From Psilocybe cubensis (Eukaryota): a stretch of 64,000 bases of DNA. Location: positions 1,860,001 to 1,924,000 of the forward strand of contig CM039000.1 of the NCBI GenBank assembly GCA_017499595.2, written 5' to 3'. The notes beneath the pieces are model-generated. The model was not told the origin of the DNA, searched no databases, and saw nothing but the letters and a program-made list of their open reading frames with translations. The position numbers and the translations under genes are program-made. Each line of letters starts with the position of its first letter. Position 1 is the stretch's first letter. Below, in pieces: positions 1 to 64,000 of this stretch.

Positions 1-1925
1 TATCAGAAAGACTGTCATTGATGTGGATGCCTTTGTCGTTACTAGAGGGTATGCAATTCGTTCAACAACTTCGCGTCGTTTTTCTTCAAATGATTCTACA
101 CGAGTTGATTCTAATGCGATGCCTCGAGCTATTCCTGAATGGACTCTAATTCAAAATGGATCAACTGGGGTTCATGCTATGCAATTGTCGATTGTCTCTG
201 ACACTCACGCTTTGATTATTGACAAAGTAGAACACAATCCAGTGTCTATTGACGGTCATCCAGCGTGGGCAGCATTGTACAACCTTGTTGACCATTCAGT
301 CACACCTTTGAGAATGCAATCGAATTCTTTTTGCGCCGGTGGAACATTTCTAGGCAACGGTACTCTTATCAATGTTGGAGGAAATCCTGTCGTTGAGACA
401 CACACATCTGCAGCTGACTTTGGCGACTTAAATGGACTCCAGGCCATCCGCATTTTCGAACCCTGCGATTCATCCACTGCAACTTGCGTGATATACGAAA
501 ATCATTCACGCATACGCATGGCAAGTCCCCGGTGGTACAACACTGTTATCCGGTTGGCTGATGGCAGTGCCATGATTATTGGAGGAGCTCGTAAAGGTGG
601 TTGGATCAATAATGCCACTGTCAACAATCCTACTGTCGAGTATTTTCCTCCAAAAAATATCAAAGGGTCAAACGGCATGCCAATTAACCTTTCTTTATTA
701 ATAAATAGCCTGAGATCGAACCTATTTCCGATTGCTTTTGTCCTTCCAGATGGAAAAGTGTTTATTGCTGCCAATCGCGATGTAGTAATTTACGACTGGC
801 AGGCTGATACGGAAAGATATCTCCCACAGATTCCCAATGGTGTCCGTGTGACGTATCCTATGGCAGGAACCGCCTTGTTACTGCCTCTGTCTCCTGAAAA
901 TGGATATGTACCAGAGGTATTGATATGTGGTGGTTCCACTGTGGACGACGCAAAACCGGGGTACGAGTTGTCTTCTCAAGACCCATCTTCGTCCCAGTGC
1001 TCGCGAATGGTCTTGGACGACGATGGCATCGAGGCAGGCTGGCAAACAGAGGATATGCCCGATGCTCGTTTGATGCCCGATGCAGTTCTGCTTCCGACAG
1101 GAAAGATTGTCATAGTCAATGGCGCTGGGTCAGGGATTTCGGGGTACGGCAATGTCGTGGATCAAATTGGAGCGTCGAATGCAGATAATCCAATTTTCAT
1201 GCCTGTCCTTTACGATCCATTAGCACCTGTGGGAGGTAGATTTTCATCCAATGGTCTGCCCACAAGTTCTATCCCAAGGCTATACCACAGTGTCGCCACC
1301 CTCACTCCTGTCGGAAACATAATGATTGCAGGCAGCAACCCGAATCTCGATCGAAGTGAAATAAAATATGGCACAGAATATCGCGTTGAATGGTTGAACC
1401 CGCCATATATTTTCATGGATCGACCTATGATTACAAGCTTTGACATCAAGATACCCTTTGGTGCAAGCGTGAATGTTGAAGCACTATTGCCTGGCAATCA
1501 TAATGATAATATACAGTGTGAGCTTACAATCTTATACTTGTCTATCTCCTAATTATTCCTCCGGAATCCAGTTGCACTTATGGACTTAGGTTTCGTTACT
1601 CATGCAGTTCATGCAAATTCACGACTGGTCTACCTTTTGTTTTCATATCAAAATGGAGTATTCGCTATTCAAGGTCCCCCTAGTGGGAACGTTTATCCTC
1701 CAGGTCCTGCATGGCTGTACATCGTCGTCGACGGTGTTCCTAGTGAAGGACGGAAAGTCATGGTAGGGGATGGGGGAGGACCGCCTGTTGATGAGAATGC
1801 AACCCAAAAGTGAGCTTGTTATATAATGCTTTAGGAAACAGCACGCTGACTTTCCTAGTGTGCTATCAAACACCGCTGTTGACCAGCACGAATCTTCACA
1901 AGTAGAGGGAGATGCCTCAGAGTGA
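1..1925 (+). CDS. Copper radical oxidase / glyoxal oxidase (CAZy AA5_1), probably 5' truncated by the window edge
   Basis: ORF 23-1552 is spliced to ~1571-1809 and ~1859-1925. Motifs SNSFCAGG (Cys), RWYNT (Tyr), RLYHSVA (Tyr-His) and GFVTHA (His) match the copper-radical active-site ligands. The C-terminal PPGPAWLY is typical of the family. Confidence 0.9.
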
Positions 1926-2178
1926 TTTTAACATTTTGAACCGTGAATATTGCTCTTGTGCTCGCTATTTTGTATGCGCCAGTCGATGATGACTGATCTT
2001 ACGTGTATGTATTTATAAACTACCCCAACCCCGAGCAATTTTGTTTGGATATAAACTCATGTAACATCTGTCGTTTTGTAACACCATTCACAAATATGAA
2101 AGGCTTATATATTGGTTGCGGCAGTGAGCTAAGTCGAAGCAGTGGATGCACATATGATTGGAAAACAGAACACATCTC

Positions 2179-3240
2179 TTACAAAGCTCGTTGCTTCATG
2201 CGGCTGCTCACCGTCCTGAGACCCGCATACACTTTTCCTGGAGGAGATCCCAGAATCAAGGAAACCAAAGCATCACGAGCGATCTTGATATTTTGGTAGG
2301 CACCCATGATATGGATTTTCCTGAAGCGAACCCATAAGTTAGTGAGAGTGATGTAATCTGTTGCAAGACCTACGTATCCGCCAGCACTATGCGGGTACGA
2401 CTGGTGTTTTCGATGGTAAATTTTGTTTTGCCGTCTTGTCCAGCAATACGACCGATTGCTCTTGAAAGGTGATCGCCATGTAGTGTCTTGACATCTTTGA
2501 TTTCAAATGAATCAAGATAAAGGTCGTCAAGCCTTAGTAAAGCAATGGCATCCTGTTTTTAAAATATACATTAGTAAAATCCACGATCATAAAGCCGGGT
2601 TCGTGAGTTTACATTAACATCGAAACCTAAAGCATAGGCTTTGATAAAATCGGCTCCCTTTTGAAGGCCACCAATATCCTTCGTATGTCTCGACGTCTGA
2701 AATAAATATAATAAGGTGATCAGCATAAAGGTATAATCAAACGGAGATCATACTCACTCTTATTTCTACACATCTCCTCTGCACATTCATTCGTACCTGC
2801 AGACCAAGAATCTCCGTCAAAGGCCCGAATATGTGCAGCCAGTCCTTTTTCAAAGGTGTCATTCTGTGTGGAGGGATAGGGATCCGCCGTGTTTCAGATC
2901 TCAGGGTAGTTTTTTCAACACCAGGAGCAACTGGAGGGAATACGGGTGCGTCAGTTGATACAAGTGATGATGTGGGGTCTGCATCAATCATAAGCTCGTC
3001 GTCATCGTCGTCTGCTATTGTCTGCCTCGTCGGTGCATGTCTGTCGGTCGCATGATTCAAAGGCTCGAGGATTATCTCCTCATCTTCTCCGCCTTTATGA
3101 GATAGCGATGAGCTCGATGGATCGGAGGGGAGTGGATTGACAGTGCCCGATTTTTTGCGGACGATTTTTCGGCGATTTTTTTTAGTTTTTATGGGAGAGG
3201 TCGAGGAAGATGCGGCTCCAAGTGTATGTGTTACAACCAT
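2179..3240 (-). CDS. PNO1: Pre-rRNA processing KH-domain protein Pno1/Dim2
   Basis: Contains [17 protein letters not shown], then spliced exons with [31 protein letters not shown] and [35 protein letters not shown]. Stop at 2179-2181. Confidence 0.95.
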
Positions 3241-3761
3241 GGCTCCCTTACTTGAATTGAATCCAGATGCCTGGGTTTAACTGAAGAGATGATGGATCAG
3301 CAGTATAGGTGTTTGGGAAGAAAAAGTTGATAAATAATGTCACATTCGTGACACAACCCAAAATAGCTACGCGCATCAAACGCGCATTGGTTGTTCCAGG
3401 ATTGTTCTGTAGCAATCCAGCAGATTCATTGCAGAATCCGTATCAAATTCGTATCTCAAGAGTCTGGCGGGACTTCAAGTCAAATAGCTTTACTAGATAA
3501 CGACATTTAAGCTCCATCGAAAAAAATGTTCAATATGCTGCCACATGGGCTAACTAACAATGTTATATAGATGCAAGTGAAAACGGCGGTAATACAAATG
3601 ATGATACATGGCAATGGAAACAAAAGAAATCCACGCGCTCCGGAAACTGAAAATGTAAGACAATGATGATGATAACAATGCGCTTCAAACGAGTAACAAG
3701 TTACGTCTAACGTGCGTTCAACCCCCACAAATATGCAAACTGATGAAAATTCTTGGGTGGA

Positions 3762-4805
3762 TCAAAGTGTATCCCTTCGAACGCGGCGCATGAGAAGCCG
3801 ATGAGCTTCTCGGAATTGCCACGCCTGTGGTTTTTCAAACGTATACAGGGCAAGACCAAAGCGACCTCTCCTTAGTATTTCCATCATCAAAAATGAGACT
3901 ATAGCCAGTGTCAACATCAAAAGGCAATGAACAAAATAGAATAAGTATACTCACGTATAATTTCTACGTCATGTGCCAGTAAATGTGGCGTAAACTCTAT
4001 ATAACTGGAACCTAGGCCAGGGATACGCGTGGAGATAAAGGAGGATTTTTGGATCTCTTCTTCACTTTGCGTATCTTCGGTCTGGGATGGAGAAGGTAGA
4101 TCGGGAAAAAAAGTGCCGTTGCGTAGAGAGATTGACGATTTTTTTTTTGACAGAAACCTGTGCTTGGCTCCTTTCTTGACTGTGGGCAATCGGAAAACGT
4201 TTCGATAAAATGATCCTTTTACACTGTCCGTGTCACAGTCGAAGAGCTGCAAGATTAATAGTTTAAACTACATATGCACATATACGAGATGAATACTTAC
4301 TGTGAGAGAGTTAGTAGTTGCCATCCAAACATATTCAGTGTCAAAACGTGTAGGTATGACAAGATTTTTAGGCCTGACAAAATATATAGCAAACATATAA
4401 TGTTGTAAAAAATCATACGCACATGAAGCGCACAGTTGTCGACCCAAATAAATCAGTAAGGCCGCCAACCTTTTCACCATGTATGGATATGGTTGGCCGA
4501 CACCCCTGCCACGCAATTTCAGCAAGTACTTTCCCTGTCGGGGCCGTTATTGATGTCCGCCTCTCTACAACATCGGGAAGAATCTCCGAGCTAGACGACG
4601 GTGCTCGCTTTTTCAGAAAAGAGGGAGAAGAGCCAACCATAGTAGGAGATCTTGGATTAGAAGAGGTGTCTGACGAACGTATTTGTTCTTCTGGCAAAAC
4701 CGTCGTCGAAACGAGGATAGTCACGATGTTGTATGCACACTTGCCAGTGTTGACATCGACAAGTGTAGAGTTCAGCATATCCGGAGACGTGAATTTAAGC
4801 AACAT
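3762..4805 (-). CDS. Conserved hypothetical protein, possibly DUF6593-like
   Basis: Four-exon model running from MLLKFTSPDMLNSTLVDVNTGKCAYNIVT to ...LMMEILRRGRFGLALYTFEKP...RDTL*, with GT-AG introns. The family guess rests on the N-terminal pattern only. Confidence 0.65.
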
Positions 4806-5417
4806 CGTCAATGAGCCTAGGGAAATTAGAAAGAACGAAATTCAAGGCGCAAGACTATAACTAGTGGAAAAATGGCTCAAAATAGTGAGAGGTTTGTGAT
4901 TTCCCAGTTGGGCAATCCGTTTGTGCAGATTGGGTACAGGATAAGCTACGGCCGTAGTAGAGAGGCATAACGGCGCTTTTTCATACCACCCTGGGTGACA
5001 GACATACATTAGAGTTCAGATAAGAGCACCAATGATTGAGAAATGAACTGGAAGAAAATTATGCAAAACAAAGTAGTGGTGGAATTTGGCCAAGAGCGGA
5101 GCACACAGTTGAATCATCATTTTGATAGTCACATGATGGCATAGCCACTGTCGGGTGGGCTTGCTTGTTGATGTTGAAATTGTGGCTGCAAACAAAGCGA
5201 GAAAGTGAACATCTACAGTGTTAGTTTACCACCGCCAACGACTGCGACGACAACGAGTGTCTTTGACTCTCAAACTCCTATTCATTCATCTGCAAGTCGA
5301 CATCATCTCTACGACGGCTTCCATAAGCTAGTCCCGTTTTGTTTGCAAACAAACACAAGTTGGTCGCTTTCTGTGGGGAAGGTTGATCCAACAGGATTTG
5401 TGTAGTCAGTGTTGGTT

Positions 5418-8400
5418 ATGGCTCACGCAAGACGCTCACCGCAACATAGAGCAACGTCACCATCTGTCAGTTCTCCATCCACTACTCGAAAGAACTCCTT
5501 AAGACGTTCCACGAGCAGAACATCGTCTCGTGCGCCTACCGAATTCATTCCATCTACGTCTTTCCACACTCTCAGACCTGTCTTGGTTCCTCTCGAATCA
5601 AATCTACGTCGTCAACCATCCAGAACCGCCCTTACTCACAAAGTTGACGGGCTGGACCAGCTGATGCGCGATCCAGGTCATGTGATCGCCGGGTCCAAGA
5701 GAAAGCGCGTTACTAGCAGTAATGAGAATGCGCATACTCACGGTCGACCGACGCGAGGCTCTGGAAGACTCAAACGTCTTCGGACTACTAGCGAGACTGT
5801 TTCGCGCTACCGACGTGCTTCGACTAGCGAAGAAAGTCGCTCAGAAGCCAGCGAAATGGAAGTTGATACCAGAATTGACACACACGAGGAGGACACCGAG
5901 GGTTCCGACGACGAGGAGTGCCCGCAAGGTGGTTATGAAGACGAAGAACATTACGACTCGTGTACGTCTCTATTAATTATACTGTATATATATGCATTTT
6001 TTCACATTTTTCAAAGCGGACGAATTCCTACTTCACTCAGCTTCTCCAAAAAGACTAAACAGACTACTCAAACTTAAACTTGTAGAATTATACGAACTAT
6101 GTGGTCTAACAGGCACCCCACAATCTTTAACAAAACATGAGCTTGTAGATGCCATAGTCAACAACCGTGATGGCTGCGCTTCAGTGCCACCATCATCACC
6201 ACTGGGTAAAGGGGATGGTGCATCGTCGGAATATTCAAGTGACGATGCTCATTTTGCAGGAGACGAGGAAACGGACGCCGGCGGCTCACGCCTTCCCTCA
6301 CATGGCAGTCCCCTGAAACGGCGGGTAACCACGCACGATTTTGGGGCAGCGCCATTGCGGCCCTTGAAAAACCGTAGTCTCTCGATGGGCAACATTTCGG
6401 GCAACAATGAAGTCCCAAGATCTTTAATATCAGAAAGAAAACTGTTGATGCAGCTGGATGCGAAACAAATTGAGTCAACTGGTCCGAGGTTAGTCATGTA
6501 AATACAAATTGCAAGTATGATGGTCTAATGGTTTGTCTAGGAGAAAAAATACGGCTCGATCTTCTCCAGCGACAAGCACCACAACATCATCATTGAAATC
6601 GTCGCCGCCTGCCACACGATTGCGGTCACGTAATGTTTCTGTCTCTGCAAACTCGAGTGTACCCGAGCCAACGAGCAGAGGTAAAGGGAAAGGCAAGGCT
6701 AAGCAAGTTGAATTTAGTAATGAGGTGGAAATCCACGAGTCGTCATTGAAACTGGGCTCGAGGGGAAAAGAGGTGCAGACACTTGTCGATTCTGAAAGTG
6801 ACTTGACGGAATTGGAAGAAGAAGAAGAAGAAGAAGTGGAAGGTAGAAGAGAGCCTGTTGGAATTCCTAGCCCTCGAAGACTTCGCAGCAAAGATCGCGA
6901 AACGGAGAGATCAGTGGCCAAGCAAGTAGAAGATCCCGACGTGACTCCCATTGCCAGATCAAAGCAGCAGAGAAGAATTCGGGGCGTCAGTCATGATCGA
7001 ACTATGGACAATGCTGAGAGTTCCACGAATCGTAATCGACGAGTTACTCCTATGCGGAAAGCGAAGAGAAAAGTCGGAAATCTGAAGGAATCCGATCCTG
7101 AGGACCGTGATGAAGAAAAGGAAGCAGACGAAGTTCAAGAAGAAGGAGAGGAAGAAGAAGAAGAGGAGGAGGAGGATCTTCAGCCTGGCAACAATGAAGA
7201 CGACGACGACGAAGCCGGTGAGGAGGATGAGGTCGATGAACTAATTTCATCTGCTTCTATAACACCTCCACCCGAATCCCACGGGCGCCGCACCCCCCTT
7301 AGGAGGAGACTTCGGCCAAGAAAGTCAAGAAACAGGGTTGCACCTACCGTTGATGAAGAGAACGAAGGAGACGATGAGGAGGAAGCGGAAGGAGAGGAAG
7401 GGGAGGAAGGCAATGATGGCGAGGAAGATGAGGAAGATGATGTGGAGGGTAATCAACAAAGTATAGCAGATGATGGAGACGATGAGGTTACAATTGCGGT
7501 TGAACCACGGAAATTGAGGAATGGAAAGATAGTCGGTGAAGAAGACACAGAGATGGATGTTGATGAAGAGTCCGTTGCAGACCAAGATGAAGATGGTGAA
7601 GTTGAGGATGAAGTAGATGATGCTGCAAGCATTGATGTCGACGCTGAAGGGGAAACAGATGAGGACGAGACCATGGAAGATGATGGTATGTCATCCTTTG
7701 AGTTACAGCGACAATACTTTTATCTTACAATTTTAAGTTGACTTAACGGTCGCCACAGCCAAAACCCTCGTCCGGATGCGACGAGACGATCTCGTGCGGC
7801 TTTGTGAAACGAGAGACCTCGATCCATCGGGAACCAAGCCTCAACTTGCTGAAGCCCTCTTACAATGGAGAGATCGGCAAGGGAACGATTTCTCGTCTCC
7901 ATCTTCAGGAGGCACAGTCCGCCCTGCGTCTAAGAAGAAGAAAAGGACTAAACACCATTCTGATTCCACCAATACCGCTGTTCCTGTTCTCCTTCGTTCT
8001 GCCCATAATCACACAGATGAGCCTCGCACACCAGTACCTGGCAAGGATAAAGAAGGGAAAGACAAGGAAAATGAGGAATTAGAGCTGGATCTGGAAAGTC
8101 TGGGGCTGGAAGATCGTGAAATACCTCCTGAAAAGCTTACCAAGCTGGAGAAAATTGGTAGTGGAGGCTTCAAGGATGTGTTCATTGGTAAGTTCAAGAA
8201 CAGGAAAATTGCCATCTCAGAATTTCGTGGCCAATTGAGCACCAGTATGTATCTTCGACTCAGTTACGTCCTTTGCCGTTTTGACGTGACTTTTACAGTG
8301 GATATCAAAGAACTTAAATTGCTCGGCGCTTTCAATCACCCCAATATCGTCCGATTTGTATGTCATAAACGCGATATTACGGCTCTCAACACTAATCTTC

Positions 8401-9207
8401 TTTTAGCTTGGTGTCAGTATACCTGAGAACACCAAAGAGACTCCAGTCATGATCGTCAGCGAGTTGTGTTCCAATGGTGACCTCTTCGATTATATTCGCA
8501 ATACCAATGCGCCCTCTTTACGCAAAGTTGTGAGTACTTTACTTTATTGATATATTGATCTTTGTTTTATTATTATCGTTTGCACAGTTGTTGATGATGC
8601 TTGACATCGCCAGAGGCCTTGAATATCTCCACACCAGGAAGCCTTCAATTATCCATCGTGACTGCAAATCTTCCAACATTCTCATTACAGCTAAAGGTAC
8701 TGCCAAAATAGCGGATTTTGGCCTTGCCAAGGTGAAACAATCCACTCGCTCGATGGTACGCAGTCTAGTTGGCACTGTCAACTGGCAGGCTCCCGAGTTG
8801 TGGACGGCACATCCCAAATACAACCACAAAGTGGATACATTTTCTTGCGCGATGGTATACTGGGAAATGCTTCAGTGGCATGCGCAGACCAAGAAATTTC
8901 CTTGGGAGGTTTGTGTAGTGTGGTTATTTATACCTTGAGCAACGGAGACTCACTCTCCAACTGTAGGGGATGAACGAACATGCAATTTATGAGATTGTGG
9001 GTGCTAAACGCCAAAGGTGAGTCAAGATCATTTTAGTTTGTTTACAGTTCTCAGTCGTCTTTCAGACCACCTATTAACAACCTTCGGAAACAATGGTGCC
9101 CGGAAATTGTTGACCTTATGGAAAGGATGTGGGCACAAGAACATCAAGACAGACCAACTATGACTGAAGTAGTTAAGGCACTTGAAGAACTTTTGGCGAC
9201 GTATTAA
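5418..9207 (+). CDS. Ser/Thr protein kinase (TKL-like) with a long acidic N-terminus and SAP/HeH-like modules
   Basis: The C-terminal kinase domain has [36 protein letters not shown] and a final RPTM. Multi-exon; stop at 9205-9207. Confidence 0.9.
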
Positions 9208-9482
9208 TTTGAGTTGTTGCTCATGCACTCTGACATGCTAGGCTGTATTACTTTTACCACCTGCGGACCAGGTTTTATTTTTATTGTTTACTTCATTTAT
9301 CTATGTTATACTGTAGATCGCTTTGACGCATTTTTATCCTGCCTTCGTCTAGTTCCTGTTCAACGATGCCCACCTACAATTTATACAATAAATGCATTAC
9401 TAGTACACTTCATACATCCACCAACAATGTGATATCCCCGAACAGCGTATCCTAACAAAGTCAACGAGCTATGAGACATATA

Positions 9483-11682
9483 TTACATTCTTTCTGCTTT
9501 GAATTTCGAAATTTTTTTGCCGGGTTTGGTTTCATCTACAGGCGGTGCATGCGCTGAGGCGGTTGGTTGTGGAGTCGACTCGCGCACAGTTGATATGACA
9601 GCGGGCGGTCTTTCCGGCCGCCTAGATGTCTCTGCCGGTAAATGATAAGACAGTGAACTAGTTGACGACATCCCTTCTCGAGGCTTTGGAAATGACGGAG
9701 ATTCTACAATCATAGAGAAATTTGACGAATTGGGAACCTTTGAAGCCAAACCTGTGTCAGTGGTTCGCGTATCTGCCTTCATATAGTCTTTCACAAATTT
9801 CCGAGATTCTAAATCGAGTTTGGGGGAGGACCTTTCATCATGGAACACAGGAGTAACAGAGGGCGAAGAGATGTTGGATAAAGATGTACTCGAGTTTGAG
9901 GTATGTTTGGAACCTGGCCGGCCTGACGCTGCAAGCGATGCTTTAAATTTCGATACTGTGGGCTTTTTGAGTGGTGGAGGTGGCGGCATATTACCCCACC
10001 GCTGAGGTGTTCCTTGGGCACCAGAAGATGGTTGGACGGTCATGTTATGCGTCTGAGGTATTTGATTTGGATGAACTGTATGAAGGTATTCGCCATTTGG
10101 ACCTAGGTTATATACCTCGCCCTTTTTCAAGAGTTCGAGGACTTCTCGCATTGCATGGTCTTCCTCGTCACTTTCACTGTCTGCTTCTGCGCCAACGAGT
10201 TTGCCGTCTAAATCCAGTTTGCCTGTCTTGATGGCACGTTGGATTGTACGTGTCGAGGATGCTGGTAATACAGATTCACCTAACGAGACTGATTCCGATT
10301 CTAGTGCGGCAGAAGCTCCATATGCAGAAGCGAGTTTTTGTGCTCTAAACTGAGACATGACGGGTTTCTGGCCCTCCCGAACAGGTTCTGTGGTTGCTTC
10401 CTGGTACAATTACTTGCGATAAGTATATCAAACTGGTTGAATGTTACACGTACCCTATGGACATCTAATTCATGAGAATGATTCATTATTGCAGCGGCCG
10501 TTGCTTGACCAATGGTGTTCCGTTTATTATAATATTCCAGGGCAATCTCGCGTTGTTGCTGAGCAAAGTCGAATTCGAATTCGTCAGTCTCTAAGATGGG
10601 ATTGACATCGATCATCTCATCATAATCTTCTGACGATTCGGTGTTACTTCCCTCGTCGGATTCGTCGTCCGAGTCAACCATATTCTGTAATGGTAAAGGA
10701 GATTTTGGCAAAGTACCTTGCCCCCCCGGGAGGCGTTCGACAACAGACATTTTCATAGGGTGCATGTCGAGAAGAGACTGAGATGCTAATGTCGCTCGCT
10801 TGGTATTTTGAAGCCTTGCTGGAGTGACGTCTCCCCAGTTAGAACTAGCGATCACCTCGTTTCCCTCTGACTTTTGCATACTCTCTGGATTTTCGACAAA
10901 TGCGACTGTTTTTTTCTTCCCAGACGGAGACTTGCGTTGTAAATCCGCTTGCTCATCTTTGAGACGCTGGGCTTCCCTCTCTTGCTCTTCGACTTCTTTA
11001 GCCCTGCCTATATTTTTTAACAAGGCGCGGCCCATCTTTTTCTGTAACTCTTTTGCCTCTTTTAACTTTTCCTTTTGTTTCGCAGTATCTTCTGTGCGCT
11101 TCTGTAGGGCTTCATCATTTTCTTGATTTCGTCGTTCTTGTTCACGAAGTTCAATCTGCCTTTCTTCTTCTTCCAAAAGGTCTAGAATTCGATCCCGCTT
11201 TTTTCGCATCCTTTCTCGATCAAGTGGCGAAAGTGATGCCAAAGGGACCAAGGGCTCGACGGTAGCAGGCGAGGCCATGGATATCGAAGTTGCATCATCA
11301 GGCTCAGTTATTTCGATGATAGGTAGCCCCTCTTCATTTAACATCTGAATAATATATATGGTAGCATAAGGACAGTGGTATATGGATTGCAATCATATGT
11401 ACTTCACCGCGCTCATTACGGCCTTGCTGGAAAGCCTCAGCAGCTTCAGGTCCCATTAGTTCAGTAAGCTTTTGAGTGAGCTTTTCAATAGCATCTGGGC
11501 CAAGTTTTCTATTCGATGAGGCATCGGCAGCTTCTGGGATGATAGCTTGGATGAGGGCACGGAGAGCTGGAAAGGCAGCATAATTGAATTAATATGCAGG
11601 AGAGAGACGTATTGATACATATACACTCACATTCTTCGCTGCCTTCTGACAAATTTTTTAGATTGGATTGTGGTTGAGTCAT
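9483..11682 (-). CDS. Bud27/URI-like protein (DUF3835-type C-terminus), no prefoldin domain seen
   Basis: Has the motif LNEEGLPIIEITE, a coiled coil, RVxF-like KKTVAF, an acidic tract, QQQREIALEYY and the terminal KKISKFKAERM, resembling Bud27/URI features. Four exons. Confidence 0.6.
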
Positions 11683-11910
11683 GGTAGTGGAGTAGTGAAC
11701 AATCTATTTGATCACTCCAAGGGTTCTGCAAACAAAGACTTCAATCAGTAATTTAGTGCGAGGAAGTGGCTGTGTTACCCGGCCTGTACGGACCGGTGTC
11801 AAGTTTGATGGCACAGTTTCGCGTGACTGACCGCGTCGTCACGCACCCAACTTTGTATCAAGGCTTTACGCTCTTCCGACGCGTTCCTCACTTCCAGCTC
11901 GCCATATATC

Positions 11911-14900
11911 ATGTTTACTGCCACAGGCCTGCTTTCTGGTCCAGATATCTCACCACTCAATCAGGACACTCCCGTGAAACCATCAGTGGGGACAACCTTT
12001 GTATCAAATGGACTATTGGGTGTCACTTCTTCAACCACCCTGGATGCCACTACATCTTCACATTTATGTATTGAAGAACTCTCTGAAACTGGCCGCTTGC
12101 CTGTAGATATGGGATTTGTCTCCAATGAACTGCTTGGCTTCAATACCTCTTCGACGATTAGCCACTCGACCGACGCAGAACACGTCCCTCAAACGGTCGT
12201 CAATACCTCAATCCTTCCCCCTGGGGCCACTTTTGTATCAAACGGGCTGTTAGGAAATAATTTTAGCTCGCTACCTCAAACACAAGATATTGGTGCGAAT
12301 GATATCTGAAAACTAATATGTTGTAAACTGACACATTCTTATTCGCACTAGCCTCTTCCTCCAATCTCTATCTAAATTCAACACAGGCGGCCATCAGTAT
12401 TCCACGTGCCAGTATCAGAGCAACAACTTACGACGGCAAAACGCTCTATCTGAAAAGGAAGCCAAAAAGAATTGGCGCATACTCTGCTGTATGGTATCAT
12501 TTGAACCAAGCAATGACTTGCGCTAATTGCGAGTTAGTCTATACCCTCAACTAGGTCAATTGGAAATCTTCTCGATGTTCCCATCCACAGGCTTATGGAC
12601 CATCTGTCAACAGATGCCATCAATGGCATTCAACAGTCGTAAGCGGTTATAAAGTCACGTACAACTTGTTAACCTTTTAAATGATCATTGAGTAGTGCCC
12701 GTTCTGAAATGGAAATACCATGTAGCTCCAAGCCATCTGAGGTTGATGTAGAAGATACACTTTGGGTCGACCGCTATCGCCCTCGCAAATTTACCGACCT
12801 TTTGGGCAACGAAAAGGTTGCTAGAGATGCCATGACTTGGTTGAAACAGTGGGATTATTGTGTTTTTGGTAAAACTAAGGGGAAGAAGCGAGGGCGGGAC
12901 GATGAAGAAAATGTCATTTTAGATGAGCATCGACGTCCGCAAGAAAAGGTAAAGTAATACAAATTTTCAGCTCGTCCTTCTTTCTAACATTCATTAGATT
13001 TTGTTGCTTTCAGGACCTCCCGGCCTTGGCAAAACAACCATGGCACATGTCATAGCTCGTCAAGCTGGCTATGAGGTAATGGAAATCAATGCAAGGTCAA
13101 CAAGAACCGATACCATGGCCCCTCTGCGACGTGGCTGATAGTGAACCATTTATTCAGCGATGCACGATCTGGGTCTGTCATTGACGACCGAATAAGGCCT
13201 GCCTTAGAGTCGGGGTCCACAGTTGGGAGTACCAAACCGACACTTCTCGTCATTGATGAAGTTGACGGTGCTACTGGAGCGGGAGATAATGTGAGTCACC
13301 TGTTCATTTACAATGCTCAGCCATTCCCGCATCTGAAGACTTGCCCTAGTCAAATTCATTTATCCACAAACTAGTTCAGATGGTAAACACCAAGCCACGG
13401 AAAAAAGGTCTATCTGTTGATTGCTGTTTATTTTTAAATTCTGATAAAGAATTAAGATCGTTTAGCGAACGGGAAAGAAAAAGACGGTCGAAGGCCTATA
13501 TTGCGACCAATCATTTGCATATGCAATGACCACAACGCATCTTCATTGGCTAAACTGCGACCTCATACATACCAAATTCGATTCAATCGCCCTTCTGACA
13601 CACACCTGGTCAAGCGATTAAAAGAAATTTGTCTAATTGAAGACATGAAGGCCGACACGAGGGCATTAAACACTCTTGTCAGTGTAGCAAAAGGTGATCT
13701 ACGTGGATGCTTAAATACGTTGCAGGTGTGTTGTTGGTATTCTAATTGAATTTTCATTGCACTAAAGCATCAATTTTTAAGTTCATAAAAACACGTCGCG
13801 AAGAGGTCACAGAATCAATTGTTCGAAGAGCCACTGCGGGAATGAAGGAAGAGGACGCAACTGTTCATTCTGCCCTCAACAATCTGTTTACTCCTTTAAC
13901 AAAAAGGCGTCTTAGAGAATTGGGATTAAGCGACGAAGAAGACTTGCGCTATGTGTCCCGATTAGCAAGAGAGATCGATTCTACTGGCCGAGAAAACACC
14001 GTGGCTACAGGTCATTTATCCTGCTAGTATCGACATCACTTAACTGATATATTACATTATAGGCTGCTTCGGACATTATGTGACGCTTCGTCGCCACGAC
14101 GCAAATCTCTCTAGACAACAAAAAGGGATAGAGTGGCTGGCTACCTTCGACTCCTTTTCATCTGCTATGTACTCTGATGGAGATTTTGCGCTAAACCAAT
14201 ACCTTCCTTATACCCTTGTTCCTTTTTACCCGCTTTTCCAGGAGAAAAGTGGAGATCGCGTTGAGCGAAATCAAACTGACTGGGAGGTAAGCCCGAATAC
14301 TCTGTAGAACAATTATAGACAATTGATTCCCCACGCTATTTAGCATTTGCTACTTACCCGTAGTAATGAAGAGATTTATAGAACTCTTTCTCGGTGTGTT
14401 CAAAATGCAGCCATAAGATATGGTGGCGATTTCAGGCATTTGGTCAGCAGCCCAATCCTTCAGACAGAGTTCGCTCCTTTCATCAACAGAATAATATCTC
14501 CACCTCTCCGACCTGTGAGTCCAGCCTCTTTACTTTTACATCTTACCTTCAGTTAAACAAAACCCATCAGGTCAATAGCCAAGTTATTCGGCCGGAAGAA
14601 AAGACTTTGATGACTCGGGTCGTTGACATCATGTCCACTCTAGAATTACGCTTTGTCCAGGAAAAGACAGATGACGGTCAACTCACCTACAGACTAGATC
14701 CGTATGTAACCATTGTTCTATCCAACTATTGTATAATCTGAAAAATATTTAGACCTATTGACGTTTTCATTACATATGACGGTAAACGAGCGCCTGATAT
14801 TACGGTATCCCGATATGCAGTTCGGCAACTTGTTTCTGGAGAGGTATTTGTTCGGTCACATAGTCCTCCTTCTCTCTCACAACTTGGGTGACTAGATTGA

Positions 14901-15351
14901 TGCCAAAATGATTGCTCTCAATACTGAATACATCGAGAAGGGTAAACGTGGAAAACACGATTTCTTGAGCAAGTCTAGGCGAGTGTAATAGACGTAGTTA
15001 ACTGGAGCGGAACTCATAGTTTTGCAGCTCCGGGAATGATGCATCCAGGAATGTGAAACTAGACGACAACTCTGACAGTCCAAATAAACGTGCCAAAACA
15101 GCTGACAATCGAGATATTGCTGACAAGGTAAGTCCCCGCGATGTCTTTCTGGAAGCCTCGACTTAACAACGTATATTACTCTTCAGCCCCCAACGGATTT
15201 CTTTGGTCGTCTCATCACCGTGGCTTCTGCTAATGCAACGAAGGCCGCGGTCCGAAAGAATGTCGAGAAAAGGTATCGAGTCACATTTCGCTTCTTGGAG
15301 GGCAATTCAGCAGCAGTGCGGAGACCTGTCAAAGTAAATATGTTCTTCTGA
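11911..15351 (+). CDS. CTF18: Chromosome transmission fidelity protein 18 (RFC-like AAA+ clamp loader)
   Basis: Contains [16 protein letters not shown], Walker [15 protein letters not shown], Walker [18 protein letters not shown] and [12 protein letters not shown]-terminus [15 protein letters not shown]. Confidence 0.93.
11998..12250 (+). repeat. Three copies of an FVSN(G/E)LLG motif at exact 117-bp spacing in CTF18 exon 1
   Basis: TTT codons of the motif lie at 11998, 12115 and 12232. Confidence 0.85.
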
Positions 15352-16154
15352 CGTGTCGATAAGTGGTTCGTCCTGTATATCGTCTGTCCTGTATATCGTC
15401 CTATTTTATTTAACAAACCAATTATTTTAACTGGGCAATTTATAGTTCTGGTGGTATTATTGCGAATATATTCAGGTCAGCGGGTCGCAGATATGTGAAA
15501 CTCTCTTTCCAGTCGGCCTCGGAGGCATGGATATTCAATATTATTGGTTTGGTGGTGCCTACACTCTTTCCTTCCAATTTGCCACCTCCATTCTCGTAAA
15601 CAGATTATGTTTGTTGGTTACCGCCGAAGTTAGCCCATTTGATTCTCGATCTCTCTAGGTGTTCATCCGTCCTTGGTGTTACAGACCACCACGCGCAAAG
15701 AAGTCGTGCAGATAGGTTCCCGTATGGTTATTTGAAGGGCGCCGCCTTCGCAGCTTCCGCGACATTCTCTACACCTTTTCTTTGCTTTATGTACAGACCA
15801 AATCAGGAAGTTGGATGGCCCTAGAAGGAATGGCCTGCTCAGATGCATGACTCCTCACGTCACTGAGTGACTGCATGCACTGTTCCAGACCCTTCAAACC
15901 AGACGATCGACTGCAAATGAAGGTATTTCCTCTATTGTACTCGGTGCTATGAGGCCATACAAGGCCCATCTAACGTTGCGTGAAGGGTACTTTTCTCGAT
16001 GATAAGATTATTGCACACGGAGACCGCCTGAGTTGCTGAGTCCAGCACTAGATCGCGGTCATCTTCTCATTTTGGAGATAAGTGGAGGTATCCTGTACGA
16101 ACAAGGACTGAGGCTCGCATTAAAATTCTGAGCATCGGGAGAGGTCCGTCCAGG

Positions 16155-16161
16155 TATAAAA
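16155..16161 (+). promoter_or_regulatory. TATA box of the hydrophobin gene
   Basis: TATAAAA lies ~85 bp upstream of the ATG at 16244 and is followed by a CT-rich leader. Confidence 0.7.
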
Positions 16162-16243
16162 GCAATCCGTACTTTGCATGTTTTCTCAGACAACCCAACT
16201 AGACTCCTCAAGAAATCCCTTCCCATCTCTCAATTACTCAGAT

Positions 16244-16759
16244 ATGCACGCTTTCAGCTCTGTCGTCATCCTTGCTCTCCCTTTTCTTGTTGCCGGTACT
16301 CCTTTGGTATGAAACCTCCAGTTCATGTCGTTGAAACCTCGGGCTTACACACCGTTATGATATATCTGCAGGTTTCCAGGACCGGTGGCTCTAACTGTAA
16401 TAGCGGTAGCCTCCAGTGTTGTGAAGAAACAAATACGGTAGTTCCCATTCTTGGATGTATTTGGCCTAAGAAATAATCACAAACCATTCGTTGTTATTAT
16501 CCAGAACCCCAGTGCCATCAGCGGCTTAAACATCCTTGGCCCTATCGAAGGATTGATCGGCCAGAATTGTAGCCCAATCACCGTTATTGGTGGCATCCCA
16601 ACCACTAGTTGCACACAACAAACACTCTGTTGCAGCAAAAATACCTACGTATGTCTCAGTTATAAACCATCTCGTTTTCATCGATATAACTACCTTCTGA
16701 ATCCGTAGAATGGGGGCTTGATCGCGACTGGATGCACTCCGGTCAATGTTAACCTTTGA
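16244..16759 (+). CDS. Class I hydrophobin
   Basis: Signal peptide MHAFSSVVILALPFLVAGTP. Four exons give the 8-Cys pattern C-X6-CC-X26-C-X13-C-X5-CC-X13-C, ending GCTPVNVNL*. Confidence 0.95.
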
Positions 16760-17372
16760 CATTGTACACCTCTCTTCTGGATACTTTTGACAAACAGACT
16801 TGAAGTGAAATAGTACAAACTGTCACTAGTGCTACTTGGTATCATTCGAGTATTATCTTCAAGTTGAGGTTGTGGTGTACATGGGTTGGACATTTTCATT
16901 TCTCCCTTTGTGGTTACAATAATAGATTTTGAACAATTTACGCTACTGTCTTGCTGTTGCATGAATGATATTACCACTACACACGAACTCAGTACTCGGT
17001 TTTTGTGACGGTCCCGAAATGGGTTACGTCATGATGTTGAAGTATTTCCATATCAACTCAGTCCGAGTCCTTCAATAGCACATCATTTCAACATCGTGCA
17101 ATGGTTTTAAATCGCGATAAAAGTATTTCATGTAAGATATGAGCCTGGACTCGCCGGGCTATTAGTGGTCAGGATCCGTCAGCTTTTGAATGCTACCCTC
17201 CGACTTAATCACCAAGCAGACAGTTAAGTCATTTCTCTGATACTTGGGACATCTAGAAGAAGTTGTACAGAGGAACCGGTAACGTTTACCGGGTGTATAA
17301 ACATTTAAAACGTAGTCGTTGACTTCACGACATTCAAAATGATCCTAGAATTTCGCAACGGATTTAAACAAT

Positions 17373-19999
17373 TCATAAATCATAACGGAAGTCTCTGTTC
17401 TGTAAATCGGTTAAATCAAGGAATGCCTAAGAAATGGTGAAGCCATCAGAATGCTTGGTTAATGATATTATTAAGGTGGTACTTGCCCTGTCGACTCTTT
17501 TCTCTGTTTGAGTTCCGTCGGCAAGTTCTTGAGTCAAGTATATGTTGTCATAAGATTCGTCTCGTTTTTCTGCATCCCGTCGTTTATTTTCCGAATAAAG
17601 CATGAAACGGAGGGTTAAAATCAATACAAAAGATACCCCGATGCACGCCGATATGATGGACCAAGGAACGTGGTTCCTTTGTAAGAGATAAGAGCTTAGC
17701 AAGAACTTCAAAATACAGTATCACACACCGTGGCGAGTACTTCTTTTTCCACATGAACGGTCCTGCTGCATTCGCAATAGCGTACGCAGACAGAACAATA
17801 GCGTTTGTTGTAGTACCTAGTTTAGATGCTGTTCAGCCCAATAAAGATGAAGCATATGAATATAGATATACGTTTCGTATGTCCGGAGACGATGGAATTC
17901 ACCCATCCAAGAAGGATTGCGAAGGGTGTAAATACGAAGACTAGCGAACAGAATTAGTTTGATGCGGTCTATGCACCAACTAAATACTGACTTGATACCC
18001 AATACGAGAACAACAAGCCGACCTTGTCGTGCGAAGGTAACTTGTTTACTAAAATGGTCCCAAGCAATGCCGGTCCGAACATGAGAGCAGCCGCATAGCC
18101 TCGACCAATAGAGCGTCGAGACGCCAGAGTAACCCCAAGCCATATGGTAACGACTGATAGAGGAAAGAATGGTTAGCATATGCAGCGTGTCATTAAAATA
18201 AGCAGCGCACTCTCAACAACTCCGTCAACACAACCCAGTAGAGTTGTTTTGATGGGTGAGAACCCGAATTCGTTGATAATTAGCTGCCTTTGGTTGGTCA
18301 GCTGTGAAATTGAAGTTAGAATTTTGCTATCTTAAAACCGAAAGATATGGGTCCCACAGAATTGACGATGTTACTATAATCCGAAAAACTGTCAAAATCG
18401 GTTCGTGTGCGATACTAAATTTCCAACGTACGCAAATGCTGTGAACGCGGCCATTACCCAGATTTTGGGATCTAACAGAGTTTCGATGAATCTAAGAGAT
18501 TAATAGAAGCTACAAATGATGTTCATCTGCGGGTAAGAACTCAAGACTTACTGGTCGCGTTTCCATTGCTTATTCTCGACACCGGCCTGGTTACTTCTGA
18601 TACGTTGCACAGCTTGCGTACGCTCCTCTGGGGTCAAGAAGTAGGCTGTTGTTGGTGAGTCGGGGAAATAAAACCTTACAATGCAGTATTGTCTCAGACA
18701 CGACCTAAAACATAGTGCAAAATGATAGAAATATCACACACCAAAACAACACAGAAGTGACTAAAGTAATAACACCAGTGATGACCATCAACCTAGATAA
18801 AGGTCAAAATTGTTGCAAGGCACTATCAAAACAAATTATTGCGTACCATTGCCACGGCATGAACCTGTGAACCTTAGATGCGATTGAATTAGTATACAGA
18901 AAGCAGGAATCCGGGATTGTGGAAAACCTTGGTGTGCAAAACTCCAAAACTAATGAAGCCAAGGAAAATGATAGCAAAGCCATTCATCAGAACTGTTCAT
19001 CCCTTGTATTAGTGTCATTCTCATGATATACTGTAGATAACATACACCAATAACCGACACGTTTATTTTGCTCTGCGCGCGTGTAGAACATTGATGTCAC
19101 AATCATGAATCCAGGGGTGATTGCACCTAGAACATATATATGTAGGTCAAAATTCAGTACATGTGGAAAGATACATTAATTTAGAACCTGCCTTCGCACA
19201 TCCCAAGAATAAACCTGACAGCAAACAGCGCTCCAAATGATTTACATGCTGAATGGGCAAGAAGAGCAACAGCCCATACGAAAATGTTGATACTAAACGC
19301 GCCTTTTCATTAGCATCATAGAAGCTGTGATCAACATTGCTAGTATCGCACCTCATCCATTTCGCAACTGGAAATTTTTGGAGAGCAAGATTTTGAGGGT
19401 ACTAGAAACGCTTATGAAAATGAATGTGGGCCAACTGTCCAGTAAAATCATACCTGGAACACCAGATAACTGAGATAAAATATTGTACCTAACCAATTGA
19501 ATTGATTTTGCGTCAAATGTGCACCTGGACTGTAAAACTTTCAATATCACAACAACAACAATCCGGTTAAAGAATTTTTTTACATGATTCCAAGTACTGC
19601 CGATTGTCCTAAAGTAGTCTTATCGGCGAATGTCATGCTAGGGACAGCGGCCGGGGTTCAGTAAGAGACTGTAAATTTCGGACATTGATTAAGCACGTTG
19701 GCATACAGGTACATGACTGTGAACACAAAAAGAGGACGTCATGAGTGTTGGAATCTGAGCGCATGTGGTATACATACTACACATGAGAGGCATGAGATGC
19801 CAATCGATTTTCCGCCTAGAGAATTTTACTGGTGAATCGATTGGACGAGGTTGCATAGGTCTACTCACCTGATTTGCGCCGCGGCCTGAGGGTCCAAAGG
19901 AGCATCGGAATCAAGACTAGCTGCAATGTCGATGTCGCGAATCGAAACATTGGCATGGTGGGCAACCTTCTTTTCTGAGGCGTCGCTTGCTGAGTCCAT
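17373..19999 (-). CDS. MFS transporter, allantoate permease (Dal5/ACS) family
   Basis: Many short exons encode RRKIDWHLMPLMC, FADKTTLGQSAVLGI, QFNWLGTIFYLSYLVFQYPQNLALQKFPVAKWM and a terminal AFLDLTDLQNRDFRY. Confidence 0.9.
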
Positions 20000-20769
20000 A
20001 TTGCAAAGGGGATCCCCAGATGATGAAGAGCAATCGAAGCATGCCAGTAGGAAGCCTGGCTTATATATACCTAAGGATATCAAGCGCGTCTTACAAAGTA
20101 CCGGTAACTCGAACTCAAGATGGATCATCCGTGGTGTTCAACCTGACGTTACTTCCCCATTTGCCGAAAACAATCCTCCCACATTGGCACAATGGAGGTG
20201 GATTTTGCAAAACTTGCAAGAATACCTCCCATGGTGTAAAATTTATTTTATGCTGATCCGGTGACTGCGAAACTTGAGTCAGAGTAAACATCGAATCACT
20301 GTCAATGGACCTCATAAATAGGTGTGCTTCGAGAATGGTTAAATTAGGTACAAGAATCATACATCAGGCCGACCGGAACACAGGGGAAAATATATTCTCC
20401 CAAAACGAGAGCGATACTTGCTTTTCGACAAGGGATAAGACATTATCGGCGGCTATTTGACTTCACCAGCGTTAAAGTTAAGATGAAGAGTATGTTCCAA
20501 GGGGACTCTTGGCATTACAGGCAAGCGCCAGTGAATATTCGGTTTCCCACGCTCGAGCCAAATCTTTGTTATTCAAGTCCCTGTTCTCGAAGATGGGCGG
20601 CCTTATTCTTGAGTGTTGCCAGAACATACAAACCCCAAAATAACTTTTTTCAAAGCTATCGTCCCGATTTCTACCCAGACACCCGTCGAAAAACACAAAC
20701 TGCTGTCAGTTTCCAAGCTACTGGTGTGATTCGCACACTTTTTCTGTAGATTGTGAAGAATCAATCGAC

Positions 20770-22658
20770 ATGTCAGAACAGAAAATTGCTGAGACCAAAA
20801 GATGGGAGCTAGGACCAGAATCAGAGTACAGATTTGAGCTCGACCCTGGAGCATCTCTTGCAATCAAGGTTTGTCCAATCAAGATTAATGACTGTCATCA
20901 CACAAATCACTTTGGCTTACACTTCAATAGCTTGTTCAAGGCCATGCCGAAATTTTTGGATTTGAGTTAGCGGAGGGCAAGGTACATCTCTTCGGCTTTG
21001 AATGCAAAGCTGCAGTGTATACATGGAAGGGCTGCGTCATTGAGATAAGTCCTTGTCGGATTTGGTAAAAGATCCTTAACGATTGTTTATCTACGTTACA
21101 GGTGAACCATCGACTGAATACATCTCAGATGAGACACCTATGAGGTCCTATGCAAATTTGCATATTGCTCTTGAGCAGATGCGTGTCCGCGCTCTTAGGC
21201 AAATACGTGGTTCACCGATTCCGTCCCATGACATACCGAAGTACGACCCTCCAAGGGTGCTTGTTCTTGGTCCCGAGCATTCGGGCAAAACTACCGTCTG
21301 CAAGATTCTCACTAACTATGCTGTTCGTGCTGGTCAAGGGTGGTCACCATTCCTTGTGAATGTTGATCCGAGCGAGGCATGTTGGCTATAATGGATTATC
21401 GACTTTCATTGACATTGAATCAGGGTGGTTGGGCTGCACCAGGAGCGATATCTGTGGCCCCAGTGTATGCTCCCATCCCAACAGCATCTGCTGCAAATCC
21501 CCTGGGGTCCGCAGCGACGACAGCACCTGTATCGCTATCCTCTAATGCACTCCTCCCATTGGCATATTGGTATGGCCACCCGGAAACGAAGAGGAACCCA
21601 TTGTTAATGGATAGATTGATACGAAACCTGGGAGATAACATTAATGACCGTTTTGAACTCGATAACGAAGGTAGTATCGCGAATTATAATTTGAGCTTCT
21701 CTGTATAATTATGTTTTGCTGCAGGGAGAGCTTCGGGTCTTATTGTCGACACACCATCTTCGTTTGCAACAGGCCCTACTGCTAATAATCATCGACACAA
21801 ATTAATTAAAGCCTGCGTTGATGCATTTAAAAGTTAGTGGCCTCACACGCGAATTAATGATAAATTACTTATGCTAGCAATAGTCAACATGATTATTGTC
21901 GTAGGGCACGAGAAACTTAACGTTGAGGTGCAACGCACTTATGGCTCTCTGCTATCAGTTGTGAAGATTCCGAAATCAGGTGGCGTGTGTATTTTTTCAT
22001 ACGCCTTCTCTACATCAGTAAAAATGACATCGTAGTAGGTTGTTGAGGTAGATTATAGCTATCGCGAGAGGGTTCACAACTATGAAATGCACACATACAT
22101 GTATGGTCAAGTTATCCAAGCCCCCACCGGAATCACGAATGGAACATTGGGTGGCGAAAATTTAACCGACCTTGTCCTGTCGCCATCGTCTACGGTCATC
22201 AACTTCGGTGATCTGCAAATATATCGAGTAGGGTCTGGTATGTGGTATCCATTTTTTGCCCATGTCTGTTCGTCAAATCCAGTGATTTGCAGATGCAATG
22301 GCTCCATCCGATGCACTTCCCGTAGGTGCGGCTCGCACAGTATCGGAGATGCAGCCAGTATTGGTCGATCCCGCATCCCCGGGGTCTGGTCTTCTTAACT
22401 CTGTTCTTGCCCTCCTTGCCCCACCCAACCGTGACGAGAACGAGCGATATGACGAAGAAGTTCTCGACTTGACGGTTGTTGGTTTTTTAGTAATGTATGC
22501 TATTGCAAGCGACAAAAAATACCTCATCTCATTACTTATAATCTTTCAGCACGAATATTGATATACCCAAAAAGAAAATGACTGTATTGGCTCCAAACCG
22601 CGGGAGTGTCGTTGGAAGGACCGCCGTCATTGGATCTTACGAATGGCAGGATCAGTAG
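20770..22658 (+). CDS. CLP1: Polynucleotide 5'-hydroxyl kinase / mRNA cleavage factor Clp1
   Basis: Contains WELGPESEYRFEL, ETPMRSYANLHIALEQMR, Walker A GPEHSGKTTVCKILTNYAVR, VKIPKSGGVVEVD and a C-terminal domain. Confidence 0.93.
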
Positions 22659-22874
22659 TAGCAATTAGGGTGTCTCAAAATGGCATATCAAGGAATTAAT
22701 ACAATTCGTATCCCCTTTCTTATTTTCTGTGTCATCTTTTAGTATGGAATACTATGGTGCAGTATTCGCATCTGAAGAAGAAAGGTAGGCGTTTTAGGGG
22801 TAGAACAACGGTCAAACTGTCGGCTCAATATCGGTTAACCGCCAACCCAGAAATTGCTTCGTCAAAATCCGATT

Positions 22875-23377
22875 CTAATCGTCGTCTTTCAAGTCATACT
22901 CCTCATGTATCTGGCGAATGGTGGTTTGTTTCAGCGACGCAAGCTGCAGCGCTCTCCCATATCAGCCGAGCATTCATCATTATCGTAGAGGGGGCAGCGA
23001 TGCAACGACACGCACCCTTCCTATTAATATCTAAATAAAATTGTTATGAGAATGGGGTAGCAAGGAAGAGCCTCAACAATCGGTACCTGTGTCGCGTCTT
23101 TGGTTTCGTTATACTTGTGAAGCAATGCTATATGGCGTTTGACGATGACCTCTGCATCTACACCTTCGCTGTATGATGCAAAGCGTGAGACGAACGGTGG
23201 TGTAAGTGAGTTCGTGTTTGTACCCAAGCTGTGCTTGTAATCTAGCAATCTCAGACTCTAAAAATTTCTTTCGTGCCTCCTGATTCTTTAGAAATGCAAT
23301 AAAAGAGCATAAATAGAGTCCAGGCAAGTTGTACAACGAAATTGTTTACTTACCTTTGCTGAAATCGAGGCATGCAT
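22875..23377 (-). CDS. SWI5: Swi5/Sae3 recombination mediator
   Basis: Five small exons give MHASISAK/..EARKKFLESEIARLQAQLG/EGVDAEVIVKRHIALLHKYNETKDATQ/ILIGR/LASLKQTTIRQIHEEYDLKDDD*. HIxLLHxYNExKD is the Swi5/Sae3 signature. Confidence 0.85.
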
Positions 23378-23730
23378 CCTGAAGAGATATTGGTGGAGTT
23401 CGTTAACGCTATACAAGTAATGAAGTAACCACAAATTTACTGACCGCATATATACTGCAAACGTTCATTTGTGGTAATTTTCGGTGAAATTATGTGGCGC
23501 ATATATTTATAAAGAAAATCACTTCATTCACCTTACCTACATGTCGTAACTATGTTGTACATGATCATCTTTTACAAGTGGAAGTGAGATAGACGGAGGA
23601 AGATAACTCAAGATCTTGAGTCATAAATATTCCATTGAGTAATGATAGCGGCTAAAAAGTCCAAAGCAGTAGATAGTATAGTCCATTACATGTAATACGT
23701 ACTAATACCGCAATCAGAGGGTACGTTCAA

Positions 23731-25861
23731 TCAGAGCACCAAGTCCAGCAAGGCCACTCCCCTGAAGTTCATGAAGACAACGCTGAGAAGAAGCAGTGTA
23801 CCCCATACTTCTAACCTGCCCGCAGCGGCTGTTTTCGTACTGATCACGGAAACCGTACCAGGCTTAACATACGGAGCGTTGTCCAATACTAGGGTCTGCA
23901 TGAACGTCTGTGTATAAGTCTGTCCAGCGGCATCTGCGTGTACATCCAGGCTCATCTGCACACCGGAGGAATCGGCAGTGGCAGTATAAAATGAATATCC
24001 TGACTGGCCAGGTATTGACGAGTTCGCAGTGAACTCGAGTTGCATGTTGAGGGGAAACGGGAAGTTTTGAATAGTCATATCCGTAGCTTCCGCATAAACC
24101 CGCGAGGGGTTCGTGCCGTCCCGTACAGCAACAACTAGGTCGTAGTGGCGGGTATAACCGTCTCCTACCCGGTTGGTGTATGTCTGCGTAAAGGTAGTGT
24201 TGGGGATGACGGTAACATGACTGGACATTGGCACAAATAAAACCTGGTCTTGATCGATAATATAACCATTCCCTCCGTTGTTGTACGTTGTCACCTTACT
24301 ACCGTCATGCTCATCGACTTCAAACCAAAATTTGGCGATGGATGCTGCAGAGTCAATCGGCACGATAAAGTTGTAGTTGAGGAAATAGTATCCAAGACTT
24401 TTGGTGATAGGAGACACATTTGGATCGTCGACGAGGGTCTTGACTGGCAAGGCTGTATTTGTTTTGCCAGTGCAGTTCATATTATCGCCGTATCGGTCAC
24501 ACCAGAATAAGGTAACATTACGATTAGCGTTGGCCGTAGCGTTAATAGGTTGCAGAAGCTAGTACAAAATATCAGTGGGAAGGCAATAAATGATGATAGG
24601 GTACTCACACGGAAAGAGGTCTTGTAAACCAATTGATTTCGCTCGAAAGTCAATTGGGATGCGGTAACTTTGGCAGGCAATAAAGTTATTTCGTCCGTCA
24701 ATGTAACCCCCTTAGGTACGGTATCAAGCATTCTTGCCAAGATAGATTGGCACTCTGACTGAAATACAGAAGAGTCGGCAAGACTAGGGCAATAAAGATT
24801 AGAGACATGGATCAAAGTTAACAGACACAGCTGGATTCACCTGTGCATAGTACTGTTGTTGTCAGCCTCAAAGATGCGCAGGTCTGATACCATAGTTTTA
24901 TTAGGACTGATAACAAGGACATTCTGCGTGGTGCCATCGAGGTATTCGGTTACACTGGAAGGAAGCAAATGAGGCATGTGCTTGGCATCACCCTTGTAGA
25001 GGAAAAACATACACTTTGTTGTCAAAATCCATGGTGGTATCAAAGTCTTCAATTACTGGGTTGACAGAGTTTGGGTCGGGGGCGACGAGTTGCGGAAAAT
25101 CGGAGCTCCTGACTCCACCCATAGTATGCCCACAAGCAACGAGCTTGATCATCTCGGCCTGATTGAAACCTTGTTTTCTAAAGCTTTCTGTGTGCGTGGC
25201 GAGGTCCTCTTGAGGCTCAGGTGTACCAGTGCCACCAGCGACCCAGCTGTCTATACGTCCGCCGCGGAAAGGAATGATGGGCCCCCCGCAGGTGTTGACG
25301 GCCATGATAGCACCAATAGCAATAACATCAGCACCTGTGATGTTAATTTTAGAACCATGACACATGGAAAAGTGCTGAAAACGCACGCGAAACCATTTTG
25401 TTTGGATAGGCCTCGAAGTCGCTCAGAGTCTGATTAAAGCCGAGGCCAAAGTTCTAGACGGATATGGATGTCAAGGGCTCTGAAGCTGGATATTCGCCCA
25501 AGCTCACCTCTGACCGCCCTAATTCGTAAACAATTGAACCATCCAACCCACCAGTACCATCGTCGACATTGTGAGTCGCCATGTCGTGGAATGCCTGTTG
25601 GATATTTCAATCAAAACTATTGGGCAGTTCAGTGCGAGTAGTGCTCACAAATCGCAGCCATTCGGCAGGGACAGAGGCTAGAGTTGCGCCACGCTTCCGG
25701 CAAGGGTGAACGAGGGAAGCCAAACTAGAACCGTCGGACCTCCTCCCTTCAAACAGAAGACCTTCTAGGGCGTCATACTGAGGCGATGGCCATGTGTAGG
25801 CAAAAGAAAGCGGTGAAACGAGAGATAGAAGGCAGATAGAAGATGCAAAATGGGAACGCAT
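23731..25861 (-). CDS. Secreted heme peroxidase (ascorbate/cytochrome c peroxidase-related, hybrid type B-like) with a C-terminal extension and GPI/TM-like tail
   Basis: Signal peptide MRSHFASSICLLSLVSPLSFA, distal WLRFAFHDMAT..GGLDGSI, CGGPIIPFRGGRID, proximal LVACGHTMGGVR, and a hydrophobic C-terminus. Confidence 0.88.
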
Positions 25862-26274
25862 ATTAAAATGGAAATTATCCGTGGTATCCAAGGTAAAAGT
25901 CGGGGATGTAGAATGAGGGAGCGTGCTAGATATGCATAAAGGAGGGACGGGACGGTGGAGTCGAAGCAGGGTGGTGGTAGTTAAAAGTAGCACTGGAGTT
26001 GTCGGGCTCAGATGTTTGTCCGCCGGCTCCTTGCGGCACGCACCGTATAATTGGCAGCAACGGGGCTTTGAAACAAAACAGGCCAAGTTTCACGCTTTTT
26101 CCGATTTTCCAGGGATACGTCTTGACAGCAGCAGCTTCTGCTCCCCACTCCCTAGGTTATCGACGATGAACCACAACCCTCAGCAGTCCCGCGAGTTGGA
26201 CGATTGAAATGGATTGTATGCAAAGGCCATGCGAGTCGCGACAATACAGTGTGCTTATCTAATCTATCTAGTTA

Positions 26275-26488
26275 CACCGCTGGCGCTCATACATATTTTC
26301 AAAGAAAATAAGACCCAATAATTATGTTTCCTACATTTTTTTGACGTATTTTATTGGAATATAGACTTCGGGCTTCCCTAATTGGGTAACCCCGAACTCT
26401 TTATACGAGAAAAATACGTCAAAAACCAACAGGAAACATAATTACCAATACATATTTTTCTATCAAATATGTATCAGCGCCAGCAGTG
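26275..26488. mobile_element. 214-bp fold-back MITE-like element with a TTA target-site duplication
   Basis: The left end CACCGCTGGCGCTCATACATATTT pairs with the reverse-complemented right end CACTGCTGGCGCTGATACATATTT. Internal arms also pair. TTA flanks both sides (26272-26274, 26489-26491). Confidence 0.8.
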
Positions 26489-26564
26489 TTAATTAACCCT
26501 CCCACGTGAACCAGGCGAAAAAAACTTCCATCTTGAACAATTCAAATCCACTCATTTCTTTTTC

Positions 26565-27875
26565 ATGCAGAGTTGCTTAGGTCGACCTTCTGTTCAGACA
26601 CTTTTTACCCGCCTTGCCGATTGTTCGCTCTTTCATACTCGATTAAAACAGTCGGGTGCCAGTAAAGCCATTTTCTTGTCCTTTACCCGACGCCAACATA
26701 CCATCATGCCAAAGGCTACTGCTTCATCTTCATATCCCGTATCAGGGCTCTTCGGCGTAATCAAACCTTCTGGACCGACCAGCATGTCTATTGTAAATGA
26801 TATTCAGCTACTGCTCGCCCGCTCAAAGCTATTCGTCGATGCAGACAAGCTGGAAAAAATGAAGGGTAAGAAGATAGATCGTCGTCGCGGAAAGCACGGC
26901 CGTGAGGCGATCAAAGTTGGACAAGGTGGAACTCTTGATCCGTTAGCAGACGGCGTTTTAGGTCAGTTATTCGATAGAATGTCCTTTCTAATGTTTATTG
27001 ATAATTTTTTGTTGCAGTCATTGGAGTTGGAAAGGGTACCAAAAAGCTAAATGAATTCCTCGGCTGCACTAAGGTAAAGGCCAATTGCCAACTTCGTTGC
27101 AAACTCACCCAGCCGCTTGTAGGAATATCAAACGACATGCTTGCTTGGATGTGAAACAGATAGCTACGACAGTGAAGGCGCCCGTGTAAGACTGGCACCT
27201 TGGAAGCATGTCACCAAAGAGCAGGTAGAAGCCACAATTCCCAAATTCATAGGTGAAATAAAACAGGTTCCTCCTATGTAAGTAAATGATGTTCTCTCAA
27301 TAATCACAATAACGACCTAATGTCATATCTACTCCAGATTTTCAGCCTTAAAGATGGACGGAAAGCCTCTGTATGAATATGCTCGCAAGGGACTTCCTCT
27401 TCCACGACCCATTGAAGAACGTCAGGTTACTGTTGACTCACTGGTGCTTGTAAAATGGCTAGGCCACGATCACTCCTTTTCTTGGCCAGAAAAGCAGCTC
27501 ACCGCCGACGAGAAGAAGGCGCTAGAAGTCGCGCTTCGAAGCATTCAGGATGATTCAGTACTCAAAGATGAGCCAGAAATTGTGACAGACGGCCAATCTC
27601 CATCTGCTTTCGTTTTGAAAATGAAGGTTTCTGGAGGAACGTATGTCCGATCTATTGTCCATGACCTTGCACATGCCATCGATTCCGCTGGGCATGTCGT
27701 CACCTTGACACGCTCGCGTCAAGGAAGATTTGTCCTTGACCCTGTCGAAGACGGCGACCGTGGATGTATCCCATGGGAAATCTTTGAAAGGGCATTGGCT
27801 GATGTCGGTGACGTTGACGAAGACGGCTGGACGGAATGGGAAAGGGAAGTCATCAAACATCTGGAAATTGTTTGA
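26565..27875 (+). CDS. PUS4: tRNA pseudouridine-55 synthase (TruB/Pus4)
   Basis: Contains GLFGVIKPSGPTSM, KVGQGGTLDPLADGVL with the catalytic Asp, [23 protein letters not shown] and VSGGTYVRSIVHDL. A second in-frame ATG lies at 26706. Confidence 0.93.
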
Positions 27876-28576
27876 AAACTTCATCCCGTTTTTGACCCCA
27901 TGTCAACTAGGCATCGTTGTCTCCTCCAAGGAGAATCCTCCGTATAATATCGCCACTTTCTGAGCTGGCACAGTCCAACGCTCAATGACCCTAGGAATAA
28001 CTTCTGACATGGCAATTGAGAGTGTTGCTGTGAGAACAGCGATAACGAGAAGTTCGTTTCCGTGACCCTCCACTTGTGACTTGACTACTTGGAAGCCCAA
28101 TAGAGACCCGTGCCCGTATTGTCTATAATCAAAGAAGGTCTCTTTTGCTCCAACCAGACGATCATCTGAAGCTCATAGGCTACTGCTGACGGGCCACAGT
28201 ATAGCAGCACTATAAATGACAGCTCCGTTCGGGCAATGCAAACCCTCTTTCCTTCTGCATGAATGAAAACTGATTTTGGCTTTCTGTCGAGGTCATTGTT
28301 TCATGAATTTGAAAGGTGGTGAGTACCTGTAACAGACTGCCTAGCTTGCAAGAATTCGATGAAGATTTTTAACGTAAGACACTGGCAGTATTTGCACCAG
28401 TCAGGAACATGAAGATACCTGTGCATAATAACCATCAATAGGCAATTTCGCTCGTATGTAAATGAATTTAAAGGCCTCTCTCTCTCACCTGACGTCTCCG
28501 AGGACAACAACCCCGGGTACTTCTCCCTGATATGAGAAGAGCGTACTTTCTTTCGGCCAGTCTGTAAATCCGAAAA

Positions 28577-28625
28577 CGGACCGGAAGGGTCAAAGGATGA
28601 ACATCGGCCCGTGTATTCCGGTCCG
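28577..28625. promoter_or_regulatory. Perfect 10-bp CGG-rich inverted repeat upstream of the aldolase gene
   Basis: CGGACCGGAA (28577-28586) and TTCCGGTCCG (28616-28625) lie just upstream of a TATA-like TTTATATA. Confidence 0.45.
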
Positions 28626-28709
28626 AATTCTGGAGGTTTATATACTTCGTTTATGGCGAGAACGAATGCGATTGTAACTCCCAACCAAAGTCAACACCTT
28701 GTATACACT

Positions 28710-29967
28710 ATGGCTGCCAACGGCTATCATCCAAGTACAACAATCCGTCCGCTGAGGGCTGGGATATATGCCCCCATTCTTACCTTTTTTGCACCGGATT
28801 CTGAAGATCTGGGTTTGGTTTTTCGACAATTACTTTGTTCTTGAGCCTCACAATTTTCCTATCAGACATTCCTACCTTTGAGTCTCATGTTACACGTCTT
28901 GCAGCTGCAGGAGTGGGACCTCTCATTGCAGGTTCCATGGGAGAAGCAATCCATTTATCTCACTCCGAAAGGGTGAAACTCATTCACGCGGCCCGGAAAG
29001 CGCTCGACAACGCAGGTTTCGGACAAGTCCCTATCATTGCCGGTACTGGGGCGGGGAGTACAAGAGAGACGCTAGAGCTTACGAACGAGGCAGCAGCAGC
29101 CGGTGCTGATTATTGTATTGTCATTGCGAGCGGATACTTTGCTGCTGCGTTGGCAAATAACAGAGCTGCATTGAAGGCTTACTTTGTTGAGGTCTCCGAG
29201 AAAAGTCCAATTCCAGTGATGATCTATAACTGTATGTCTTCTATAATGGAAATATTTCTCTCATTTACACCACATTGCAGATCCTGGGGCAAGCGGCGGG
29301 ATTGATTTGGACTCTGATCTAATAACAGAACTTGCCAGAGAGTGTCCTAATATCTGTGGAGTTAAACTCACGTGCGTTTGTTCATTCATACAATGGTAGA
29401 CTACTGACACTTTATTGATGATAGTTGCGCCAATGTTGGGAAACTCACAAGAATTGCCGATGCCATTGCAGATCCATCTTTTTATGCTTTACACCCACGT
29501 AAGAATAATAATGCACCTTTCCTTGTTTTGGGCGGGTATATCGATTTCCTGGTCCCATCTTCCTATGCAAATGGCCACGGCGCTATTACTGGTCTTGCAA
29601 ATCTATTTCCAGTAAGTTGCGCCTTTTCCTCGGCTCGTTTATTTTTATGTTGATTCTAAACCTTGGCTATTTGTAGAACGCTATTGTGCACTTATTCAAG
29701 CTTTCTGAAGCTTCGAAGAAGGACCAGTCCATTCTCGCCGAATCTCAGCGTGTCCAGGGAATAATTGCCCGGGCGGACTTCACTATCTCAAAGGCCTCAA
29801 TTGCTGGTACGAAATACCTTTTGGAACGAACACAAGGATATGGAGGTCTACCAAGGAAGCCTCTTTCTCCTATTGAATCTGCTGCGGCACAAGCTCTTTG
29901 GGAACACGCGGATACACAAGCTGCCCTCAAACTAGAACGTGAACTTATTGGAAAAGTACATGCTTGA
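28710..29967 (+). CDS. Dihydrodipicolinate synthase-family aldolase (L-threo-3-deoxy-hexulosonate aldolase-like)
   Basis: Contains GIYAPILTFF, AGSMGEAIHLS, PIIAGTGAGSTRET, PIPVMIYNYPG and the Schiff-base Lys in ICGVKLTCANVGKL. Confidence 0.88.
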
Positions 29968-31444
29968 ACTACTGTAAAGACATTGACGGCAATTGGTAAA
30001 TTCTTAAATGCTGGCTATGTTCTCATATGATGCTCATTGTCTTAAGTTCAGTTTCGAGATTATGCACTGCGAAGTCGGATATGATGAGTGAAGCCCCATT
30101 TGGTTCAAGTTCTTCAGTTTTGCAATGATTATCTTCTTGTATAATGTTCCAATCTTCATTCAATATCTGTCATTCACATCGCCTCATTTTTCTCAGACGT
30201 TTAGGATTAAGTCGGCCAACGAGACTTCAGATATGATGTTCGATATGCTCTCTTCAGCTCTGTAGCCTTTTGATCCCGATCGAAACAACAGATTCATAAG
30301 AATTGAAGACAACAGGAAGTGCAACGAAATTTGTTGCTTCTACGTTGAACCTATCTACGTATGCAAGTTTGGTTGCAGCTAACTTTTCCAAGAGCCACAA
30401 AGTCACCGTCAACACACGAGGCCCATTCGTTTGCCGCAAATGGCTTGAGAAAAACAGTATCGTACATATCGTCCAGAGCCCTTACTGTGACACTGGACTT
30501 GTGCGACCATTGTTGACAATCGGCGTTCTTCCTTCCAGCAGCCATGCTGAACAGTGTCCACGAAGATATGAGTAATGCATGCTCCAAGAATGGATGCTGA
30601 AAACGACTATACATTAAAATGGGACAAACGTAGTAGATCGCTAACCAATGCACATATGTACATGTAAGTATTTGCCTGTGCTAAATGTACCCCTTCCATA
30701 TGGGGAAGGAATCTCCTCTCATCAATGACCACGCGGGCGACTTTAAAGCAAGATTACTGACAGTACACGCACAACTCTGTAACGAACCTGACGCGCCAAG
30801 GTCCTGAATAGGCTTACATGATCCATGGTTCCGGGGATTTATCAATCGCTCTCTTTATCCTGGAGAGGGACATGTTGGCATTGTCTTTCGTCAATTCAAG
30901 GGTGAGAGGCATCACAAATCATCGACATGCGTGTGTATTAATCTAGTTTCTTGCACATGGTCAAGCTTGACAGTGGTATGGTTGGCAAACTTTGTGTGCA
31001 GGGTGATAAAGGTAACCGTGACGGCGCTAATGTTGTTTGTATGGATCGTGATATGTTCATTGCGATATGACCCGAAGCATATTCAAGGATCATGGCTTAC
31101 AATGCTACTTGTCGTCCATGATAGATTTTTGAGTTGAGCTATTGAACCTGAACACAGAAGGAGTTGAAAATGTAACAAGTGCGATAGCGTTAGCGTGGCA
31201 AGGCTAATGTGAATTTGCAATGCGATCAGGCCCTGATCGCAGTGTGGGGTAAAACTACCTTGGCCGACGGCCCGGGGTTGCCTGTTCAAGTTGAAGGACG
31301 GCAATCTCCTGAGATCAATTCAAGTGACTGCATGTTCTAGGAGAGGCAGAGGGGTTGAGAAAGTCAACAACCAACGCCTGTTTGCAACGTAGCCCTCTTT
31401 CCCCTGTCAGCGACACGTAGTATCTCCCTTTCTTTCATACTCCC

Positions 31445-34400
31445 ATGGGCGTAAGGCCCTACATTGTGATGAATTTACCTTGCAAGAGTCGTCGCGTTGC
31501 GTCGGCCATTGTTGTGGCTCTTGCATCTCGAGGCAACACTTCAGTTCACTGAATTCCGAGTTAGCGTACTGACAACACTCTGCTATGCAGGCTCTCGATG
31601 CTTTCATACGACACTGAAGGCCTTTAATACGATCTCGGAGAAACCCCCGTCTGACGGCTCTGGAGTTCCTTATAGCTCACTTACGGTCGGAGTTCCTCGT
31701 GAAGTCTTTCCAAACGAACGCAGGGTTGCTCTCACTCCACAGAATGCTGCTTTGTTGCGCAAAAAGGGATTCCGAAATGTTCTGGTTGAACGCAATGCCG
31801 GCACTGAGGCCCAGTTTCTTGACGAGCAATATGCTGCCGCTGGCGCAACTTTGGTCTCCCAGGAAGAACTGTACAAATCTGCCGATATCTTGCTCAAAGT
31901 CCGGGCACCAACACTTGGAGAAGAAATAGAACATCTAAAGGAAGGAAGCACTATTATATCTTTCTTATACCCAGCGCAAAACAAACCTGTCGTTGATGCT
32001 TTAGCTGCACGGAAAGTCGACGCATTTGCGGTATGTACGAAAATCACGATGAAAGTAATTGCAGACCTTGAACTATCTTTCAGATGGATATGATACCTAG
32101 AATTTCCCGAGCACAGGTTTTCGACGCACTCAGGTCAGGCCTTTTCAAACCCTAAACCTTTGCCATATCATTTACTTTGTTTCTCAGTTCTATGGCAAAT
32201 ATTGCGGGATACAAAGCCGTTTTAGAGGCATCTAATCATTTCGGTAGATTCATTACAGGACAGGTTACAGCAGCAGGGTATGTCTATTATTTGCTATATA
32301 ACACTTTGCAAGCATGGACTTCGTGCCATCTAACACGTTAGACAGAAAAGTATGTGTATATGACTGTCCAGGTGTTCATTACCCTTACACCTTATTTAGA
32401 TCCCCCCTTGCAAAGTTTTGGTCATAGGTGCCGGAGTAGCTGGATTAAGCGCCATTGCAACCGTATGTCAATTTGCCGGAGTATATGTGAATTACGACAT
32501 TAACCATGACGCCGTACATACCAGGCTAGACGTCTAGGGGCCATAGTTAGAGGCTTTGACACACGATCCGCTGCACGGGAGCAGGTTCAATCACTGGGCG
32601 CCGAATTCATTGAAGTTGATATACAGGAGGAGGGTGGTGGCGGCGGCGGCTACGCAAAGGTCATGTCCAAGGAATTTATTGCAGCTGAAATGGCTCTTTT
32701 TATGGAACAGTGCAAGGACGTCGACATTGTAATCACTACAGTGAGTTCACATGAACAATACTTTTGGCAATTGTTAGATTTCTTTTTCCAGGCTTTGATT
32801 CCTGGACAGCCGGCTCCCAAGCTGATCACTCATGAGATGATTGCAGCAATGAAGCAGGGCTCGGTTATTGTCGACCTCGCCGCCGAAGCCGGTGGTAACT
32901 GTGAAGCAACACGTCCCGGGGAACTTAACGTCCAGTCGGGCGTAACAATCATTGGTAGGTTTCAATAGACGTCACGTTAATATCCACGGTTGAGGTTTGT
33001 AAATTAGGATACACGGACTTACCTTCAAGACTGCCAACTCAGTCTTCTACGTTGTATTCCAACAATATCACCAAGTTCTTGCTCTCAATTGGTGGCGACG
33101 GGAAATATTCGATTGATTTGAAGGATGAAGTTGTTCGAGGATCCCTCATCGTGCAAAATGGCAGTGTTCTCCCCCCTGTTCCACGGACAATGCCACCCCC
33201 AGTTGCCGCTCCACCCGCAAAGGTAGAAGAAACCGTCAAGGCTATCACACCTTGGCAAAAAGCGTCCCGAGAGGTCGCCCTTGTGACCGCTGGAATGGGT
33301 GGTATCGTTGGCCTTGGTAAAGCAACGGGCACTTCATTTATGGACAGTTTCTTTACTTTCGGTCTTGCTGGTCTTGTGGGATATAGGCATGTTTTGCAAT
33401 TTCTGCATCTTATTCTAAAAATTAATGTTGTCCTTCAGAGTGGTATGGGGTGTAGCACCTGCTTTACACTCCCCTTTGATGTCTGTAACAAATGCTATAT
33501 CAGGTTTGGTGAGTATTTTTTGGCAATTGAATTCAGGGAGATCGACGCTAACTCTGGTTACAATTAGGTGGGCGTTGCTGGTATGTTTGTTATGGGCGGA
33601 GGATATCTACCAGGGACTGTTCCTCAAGCTCTTGGAGCACTCGCTGTTCTGCTCGCAAGTGTGAACGTCGCTGGTGGTTTTATCTTAACTAAACGGATGC
33701 TGGACATGTTCAAACGTAAGACAATGTCCCTACATGATCCGCCCTAGCTCAAATTTCTCCTTAGGGCCGACTGATCCTCCCGAGTATTCTTGGTTATATG
33801 CTATTCCTGGAGTGGTATTTACAGGAGGATTCCTAGCAGCAGCTAGCACTGGTATGGCAGGCCTCGTTCAAGCCGGCTATTTGGCCAGCAGTATTCTTTG
33901 CATTGGTTAGTTATATAAACGGAGAAGGCTGGTATCTTGGGTATCTGATCATTGTTCACTTTTCTTAGGCTCTCTTTCTGGATTGGGATCGCAGACAACT
34001 GCAAGGCAAGGAAATGCTCTCGGAATTCTAGGTGTCAGCTCTGGTGTTCTCGCCTCGTTGGCCGCCGTTGGCTTCCCACCTGAAGTCATTGCACAATTCG
34101 CTGGAGTTGCCACTATTGGAGGCATTGTCGGGTCCATCATAGGCAGGCGTGTAACTGCGACAGAGTTACCACAGACCGTTGCACTACTTCACTCTATTGT
34201 CGGTCTCTCTGCTGTTTTAACAAGTATAGGAAGCGTACTTCAAGATACTGCTCATTTGTCCACCCTTCATATGGTCACCGCGTATCTTGGGGTAGTTATT
34301 GGAGGCATCACATTCACCGGATCAATCGTGGCGTTCCTCAAATTGGCTGCGAAAATGTCCAGCAAACCCCTTGTTCTCCCTGGAAAACACCTTGTTAACG

Positions 34401-35842
34401 TCAGCTTGCTTGGTGCCAATGCAGCCACAATGGCAGGGTTTTTGACTATGGCAACCCCCACGCCCTTGGTAGCAGCTTCGTTCCTGGGCGCTAGTACAGT
34501 TCTCAGTTTCTTAAAAGGGTACACTACAACAGCAGCTATTGGAGGAGCGGATATGCGTATGTGTTTTGGGGCCAACTCCTGTGACCATTCTAATGCTTCT
34601 TTGCACTAGCCGTTGTGATTACTGTTTTAAATGCATATTCGTAAGTCTCAATGCTCTATTTTATTAATGCATCTACAATTATGTTTACAGGGGGTTCGCC
34701 CTTGTGGCTGAAGGTTGAACCATATCTATTCATCGATTCCCACTTGTTAATGTATACACAGGTTTTATGTTGGACAATCCACTACTGGTCTCCGTCGGTT
34801 CCCTTATTGGTGTTAGTGGTTCAATTTTGTCTTACATTATGGTTAGTTATTTCATCACTATCAAGCCGAAACCCATCCTCATTCGATGTGCAAACAGTGT
34901 ATTGCCATGAACCGATCCCTCACGAATGTCCTCTTTGGAGGAATAAGTGCGCCTGTATCTACTGAAGCTCATAAAATCGAAGGAACGATCACCAAAACAA
35001 CGGTGGATGATACAGCCGACGCGTTGGCGAATGCAGATAGTGTTATATTAGTATGTGCTTTTGACAATAGGGGGACTATGTTGTTAATGTGGAGGAACCT
35101 CTAGGTGGTTGGTTATGGAATGGCAGTAGCGAAAGCACAGTATGCTATATCAGAAATCACCGCTATGCTGCGATCAAAGGGCATCACAGTCCGCGTGAGT
35201 TTTCTGACTAATATTCTTACCTCTGGATTACATCTGTCTTTAGTTCGCCATCCATCCAGTGGCAGGCCGAATGCCCGGGCAGTGTAATGTGCTGCTAGCA
35301 GAAGCATCAGTGCCATACGATAGTACGTCATCTCCCATATCACAATGCGTTTACACAGTCTTATAATATTCTAGTTGTTCTCGAAATGGACGAGATAAAC
35401 GATGACTTCAAGGACACCGACGTCACTTTGGTCATTGGGGCCAATGATACAGTAAATCCGATTGCATTAGAACCTGGTTCGGCCATTGCGGTATGTCTAT
35501 ATTTGCTAACCAGATGGCATGGATTGATTTTATAAACCATGTAAAGGGTATGCCCGTCCTCCATGCATGGAAAAGCAAACAAGTCATCGTGATGAAGCGA
35601 GGACTTGCTAGTGGCTATGGTCCGTAATTTAGCAACATGCTATGCAGGGTATTATGGCTAATGAAAGCACAGCCGATGTACCTAATCCGATGTTCTATAT
35701 GCCGGGAACCAAGATGTTATTTGGAGACGCAAAAGATACTTGCGAAGGTAAACCTCACTACAGTTTTAATGAGTGAACGTATCTAATCAGTGCCACTTAA
35801 TCAGCCATCAAGCGCAGTCTCGAAACTCGCTTTGGGAAGTAA
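31445..35842 (+). CDS. NNT: Mitochondrial proton-translocating NAD(P)+ transhydrogenase (alpha-beta fusion); start approximate
   Basis: Contains [108 protein letters not shown] and GANDTVNP. Confidence 0.96.
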
Positions 35843-36222
35843 ATTTCTTACCGAAATCTTGTATATACCATGTTAGCTGGATGTTTGTATTTTTATTTGT
35901 CCAACCGTTTTTGACCAATGTAGTTGCGACTCTGCAATCTATTGAAAGAATGAATCTAACTGCGCTTCTACAATTATACACATTTGCTTGGATTATTGTG
36001 CTTCACACCGTCTCAAAAGAAATCTCTAATCAGTCTGTATTCAAAGTGCTACGTATTACTTAAGATTCGTTGGTCATATCTGGTCATAATTATCAACAAG
36101 TCCATCATCTTCTAACCAATGAAAGATCCTGGGTATGATAGAAAATTGCGCGTGAAGTGTTAAACTATAAGATTAGGGAGTTGGTCAAACACTAAAGATA
36201 GGAAGTCCATAGGTTGTCTTTA

Positions 36223-37706
36223 TTATCGAATAATAAACGATCTTGTTTCAGACTCTGGTGGGTTTGGCGTTGCAACTAATGATGAAGACATGGAGGACAA
36301 GGATGTTGTTGAAGAGATGGCAGAAAGGTTGACATAGTGTGGTTGCGTGGACGTGAGAGGGTGTTCGTCTTTCTTTTCGTTTTTGAGCCACATCCACGAA
36401 TCCTTATTGATGGCGAGATTAATACGAGCTGGATGTTGGTTGTAAAGCCATGTGGCAATGAGGACGATAACAGATCCAAGCACGAAGGTGATGGTCATTT
36501 GGAAATTGAACAGAGCCACTGAAGCCAGGAAAGAGATGACAATGCTGAGACTGGTGGCAAAGCCTTTGAGAATGTTGTCGGAGTATTTGATGACCATGGC
36601 TGTTACCAGCCCACCCAAAACTTGAACCCAGACGGTTGCCCATGCCCATGCTCCGAAATTCTCAAATAATGAAGAAGTAAGGCTTTTTCCGATTTGGGCA
36701 CCATTGCTTTGTTGGTCGAAAATAATAGGTGCGAGTGCGGGCAGAAGTGAAAATAGGGAAAGTTGCACATTGCGAACCCAGAGATCGGCCTGAGAGTTCT
36801 TAAGAACCATCTCAAAGTATACGCCAGCAAGGCCAGACGTAAAGCAGGCAGCAAAGACGGCTAAGAAGCCCTTCATAGGATTCATTGAGTGCGCAACAAC
36901 GTTTGTTGATGGAGCCACCGAAGCCGATTTATCCACGCCGGATTGGATTTGAACGATTCCAACACCGATAGCAAGGAACAACAATGATATCCATTGGGCT
37001 GTCGATAGTTTCTTGCGTAAAAGCAAGACGGAAAATGCTGCTGTCGTTAATATCTTCATTTGATAGGTCACTTGAAATGTGGCAGCCTCTAGATTGGATG
37101 CAGCCACGTATTGCAGATTATTTTGGATGACTAGCTGGAATGTTACTAACGAGAGCCATGACAGATATAAAGGGAGAATTACCGTAGAGAATAGCGGGAA
37201 TTGACAGCTTCCAGCAATCTTGACTGAATATTTCCTTCGACAACTTCCGGAGGCGGACAGATAGGCGATTGACGAGCGACCGCTGAGATATGTGAGAGAC
37301 TTGCCCCACTTCATACGCAGAAGGGGATTCGATACGAGCAAATGCAATAAGAAGGGAGATTGTCCCTTTCAAAATTTCGTTCATTAAAACAGCCGTTGCT
37401 GCGGAATAGGTACGTGAAGGTGGAGTAGAGACGCGAGAATAGTGCATGATGATAGTGAGTGCTGAATTTTGAACCGCCAGAGTTACCAATCTGTAGAACA
37501 GTACGATATTTCAGCTTCACGTTTAAGCATTCAACGACATTCTACAGTACTGACGAGAGGTACTTGAGGGGTATGCCCCATAGCGACGGGAGGGATTGGG
37601 TTGGAGGAGGATTATTCGTCATGGCGAGCTCGATGTCCGAGTCGCGATCGTCATTGTCCTTTGCCTTCAGACTTATACTGAGCTGAGGCAGGTGTGGGTT
37701 GGACAT
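36223..37706 (-). CDS. Nucleotide-sugar (UDP-galactose/UDP-GlcNAc) transporter, SLC35A family
   Basis: Contains LVTLAVQNSALTIIMHYSR, KLSIPAILY, QNNLQYVAASNL, YQMKILTTA, SGLAGVYFEMVLK and KYSDNILKGFATS. Confidence 0.93.
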
Positions 37707-37953
37707 GAGATAAATAGGAGGTTAAGAGGCAACCAGGATTTGATCTGGGGCGGTCGTTCTAATAGTTGTTGATTGCGCAGCGTCCAAGCCTTTTCCTAAT
37801 GCGTCTCGATCACTTTTTTTCTCCTGTCAGATTTAAGGTTACGTTGTATAACGTACAAATCTGACGTGTTCCCATAGTTTGTGCTAGACATATACATGTG
37901 TGTACTACCCGGAAAAGCAACTAATCTTGCAGTCTTATAATTCGCCGCACTCT

Positions 37954-39966
37954 TTATCTGACGACGCTCTTTCTGTCCGAAACACCTTCGTATAAGCCAT
38001 ATAAACTATATGTAGGACTCCTGTAGTTCGCATACGCTTCTGGATTACTGTGAGCTAAGGCCATTTGGGTTAACGATGGCAGCGGCGGTGGTGACGGCAC
38101 ACGGGGAGGTTTATCTGTCTTATGAACTTGGGGTTCATGCTGCTCTGAAGCCTGTTCCAGCACCAGGTTCGTCAAAGACATCTGGCTCGCTCCAAAATTC
38201 ATTGAAGTTAACGAGCCATTGCTCTTACTTCCTACCATTTGGGTTGGTAAAATGACTGGAACATCCGGAACGGGCTCCACTGTCCTTTTATCGGCCATGG
38301 CGCCCCGTTTCTTGGGTCGCCTGGCCTCCACAACGCTCATCGAATCATCAGGATATATTGTTGGTTGAGGCGAAGTGACTCCGTACACAGCATCTGTCTT
38401 CGGGGATGCTAATCCTAATGCATATGTCAAGGCCTGAGTATCTCTTATCCTTTTTGAATTCGACCTTTGTAACGAAAATTTTTCCTTAGAAAACGAATTC
38501 CTTTGGGCAACATTTATCCTTGTGGCTGTTGCAATCGAATACGTTGCACTGGGTAAGGTCGAGATACGGGGATACGCTCCAGCCGCGAAATACCCAGATC
38601 TGACCTTCGCTCGTCCTTCAAAATTCTCCGCTACAGGTGTGTCTTGAGGTTGGATATATTCCACTTGGGCAGGAGATGCCACATCTGCTGAATCATAAGC
38701 CAGACCAACAAATGAACTTGTGGATTCTCTCTGTTTTTTTGCTTCAATTTGTCGACTCCTTCGATCGCTTGCCTTGGACTTGGAACGCTTCATAATATCG
38801 TGACCATCTGCTGTGAATTGCGTTTCCTGGCGATCTTCGTTACTTTGTGGTGCAGAATCAATCGAGGTTTTGCCAAATAAGTTTGACGACGTAGAAAACC
38901 GTTTGTTGGTAGTGGCAGTGGCATTAGGAACATTCTGCGAAGATTGCGCGAAAACAATTCCGTTTTCGTGTGCCAGAGGGGTCGTATCAGCCACTGGTGC
39001 CGGGTGCTGGATTGGATAATTTAAAGCTCGGGGGCATGAGCTGACATCCTGTGAAGCACGAGTAGCATGAGACTGCACTTCCGGCGCATGAGGGTATTGT
39101 ATCCAGTTCCAAGTCGGAGCATTATTGCCAGCCATGGAAGACATTCTAGCTTCTCCTCCAAAGAGAGGTGACTCTACAGTTTCCAAGTAATCTTCGTCGG
39201 CTTCGACATCCTTCATTACTGGAAGAGAGGGAGTAGGTCTAGGTTGCCGGGTTGGACGAGTACATATTTTTACTATCAAACAAACACCGAGAAGAAGAAG
39301 TGCAGAGCCGACAGAAAGAAGCACTATGACAACGACCGTGATTTGATGCGACTTTATATTTTCAGGTTGGCTGCTGCTGCTAGGATTTAACTGAAGTGTT
39401 TCGGATGGAAAAGACACCCTTGTAAATTCAGTAGTCGTGACCGTCGACGACGGTAGGAGCGCAGACAAAAGGGGAGGAAGAGCAGAAAATGTAGCCCTAG
39501 CAGGAGTCAATTTAGAAGGACGGGTTACCAGAGTGGGAGTAGTAGGTGCAGGAGTGCCCGTTATTATAATGTCACTAGATATTGCCCCAAGGAGTGGAGA
39601 CCCAGCGCCAACGGTGTTGGTTACGTTGGTACTTGTTTGCTGCAGGGGTATTGGAATGGCAGTAATCTCAGCAGCAGCGACTCCATAGAAAGTTGTACTC
39701 CTAGAGACTGCCGCAATGGTATCACTGTGAGGAACACGAACAGCGGAAATCTTCAATGGTGTATTTTTATTTGTGTGACTAGAAACGTGAAGATCATTAG
39801 GCTTTGAGCGTGTCCTTGTGTTTTCCAGTTTCCTGCGTAAACGGCGGACCAAGCGAGGTTTATGAGACCCTTGGGGCTTGCTCTTCTGATGGCGAGCGGC
39901 GTTGATTCTCTGAGAGAAACGCATCACTGGGCGAGCAACACGCCGTGTCCTTCGACGGGATGGCAT
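37954..39966 (-). CDS. Hypothetical single-pass membrane protein (670 aa, single exon)
   Basis: Uninterrupted ORF with a basic N-terminus, an S/T-rich region, one hydrophobic helix (ITVVVIVLLSVGSALLLLGVCLIV) and a long low-complexity tail. Confidence 0.8.
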   Translation of the reverse strand: MPSRRRTRRVARPVMRFSQRINAARHQKSKPQGSHKPRLVRRLRRKLENTRTRSKPNDLHVSSHTNKNTPLKISAVRVPHSDTIAAVSRSTTFYGVAAAEITAIPIPLQQTSTNVTNTVGAGSPLLGAISSDIIITGTPAPTTPTLVTRPSKLTPARATFSALPPLLSALLPSSTVTTTEFTRVSFPSETLQLNPSSSSQPENIKSHQITVVVIVLLSVGSALLLLGVCLIVKICTRPTRQPRPTPSLPVMKDVEADEDYLETVESPLFGGEARMSSMAGNNAPTWNWIQYPHAPEVQSHATRASQDVSSCPRALNYPIQHPAPVADTTPLAHENGIVFAQSSQNVPNATATTNKRFSTSSNLFGKTSIDSAPQSNEDRQETQFTADGHDIMKRSKSKASDRRSRQIEAKKQRESTSSFVGLAYDSADVASPAQVEYIQPQDTPVAENFEGRAKVRSGYFAAGAYPRISTLPSATYSIATATRINVAQRNSFSKEKFSLQRSNSKRIRDTQALTYALGLASPKTDAVYGVTSPQPTIYPDDSMSVVEARRPKKRGAMADKRTVEPVPDVPVILPTQMVGSKSNGSLTSMNFGASQMSLTNLVLEQASEQHEPQVHKTDKPPRVPSPPPLPSLTQMALAHSNPEAYANYRSPTYSLYGLYEGVSDRKSVVR

Positions 39967-40466
39967 GGTTGTGAAGCAATATCAACTTAATAGCGAGCAG
40001 AAACAAGGCGACCAGCGCAAGATTATTTAAAAGAGAGGTGGAATACAGACTTACAGTACAAGCGTCGAAGAGTCGTGGCAGTGCCAAGTATGTCGAAGAC
40101 GCGACATACATAAGACACGTGATCGTTCCTTACGTTATCCAAATTAGGGATCGGTTCAAGTTAGCAAGTCCTCGGTGTCGACGCCGGGCACAACTTGGTC
40201 GCGTTCATGTTGGACGCGCTGAACTCTCTTACTATCTATAACTTTACTATCTCTTCTCTCGGAATTTCATTTTTTCTCGCTTCAGTCTTCGTACAGCCTC
40301 ATCTACTCAAAACCAGTACCTTTACGTACAATTTTACTGTTCAACGGGCGGCTTCGCCGATCTCGACCCTTTTTCCTCTTTCCACAACTCAGCTGCCAGG
40401 TTCTGCAACCATTTTTTTCTAGCTTCCGCCACACAATAGCACTAGGTGGCTAGGTCACCGCAGATT

Positions 40467-43400
40467 ATGGATGTGTTCGAGGCCAGGTATGGATACAAAT
40501 ACTGTGTTGCACCGCCTTCTTACCCTACATCCAGTGATGCAAACGAAGAATCGCAGGCTACTCAGCTACTTCAAGAGCTCCTGGATCAAAAATCAAGTCC
40601 AATCAAAAGACCAGAAGAAGACCGAAACTCAGCTGCATATAAGACGCGGAGCGCACACACCAATGAGATATCTAGCGATTCCATAACGTCCTCCCGTAAT
40701 TCCAACTCTTTGCCGCATTATCATTTTCACGGTTTGGCCTCCACTCAAACAGAGTCTCAACAACAAGGCGAAGATGAACAGGCGAATGAAGGATCTCAGA
40801 AAGAGAACATTGGATCGTTAAAACAGACCAAAGATTTTGAACACTCTAGTCCGTCCCTGGCTACAAGACCGGGTTCACCTTACCAGTCGTCATCCAGGAA
40901 TGTACAAACCAGGGCAGGAACAAGGGCACAAGCCAAAGGGTCTGCAATACCCAAAGAGAAGGTAAGAAATCCCAATGTCCGTGATCAAAAATGCCGAATT
41001 GCTTACCCCTCCACAGACAACAAACAAAAAGGCCCCGACTACGGTTGCCTTTCAGTCGCCTCAAGCCAAGCCGTCCACTAGCAATACCAGGAGCAGCAAA
41101 CCCGTGACACGACAAAGCCCATATAAACCAACCCTGGCCGCGTCGCGTTATAAACCGGTACAACGTCGATCTTCGTCAGAAGATTCCTTTGCCCAAGATC
41201 CAGAGCTTGACGAACAGTTATTCATAGCTAGATCAGAGAAATTCAACATTCCTATCTCTGAACTTGCCAGGAACTCGTCTCCAGAACCTGAAGCAAAGTC
41301 ACCCCCAATGTTCCAATCCCGTTCTAGTGGCCGCATGCCACAGATAAGAGGGATGGACTCACCTCATGGCAGAATACTCGTTGAAGCAACTCCTTCACAA
41401 TCAACTAGCTCCCAAAAATCTCATCATATTGAAGAAACACAGATCAGCGAAGAGCCACAATATGAGGATATGCTTCATAACCCACTCACTGCGAACAGAC
41501 ATGTTGAGGATGTAGGCTACCAAAGTAGTGAACATTCTTCGAGCTATGGAGAAATGGCGAAAGAGCCAGAGCAAGAACTGCAACCGACACAACCTTCGAC
41601 TCAATTGCAACTTGAACAGACCCAGCCATCGACACAAGTAGAAGAATCTGACATATTGGCACCGCTTTCTGTGCAATCTCCGTTCAGCATAAATCCCTCT
41701 CATGCAGCTGGCCCGTCCACCGTTAACAGCGGCCCACGATCTCTATTGGCCCTCGTTAATCCCGGTGCCCTGTACCGTTACAGTGCATACAGACAGGACG
41801 AAAAACATCTACATCGTAGGGCAACTGGCGGTTGGACTGTCCCTGAGAAAGACTTACATCTGCAGCGCGCTACCTCTCCCCCGAACGCTGTCTCTAGAAG
41901 GTCCAATCTGCCTCCGCCTCATGCTAAACGCGGGTTTAGCGACGATGCCTTTGCAGGCTCACTTTCACCCGAGCCTATGGATGTGGACATAGTCCCAGAC
42001 TCAGAACCATTGCGCAATGATGTCGAGCTTTCGTCCAGAAGAACACGTAATTCTGCACCAGGACAACCGTCCGCGAATCCTGGTCTTCCAAAGTCAAATC
42101 AAGAGCCTGTCAAAGTAGCAGATATGTGTCCACCCCCTGAAGCAAAGCTTCATCCAGTGCCCGCAGAAGATGAGGACGAAGATGAAGATGGAGTTCCCTT
42201 AGCTACTGTGATAGCAGCGAAAAGACCAAGGGGTAGACCGCCTAAGAATCCCCCAAGTAAGGGAAAGGGGAAAACGTTGAACGAAGCAGGGGCCAAAGTA
42301 AGATATTTAAACGCGCTTCTAGATTTCGGCACTAACATTGAAATGACAAAGGCTACAGCGGTAGCACCTCCTTCTAAAGAAAAGAAAACTCAGAAGAGGG
42401 TTACGGGTGGTTCTTGGGAAACAGGGGTGGTACCATCTTCTGTACCAGATCAGGACGAAGCCTCTGCCCCGCGGGGCATTATCGACATCCCAAAGAAGAA
42501 ACCTCCAGCATCTCGACAAAGTACAAGATCGACCTCTGCGGCACCTAAATCAGGCGAGAACCAATGGGCAGCGTCGGAGTTGAAGACCAATAACGATAAA
42601 CCAGCGGAGGTGGATATCACAGAGGAAGAGGAAGAGGAAGAGTCTGGCCCGTCCCGCAAACGTAAACGAACTGCTCAAACCAAGGCTGCTCCAGCAACTA
42701 GGAGTGCTAAAGGTGTCGCAAAGCGTGTTAAGCGTGAGACTGCAACGCCTGGTGGCGGACGACAAGCTAAAAATCTACGTTCGACTCACTCAACGGCCAC
42801 AAGGCTTAACAACGAGCCCGGAACTCGTGTGTTTGCGCTTTGGAAACAAGACGGGCATTATTATTCTGGAACAGTGCATTCCGCGGAACCTGGCAATCAA
42901 TATCTTATTCATTTCGACGATACGACAAGCAATAAGGTAACTCTGGAACAAATGCGTCTCTGTCGTCTACAGATCGGAGACCAAGTTATCGTTGCCAATA
43001 CCTACCGGCCTACAAAAGTGCTGAGCGTTGAAGTAGATGGCGATGATATCACCGTCGGGGTAAACCTAGAGGATGGTGTCAAACAAGTACCTCTTATTCA
43101 TCTCCGAATCGCTAACAAGACCATAACATACGAATGGAAAGATCGCGTGCTTACGGCAGATGCGATTTCTACCACTATCAAGCCAGTCAGGGCAAAATTA
43201 AGTCCTTCGCCATCGAAGTTATCCATAGCCAGCTTCCCTGCGATGCGGGGGCCACGCAAGAAGGTTCTCAACAACACGGCCCTCATCGTAACTCTAAGCG
43301 CAGTCAATGGCAGCTGGGAGAGAGAGAAGGAGAAAGTTGTAAATGCTGTAAAGAATAGTGGTGGATTGGTTGTCGATGATATGTCGACCATAATTCGCAT

Positions 43401-44201
43401 GGAAGGAAAGCATTCCGCGAACAACAACCGATGGATCATCAGAAAAAACGATGTTCAATGGGTCGGGGACGAAGACATCGCACGCCTTTTCTTGCTGGCT
43501 GATGAACCTAATCAAAAGCCCAAATTTTTGATTGCACTCGCTCTGGGCATTCCTTGCCTTTCAACTACTTGGTTACACGAATCGGTCGAGAATGTCAGTC
43601 TTAACTTTTACATTATTTCTGTATCTTAATGCTCATGATTTTTAGAATGCTGAGAAAGAGTGGACTGGGTACTTGTTACCACAGGGATTCTCTCCTGCTT
43701 TAAAAGCTCGCATCTCCCAACAGGTTGATGTTGACTGGGGCAACAGTTTCTATCAACTCAAAGATATAATGTCGAATGCGGTTGCCTGCAAGCTTTTCGC
43801 CGATAAATCTATTCTATGTGTCGGTCCCGAAATGGTTTGTCAACCCAAAGGCAAAAGGGTACGTTGTAATTTCTTACTTATGTGATGTCTCAGTACAAAC
43901 ATTTCCTATATCTTTCTTATAGAGGGCGGTTGTCGATGACAAAGCACAGGAGGCCACCAATGCCATTCCACAAATCATACTGGCTATGGGCGCAGACAGA
44001 GTTGAAGCGGTTACGGACGTACGTTACGCTACGCATCAACTACAAGAATACGACTATCTTGTCATACGAGAGAAACATCACTACTCGCCAGGATATTCGC
44101 AATGCCCCTCTGTCGTCGATTGGACATGGGTCAAAGAATGCTTGATTGCATCCCGCTACTTGACCACACCTTCGTGGGGGGAGGACTCGCAGGAAGCCTA
44201 A
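40467..44201 (+). CDS. Rad9/Crb2/53BP1-like DNA damage checkpoint mediator (Tudor plus tandem BRCT); start approximate
   Basis: SQ/TQ-rich disordered N-terminus, Tudor-like RVFALWKQDGHYYSGTV, and BRCT signatures KFLIALALGIPCLSTTWL and VVDWTWVKECLIA. Confidence 0.8.
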
Positions 44202-44516
44202 CCATGCATCTGTCATTTACAACCTCATTTATTGACTCCCTGGGCTGTTCTATCCGTGTATCTATATTATCCTGCAACCACTGTCTTCCTCATTCGCATC
44301 CCCTTATATGATTCTCACTATTTTTTCGGTTTATACCCCCTAACCCATACATATATTGAATAAACGTACTAACTTCTGCATCAGCAATAACAGTGTTGTA
44401 GCTCACTAATTTACACATTCCAATCTTGTATCTACTGTAAATAAATTGAGAATCGACTGGATTCATACTTCTTATCAACGCTGCGTTGCCTACGAGTATA
44501 TAAAAACTAAATAGTC

Positions 44517-45752
44517 TTATGGTTTGCTTTCTAAAAATTGGTGGAGGTCGAACATCGGTACAAGCTGTGTATAACAAATGCCTCAGTGCGCATAAAAATG
44601 ACCTTTTTCTACAACGCGTACCTCACTTTCACTGTCAGTAGTTTTATCCCTAGGAGGAAGAACCGCGCCAGCTCGACCCTTTACTTCATACTGATTGGCT
44701 CCTTGCCATAGAAGATGAGTATACCGAGTCAGCAGTTCTATACTTGAAATTAAAGGTTTTCCAGTACTCTCTGAATGCAGGCGATGAGCAATCATCGTCT
44801 GATTAAGCAAAAGGGTCGTCAACTTACTGAGAATTGCACGGTTGATTTGGTCCGCAACGGCCTCTCGTCTCTCCATAGTCAGGTATTTCGCCATAGAACT
44901 CTTTTCAGGAACCTTATATGCCAGCAAGCCACCGACATTCTCCAGCTCCTTGGTGTAAGTCACCCGATCGGCGGGGTTAGGCAAGGTGTTGGAAAACGCC
45001 CACAGTTTCTGAGCACGAGCGAGGAGTGCGAGTTGTTGCTCGTGATACTCTTCACTGTCTTCTGAGATGCCCGTGTGTATGGGAGGGTCCGTGTCCATTG
45101 ATTCAGATTCCGACGTGGGTGGATACTCCAGAGGGATTGTTCGGCATGCTTCACTGAACGCAAGGATGCGCAGGTTCAAGAGGAGGTGCGCAGGTTCGGT
45201 CGAGGTCGAGGATACATATTCGATGTTACTCGCAGGAAGACGGGGCTCATTGTTTGTCGGAGAGGTTGATACAGGTTCATTGAGCCTGAGAACGGCCGGG
45301 AAGTGTTTGTCGAGGAGTGCAATTGCTTCATCTACACGGCCACGCAATATCTCTGTTCTTATTGCTGAAAAGGAAGATTTTGTTCAAGATACTCAGCGCA
45401 GAATATAATCATATGCATACCTTGTCGAAGTTCAACCTGCTTCAACAGAGCTTCGAACTTCTCATTTGAGCCACTCGGGCTGCCCTCGCTCTCAGTAGGT
45501 CGTGGGTCGGTGCCATATGTTGCAGCTTCTAGGATCTCGTCTCCGTCAGCATCAAGGTGTCGCACTGTGCTATCTTTATTAAATGCCCTGGCAGTTCTGG
45601 TATAACAACTGTGGCACAGGTAGTCGAGGACCAATTTTCTCTACATGTATGTGCACAGTAAGCGCCCCTTTATCCAAGGAACCGAGGAATAAAAACCGCG
45701 CACTCACCAACTGAACAGGCGTTGGATTCGAGAATGCAGTTGATCTAGACAT
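44517..45752 (-). CDS. LisH/CTLH/CRA-domain protein (GID/CTLH complex subunit-like)
   Basis: LisH-like LRKLVLDYLCHSCYTRTARAF, CTLH-like ILRGRVDEAIALLDKHFP and CRA-like LENVGGLLAY..ERREAVADQINRAIL. Confidence 0.82.
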
Positions 45753-46093
45753 AAAGGCAAAGACGCAGCTAGACTATGTGTGATGAAACAGAATGGGCGA
45801 GTATGTGAGAGTAAGTAGAGAAGATTTGCCGCCGGACCTATGACAGTCCATACTGAAAGCGCCTCAAAAAGAGTGACTCCCAGGCCATGGCGTAGGACTG
45901 CGATGTTACCACGTGTGACATCCATTCTACAAAGCTTTTTACTTTAATGCAGCGATATTATGCAATTTCGATGAGTATGTTAATAGTCCCTGGTAATCTA
46001 CAGTTAGGTGACTCTATGGTCTTCCTGATGCTCGAATCAAAGCAAAACAAAAACAAAATAGCACAGTGCAATGCAATCCCTTCATAACTCTAT

Positions 46094-48029
46094 TTAACCG
46101 ACGCTGCGTGTGCGTGAAGCACGCCCTCTATTGAGAATAGCGGAGTCCCCTGGAAGATGAGCAGAAAGCGCATCTCCTGACAGAAGGCCCGCTTCTTCGT
46201 CATCTACCGTCCGACTATGAGACGCTGGGTTGTGTCGTCGAGGTCGTGGGCGATAGCAGAATGATTGAGATACAATTGTGATGTCAAATAGTAACGTCCC
46301 TCCACTACCAAGAAGGTACCTAACGTCAATGCAATTAGTGTAGGTCGAACATGTGTAACTCTGGGACTAACGGTATGCTGTCTTTGATATATTTTGTGGA
46401 TTCCGGAGGAGGGAGATATCGTCGCGGGGAAAGCAAAATCGACGCCACATAAAATGTATTGCCTAGGAAGGCAAACACAAACAGATACATAGAAAGGCCC
46501 TATCCAAGATCAATAATGAGAGAAGGTTCTTTTACAACTGTGAACAGGTACCTCTACTGATTTTCTAGCATACTGACACATTTTTGTTAGCGAAAAATTG
46601 ATTATATGTCATTTTGAGGACGCACGTTCTTCCAAATCTGAGGCAATCGAGATGTGAGGTATAATGTTGTACATAGCCAGGCAAAAATACGACCAATTAT
46701 CTGTTGTTCTGAAGGTTCGTCAACAGGGGGGCTCTCTTCTGGTTCTCGTGGCAAAAGGCTATTCGGATAAAATGATGTGGGGATTGTGACGGAGACATAG
46801 GAAAAATGTTGTACGTCTCCTTGCTTGGTATATACAAGTTCTTCATTGGACGGTACCGATAAAGTGCTGCCAGTACGACTTTGAGTGGACAAAACACGAC
46901 CAATACCATTTAGACTGTCTGATGGGATTCCGCGTTTACCGCTGGTTAAAGTACCAATACCGAATAGTGCCCATACGGCAAGAAATACCATATTCGAGCC
47001 TTTCCGAGAGGCGCGAGAACTGCGAGTATTTGGTGCTTGAGTAAGAGATTCTGTAGAATCGAGAACTACGGGGTCGTGAGATGACTGTGCTATTCCGGAG
47101 TCGCGTGGAGATAAGACAGGGTCCCTAGAACCAAAGTCCAACACAGTAGGTGTTGCAGATCTACGTCCCTGGCCAACGCTTGAGGCCCTACCATGACGTT
47201 CAATACTCCAAGAAACTCGTTTGGATTGGGGATCTCTTCCACGTTCAGAATAGAAGCTTTCAATCATAGCTGCAGGAGGATCATCTTCAAGTTCGTCTCC
47301 TTGATCTAATCCGCCGTTACTAGCTTCTGGTCCCCGTGGTCGATTGATCTTGGCCGCAAAACGAGAATTTGACCTTCGGGGATTAGCCTGCTCGTCATGG
47401 TGTGCCGCCAGTGCAGCGGCTGTTGCCACATTTGAAGCTGCAACCGACAGAGCACGATACCTTGATGCACCTCTGTCGATCGACAATCTCCGATGTGCTG
47501 CTGGGGTGGAAGCTGAACGAATATGGCCCAATGCAGAGGACGAGGTTTTAGGCGATTTATAGTAGTATGCATATTGCAGAACTAGCATCATGTCAATGAA
47601 GACGAAGTAAGTGGCTAGCCATGTCTGGATTTACATTAGCATTCAGACAATTAGGTCATAAATCAGTGACCGCACCTGAAACGGCAGTTGATGGGTCATA
47701 ATGCAGCCAACGAGATTGGAGATGTCACCTAAAGACTATCTTCAGAAAAGCAAAGTGTATAAAGCAACCGAACACTATACCGAGCAACCAGTTGGCAAGG
47801 AATGGGAGTGCAAGGCCCTCGCACGACTGGCGTCTGATATTTTCAACCACCTGGCTGAGATCGACACGGTCAGAAGAGATAGTGAAGATATAAAGAATAC
47901 GACCAACGGGAACTGAGCACCCAGCCAGCATGCTATTGACGCAAAGCCCAGGAATTCGCTTAGCGAGTCTGGCAGCATTCTGCCTACCGCTTGGGAGGGA
48001 AGAGAAAGAGGCGAGTAGGACATGTCCAT
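46094..48029 (-). CDS. PQ-loop vacuolar/lysosomal amino acid transporter (Ypq/PQLC2-like)
   Basis: Two PQ motifs (CWLGAQFPQ, YLTSRLPQIWKN), SCEGLALPFLANWLLGD, YLLGSGGTLLFD and an acidic dileucine motif DEEAGLL. Start at 48029 or 47978. Confidence 0.88.
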
Positions 48030-48192
48030 TTCGAGCGACTATTATAACACGGTCCGGGACTAACCGACCACTAACAACTCTCTGTCGTCACTCGCCCTGC
48101 TTTCATCTATCAGGAAAACCCAACGGATCCGGTTTATTGTAATATCCAAAGCATATCCTAAGTCGCGTCTACCTGCACTGTCCTTTTCCATC

Positions 48193-49433
48193 ATGGCATC
48201 CCGTGCTGGACAGAAGCGCGCCGCAACACAGGGCTCTGAACCATCTTCATCCTCAAAACACCAGTCCAAAAAGACGCGCTTTGTGGATCCCTCAGAGGAT
48301 CCAGCGAATTTTGCCGAACAGGTTGATTCCGCACTCGAGGGACCGTCGCGCAAAGGCAAGGTCAAGACTGAGGGGTACGACTCGGATTCAACCGACGATG
48401 GCGAGGGTGTCGTGCCCAGTAGGAAGAAAGGCGATGATGACGACGAGGTGGACGATATGTTTGCTTCCGAACCGAAGGCCAATGAAGATACCGCTTCCAA
48501 AAAGAAAGAAGAAAAATATATGCGTCTAGCTGATATCGAAGGGCAAGAATTCAAAGATGAATCAGGTTCAGAAAAGGATTCCGAGGACGATGACGAACCC
48601 GAAGACGAAGACGATGCTGAGAGGCGCAAAAAAGCTGGTATGGGATACGAACTTTCCTCGTTCAACATGCGGGACGAGATGGAGGAAGGAAAGTTTACAG
48701 AAGATGGGAATTACGTTCGGACTTTTGATCCCCATGGCGTGCACGACCGTTGGATGGAGGGCTTGGACGAACGCGAAATCAAGCTGGCCCGTCGCCGGAA
48801 AAGAGAGCAAGAAAAGAAACAAAAAGAGCGCATGCTTGCGGAGGAAAAGGAACTTGAAGAGAGTGGAGGCAAAAGCTCATTGGAAACACAGCTCTTGAGT
48901 CATTTGAAGAAGGGAGAAACGGTGCTGGAAGCATTGCAACGCCTTGGGTCTCTGGCTAAAAAGACTCAGTCGAAGAAGTAGGTTTTACCAAAGATCTGCA
49001 GGATTTATCTGACTATCATACTAGACCAAAACATAAAACTGCAGCCGCCAACGCTATGCAAGTCGACCAAGCAAAGGTTGATAAACCACAGACACATATC
49101 CCGACAGACATTGAAACCATCACCCATCTTGCTTCATCCCTTATGTCCATGGGAGAAACGGATGTGTATTCGCAAACGTACGAAGAGCTGGTCCGAAGTG
49201 TTCGTTCATCTGGCAATGTCGATTCATCATGGGAGCCACCCTCTGCCGATATCAAATACGAATACAAATGGGCCACACCAGAAGCAGGACAACCAGATGA
49301 AATATTTGGTCCCTTTAGTGAAGAAGAAATAAGATCATGGTACAACGCATCTTATTTCGGAACAGTGGGAGAAAAGGTCAAAGTTCGACGCGTTGGAGGT
49401 ACATGGGGTGATTGGGATGATGTTGTACAATAA
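48193..49433 (+). CDS. LIN1: Lin1/CD2BP2 U5 snRNP-associated GYF-domain protein
   Basis: Contains SSFNMRDEMEEGKF..DGNYV, GETVLEALQRLG and a C-terminal GYF-type YKW..IFGPFSEEEIRSWYNASYF. Confidence 0.85.
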
Positions 49434-49534
49434 ACGATGTTCAACAATTTGTTTAATTCTTTCTAGGGTATTCATATCTATATTACAATGTCCCTGTGGT
49501 TGACCGATGTACCTTATGTTGTATAATATGTATG

Positions 49535-52500
49535 CTAATGACTGATATATTGGAAAGCAAAAGAAACTTCTGGAAGCCCAGTCTCTGCCCGAAGGAGGTC
49601 GTCGTGGTTATTTTTCAGTTCACTGTTCGTGAAATGATTCCATCTGTAGAAAGATAATCAATACCACAAAAGTGATTGAACCCAGTACACATACGTGCTT
49701 GCATCTCCGTAGAGTAGAGCAGGGGCTTTAACCATCTGTCTACCATCTTTGCACCTCTTGCATTTAAATGTATCATGCGTGTCACACAGGGTATTTTGGT
49801 TAAAAATAAAAAGTTGACGGAGGGCATCGAGGGAAAAATGACGTTCTGCATCTTCCTTTTCGTCCACAACTGCAGAGGAGAGAGCCTGCTTGTTCGCTTG
49901 TCGTTGAAAGATTTTCTCTTCTATCGTCCCCGTGGAGATAAAACGATAAACAAAACCTACAAAGGACAAACATGAAACTACCAAAACAAATGAAAGAAAA
50001 AAAAATGGGCGCACATTCTTTCTTTTGGCCATCACGCCATACACGAGCCAATGCTTGTTGATCTGCTGCAGGGTTCCAATCTACATACATATATTGGCTC
50101 ATAGTATCACGTCCTTTTTTGAAAATGATATTACTTACCAGGATCAAAGAGGATGAGGCGGTTGGCTCCAATGAGGTTAATGCCGCAACCACCTGCTTTA
50201 CTGCTGAGGAGGAAAATAAACTCTTTGCCTGTAGGATCATTAAATTGATCAACGAGTTTCTGACGCTTGGGAATCGTCATCGTTCCATCAAGCCGGAAGA
50301 ACCCATATCTAGTATCAAACACATGAATGCCAGTATAATAGCCAGTTTCAAATACTCACTTTTTGCTTCGGCAAAGTTTCTCGAATAGGTCGAGCGTTTG
50401 GGTATAGTTGCTGATCAACACGATCTTGTCATCGGTTTGAGTATGAATTTGATGCAAGAACCTGTTGGGCTATGACTCAAGGTCACGGAGGCCGCATTAT
50501 ATACAAGGACATACCTCTCCAAAACCAAGAATTTGCCGCTCCAGTCGCAGCGTACAGTTTGATTGCGTCCTCTGTCTTTTGCGCCACTTCCTGCCCCATT
50601 GAAACCTTCTGGTATTAGTTTTTCACTTCCTTTGAGGTCGTCGGGCAAATTAAGAAGTTCGGGATGGTTGCATAGTTTCTTCAGTATGTTAATAGCTTTT
50701 AGAGGTTGTGAGTCTTGTCCGCGAAGGAGCGCCTTGATTTCAGGAGAAGTGATAAAATGATTATAGAGGGATAGCTGGAAATCGGATAAGCCACAAAAGA
50801 CAACTTGCTCGTATTTGACAGGCACTGTAAATAAATATTAAGATTATACTCTGGAAAGGAAATATAAATTCCTTACAATATTTGGACAAAAGGTCGTTGG
50901 TTCTACGGATGATGAATTTTGTGACAAGGCCACCCAACTCCTTTAGTTTCTTTTCGCATTGGGCTTTGATTTCATCGCTTGCCAAAGAATCTCTTCCGCG
51001 TATAATTGCATTTTCGAAGTTTTTTCTAAAGTCATTCTTGGAGCCCAGGAAGTTGGGATTGGCAAAGTTGAGGAGAGAAAAATATTCGGAAAGATCGTTC
51101 TACAAAAGTAGTGTTAAAAAACGGCACTCCAATCAAAGAAGACAGCAAACTTGAATCGGCGTGCCAGTCAAAATGACGCGGCGCGAAACCTTCAAGCTGA
51201 ATAGTGTTTGAAATGTTTGGGATTCTAGATACAGTGTTAACCCTTTACATCGAAAATCGCGGTGCAAACTGACATACCTGAATTCTTCAGTCTGTGTCCT
51301 TCGTCACAAAGTAATAAACCAATCTCGCAGTTTGCGATATATGGGGTCAGTGTGCGAAGAGTCTCATAAGATACAATCATTACTAAACAAAGTCGTTTAA
51401 AAAAGTTCGGACCAAAAAATAAAAAATATACCTGGCTGCGTCACATTTCGTCCACGCGCTGCAACCCATCTGGCTACGCCTTCCAATAGTTGTGCCTTCG
51501 TTCCTTTCCCATCAACAGCAAGAGGTGTTATTGCATCTGGACCTAGCCATTTTACTATAGAATGATTAGCCTATGCCAAAGTGACGATAGAAACAAAGTT
51601 ACCCAGTTCGTTGGCCCAGTTTTTAACCAAACTCGAGGGGCAGACAATGATGCACTTCTCTATCGTTGGCTTTCCTGCTCGTGGCGACTGCTTCAGCAAG
51701 GTCCATAAAAGTGCAATGCATTGTAAAGTTTTTCCCAGCCCCATTTCATCGGCCATAATGCAACCGTATTGGTTTTCGACAAGCATCCCAGTTGTACATT
51801 TGTACAGAAACTAGACGACCTTCAATTACAATCATATATAATACGCACATGGGAAATAGACCTACCTTGACACCTTCAACTTGATGTGGTCGAAGCACTT
51901 TGGAGAGCCTTGGATCAATGACCACTGGAACTTTGCTGACCTTGGCCTTGTCCGTTCCTTCTCCCAATAGCGATTTCAAACTCTTGTGCGGGTTATACAT
52001 GCCTGCCATCTTCTCCCTGAGCTCTTTAGCTTCGCGTTCTTTAGCCTCTTCCTTCTCTCTTTCCTTCCTTTCCTCGTCCGTTTCGCGATCGTCGATTGTT
52101 GGATCGTACAACACAATGGCGTGATCCTCCATAGGATCATGGAGTGGCCGGGGAATAATCTTAGCTGGTGGGCGAACGCCAAGAGAAGCGTGGGTAGGAA
52201 ATAGAGTGATTTGCTTCCCATCCTTATTTACCATGGTCGGTAGAGAGAATCGACGAGAGCTGACCTCGTTGAATGGCTTTACCGAATACACCGGATACTT
52301 GGGTATCGCTGCGAGTAGGTCTGCCTCATTATGATACACTCCGTCTTTATCCATGGACTTCTTCTGTTTCTTTTTAGAATGCTCGGACTCGGATCCAGAG
52401 CCGTCCTCTACATCTTCCTTATATGAAACAGCGCGCTTTCGCTTACGCGACGGCTGGACATGCTTTGGAACTGCTAAAGTGGGTGGTTTGAACGGCTTAT

Positions 52501-52570
52501 TGAGGCGTGTGCTATCTTGTAGACGATCCAATGTCTTTCCATCTGAGGTGGTAGGAATTCGACGTAGCAT
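49535..52570 (-). CDS. RAD54: DNA repair and recombination SNF2-family ATPase Rad54
   Basis: Contains [100 protein letters not shown] and terminal FAFQYISH*. Confidence 0.96.
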
Positions 52571-52658
52571 GTAGAAGAAATGCAAAGGTATCACCTTGAT
52601 GGGTCAATTAGATATTGGAAGTCGACGTTATAAAGACCAATATGGTTACTGTCAACAC

Positions 52659-52696
52659 AACGCGACGCGCGGTGACATTTAAGCACGTGACCGTGA
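52659..52696. promoter_or_regulatory. CGCG-core (MCB-like) cluster plus CACGTG upstream of RAD54
   Basis: AACGCGACGCGC at 52659-52670 and GCACGTGAC lie ~90-120 bp upstream of the RAD54 ATG. Confidence 0.4.
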
Positions 52697-52934
52697 CTGC
52701 GACTTCCGAGTCCAACAGCAAGACGCATGCGGCGTGAAGACACTCAATTTATTTGAAATCGAATATTCATTTAACTTCTACTTTTCCAGGTAAAGAGGCG
52801 AGTTCCCAAGCGCAACAAATAGGGATATAGAAACATTGATATATAAAGCAGTTAATATGAGAGATACGTCGAAAAAGGAAGAATCACAAGAACTGGATAG
52901 TATGTTGAACTGAGCAATCATAGCGGCGAAAGGT

Positions 52935-55287
52935 TTAATTTTCCGCAATATAACTGGACCATCGTCTTTGATCTGCATTCGCTGTTGCATCTGCATAGCC
53001 GCTATAGTTTTCAATTTCCACCTGAACAATCAAAATTTTCGAGGGATCGTTCAAAAGCGAAGACGGTGTATTCAGTCGATGTGACAATAATGTATTGCCG
53101 CTAGAACAAAACACCAGTATGCGCACTCCGGCAACGGCAACAAACTATAAAAGCTCTTAGTCATACATGAATGAGGATTCTAATTTGCCCACTCACAATG
53201 TCGCCTGCTCCAAGGCGGGAGGAAAACCGTGTAAAATGTTTCGTCTCTTCGTCATTTGCATCCTGGTCCATATCAGCCAAGGCAAAAGCGCCTCCTGCAC
53301 GAACTGTTCCAAGGAGCGTTATTGCTGCATTTGGATTGTAAAATTTTCCCGGTATCCCAGTGCCTCCAACCCTTAGGCTCATTGGGTTTGGCAAAGTAGC
53401 TGTCTCGTCCAAAAGGATAGGAATAGAAACCGAGGCGTCAAGAATCACAACTAGACGTGATGGTTTCGTTCTTTGTATAGTTAGTTTCCAAATCTGAAAA
53501 TTGAACACAACAAAAAACTACTCACTGCTCTGGTATTTTAGTTGGATCGGAGCCTAGATTACTTCGTGGTTGTTAGAGGATCTTGGTAATGCCGTTTTCA
53601 ACCACTTGAATATGCTAACTTACAATCGACCAAATATTGTAGATCCATTTCGTGTTTCAATAAATTCTGGTGCTCGACTATGGGTTTCAGGGGTAGATGT
53701 TTCGTCTGCCTGTTTTAAAATATCTGACGATAAACTACCGGAAATCAGACTACGACCGAAGAGAAATAAACCAAAAGTTACCTTGAATTACCATCGGGAT
53801 TAAGTTGTTGTTGAACTTTTTCGCCATCAATCTCATCCTCGTCAAAGTCTGGGAGTTCAGCCGCTTTCGTATCAAAGCCTGCTAGTTGTAACAGCTCTGG
53901 TCCAGAAGGAGCAACTTCGGGCGCAGAAGTTTCTATCTCTTGGGTAGGCACATTGTCTGTAAGGTCAACAACATCGATTTCCTTAGTTGGGCTGCCTGCT
54001 GTCTCTCTTGAGTGTCTTCCCTTAATCGTTTTAAGGGAGCCTTTCTCAGAGATTAGGAGGGAACTGGTATTTTTTACTGGTCTTTTAAGTCCTGCAGACG
54101 ATCGTCCCGGTCCAGGCCTTGCACGTTTGGCTTGATTAGTATCTACGCTTGATGAAGAAATTGTATTGAAGCGTTCGACGGCATGCGTTTTAGAAGGAAT
54201 GGCATTTGGTATGCCCGTGGTCTCCGAATAATCGATCACCTTAACCAACGGATTGTCTGCTCGAGCGCGATGGAGCGGTAAATTTGTTTCTTGGGCCTTA
54301 ACCAACTGCCCACGTGGCAATGCGTCCACCGACGATTGCTCTCCAAAATCTTTCACAGGGTTCGCAGAGGTTGAAGGATTCATCTCCACATCTGAGTCAG
54401 GGATAATTTCAGGAGATGGTATTTTAAGTGATTTTTTCTGTTTGCGAGTGGCAGATCCTTTGGCTTGACTGCTTTGTGTTTTACCGCCTTGATTTAGACG
54501 ACGGTTGAGAGTCTCTTCCGAAGCGGGAATTTGTTGAGCTTGATGAGCTAAATCATTTCGTGTTAATCGCTGGGATTTTCGCGGACTCTCCAGTAACTCC
54601 GGGGAGCTGCGACGACGTTTCCCCGAGCTGCTGTGTACAGACAGTTCCACTTGTTCTGGTGAAGAGTTTGCTTTAGGTGAACCTGATTCAGGTTGGTCGT
54701 TTGTTGATTTACGTTTGGAGCGCTCTAAGAGGAGGAAAGGATTGAGAAGGTCATATATACGACGAGGAACTCTGGCTCACTGGGAGGCCCAATGGGACGA
54801 AAGGTTTCTCCTGACTTAAACAGTGACATATCGTTTCTATCTCTCCCATTTGTTCTCGCGCGTTCCCAAAATGCTTCTACCATGTCCTCAGAGCCAACAA
54901 ATGACTCTGCTGGCTCCCACCTATATATTTCTCGATCGTTAGGTGAGTTAGCAAGTCTAAAAATCATTACTCGCGTATCATCTTCTGGCTTATAACCCTT
55001 CCACTGCAAGGAAATGAACCAGAATTTAAGGCTATGTTATCGTCAATAAGCCAGAGATATTCGCACCCTAACAAGATATTTCTATTATATGGAAAGATAT
55101 TAGTGATATCATCTCTTAAGCAAAACTGTGAAACGTACCCAGACAAGTTTTGCCTTCTTTGATCGCGATGTAGGCTCTACGCGCGCCTCTCTGATGGACT
55201 CTATTGCAGATACGCGTTGGCTTCACTGGGAATTCAGATTCGAGAGAATGTCTTACCAACTTCATATTCCCCTTCTTGGTCGCTCAT
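52935..55287 (-). CDS. Chromodomain-containing protein
   Basis: Small exons assemble to MSDQEGEYEVESIREAR...[24 protein letters not shown], a chromodomain with a Y/W/Y cage. A disordered middle and a folded C-terminal region follow, ending SYIAEN*. Confidence 0.85.
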
Positions 55288-55525
55288 TGGTATTTCGCGA
55301 AAACTCCGTCGGGAAGAGATGATTGAAGTGGTTTCAAAGAATGCAGTTAGGAGAGAATGTCACCACACTCAACAATATACTACTTAGACACCACGTGGGA
55401 ATCCCCCCTTTAACATTTGATCCCGGCTTCCTGGTAACTTTCTGGTCAGTGGTCAACAGCACGATATCACCATTTTGATTTACGTAGTAGACCATGAAAT
55501 CCAATGGGCTATAGACAAGAGGTAG

Positions 55526-56600
55526 TCATCTAATTACATCTATATCATCCCATCTACCTTCGTTAATTTTCTTGAGCAATTCAGTAGACACAAAACAACC
55601 TCTCAAACCCAACACCTTCAAATGTCCCCATCGTACCCACTCAATCTTATCTAAGGCGTAAGTTGCACCTCCTACTGCATCGTTGAGCCAAAAATTAAAC
55701 GATAGATCTAATACGGCGATTAATGGACATAGTTTTGGCAGTCGGTGAAGTGATACTGATGTAGGTAGGTTAATAAGAGCTAGGAGTGTTATTGAGGGCG
55801 GGAATGTCAACAATGTCGACGTGTATAATCGGGTGGATACAAGGACGATGGAACGCAAAGGCCGTTCAGACTCATCCTCTACTTCCCAGTCACGATCTAC
55901 TTTCTCTGTATGAGAAGAATGACGCGCGTCTTGTGACGATGGCATTTGTCGCAGAAAATGGTCTTCTCGAAGATACGCCGTGGGGCCCATGACGATAATT
56001 TCACCGTCGGTATGGCCATTACTATTGAGCAGGGCATAAAGCTTCCATTCAGGTAGCGGTGCATGTATTGCACAATGGCGTATTAAATCGCGTCGAAGGT
56101 GGGGTGGTATGAATGGCACTACATCCTCCTGAAGTGCCTTGCTGTTTTTACATCCTGAAATTATCAATTGCATGCAAAGCAAGGCCAGAGAGGGAACCCG
56201 AGGCGAGTTCATAAAGTTGTCAAGATGCGGGGCGACAATATCCAATGCTTTTGCACGCCAAAGAAAAGTGTCCTTGATGTCATTTTCAGGTGCTGGAATC
56301 CAGCTTTTTGGAGGAGCTGGACCAGAATACAAAGGCAAAGGTCTCGATCTTCGCGTGCCTTCAGTGGAACCCGATTCGTCATATTCAGGAATCGTTAATC
56401 CTATAGGTAACGTAGGGGAGTTGGTATTAGGTATATATGAAAGATGTGAACGGGAATTGGTCAGATTTTGTGAATGACGGAACTGTTCTCCACTTGAGAT
56501 GGAACAAAGGTTAGTTGGGAAACGAAAATTTGGAACTTGTGGTTTCGAGCTCGTACCGTAGGGTGTGCAAAAGTTGGTTTACTTCCCGAGTCGATTGCAT
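55526..56600 (-). CDS. Hypothetical protein with C-terminal leucine-rich-repeat-like segments
   Basis: Two exons (MQSTREVNQLLHTLR/GEQFRHSQN...), with VPSLALLCM, IAVLDLSFNFWL and LKVLGLRGC. Confidence 0.7.
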
Positions 56601-56856
56601 GGATTGTGTATTATGATGGTATTGTGTCCCGCTTATTGCCACACATCGAGGGATTTTGAGCCAATGTAGCGTGACATGTAGTTATAATTAGTATAAACAT
56701 GTCGTTTTTTTCATTATGTTCTCAGCAGGTCAACCGTCATTGTTGCAACAAGTTAAAATTTTGGCAGGTAGATGATATGCAACGAAGTCAAGAGTCTTTG
56801 GTATGCTCGTTCAATCGATGGTAATGATTATGGTGGTATTGTAATTGTTATCTAGA

Positions 56857-58036
56857 TTATTCGAGGGGAAGGAAAGGACTCCTACGATAGGAGGGTGACT
56901 CAACAATTGAGGGCATCGTCTTTGCGAGTTCCACTGTTCCTGCAGGGAAGGGTAAGTCGTCTACACCTTTAGGAAGGACTTTCTCGTAAAGGCCTTTCGC
57001 CTGGTTGTGGCTACTCAAGGCGACCATCTTTTTCTTAGCGTCCCGGATGAGAACCTGGGCATCGTCTACTCCTGGAACTGTTCCTTTCACGAAAATGAGG
57101 TTGAGAGAGGTATCAATGCGAACGACCGGAAGATTTTGCGTTGTAATTCTCTTGTTTCCCATTCGACCTGCCATCTTTTTACCGGGAAATACTCGTCCAG
57201 GGTCCTAATAAAGATTTGTTTGAATGATTTAGAAGCTGAATGAATATATATTCCACCAACCTGATGTTGACCAGTCGAGCCGGAAGAACGATGTGATATA
57301 GATACACCATGACTGGCAGCAAGGCCATGGAAGCCCCATCTCTTCATTCCACCCTGAAAGCCTTTACCGATGCTAGACAGAACTTCAGTACTAAGAAACA
57401 AAATGCGCAGAAAGTTGTTTACGAGTTCGCGACCACGTCAACGAATTGTCCTGGCACAAAGTGTATCGCAGATAAAGTCGTCCCTGGGAGCCGAACATTA
57501 GATAGAGATATATGGTGCTCGCTCGGACTTACCGACTGGTACGAGGGCGTCAGGCGTGACTGGGAATTCTTTTACAATCTGCTTCGGAGGAACCTTAGCT
57601 TTTCGGAAATGTCCCAACATTTGTAGTGAGGTGTTTTTTGCAGGACGGTCGGAAGCGGCAACTTGTACTGCATGGTACACGGTGTGGTCTTTTCTGACAG
57701 TCCTTATGTTCGCTGTAACTTGACAATTTTCGAGCTACAGAGGCATAAATCAGGGCGTGCACAGATCTATACGCAAATACATACTTGCAAGACAGTAACA
57801 GGCACTCTAACCCCTTGGTCGTTCCACAGAGCGGTCATTCCACGCTTTCGAGCGATGAGGCCTGTCCGAATTGAATTTGGGGTCCATTTCGGTGCATCCG
57901 TAGGTTCCAACGGTGTAGCTTTATTCTGAGAACTTGGTGGCGAACCAGAATGAGGATTAGCGACCACTGCAGTAGAATGTAGTTGCTTCAGAAACGCCAG
58001 TTGCCGGCGTCTGCATACTGTGCGGAACCCGAGCAT
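56857..58036 (-). CDS. MRPL3: Mitochondrial ribosomal protein uL3m
   Basis: Arg-rich presequence, [44 protein letters not shown] and [14 protein letters not shown]. Confidence 0.93.
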
Positions 58037-58208
58037 GAGCGTCCCCGATACTTTCTGTATTTAGTGAGAAACAAATATTAGTAAGAAACGCGAACTTGGA
58101 GAATGTCGGACTTCAAAATCATTCATCTCAACATCCGGTCATCATTCTCAACTACCGCCTCTCGGCTTACATATCTTCTTTGCCCTTACTTATTATTGCT
58201 TCAATGGA

Positions 58209-61200
58209 ATGGCTTTTTGGCCAAGTGATGAAAGGAACAAACGTCCTATCGTGTCTAAACGCAAGGGAAGGAAGGTTTTGGAGATCTCCAAGGGCCGCGA
58301 TTATCCCAACTTAGAGCCAGGTTTAATTGGTGCAGCCACATTATCAGAAGGAAATAACAACAAGTTAGAATGGGATTTTTTAACGATGCCTAACAAAGGT
58401 CAAATATTTCTTGCACTGTTTTAATCTACTGACTTGTGCGCCTAGATTTTTCTCTGAATCGCCTAAACATTGGGAAACGTTTGGAAGTATTCCCTCAATC
58501 ACCACCGTTATCCAGTAGAAACACCTCTCGCACTGTACGGCAAAGAGCTGAACAAGGGGTGCGTTTTTTGAGTGTTGTCGTGTTTTATCGTCAGCTTACG
58601 AAGTGTTAGGCAAATTTCCTTCGAACCTATCTCCCCGATGTGGAAATCCCGTCGGAACTTATACGAGACCAACTGCTGGAGGAGACTCAAATATGCGACG
58701 ATCTCGAAGTATTCGACCCATATTCAGGAAATTTACTTGAGGTATCTACGTCTCCTCAAGACCCAAACAGTGCACTTTTATTGTTTCCGACGGGGGACAC
58801 AAATAGGGATTTAAGTGAGTTTGTCCATCTTTTATACCAATTGACCAAACTCATTTCTTCAGCTATCACATACGTTAGGAGCTTAAAACCTCGGAGCATA
58901 CTGTTCAGACCTACTCCTACGCCTCTGTGGAGCTTCTCTACACCCATTCAGCAAATAGAGACGTTGATGGGATTGGGCACGTCATCACCATAAGATGCTA
59001 GATTTGTCGGATGCTCACGCTTCTAATCAGGTGTCAATCTTGTTGTTCGAACCTACAGCTCCACGGAAATGTTCAGCATAGAACATCCTAACCATCATAC
59101 GACGACTACTGCTACAACAAGACGTGTTGCTCGCTTTTCGCGTTCTGATACCAATGATGAAGTGATTGTCGATGCCAAAATTCAGCCTTTCTCTGAAAGC
59201 ATGTTAGTTATTAGCGACCAAGGAACCTTATTCAATTGTACAGTGCAAAATGGGGAAAGATCAGCGTTTGTTCTATTCATGTGTGTTTTTCTATTTTAGA
59301 TTGATCTAGATTATGAAACAGCATTTCGCTACACACTTTCTCGCCTTCTATTCAAAACAAAAGCGGCTTCTGGCGTTTATCTCTTGCATCTAATGGATCG
59401 GTCAGCTATGTGATGTCCGAGAAAACTGTTGAACAGTTTGACAATCGGGTATTGTTTTTTTGTGTTTATGCCGTCCTGCTCTAATTTTCTACTAGACAAA
59501 TACAGTGCAGAGTTTCTTGTCCATCGCTAATCAAAATCACATTTTAACATCAATAGAAAGCTGTAGACACTCAAATATTCTTCCGTTGTGTTCCACCGAT
59601 CAAGTTATCTGGATGGACACCAGATTTACAGGGAAACCACTACTTGCCTACTCACATGGAAGGCAACGCGACCGGTACATATCAACGCAGACCTTGTATC
59701 ACAGGGCCAATACTTGTGAGTGTCCATGGGGCAAGCTAATTTCGGCAGCTGAACCCAATATGCAGCTTTGACATTTTTGACATCTCGAAATAATGGTCTA
59801 GTCACCGTATATGATGTCTCCCGTCCATCTGAGGGGCTCTTCCACCTCAATGATTCTCCATATTCCGTGTTTGGAAGTATCGATACGTATCAAAGACATC
59901 TCGGGCAACAATTTCTATCTCTAAATGAAACTCTCGGACTTGTACGCCTATCAGAGCTTAAGGGTGTCGAGTTCACAGAAATTCTTTCGTTACCATCAGA
60001 ATCCCGCAATGGCCACGCAATAGAATTATCTGAAGATGTTATACAGAACAGAGACCCACAGGCCGTTGTTCCTGCGGATCTTGGCCCACTTAGCATTCAA
60101 GAATTCAGTCAAGTTAATTTAAATTCTGTATACAAAGGTGGTGTAAATAATCCCCCTCTGTACGATTATTGCTAAAATTGTTCTCTAGAACTCTTTCAAA
60201 CCCATTTTGAAAAGATCAAACGGCTCGAAGAAGAAGATGCTGAAATGTTTCACGATATGGTCGACAATTTCCCCCGGTATCTGCAAAGTAAAGAAATACC
60301 AACGGATCACATATTAACAACGTAAGTTTGTATACCAACAATCTGACATACTGTTTGGTGATTGCTGTAACAGATATGATATAGCATTTTGTGCTGGTGA
60401 ACCACCAGGTCAACCTGGTAGAGCCGATTTTCTTACTGAAAGCTTGATTTCTTCCAAAAGAGGCTACAGGGCGCTTAAGCAAGGGCGCCTATCTGCTGAA
60501 CTCGTCAGATCACCTTGGCATCGGTCAATTTCTTCCGTCCTCCGACATTTGGACCCATCCTTTCCATCAGGGCCATTACAATCAATGGAGTACCTTCAAA
60601 GTTTTCAACCACTGGATAATGCGTGTTACTCAAATAAAGCTCGTGAATATGCACAGGACTCGTGCGAGCAGTTGACCGTGGATCTCGCTTTAGGTTCCGA
60701 TATCTATTTCGATGATACAATCTTTAATAAAGCAGAAGCCGGCGTACTGGAAGTTATGACTCAGGCGCTATCCATTGACGGTGGTCCTCCGCCTATTCGA
60801 TTTGGATACTTAACGCCTGTAGAGAAAAATCGATCATATTATGCCGGAGAATCGCAGATCTCAGAAGGCTTACGCTTGCCTCTGGGGGTTCGACTGTTGT
60901 TAAATGACTGGGATTCCGGTAATCCTGACGATTATATCTATAAAAATCCATACGCCGCCGCTTTTCTAGAGACCAAACAATTAAATCAGCCAGCGACCCT
61001 TGAGCCGACATCAAGTTTGCCTGTAAAACTCCAACGTCCACCGCAAATCATGGCGTCCAATACAGTTTCAGCCGCTCCTCCTGAAATACATAAAAAATTG
61101 ACATTAAAATCACTATCTCAAGATCCTTACCCTCCTTCGATAAACGAATTCAAGAATTCGCAAGCAAGCACACCTCCTCAAGGTCTCGCCACAAGTACTC

Positions 61201-61277
61201 AGATAATGCCAGGTCCACACGGTGGAAGGCCGGCTCCCAAGAAAAAGCCACCGAAAAAAAGATTGGGAGGGTTTTGA
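58209..61277 (+). CDS. RRN6: RNA polymerase I core factor subunit Rrn6/TAF1C-like
   Basis: Multi-exon model with beta-propeller-like segments (QVIWMDTRFTGKPLLAYSH) and the C-terminus STQIMPGPHGGR..KKKPPKKRLGGF, resembling the Rrn6 K-rich tail. Confidence 0.65.
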
Positions 61278-61604
61278 TTGCATAGATTTGTTCTCAGCAC
61301 AATAATGTTTTATATGAGTGATATTTAAGTATCATTTTTGGTTTTCCCGTTGGTATACGTAGCCGTTTGATGATAAAAAAAAAAATAGTACTTCTTCCTG
61401 CCAAGTGCAAGTTCAGGTCAAGTGATATTCGCGTGACGCCCTAAAGCCTCGTGCTGCACCGGTCATAGAAATCAAGCTCTACCAGCTTCACGGTTTCCGC
61501 TCCCGTTCCTCATAAACTCCTGCACTCCACAGTCTGAAAACAAAACCGGTCTCGTCGTGCAAGCGCACGAAGCTGGACTTTGGGCCAGCCACATTACCTG
61601 CTCT

Positions 61605-63182
61605 ATGGATGGAAAAAGGCAAGTGATTGATTCATTACCTGTTCGGTGAAAAGGCTTCATATGGCATTCAGGACACCTAATCCTGCGTATGACCCTGACA
61701 AATTCAATGATTTCTTGCGACGTATGTCCATATTCTCTGTTTCTCTTCAGATTATACCGACGCTGGGACTATTACAGAAAACAAGGCAGTCGTATGTGCA
61801 CTTTCAGCTAGCTATGTATCGACTTTCGCAGGATATCCAGTCAGTACAGTCAGGGCCCTATTAGATGTTCCGAATTGAAACGCAATGCTCTCTAGCTGGA
61901 CTCTATCAAGTCCAGACTACAGACAACCAAAACAAGGATAACAGTCCCCAGGCTTGCTGCGCTGGTGTACCGTGAAGAGGGAATAATGGGATTCTATCGA
62001 GGCCTGTGGATTCCATTAATGACGATATCTTTTGTCCGTGAGTAAATAATTAGCATTCCGTTGTTGTCTACAAGTCTGACTAGCAATTAGGCGCTGCAAG
62101 CTTTACCATTTATTCGCGCACCAAAGAGAATTTCCACAACAATAACATCCTTTGTCGTGACAGCATCATCGATGTTTCTTTAACAGGAGGAGTAAGTGGT
62201 GCGATGTCCGGTGCTCTCATATCTTTTGGAAGTGCTCGTGCGTGTTAAAAACTGTACCAGAATTGAACTTCAAACCGACTAATTGTGCTCTCCGGTAGCT
62301 TTTGAGCTTGTCAAAGTTTGTCGGCCGATGAGATTACCGTATTTCAATCCACTGACAGTACACAAGGTTCGTAGACAGTTGGAATATACCATTGCGGCCA
62401 CCAAGGGTATCACAATGGCGAAACCTCCGGGAACAATTGAGGCGGTGAAGGATATCTTTCGGACTAACGGCCTTGCGGGCTTGTACACAGGTTTTCGACT
62501 TCATTTTGGTACGTCTGAAGACATATTTTCGATTCAAAGATTTACCCTGACTATGATAATAGTTCGTGATACGGCTGGGACGGCATTGTATTTTCTTGAA
62601 TATGATGGAATGCGCCATCTTCTTGGGAGGCAAAGGTCGGGAGAACAAGGACCGACTCCTCCATGGCTCCCGATACACTCCTCTTTGGTTCCTTTCGTTT
62701 GTGGTTCGCTTTCAGGGGTGTGTAAACAAGCGAAACTTATCGTACAACATTCGATGTACTGAATGCCGACAGGTTACTTCGTGGGCATTGATATATCCAT
62801 TGGATGTGTAAGCCCCTAAATCCATTTTTACACTTTACCCGACTTCCATCGATTTTTACTTTTTTTTATAGTGTAAAAACCAAAGTCCAACAACGTGCTT
62901 TAGCAGGAGAACGTTATCGAGGTCCATGGGAGACATTGTACCGCCTTGTTCGAGGTGGGTACACTACAGGGTTTTGGAACTGAATAATTCTAAAACATTT
63001 TCTTAGGGCCAGATCCTACTTCGCCTAAACCTATTCTGTCCGGTGTCGCCAGAATATACCGAGGCCTTGGAGTCAGCGCTTTGCGGAGTATCACAACTCA
63101 TGGCTTGCTATGGACGTTATTCGATATGACTGCACAATACATCGACAAACTACCTCCTTCAAGAGTGGATAATCATTATTAA
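61605..63182 (+). CDS. Mitochondrial carrier family (SLC25) protein
   Basis: Three carrier signatures (YPLDSIKSRLQ, APFELVKVRRQ, YPLDVVKTKVQ), plus GFYRGL, GLYTGF and IYRGL. Confidence 0.9.
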
Positions 63183-63421
63183 TCTGTGACATCTAAGGGT
63201 GTTATACACACAACCCACCATTCTTTTTGCCGTAACATAGATAAAATTATAGTACTCATTATGTATCATATTTACTTGAACTTGACAAAAAAAACAGGCA
63301 AGTTCTGAGTTGTTATTGATAAGTTGAGGGGGTCGTAAGTGTAAATAATTGTTTTATTCGGCGTATAGAGGCATGATATGAACAAGCTACATGACGTCCA
63401 AAGATATTAGGACAAAGGAAA

Positions 63422-64000
63422 TTATCGTGCTTGCACGTAATCATCGATTTTCAGAAGTAGGCATACTGTTTCTGTCGAAAGTTCGACAGCGCTGGTGCTG
63501 ACCAATAAAGGTTGCACGACATCCTCTTCCAAGATGTTAGAAATTAGACCCTAAAATCAACGTTAATATGATTTTAGATTGTTCGAAGGCATAAGGTTAC
63601 CTTGCGAACGTTGATTCCAGCATTCCTCTCTCCCAAAGCATGGCGATTGCGCAACTCGGTCACAATAGCGATAGGGTTCAAACCAGCATTCTCTGCCAAG
63701 GTGGTTGGAATGACTTCAAGTGCGTCGGCGTACGCCTGGAAACAATAGGCCTCCATGCCCTTCAGCGATTGGGCATATTGCGAAAGAAGGCGAGAAACAT
63801 GAATTTCTGGGGCACCGCCTCCACCAATAAGGGCCCTTAATAGAAACATCAGTCAAATGAAGGTGATTGTTAGTTGTAATTCTGACCTTTTCTTCACCAA
63901 GCACCTAACGACACACAAGGCGTCGTGTAAGCTACGCTCACATTCGTCTACAACAAGGTTGTTGCTTCCAGTAGCGAGGATGCTGACAGTTCGTCCCCTA
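63422..64000 (-). CDS. CCT4: Chaperonin CCT/TRiC subunit delta, 3' part (continues beyond window)
   Basis: Contains [48 protein letters not shown] and [22 protein letters not shown]. Confidence 0.88.

Follow-up and report, generated by a model that had tools for sequence, protein, structure and literature searches.

A lysine swap in the kinase domain of a TKL-like, SAP-bearing fungal protein family, examined from a Psilocybe cubensis gene

The 64,000 nucleotide stretch of Psilocybe cubensis DNA analysed here (the window) carries a gene for a protein kinase domain that has serine where the ATP-binding lysine of the VAIK motif is expected and lysine in its Gly-rich loop. This raises the question of whether the product is an active kinase with a relocated lysine, a pseudokinase, or a divergent member of the WNK kinases, in which the same swap is found. 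The reading favoured here, with a probability of about 0.6, is that it is an active TKL-type Ser/Thr kinase in which a lysine on strand beta2 anchors ATP, and that it belongs to an ancient, SAP-bearing fungal family that is independent of WNK; the activity, the contacts of the lysine, the localisation and the independence are what we infer from the observations below.

The gene and its kinase domain

The coding region is at 5418-9207 on the plus strand of the window and, from its spliced translation and a tblastn exon map, is made up of nine exons (5418-5961, 6017-6488, 6541-7685, 7738-8244, 8299-8357, 8407-8529, 8588-8908, 8967-9016, and 9066-9207) encoding 1120 amino acids. The eight introns are 49-58 nt in length and every one has GT..AG ends. 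The spliced translation is the same, letter for letter, as the P. cubensis 'Protein kinase domain-containing protein' P0004. Its N-terminal 720 aa (5418-7685) are of low complexity, with a composition of 14% E, 12% S, 10% R, and 9% D, and include at approximately 6046-6159 (aa 192-229) a first SAP-like helix-turn-helix motif, judged by eye to be like the second and with no Pfam match reported in P0004. The second, a SAP domain at 7770-7868 (aa 732-764), matches PF02037 (E 2.5e-4), although at 21.1 bits it is below the Pfam cut-off of 23.9 in this protein. Directly downstream of it is the protein kinase domain at 8139-9183 (aa 855-1113), which contains five introns and ends at residue 1113 of 1120, 7 residues short of the C-terminus.

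The Gly-rich loop of this domain, GSGGFKDV (8157-8180), has lysine (AAG, 8172-8174) in place of the third Gly of GxGxxG, while strand beta3, IAIS (8208-8219), has serine (TCA, 8217-8219) at the canonical VAIK lysine position. Both had been pointed out in an earlier note on this DNA, and translation and base positions confirm them. When the Hypholoma orthologue P0009 is aligned with the CTR1 kinase domain by HMMER, the loop lysine is opposite the third Gly of CTR1 and the beta3 serine is opposite the lysine of the CTR1 VAVK. The loop lysine, on strand beta2, is proposed from the sequence to be the relocated catalytic lysine. Sequence and exon phase place the alphaC glutamate, the expected salt-bridge partner of a catalytic lysine, at 8310-8312 (the E of MDIKELKLL). 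The HRD and DFG motifs are intact, as had also been claimed, with the catalytic loop HRDCKSSN at 8654-8677 and DFG at 8714-8722, at the start of an activation segment (8714-8797) that has conserved Ser/Thr and finishes with GTVNWQAPE, of which APE is at 8789-8797. Both the catalytic loop and the activation segment are in exon 7.

The loop and beta3 codons are 36 nt apart in the single exon 7738-8244, in which the frame is open. Splicing is therefore unable to restore a beta3 lysine, and the alternative transcript with a VAIK lysine that the earlier note had named as a possible refutation is very improbable.

TKL affinity, conservation and range of the family

The match of P0004 to PF07714 (PK_Tyr_Ser-Thr), at 157.6 bits against a cut-off of 23.1, is slightly above that to PF00069, at 153.1 bits. 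The best PDB sequence match is CTR1, both for P0009 (137.8 bits, E 4.6e-39) and for the Mucor protein P0381 (154.6 bits, E 3.5e-44), followed by DLK, ZAK, TNNI3K, and BRAF. A first AF2 run on a shallow alignment of 96 close orthologues gave a pLDDT of 63.2, and because that model was poor its fold search was weak. Repeated with a diverse alignment of 145 rows, the prediction has a pLDDT of 82.0, with low values in the activation loop, and its best structural match is again CTR1 (3ppz, TM 0.90, rmsd 2.3 A, 33% identity). The family is TKL-like by sequence and by fold, as the earlier note had it for the kinase domain. The W-x6-RP motif of subdomain XI, common to TKs and TKLs, is present, and the catalytic loop HRDCKSSN is of the Ser/Thr type, HRDxKxxN, and not of the TK type, HRDLAARN (definitions from PMC3937382). 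A cluster search with P0206 returned only generic TKL-type clusters (RIPK2, Mos, and STY46-like).

In a first homologue search, which gave at least 120 matches, the loop lysine is present in all of those listed and the beta3 residue is either Ala (61) or Ser (60, with the Psilocybe query exon itself counted in). The family set that was gathered contains 369 proteins, and over the filled rows of its alignment the loop lysine is found in 369/369 and a beta3 lysine in 0/369. The beta3 position is occupied by A in 144, G in 102, S in 92, C in 25, T in 2, and D in 1, with a gap in 3, so that it is small (A, G, S, C, or T) in 365 of the 366 proteins with a residue there. Each of the catalytic residues other than the beta3 lysine is retained by 99% or more of the members: the alphaC Glu in 345/348 filled rows, the HRD Asp in 319/321, the catalytic-loop Lys and Asn in 319/320 each, the Asp, Phe and Gly of DFG in 323/324, 323/324, and 322/323, and the APE Glu in 318/319. 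All 145 rows of the diverse alignment have the loop lysine, and among Agaricomycetes the activation segment is near-invariant. The swap is the hallmark of the whole family and not of the Psilocybe gene alone. The GGFK and non-lysine beta3 residues, the conservation of which had been suggested as a check in Agaricomycete orthologues, hold well beyond that class, and no orthologue without the loop lysine is present in the set.

Members are found in Agaricomycetes, Tremellomycetes, Pucciniomycotina, Ustilaginomycotina, Mucoromycota, Zoopagomycota, and Aphelida, with Cryptococcus, Sporisorium, Malassezia, Puccinia, Melampsora, and Rhodotorula among the basidiomycete genera. There are no Ascomycota or Chytridiomycota among the named matches listed, which are not a systematic survey and are not evidence of absence. 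The proteins appear to be single-copy orthologues, named by annotators 'TKL/TKL-ccin' or 'TKL protein kinase'. In their common architecture the kinase domain is at the C-terminus and is preceded by one SAP motif or two, to which the Basidiomycota members add a long acidic disordered N-terminus. An orthologue from Mucor or Mortierella is about 370 aa long and is without this disordered arm. A match to PF02037 is precomputed in many of the early-diverging orthologues, and the SAP helices (residues 18-27 and 36-53 of P0009) have a pLDDT of 96-98 in the AF2 model. P0004 has the features of the family, with its sub-threshold SAP motif directly before a C-terminal kinase domain, its loop lysine, its small beta3 residue, and its place inside the clade. 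No published name was found for the family, nor any paper on its loop lysine in a literature search that did not extend to the survey of pseudokinases by Kwon et al. (2019).

The trees, which are unrooted, were made after removal of the two trait columns, with representatives as the non-family rows and no WNK, NRBP or named TKL references. In the FastTree analysis (163 rows) the family is one clade with support of 92, and in the IQ-TREE analysis (111 rows) it has an SH-aLRT of 92, with subclades for the Basidiomycota (98) and the early-diverging members (93). Branching within the IQ-TREE tree tracks the fungal phylogeny, the Psilocybe protein grouping with Coprinopsis and other Agaricomycetes. 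Since gene tree and species tree agree, the chimeric origin that the earlier note had offered as an alternative finds no support. The swap most likely had a single origin, no later than the ancestor shared by Aphelida, Zoopagomycota, Mucoromycota, and Basidiomycota.

Active enzyme, pseudokinase or divergent WNK

On the favoured reading, strand beta3 has been vacated by the ATP-anchoring lysine, leaving Gly, Ala, Ser or Cys, and a lysine has become fixed on beta2 at the site of the third glycine of the loop. The earlier note had likewise held an active kinase to be more probable than a pseudokinase. In the most likely mechanism, the one known from WNK1 and POMK, the side chain of the beta2 lysine would cross above the small residue of beta3, enter the active site, pair with the retained alphaC Glu, and position the phosphates of ATP, after which the intact HRD, Asn, and DFG would perform phosphotransfer. 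A small residue at beta3 is what such a crossing from beta2 would require, and this is the case in 365/366. Through its SAP motif the enzyme is probably anchored on nucleic acid or chromatin, which would lead one to expect that it acts in the nucleus.

It is possible, though on balance doubtful, that these are true pseudokinases, which bind partners and perhaps nucleotide without phosphotransfer, the loop lysine being structural or occluding the pocket and the protein serving as a scaffold, or as an allosteric regulator, that is tethered through SAP. The canonical beta3 lysine is missing from every one of the 369 proteins, and the TKL group is reported to be the richest in pseudokinases, mainly those of plants and fungi (PMC10211241). 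Under the motif definition, by which a pseudokinase is missing the VAIK Lys, the HRD Asp or the DFG Asp, the family qualifies through beta3, with HRD and DFG present. This does not show inactivity, however, because the active WNK1 and POMK fall under the same definition (PMC10211241). The replacement lysine is, moreover, exactly where WNK1 and POMK have their catalytic lysine, and a small beta3 residue, as is found in nearly all members, is in line with a side chain crossing above it. Retention of the other catalytic residues at 99% or more, over lineages that split at the base of the Fungi, would not be expected had catalysis been lost at the origin of the family, and is more in keeping with an active enzyme than with a decayed pseudokinase.

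Cryptococcus neoformans provides two further points in favour of a pseudokinase. Its 'TKL protein kinase' proteins P0325 and P0329 (983 aa) have GSGGFKDV and VAISE and are sister to the Agaricomycetes in the IQ-TREE tree. The probable orthologue among named genes is Ykl1 (CNAG_06671), an assignment based on the name 'TKL protein kinase', which it has in common with these proteins, and on a locus of compatible size. In the C. neoformans kinome table this is the only gene so described, its entry there making no mention of the lysine arrangement, and the supplement table gives 'No notable phenotype' for the deletion mutant (PMC5052723). Its InterPro terms are without the 'ATP binding site' and 'active site' that are present for CNAG_06310 (PMC5052723). 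If the orthology holds, the kinase would be dispensable under the conditions tested in that study.

That these are ordinary but divergent fungal WNKs, with a lysine relocation inherited from a WNK ancestor and not convergent, is very unlikely. The same swap at the same two positions would be accounted for, as would some local resemblance that may exist near the HPNIVRF motif and the catalytic loop. WNKs have DLG instead of DFG, with an associated chloride-binding pocket, whereas the fungal family keeps DFG. In Phycomyces, a Mucoromycete, three WNK-like sequences have been reported (PMC10301571), which is a point for a WNK ancestry. The kinase domain of WNK1 is represented in the PDB (4Q2A, named in PMC13686953), but WNKs are missing from the best 60 PDB sequence matches both of the basidiomycete member, which go down to 99 bits, and of the Mucor member, which go down to 113 bits, lists that do contain CTR1, DLK, TNNI3K, BRAF, ABL, and Fes. 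Nor is there a WNK in the best 50 structural matches of the AF2 models. A search with the 43-residue piece of the N-lobe that carries the swap gave no significant match (best E 0.037), and no WNK is in the best 60 of its 65 matches. In a search of 1.84 billion representatives, all of the complete domains among the best 150 that have the loop lysine and no beta3 lysine belong to the fungal clade. By Pfam P0004 has the kinase and SAP domains only, with no OSR1_C/CCT-like domain and, in the 7 residues after the kinase, no room for one, and it has neither an RFx[VI] nor an RxFx[VI] motif, the former being the motif of WNKs for SPAK/OSR1 (PMC13686953).

That the swap is an artefact, due to an incorrect gene model, to an error in sequencing or to a pseudogene, and that the true transcript carries the VAIK lysine, has a negligible probability, since no support for it was found beyond the eight introns that made mis-splicing a point to check, the loop and beta3 share one open-frame exon, and identical residues are present in independently annotated orthologues from hundreds of species.

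If the family is active and independent of WNK, as favoured here, it would be a third case of a beta2 lysine, within a canonical-looking TKL kinase, and fixed in 369/369 members from aphelids to mushrooms. Placement of the catalytic lysine on beta2 is called 'unique' to WNKs in a 2026 review (PMC13686953), and POMK is the only other published case found. The arrangement would then be a recurrent and stable solution, and the family a natural test of whether relocation accompanies ligand or ion sensing. Motif-based kinome surveys would class the whole family as pseudokinases, while in pathogens such as Cryptococcus, Malassezia, rusts, smuts, and Mucorales the orthologues may be catalytically active and have an unusual ATP pocket. 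The pairing of SAP and kinase suggests a signalling protein linked to chromatin that has yet to be studied. In WNK, relocation of the lysine has been proposed to free space for the inhibitory chloride site (PMC13686953). By analogy, and as an improbable extension of the argument, the space that the lysine has left on beta3, where Gly, Ala, Ser or Cys now stands, might form a pocket for a small ligand or ion, and the fungal proteins might be chromatin-tethered sensors of the ionic, osmotic or crowding state of the nucleus, which would make them functionally as well as structurally convergent with WNK, and conserved as such since the base of the Fungi.

Comparison with known systems

The nearest solved relatives are the CTR1/Raf-like and MLK-type MAP3Ks (CTR1, DLK/MAP3K12, ZAK, TNNI3K, and BRAF), which share with the fungal family a catalytic loop of the form HRDxKSxN. 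Unlike the fungal family they have canonical GxGxxG and VA[VI]K motifs, and none of these matches has a SAP motif. FslK (Zhao et al. 2014, PMC3937382) is likewise of a fungal lineage, of TK/TKL affinity, and abundant in Agaricomycetes. It is rejected as the identity of the family, however, being reported to be absent from Cryptococcus, Ustilaginomycotina, and Pucciniomycotina, and to have all of the conserved subdomains and mostly no extra domains (PMC3937382), whereas the family described here occurs in all three of these groups, carries SAP, and is without the beta3 lysine of subdomain II.

POMK (SGK196) resembles the fungal family as the second documented VAIK-less kinase that uses a beta2 lysine, which is required for its activity (PMC10211241). 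When the lysine of POMK was put back on beta3 and a Gly placed in the loop, its activity went up (PMC10211241). It is among the matches of the N-lobe search, not significantly (E 0.23). Its own HRD and DFG equivalents have been relocated and its substrate is a sugar (PMC10211241), while the fungal family, with canonical HRD and DFG, resembles a protein Ser/Thr kinase, and the swap was most likely gained independently in the two.

A parallel in the swap itself is offered by the WNKs (WNK1-4 and the plant WNKs), the beta2 lysine being catalytic in WNK1 (PMC10211241, PMC13686953). Both they and the fungal family have a lysine on beta2 at the position of the third Gly and a small residue other than lysine on beta3, with the alphaC Glu, HRD, and all else in the catalytic core retained. 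The fungal proteins differ in a kinase domain that is TKL-like, in the SAP upstream of it, and in its position at the extreme C-terminus. From the similarity rankings and the missing WNK features, the swap in this fungal family was apparently gained independently of WNK.

Gene structure and the position of the lysine

The translation of 8157–8219 (+), [21 protein letters not shown], places the loop Lys (at the third Gly of the GxGxxG Gly loop, in β2) on the AAG codon at 8172–8174 (+), and a Ser, TCA at 8217–8219 (+), at β3, where the canonical VAIK Lys would be; both codons lie where an earlier note, made by a model from the sequence alone, had put them. An exon downstream of that carrying the Gly loop and β3 translates to ...[50 protein letters not shown].... 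The window exon translation is 100% identical to P0004, a 1120 aa UniRef protein of Psilocybe cubensis, and a nine-exon model on the + strand (5418–5961, 6017–6488, 6541–7685, 7738–8244, 8299–8357, 8407–8529, 8588–8908, 8967–9016, 9066–9207) gives exactly this protein, its eight introns being 49–58 nt and GT..AG in 8/8. The Gly loop and β3 are 36 nt apart and share exon 4, which means that alternative splicing, considered in the earlier note as a possible source of a VAIK Lys, has no route to supply one.

Residue equivalence was taken from a HMMER alignment of P0009, the Hypholoma orthologue (91% identical to the window kinase domain), to the Arabidopsis CTR1 kinase domain. The third Gly of the CTR1 loop pairs with the loop Lys, the Lys of its VAVK with the Ser, and its αC Glu with the Glu of MDIKELKLL. 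The alignment thus bears out the claim that subdomain II is without the VAIK Lys and that a Lys is present in the Gly loop instead.

The kinase domain is at aa 855–1113 of P0004 (Pfam PK_Tyr_Ser-Thr, 157.6 bits; Pkinase, 153.1 bits). At aa 732–764 lies a SAP domain scoring 21.1 bits, under the 23.9-bit Pfam cut-off, and a second SAP-like motif resembling it was judged by eye to be at aa 192–229. The known role of SAP domains in nucleic-acid and chromatin tethering suggests, by analogy, a similar role for the motif here. The first 720 residues (5418–7685, +) form a low-complexity arm, acidic and Ser/Arg-rich, in which Glu and Asp occur in long runs. The ~370 aa orthologues of early-diverging fungi do not have it, so it is an addition in the Basidiomycota.

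Converging on the 3' end of the kinase gene is an open frame with a DUF3835 match (9483–11392, −; Pfam 27.1 bits). The Pfam-matched frames for a nucleotide-sugar transporter (36226–37368, −; 261.5 bits), a Crb2/53BP1-type Tudor domain protein (40966–43626, +), a PQ-loop protein (46605–47630, −) and an RRN6 K-rich domain (60318–61274, +) are ordinary housekeeping genes, and five further long open frames of the window had no Pfam match.

Conservation and range of the family

Of 2592 candidates in the orthologue search with the window exon, 414 proteins passed E ≤ 0.001, 120 of them listed. IGSG[GS]FKDV is present in 120/120 listed matches, with Ala (61) or Ser (60, including the window exon) at β3, the remaining two of the 123 stored sequences being short fragments of the window in which the motif is not covered; the proposed swap extends to the Agaricomycete orthologues. 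Profile A1, made from eight short orthologues and searched against 1.84 billion representatives, found 1661 proteins at E ≤ 1e-30, the best 150 of which were examined, and organism names came from two additional profile searches. Among 514 kinase-domain rows with the loop column filled, 369 (from 369 proteins) have the loop Lys and no β3 Lys, and form the fungal SAP-kinase family. Their β3 residue is Ala in 144, Gly in 102, Ser in 92, Cys in 25, Thr in 2, Asp in 1 and a gap in 3; the six rows with Thr, Asp or a gap are visibly disturbed and are probably gene-model errors. Outside the family the loop Lys is seen in one row of the 514 only, a degenerate domain of the four-domain protein P0194, where the β3 Lys is also present.

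The other catalytic residues are essentially invariant within the family: αC Glu in 345/348 filled rows, HRD Asp in 319/321, catalytic-loop Lys and Asn each in 319/320, DFG Asp in 323/324, APE Glu in 318/319 and the subdomain XI Arg in 313/313. The intact HRD and DFG reported for the window gene are thus a property of the family. The APE Pro position has Pro in 281, Val in 28 and Ala in 8 of 319, the activation segment of Ustilaginomycotina members ending AVE or AAE. In early-diverging fungi the Gly loop ends in Cys, not Val (GSGGFKDC; 100/369).

Members were named from the Agaricomycetes by the window-exon protein search. The first of the two naming profile searches added Tremellomycetes (Cryptococcus neoformans, C. 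gattii), Microbotryomycetes (Rhodotorula, Sporobolomyces, Microbotryum), Pucciniomycetes (Puccinia, Melampsora, Phakopsora) and Ustilaginomycotina (Sporisorium, Pseudozyma, Malassezia, Tilletia); in the 70 rows of this search, P0009 included, the loop Lys is in 70/70, with β3 Ala in 38, Cys in 18 and Ser in 14. The second profile search added Mucoromycota (Mucor, Rhizopus, Mortierella, Rhizophagus, Gigaspora), Zoopagomycota (Coemansia, Basidiobolus, Dimargaris, Linderina) and Aphelida (Amoeboaphelidium, Paraphelidium), where rows with the N-lobe have the loop Lys in 111/111 and β3 Gly in 96/111. These early-diverging members are ~370 aa, SAP and kinase alone, with PF02037 precomputed in many. 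A 1040 aa member assigned to the fern Adiantum nelumboides (P0287) carries the Ustilaginomycotina-type motifs HRDVKSTN and AVE for APE, and is most simply fungal contamination of the plant assembly.

TKL affinity and history of the swap

Against PDB chains, P0009 matches CTR1 best (137.8 bits), then DLK, ZAK, TNNI3K, BRAF, ABL and Fes, with no WNK among the best 60 of 2211 (lowest listed, 99 bits). The Mucor orthologue P0381 likewise has CTR1 first (154.6 bits), then TNNI3K, DLK, BRAF and ABL, with no WNK among the best 60 of 2164 (lowest listed, 113 bits). Since the PDB does contain a WNK1 kinase-domain structure, 4Q2A (excerpts of PMC13686953), WNKs are absent here through their ranking and not for want of an entry. 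With the 43-residue N-lobe segment bearing the swap as query there was no significant PDB match, and no WNK in the 60 listed of 65; POMK is among these at a non-significant E of 0.23. An AF2 model of P0009 from a 145-row family alignment (pLDDT 82.0, pTM 0.70; Gly-loop and β3 blocks 93–96) has CTR1 3ppz as its top fold match (TM 0.90 on target, rmsd 2.3 Å, 33% identity), followed by TNNI3K, ABL, ITK, MerTK, MLKL, Fes, ZAK and BRAF, with no WNK among the 50 listed. With CTR1 first by sequence for both orthologues and by fold, the TKL-like description in the earlier note holds.

WNKs have DLG in place of DFG, whereas the family has DFG; P0004, also unlike WNKs, has no CCT/OSR1_C-like domain by Pfam, only 7 residues following the kinase, and no RFx[VI] motif. 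Annotators have labelled the Coprinopsis, Lyophyllum and Rhodotorula orthologues "TKL/TKL-ccin", and those of Cryptococcus, Microbotryum and Mucor "TKL protein kinase". Assignment to the FslK lineage was rejected: Zhao et al. 2014 (PMC3937382) report that FslK has all subdomains and does not occur in Cryptococcus, Ustilaginomycotina or Pucciniomycotina, whereas the family occurs in these groups and is without the β3 Lys.

Two unrooted trees were made with the loop-Lys and β3-Lys columns removed, and without named references, WNK among them. The FastTree tree had 163 rows. They were drawn from the 240 domain matches in which 230 or more of 270 columns were filled, and only 12 window-search orthologues, hand-picked, were kept; one branch (support 92) has all 61/61 loop-Lys rows together to the same side. 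An IQ-TREE quick search (LG+G4, 111 rows) combined 35 family rows hand-picked across lineages with 76 non-family domains (P0162–P0266) having at least 235 columns filled, the HRD His and Asp and the DFG Asp; the remaining family representatives were left out, as were degenerate domains. Here too a single branch has the family to one side (SH-aLRT 92), split into Basidiomycota (98) and early-diverging (93) subclades. The order within the Basidiomycota agrees with their accepted phylogeny, Cryptococcus being sister to the Agaricomycetes (99). Because the family is single-sided and its branching tracks fungal phylogeny, the pattern is the one expected of an orthologue passed on by vertical inheritance, with the swap having occurred once, before the Basidiomycota and early-diverging phyla separated. 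The β3 Lys is universal in protein kinases, and the direction of change, its loss, is taken from this.

In each tree the non-family rows closest to the family are three tandem kinase-like domains (801–1057, 1113–1372, 1439–1697) of P0233, a representative from the A1 search, which combine a loop Arg with a β3 Lys; they could represent an intermediate, or their placement could be a long-branch artefact. Their HRD and DFG are degraded (HTDIQGDQ, DFN/DLN). Many of the best non-family representatives (P0162, P0170, P0171, P0179, P0183, P0188, P0193 and others) are giant, with 4–15 tandem kinase or kinase-fragment repeats, and look like pseudokinase-domain arrays, since many repeats are without the β3 Lys, HRD or DFG.

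Proposed activity and comparison with WNK and POMK

The main alternative to an active kinase is that the family is a pseudokinase scaffold, whether nucleotide-binding or not. The formal motif definition puts it in that class, and fungal TKLs are rich in pseudokinases (excerpts of PMC10211241). A supplement table of the Cryptococcus kinome study (PMC5052723) has CNAG_06671/YKL1 as the sole gene described as "TKL protein kinase", and the deletion mutant has "No notable phenotype", the link to the family being by name only; YKL1 is not mentioned in the main text of that paper. The passage on CNAG_06671 in supplement file 3 reads: [quoted passage not shown]. The ATP-site signature missing from this entry fits a missing β3 Lys, and, as far as the entry goes, signature-based annotation marks the family as atypical. 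Against a scaffold, all other catalytic residues have been kept near-perfectly since the base of Fungi, and we consider it the less likely reading.

We favour, at roughly 60%, active Ser/Thr kinases that use the β2 Lys. By analogy, its side chain would pass over the near-invariably small β3 residue, with the Glu, HRD, Asn and DFG intact alongside it. This reading is drawn from the small β3 residue, the retained motifs and the match of the swap to WNK1 and POMK. In these two kinases the VAIK Lys is missing and a β2 Lys substitutes, its mutation abolishing activity (excerpts of PMC10211241); the β3-Lys/αC-Glu pair is required for catalysis, and the WNK Lys is placed on β2 (excerpts of PMC13686953).

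The loop Lys of the family was not found described in the full-text literature searched, although the pseudokinase survey of Kwon et al. 2019 may list the family. Both changes of WNK1 and POMK, the absent VAIK Lys and the β2 Lys, are present in the family at identical positions. The arrangement was probably gained independently in the SAP-TKL kinase, and we rate this pan-fungal protein, by analogy, as the carrier of a third lineage with a β2 catalytic Lys, after WNK and POMK.
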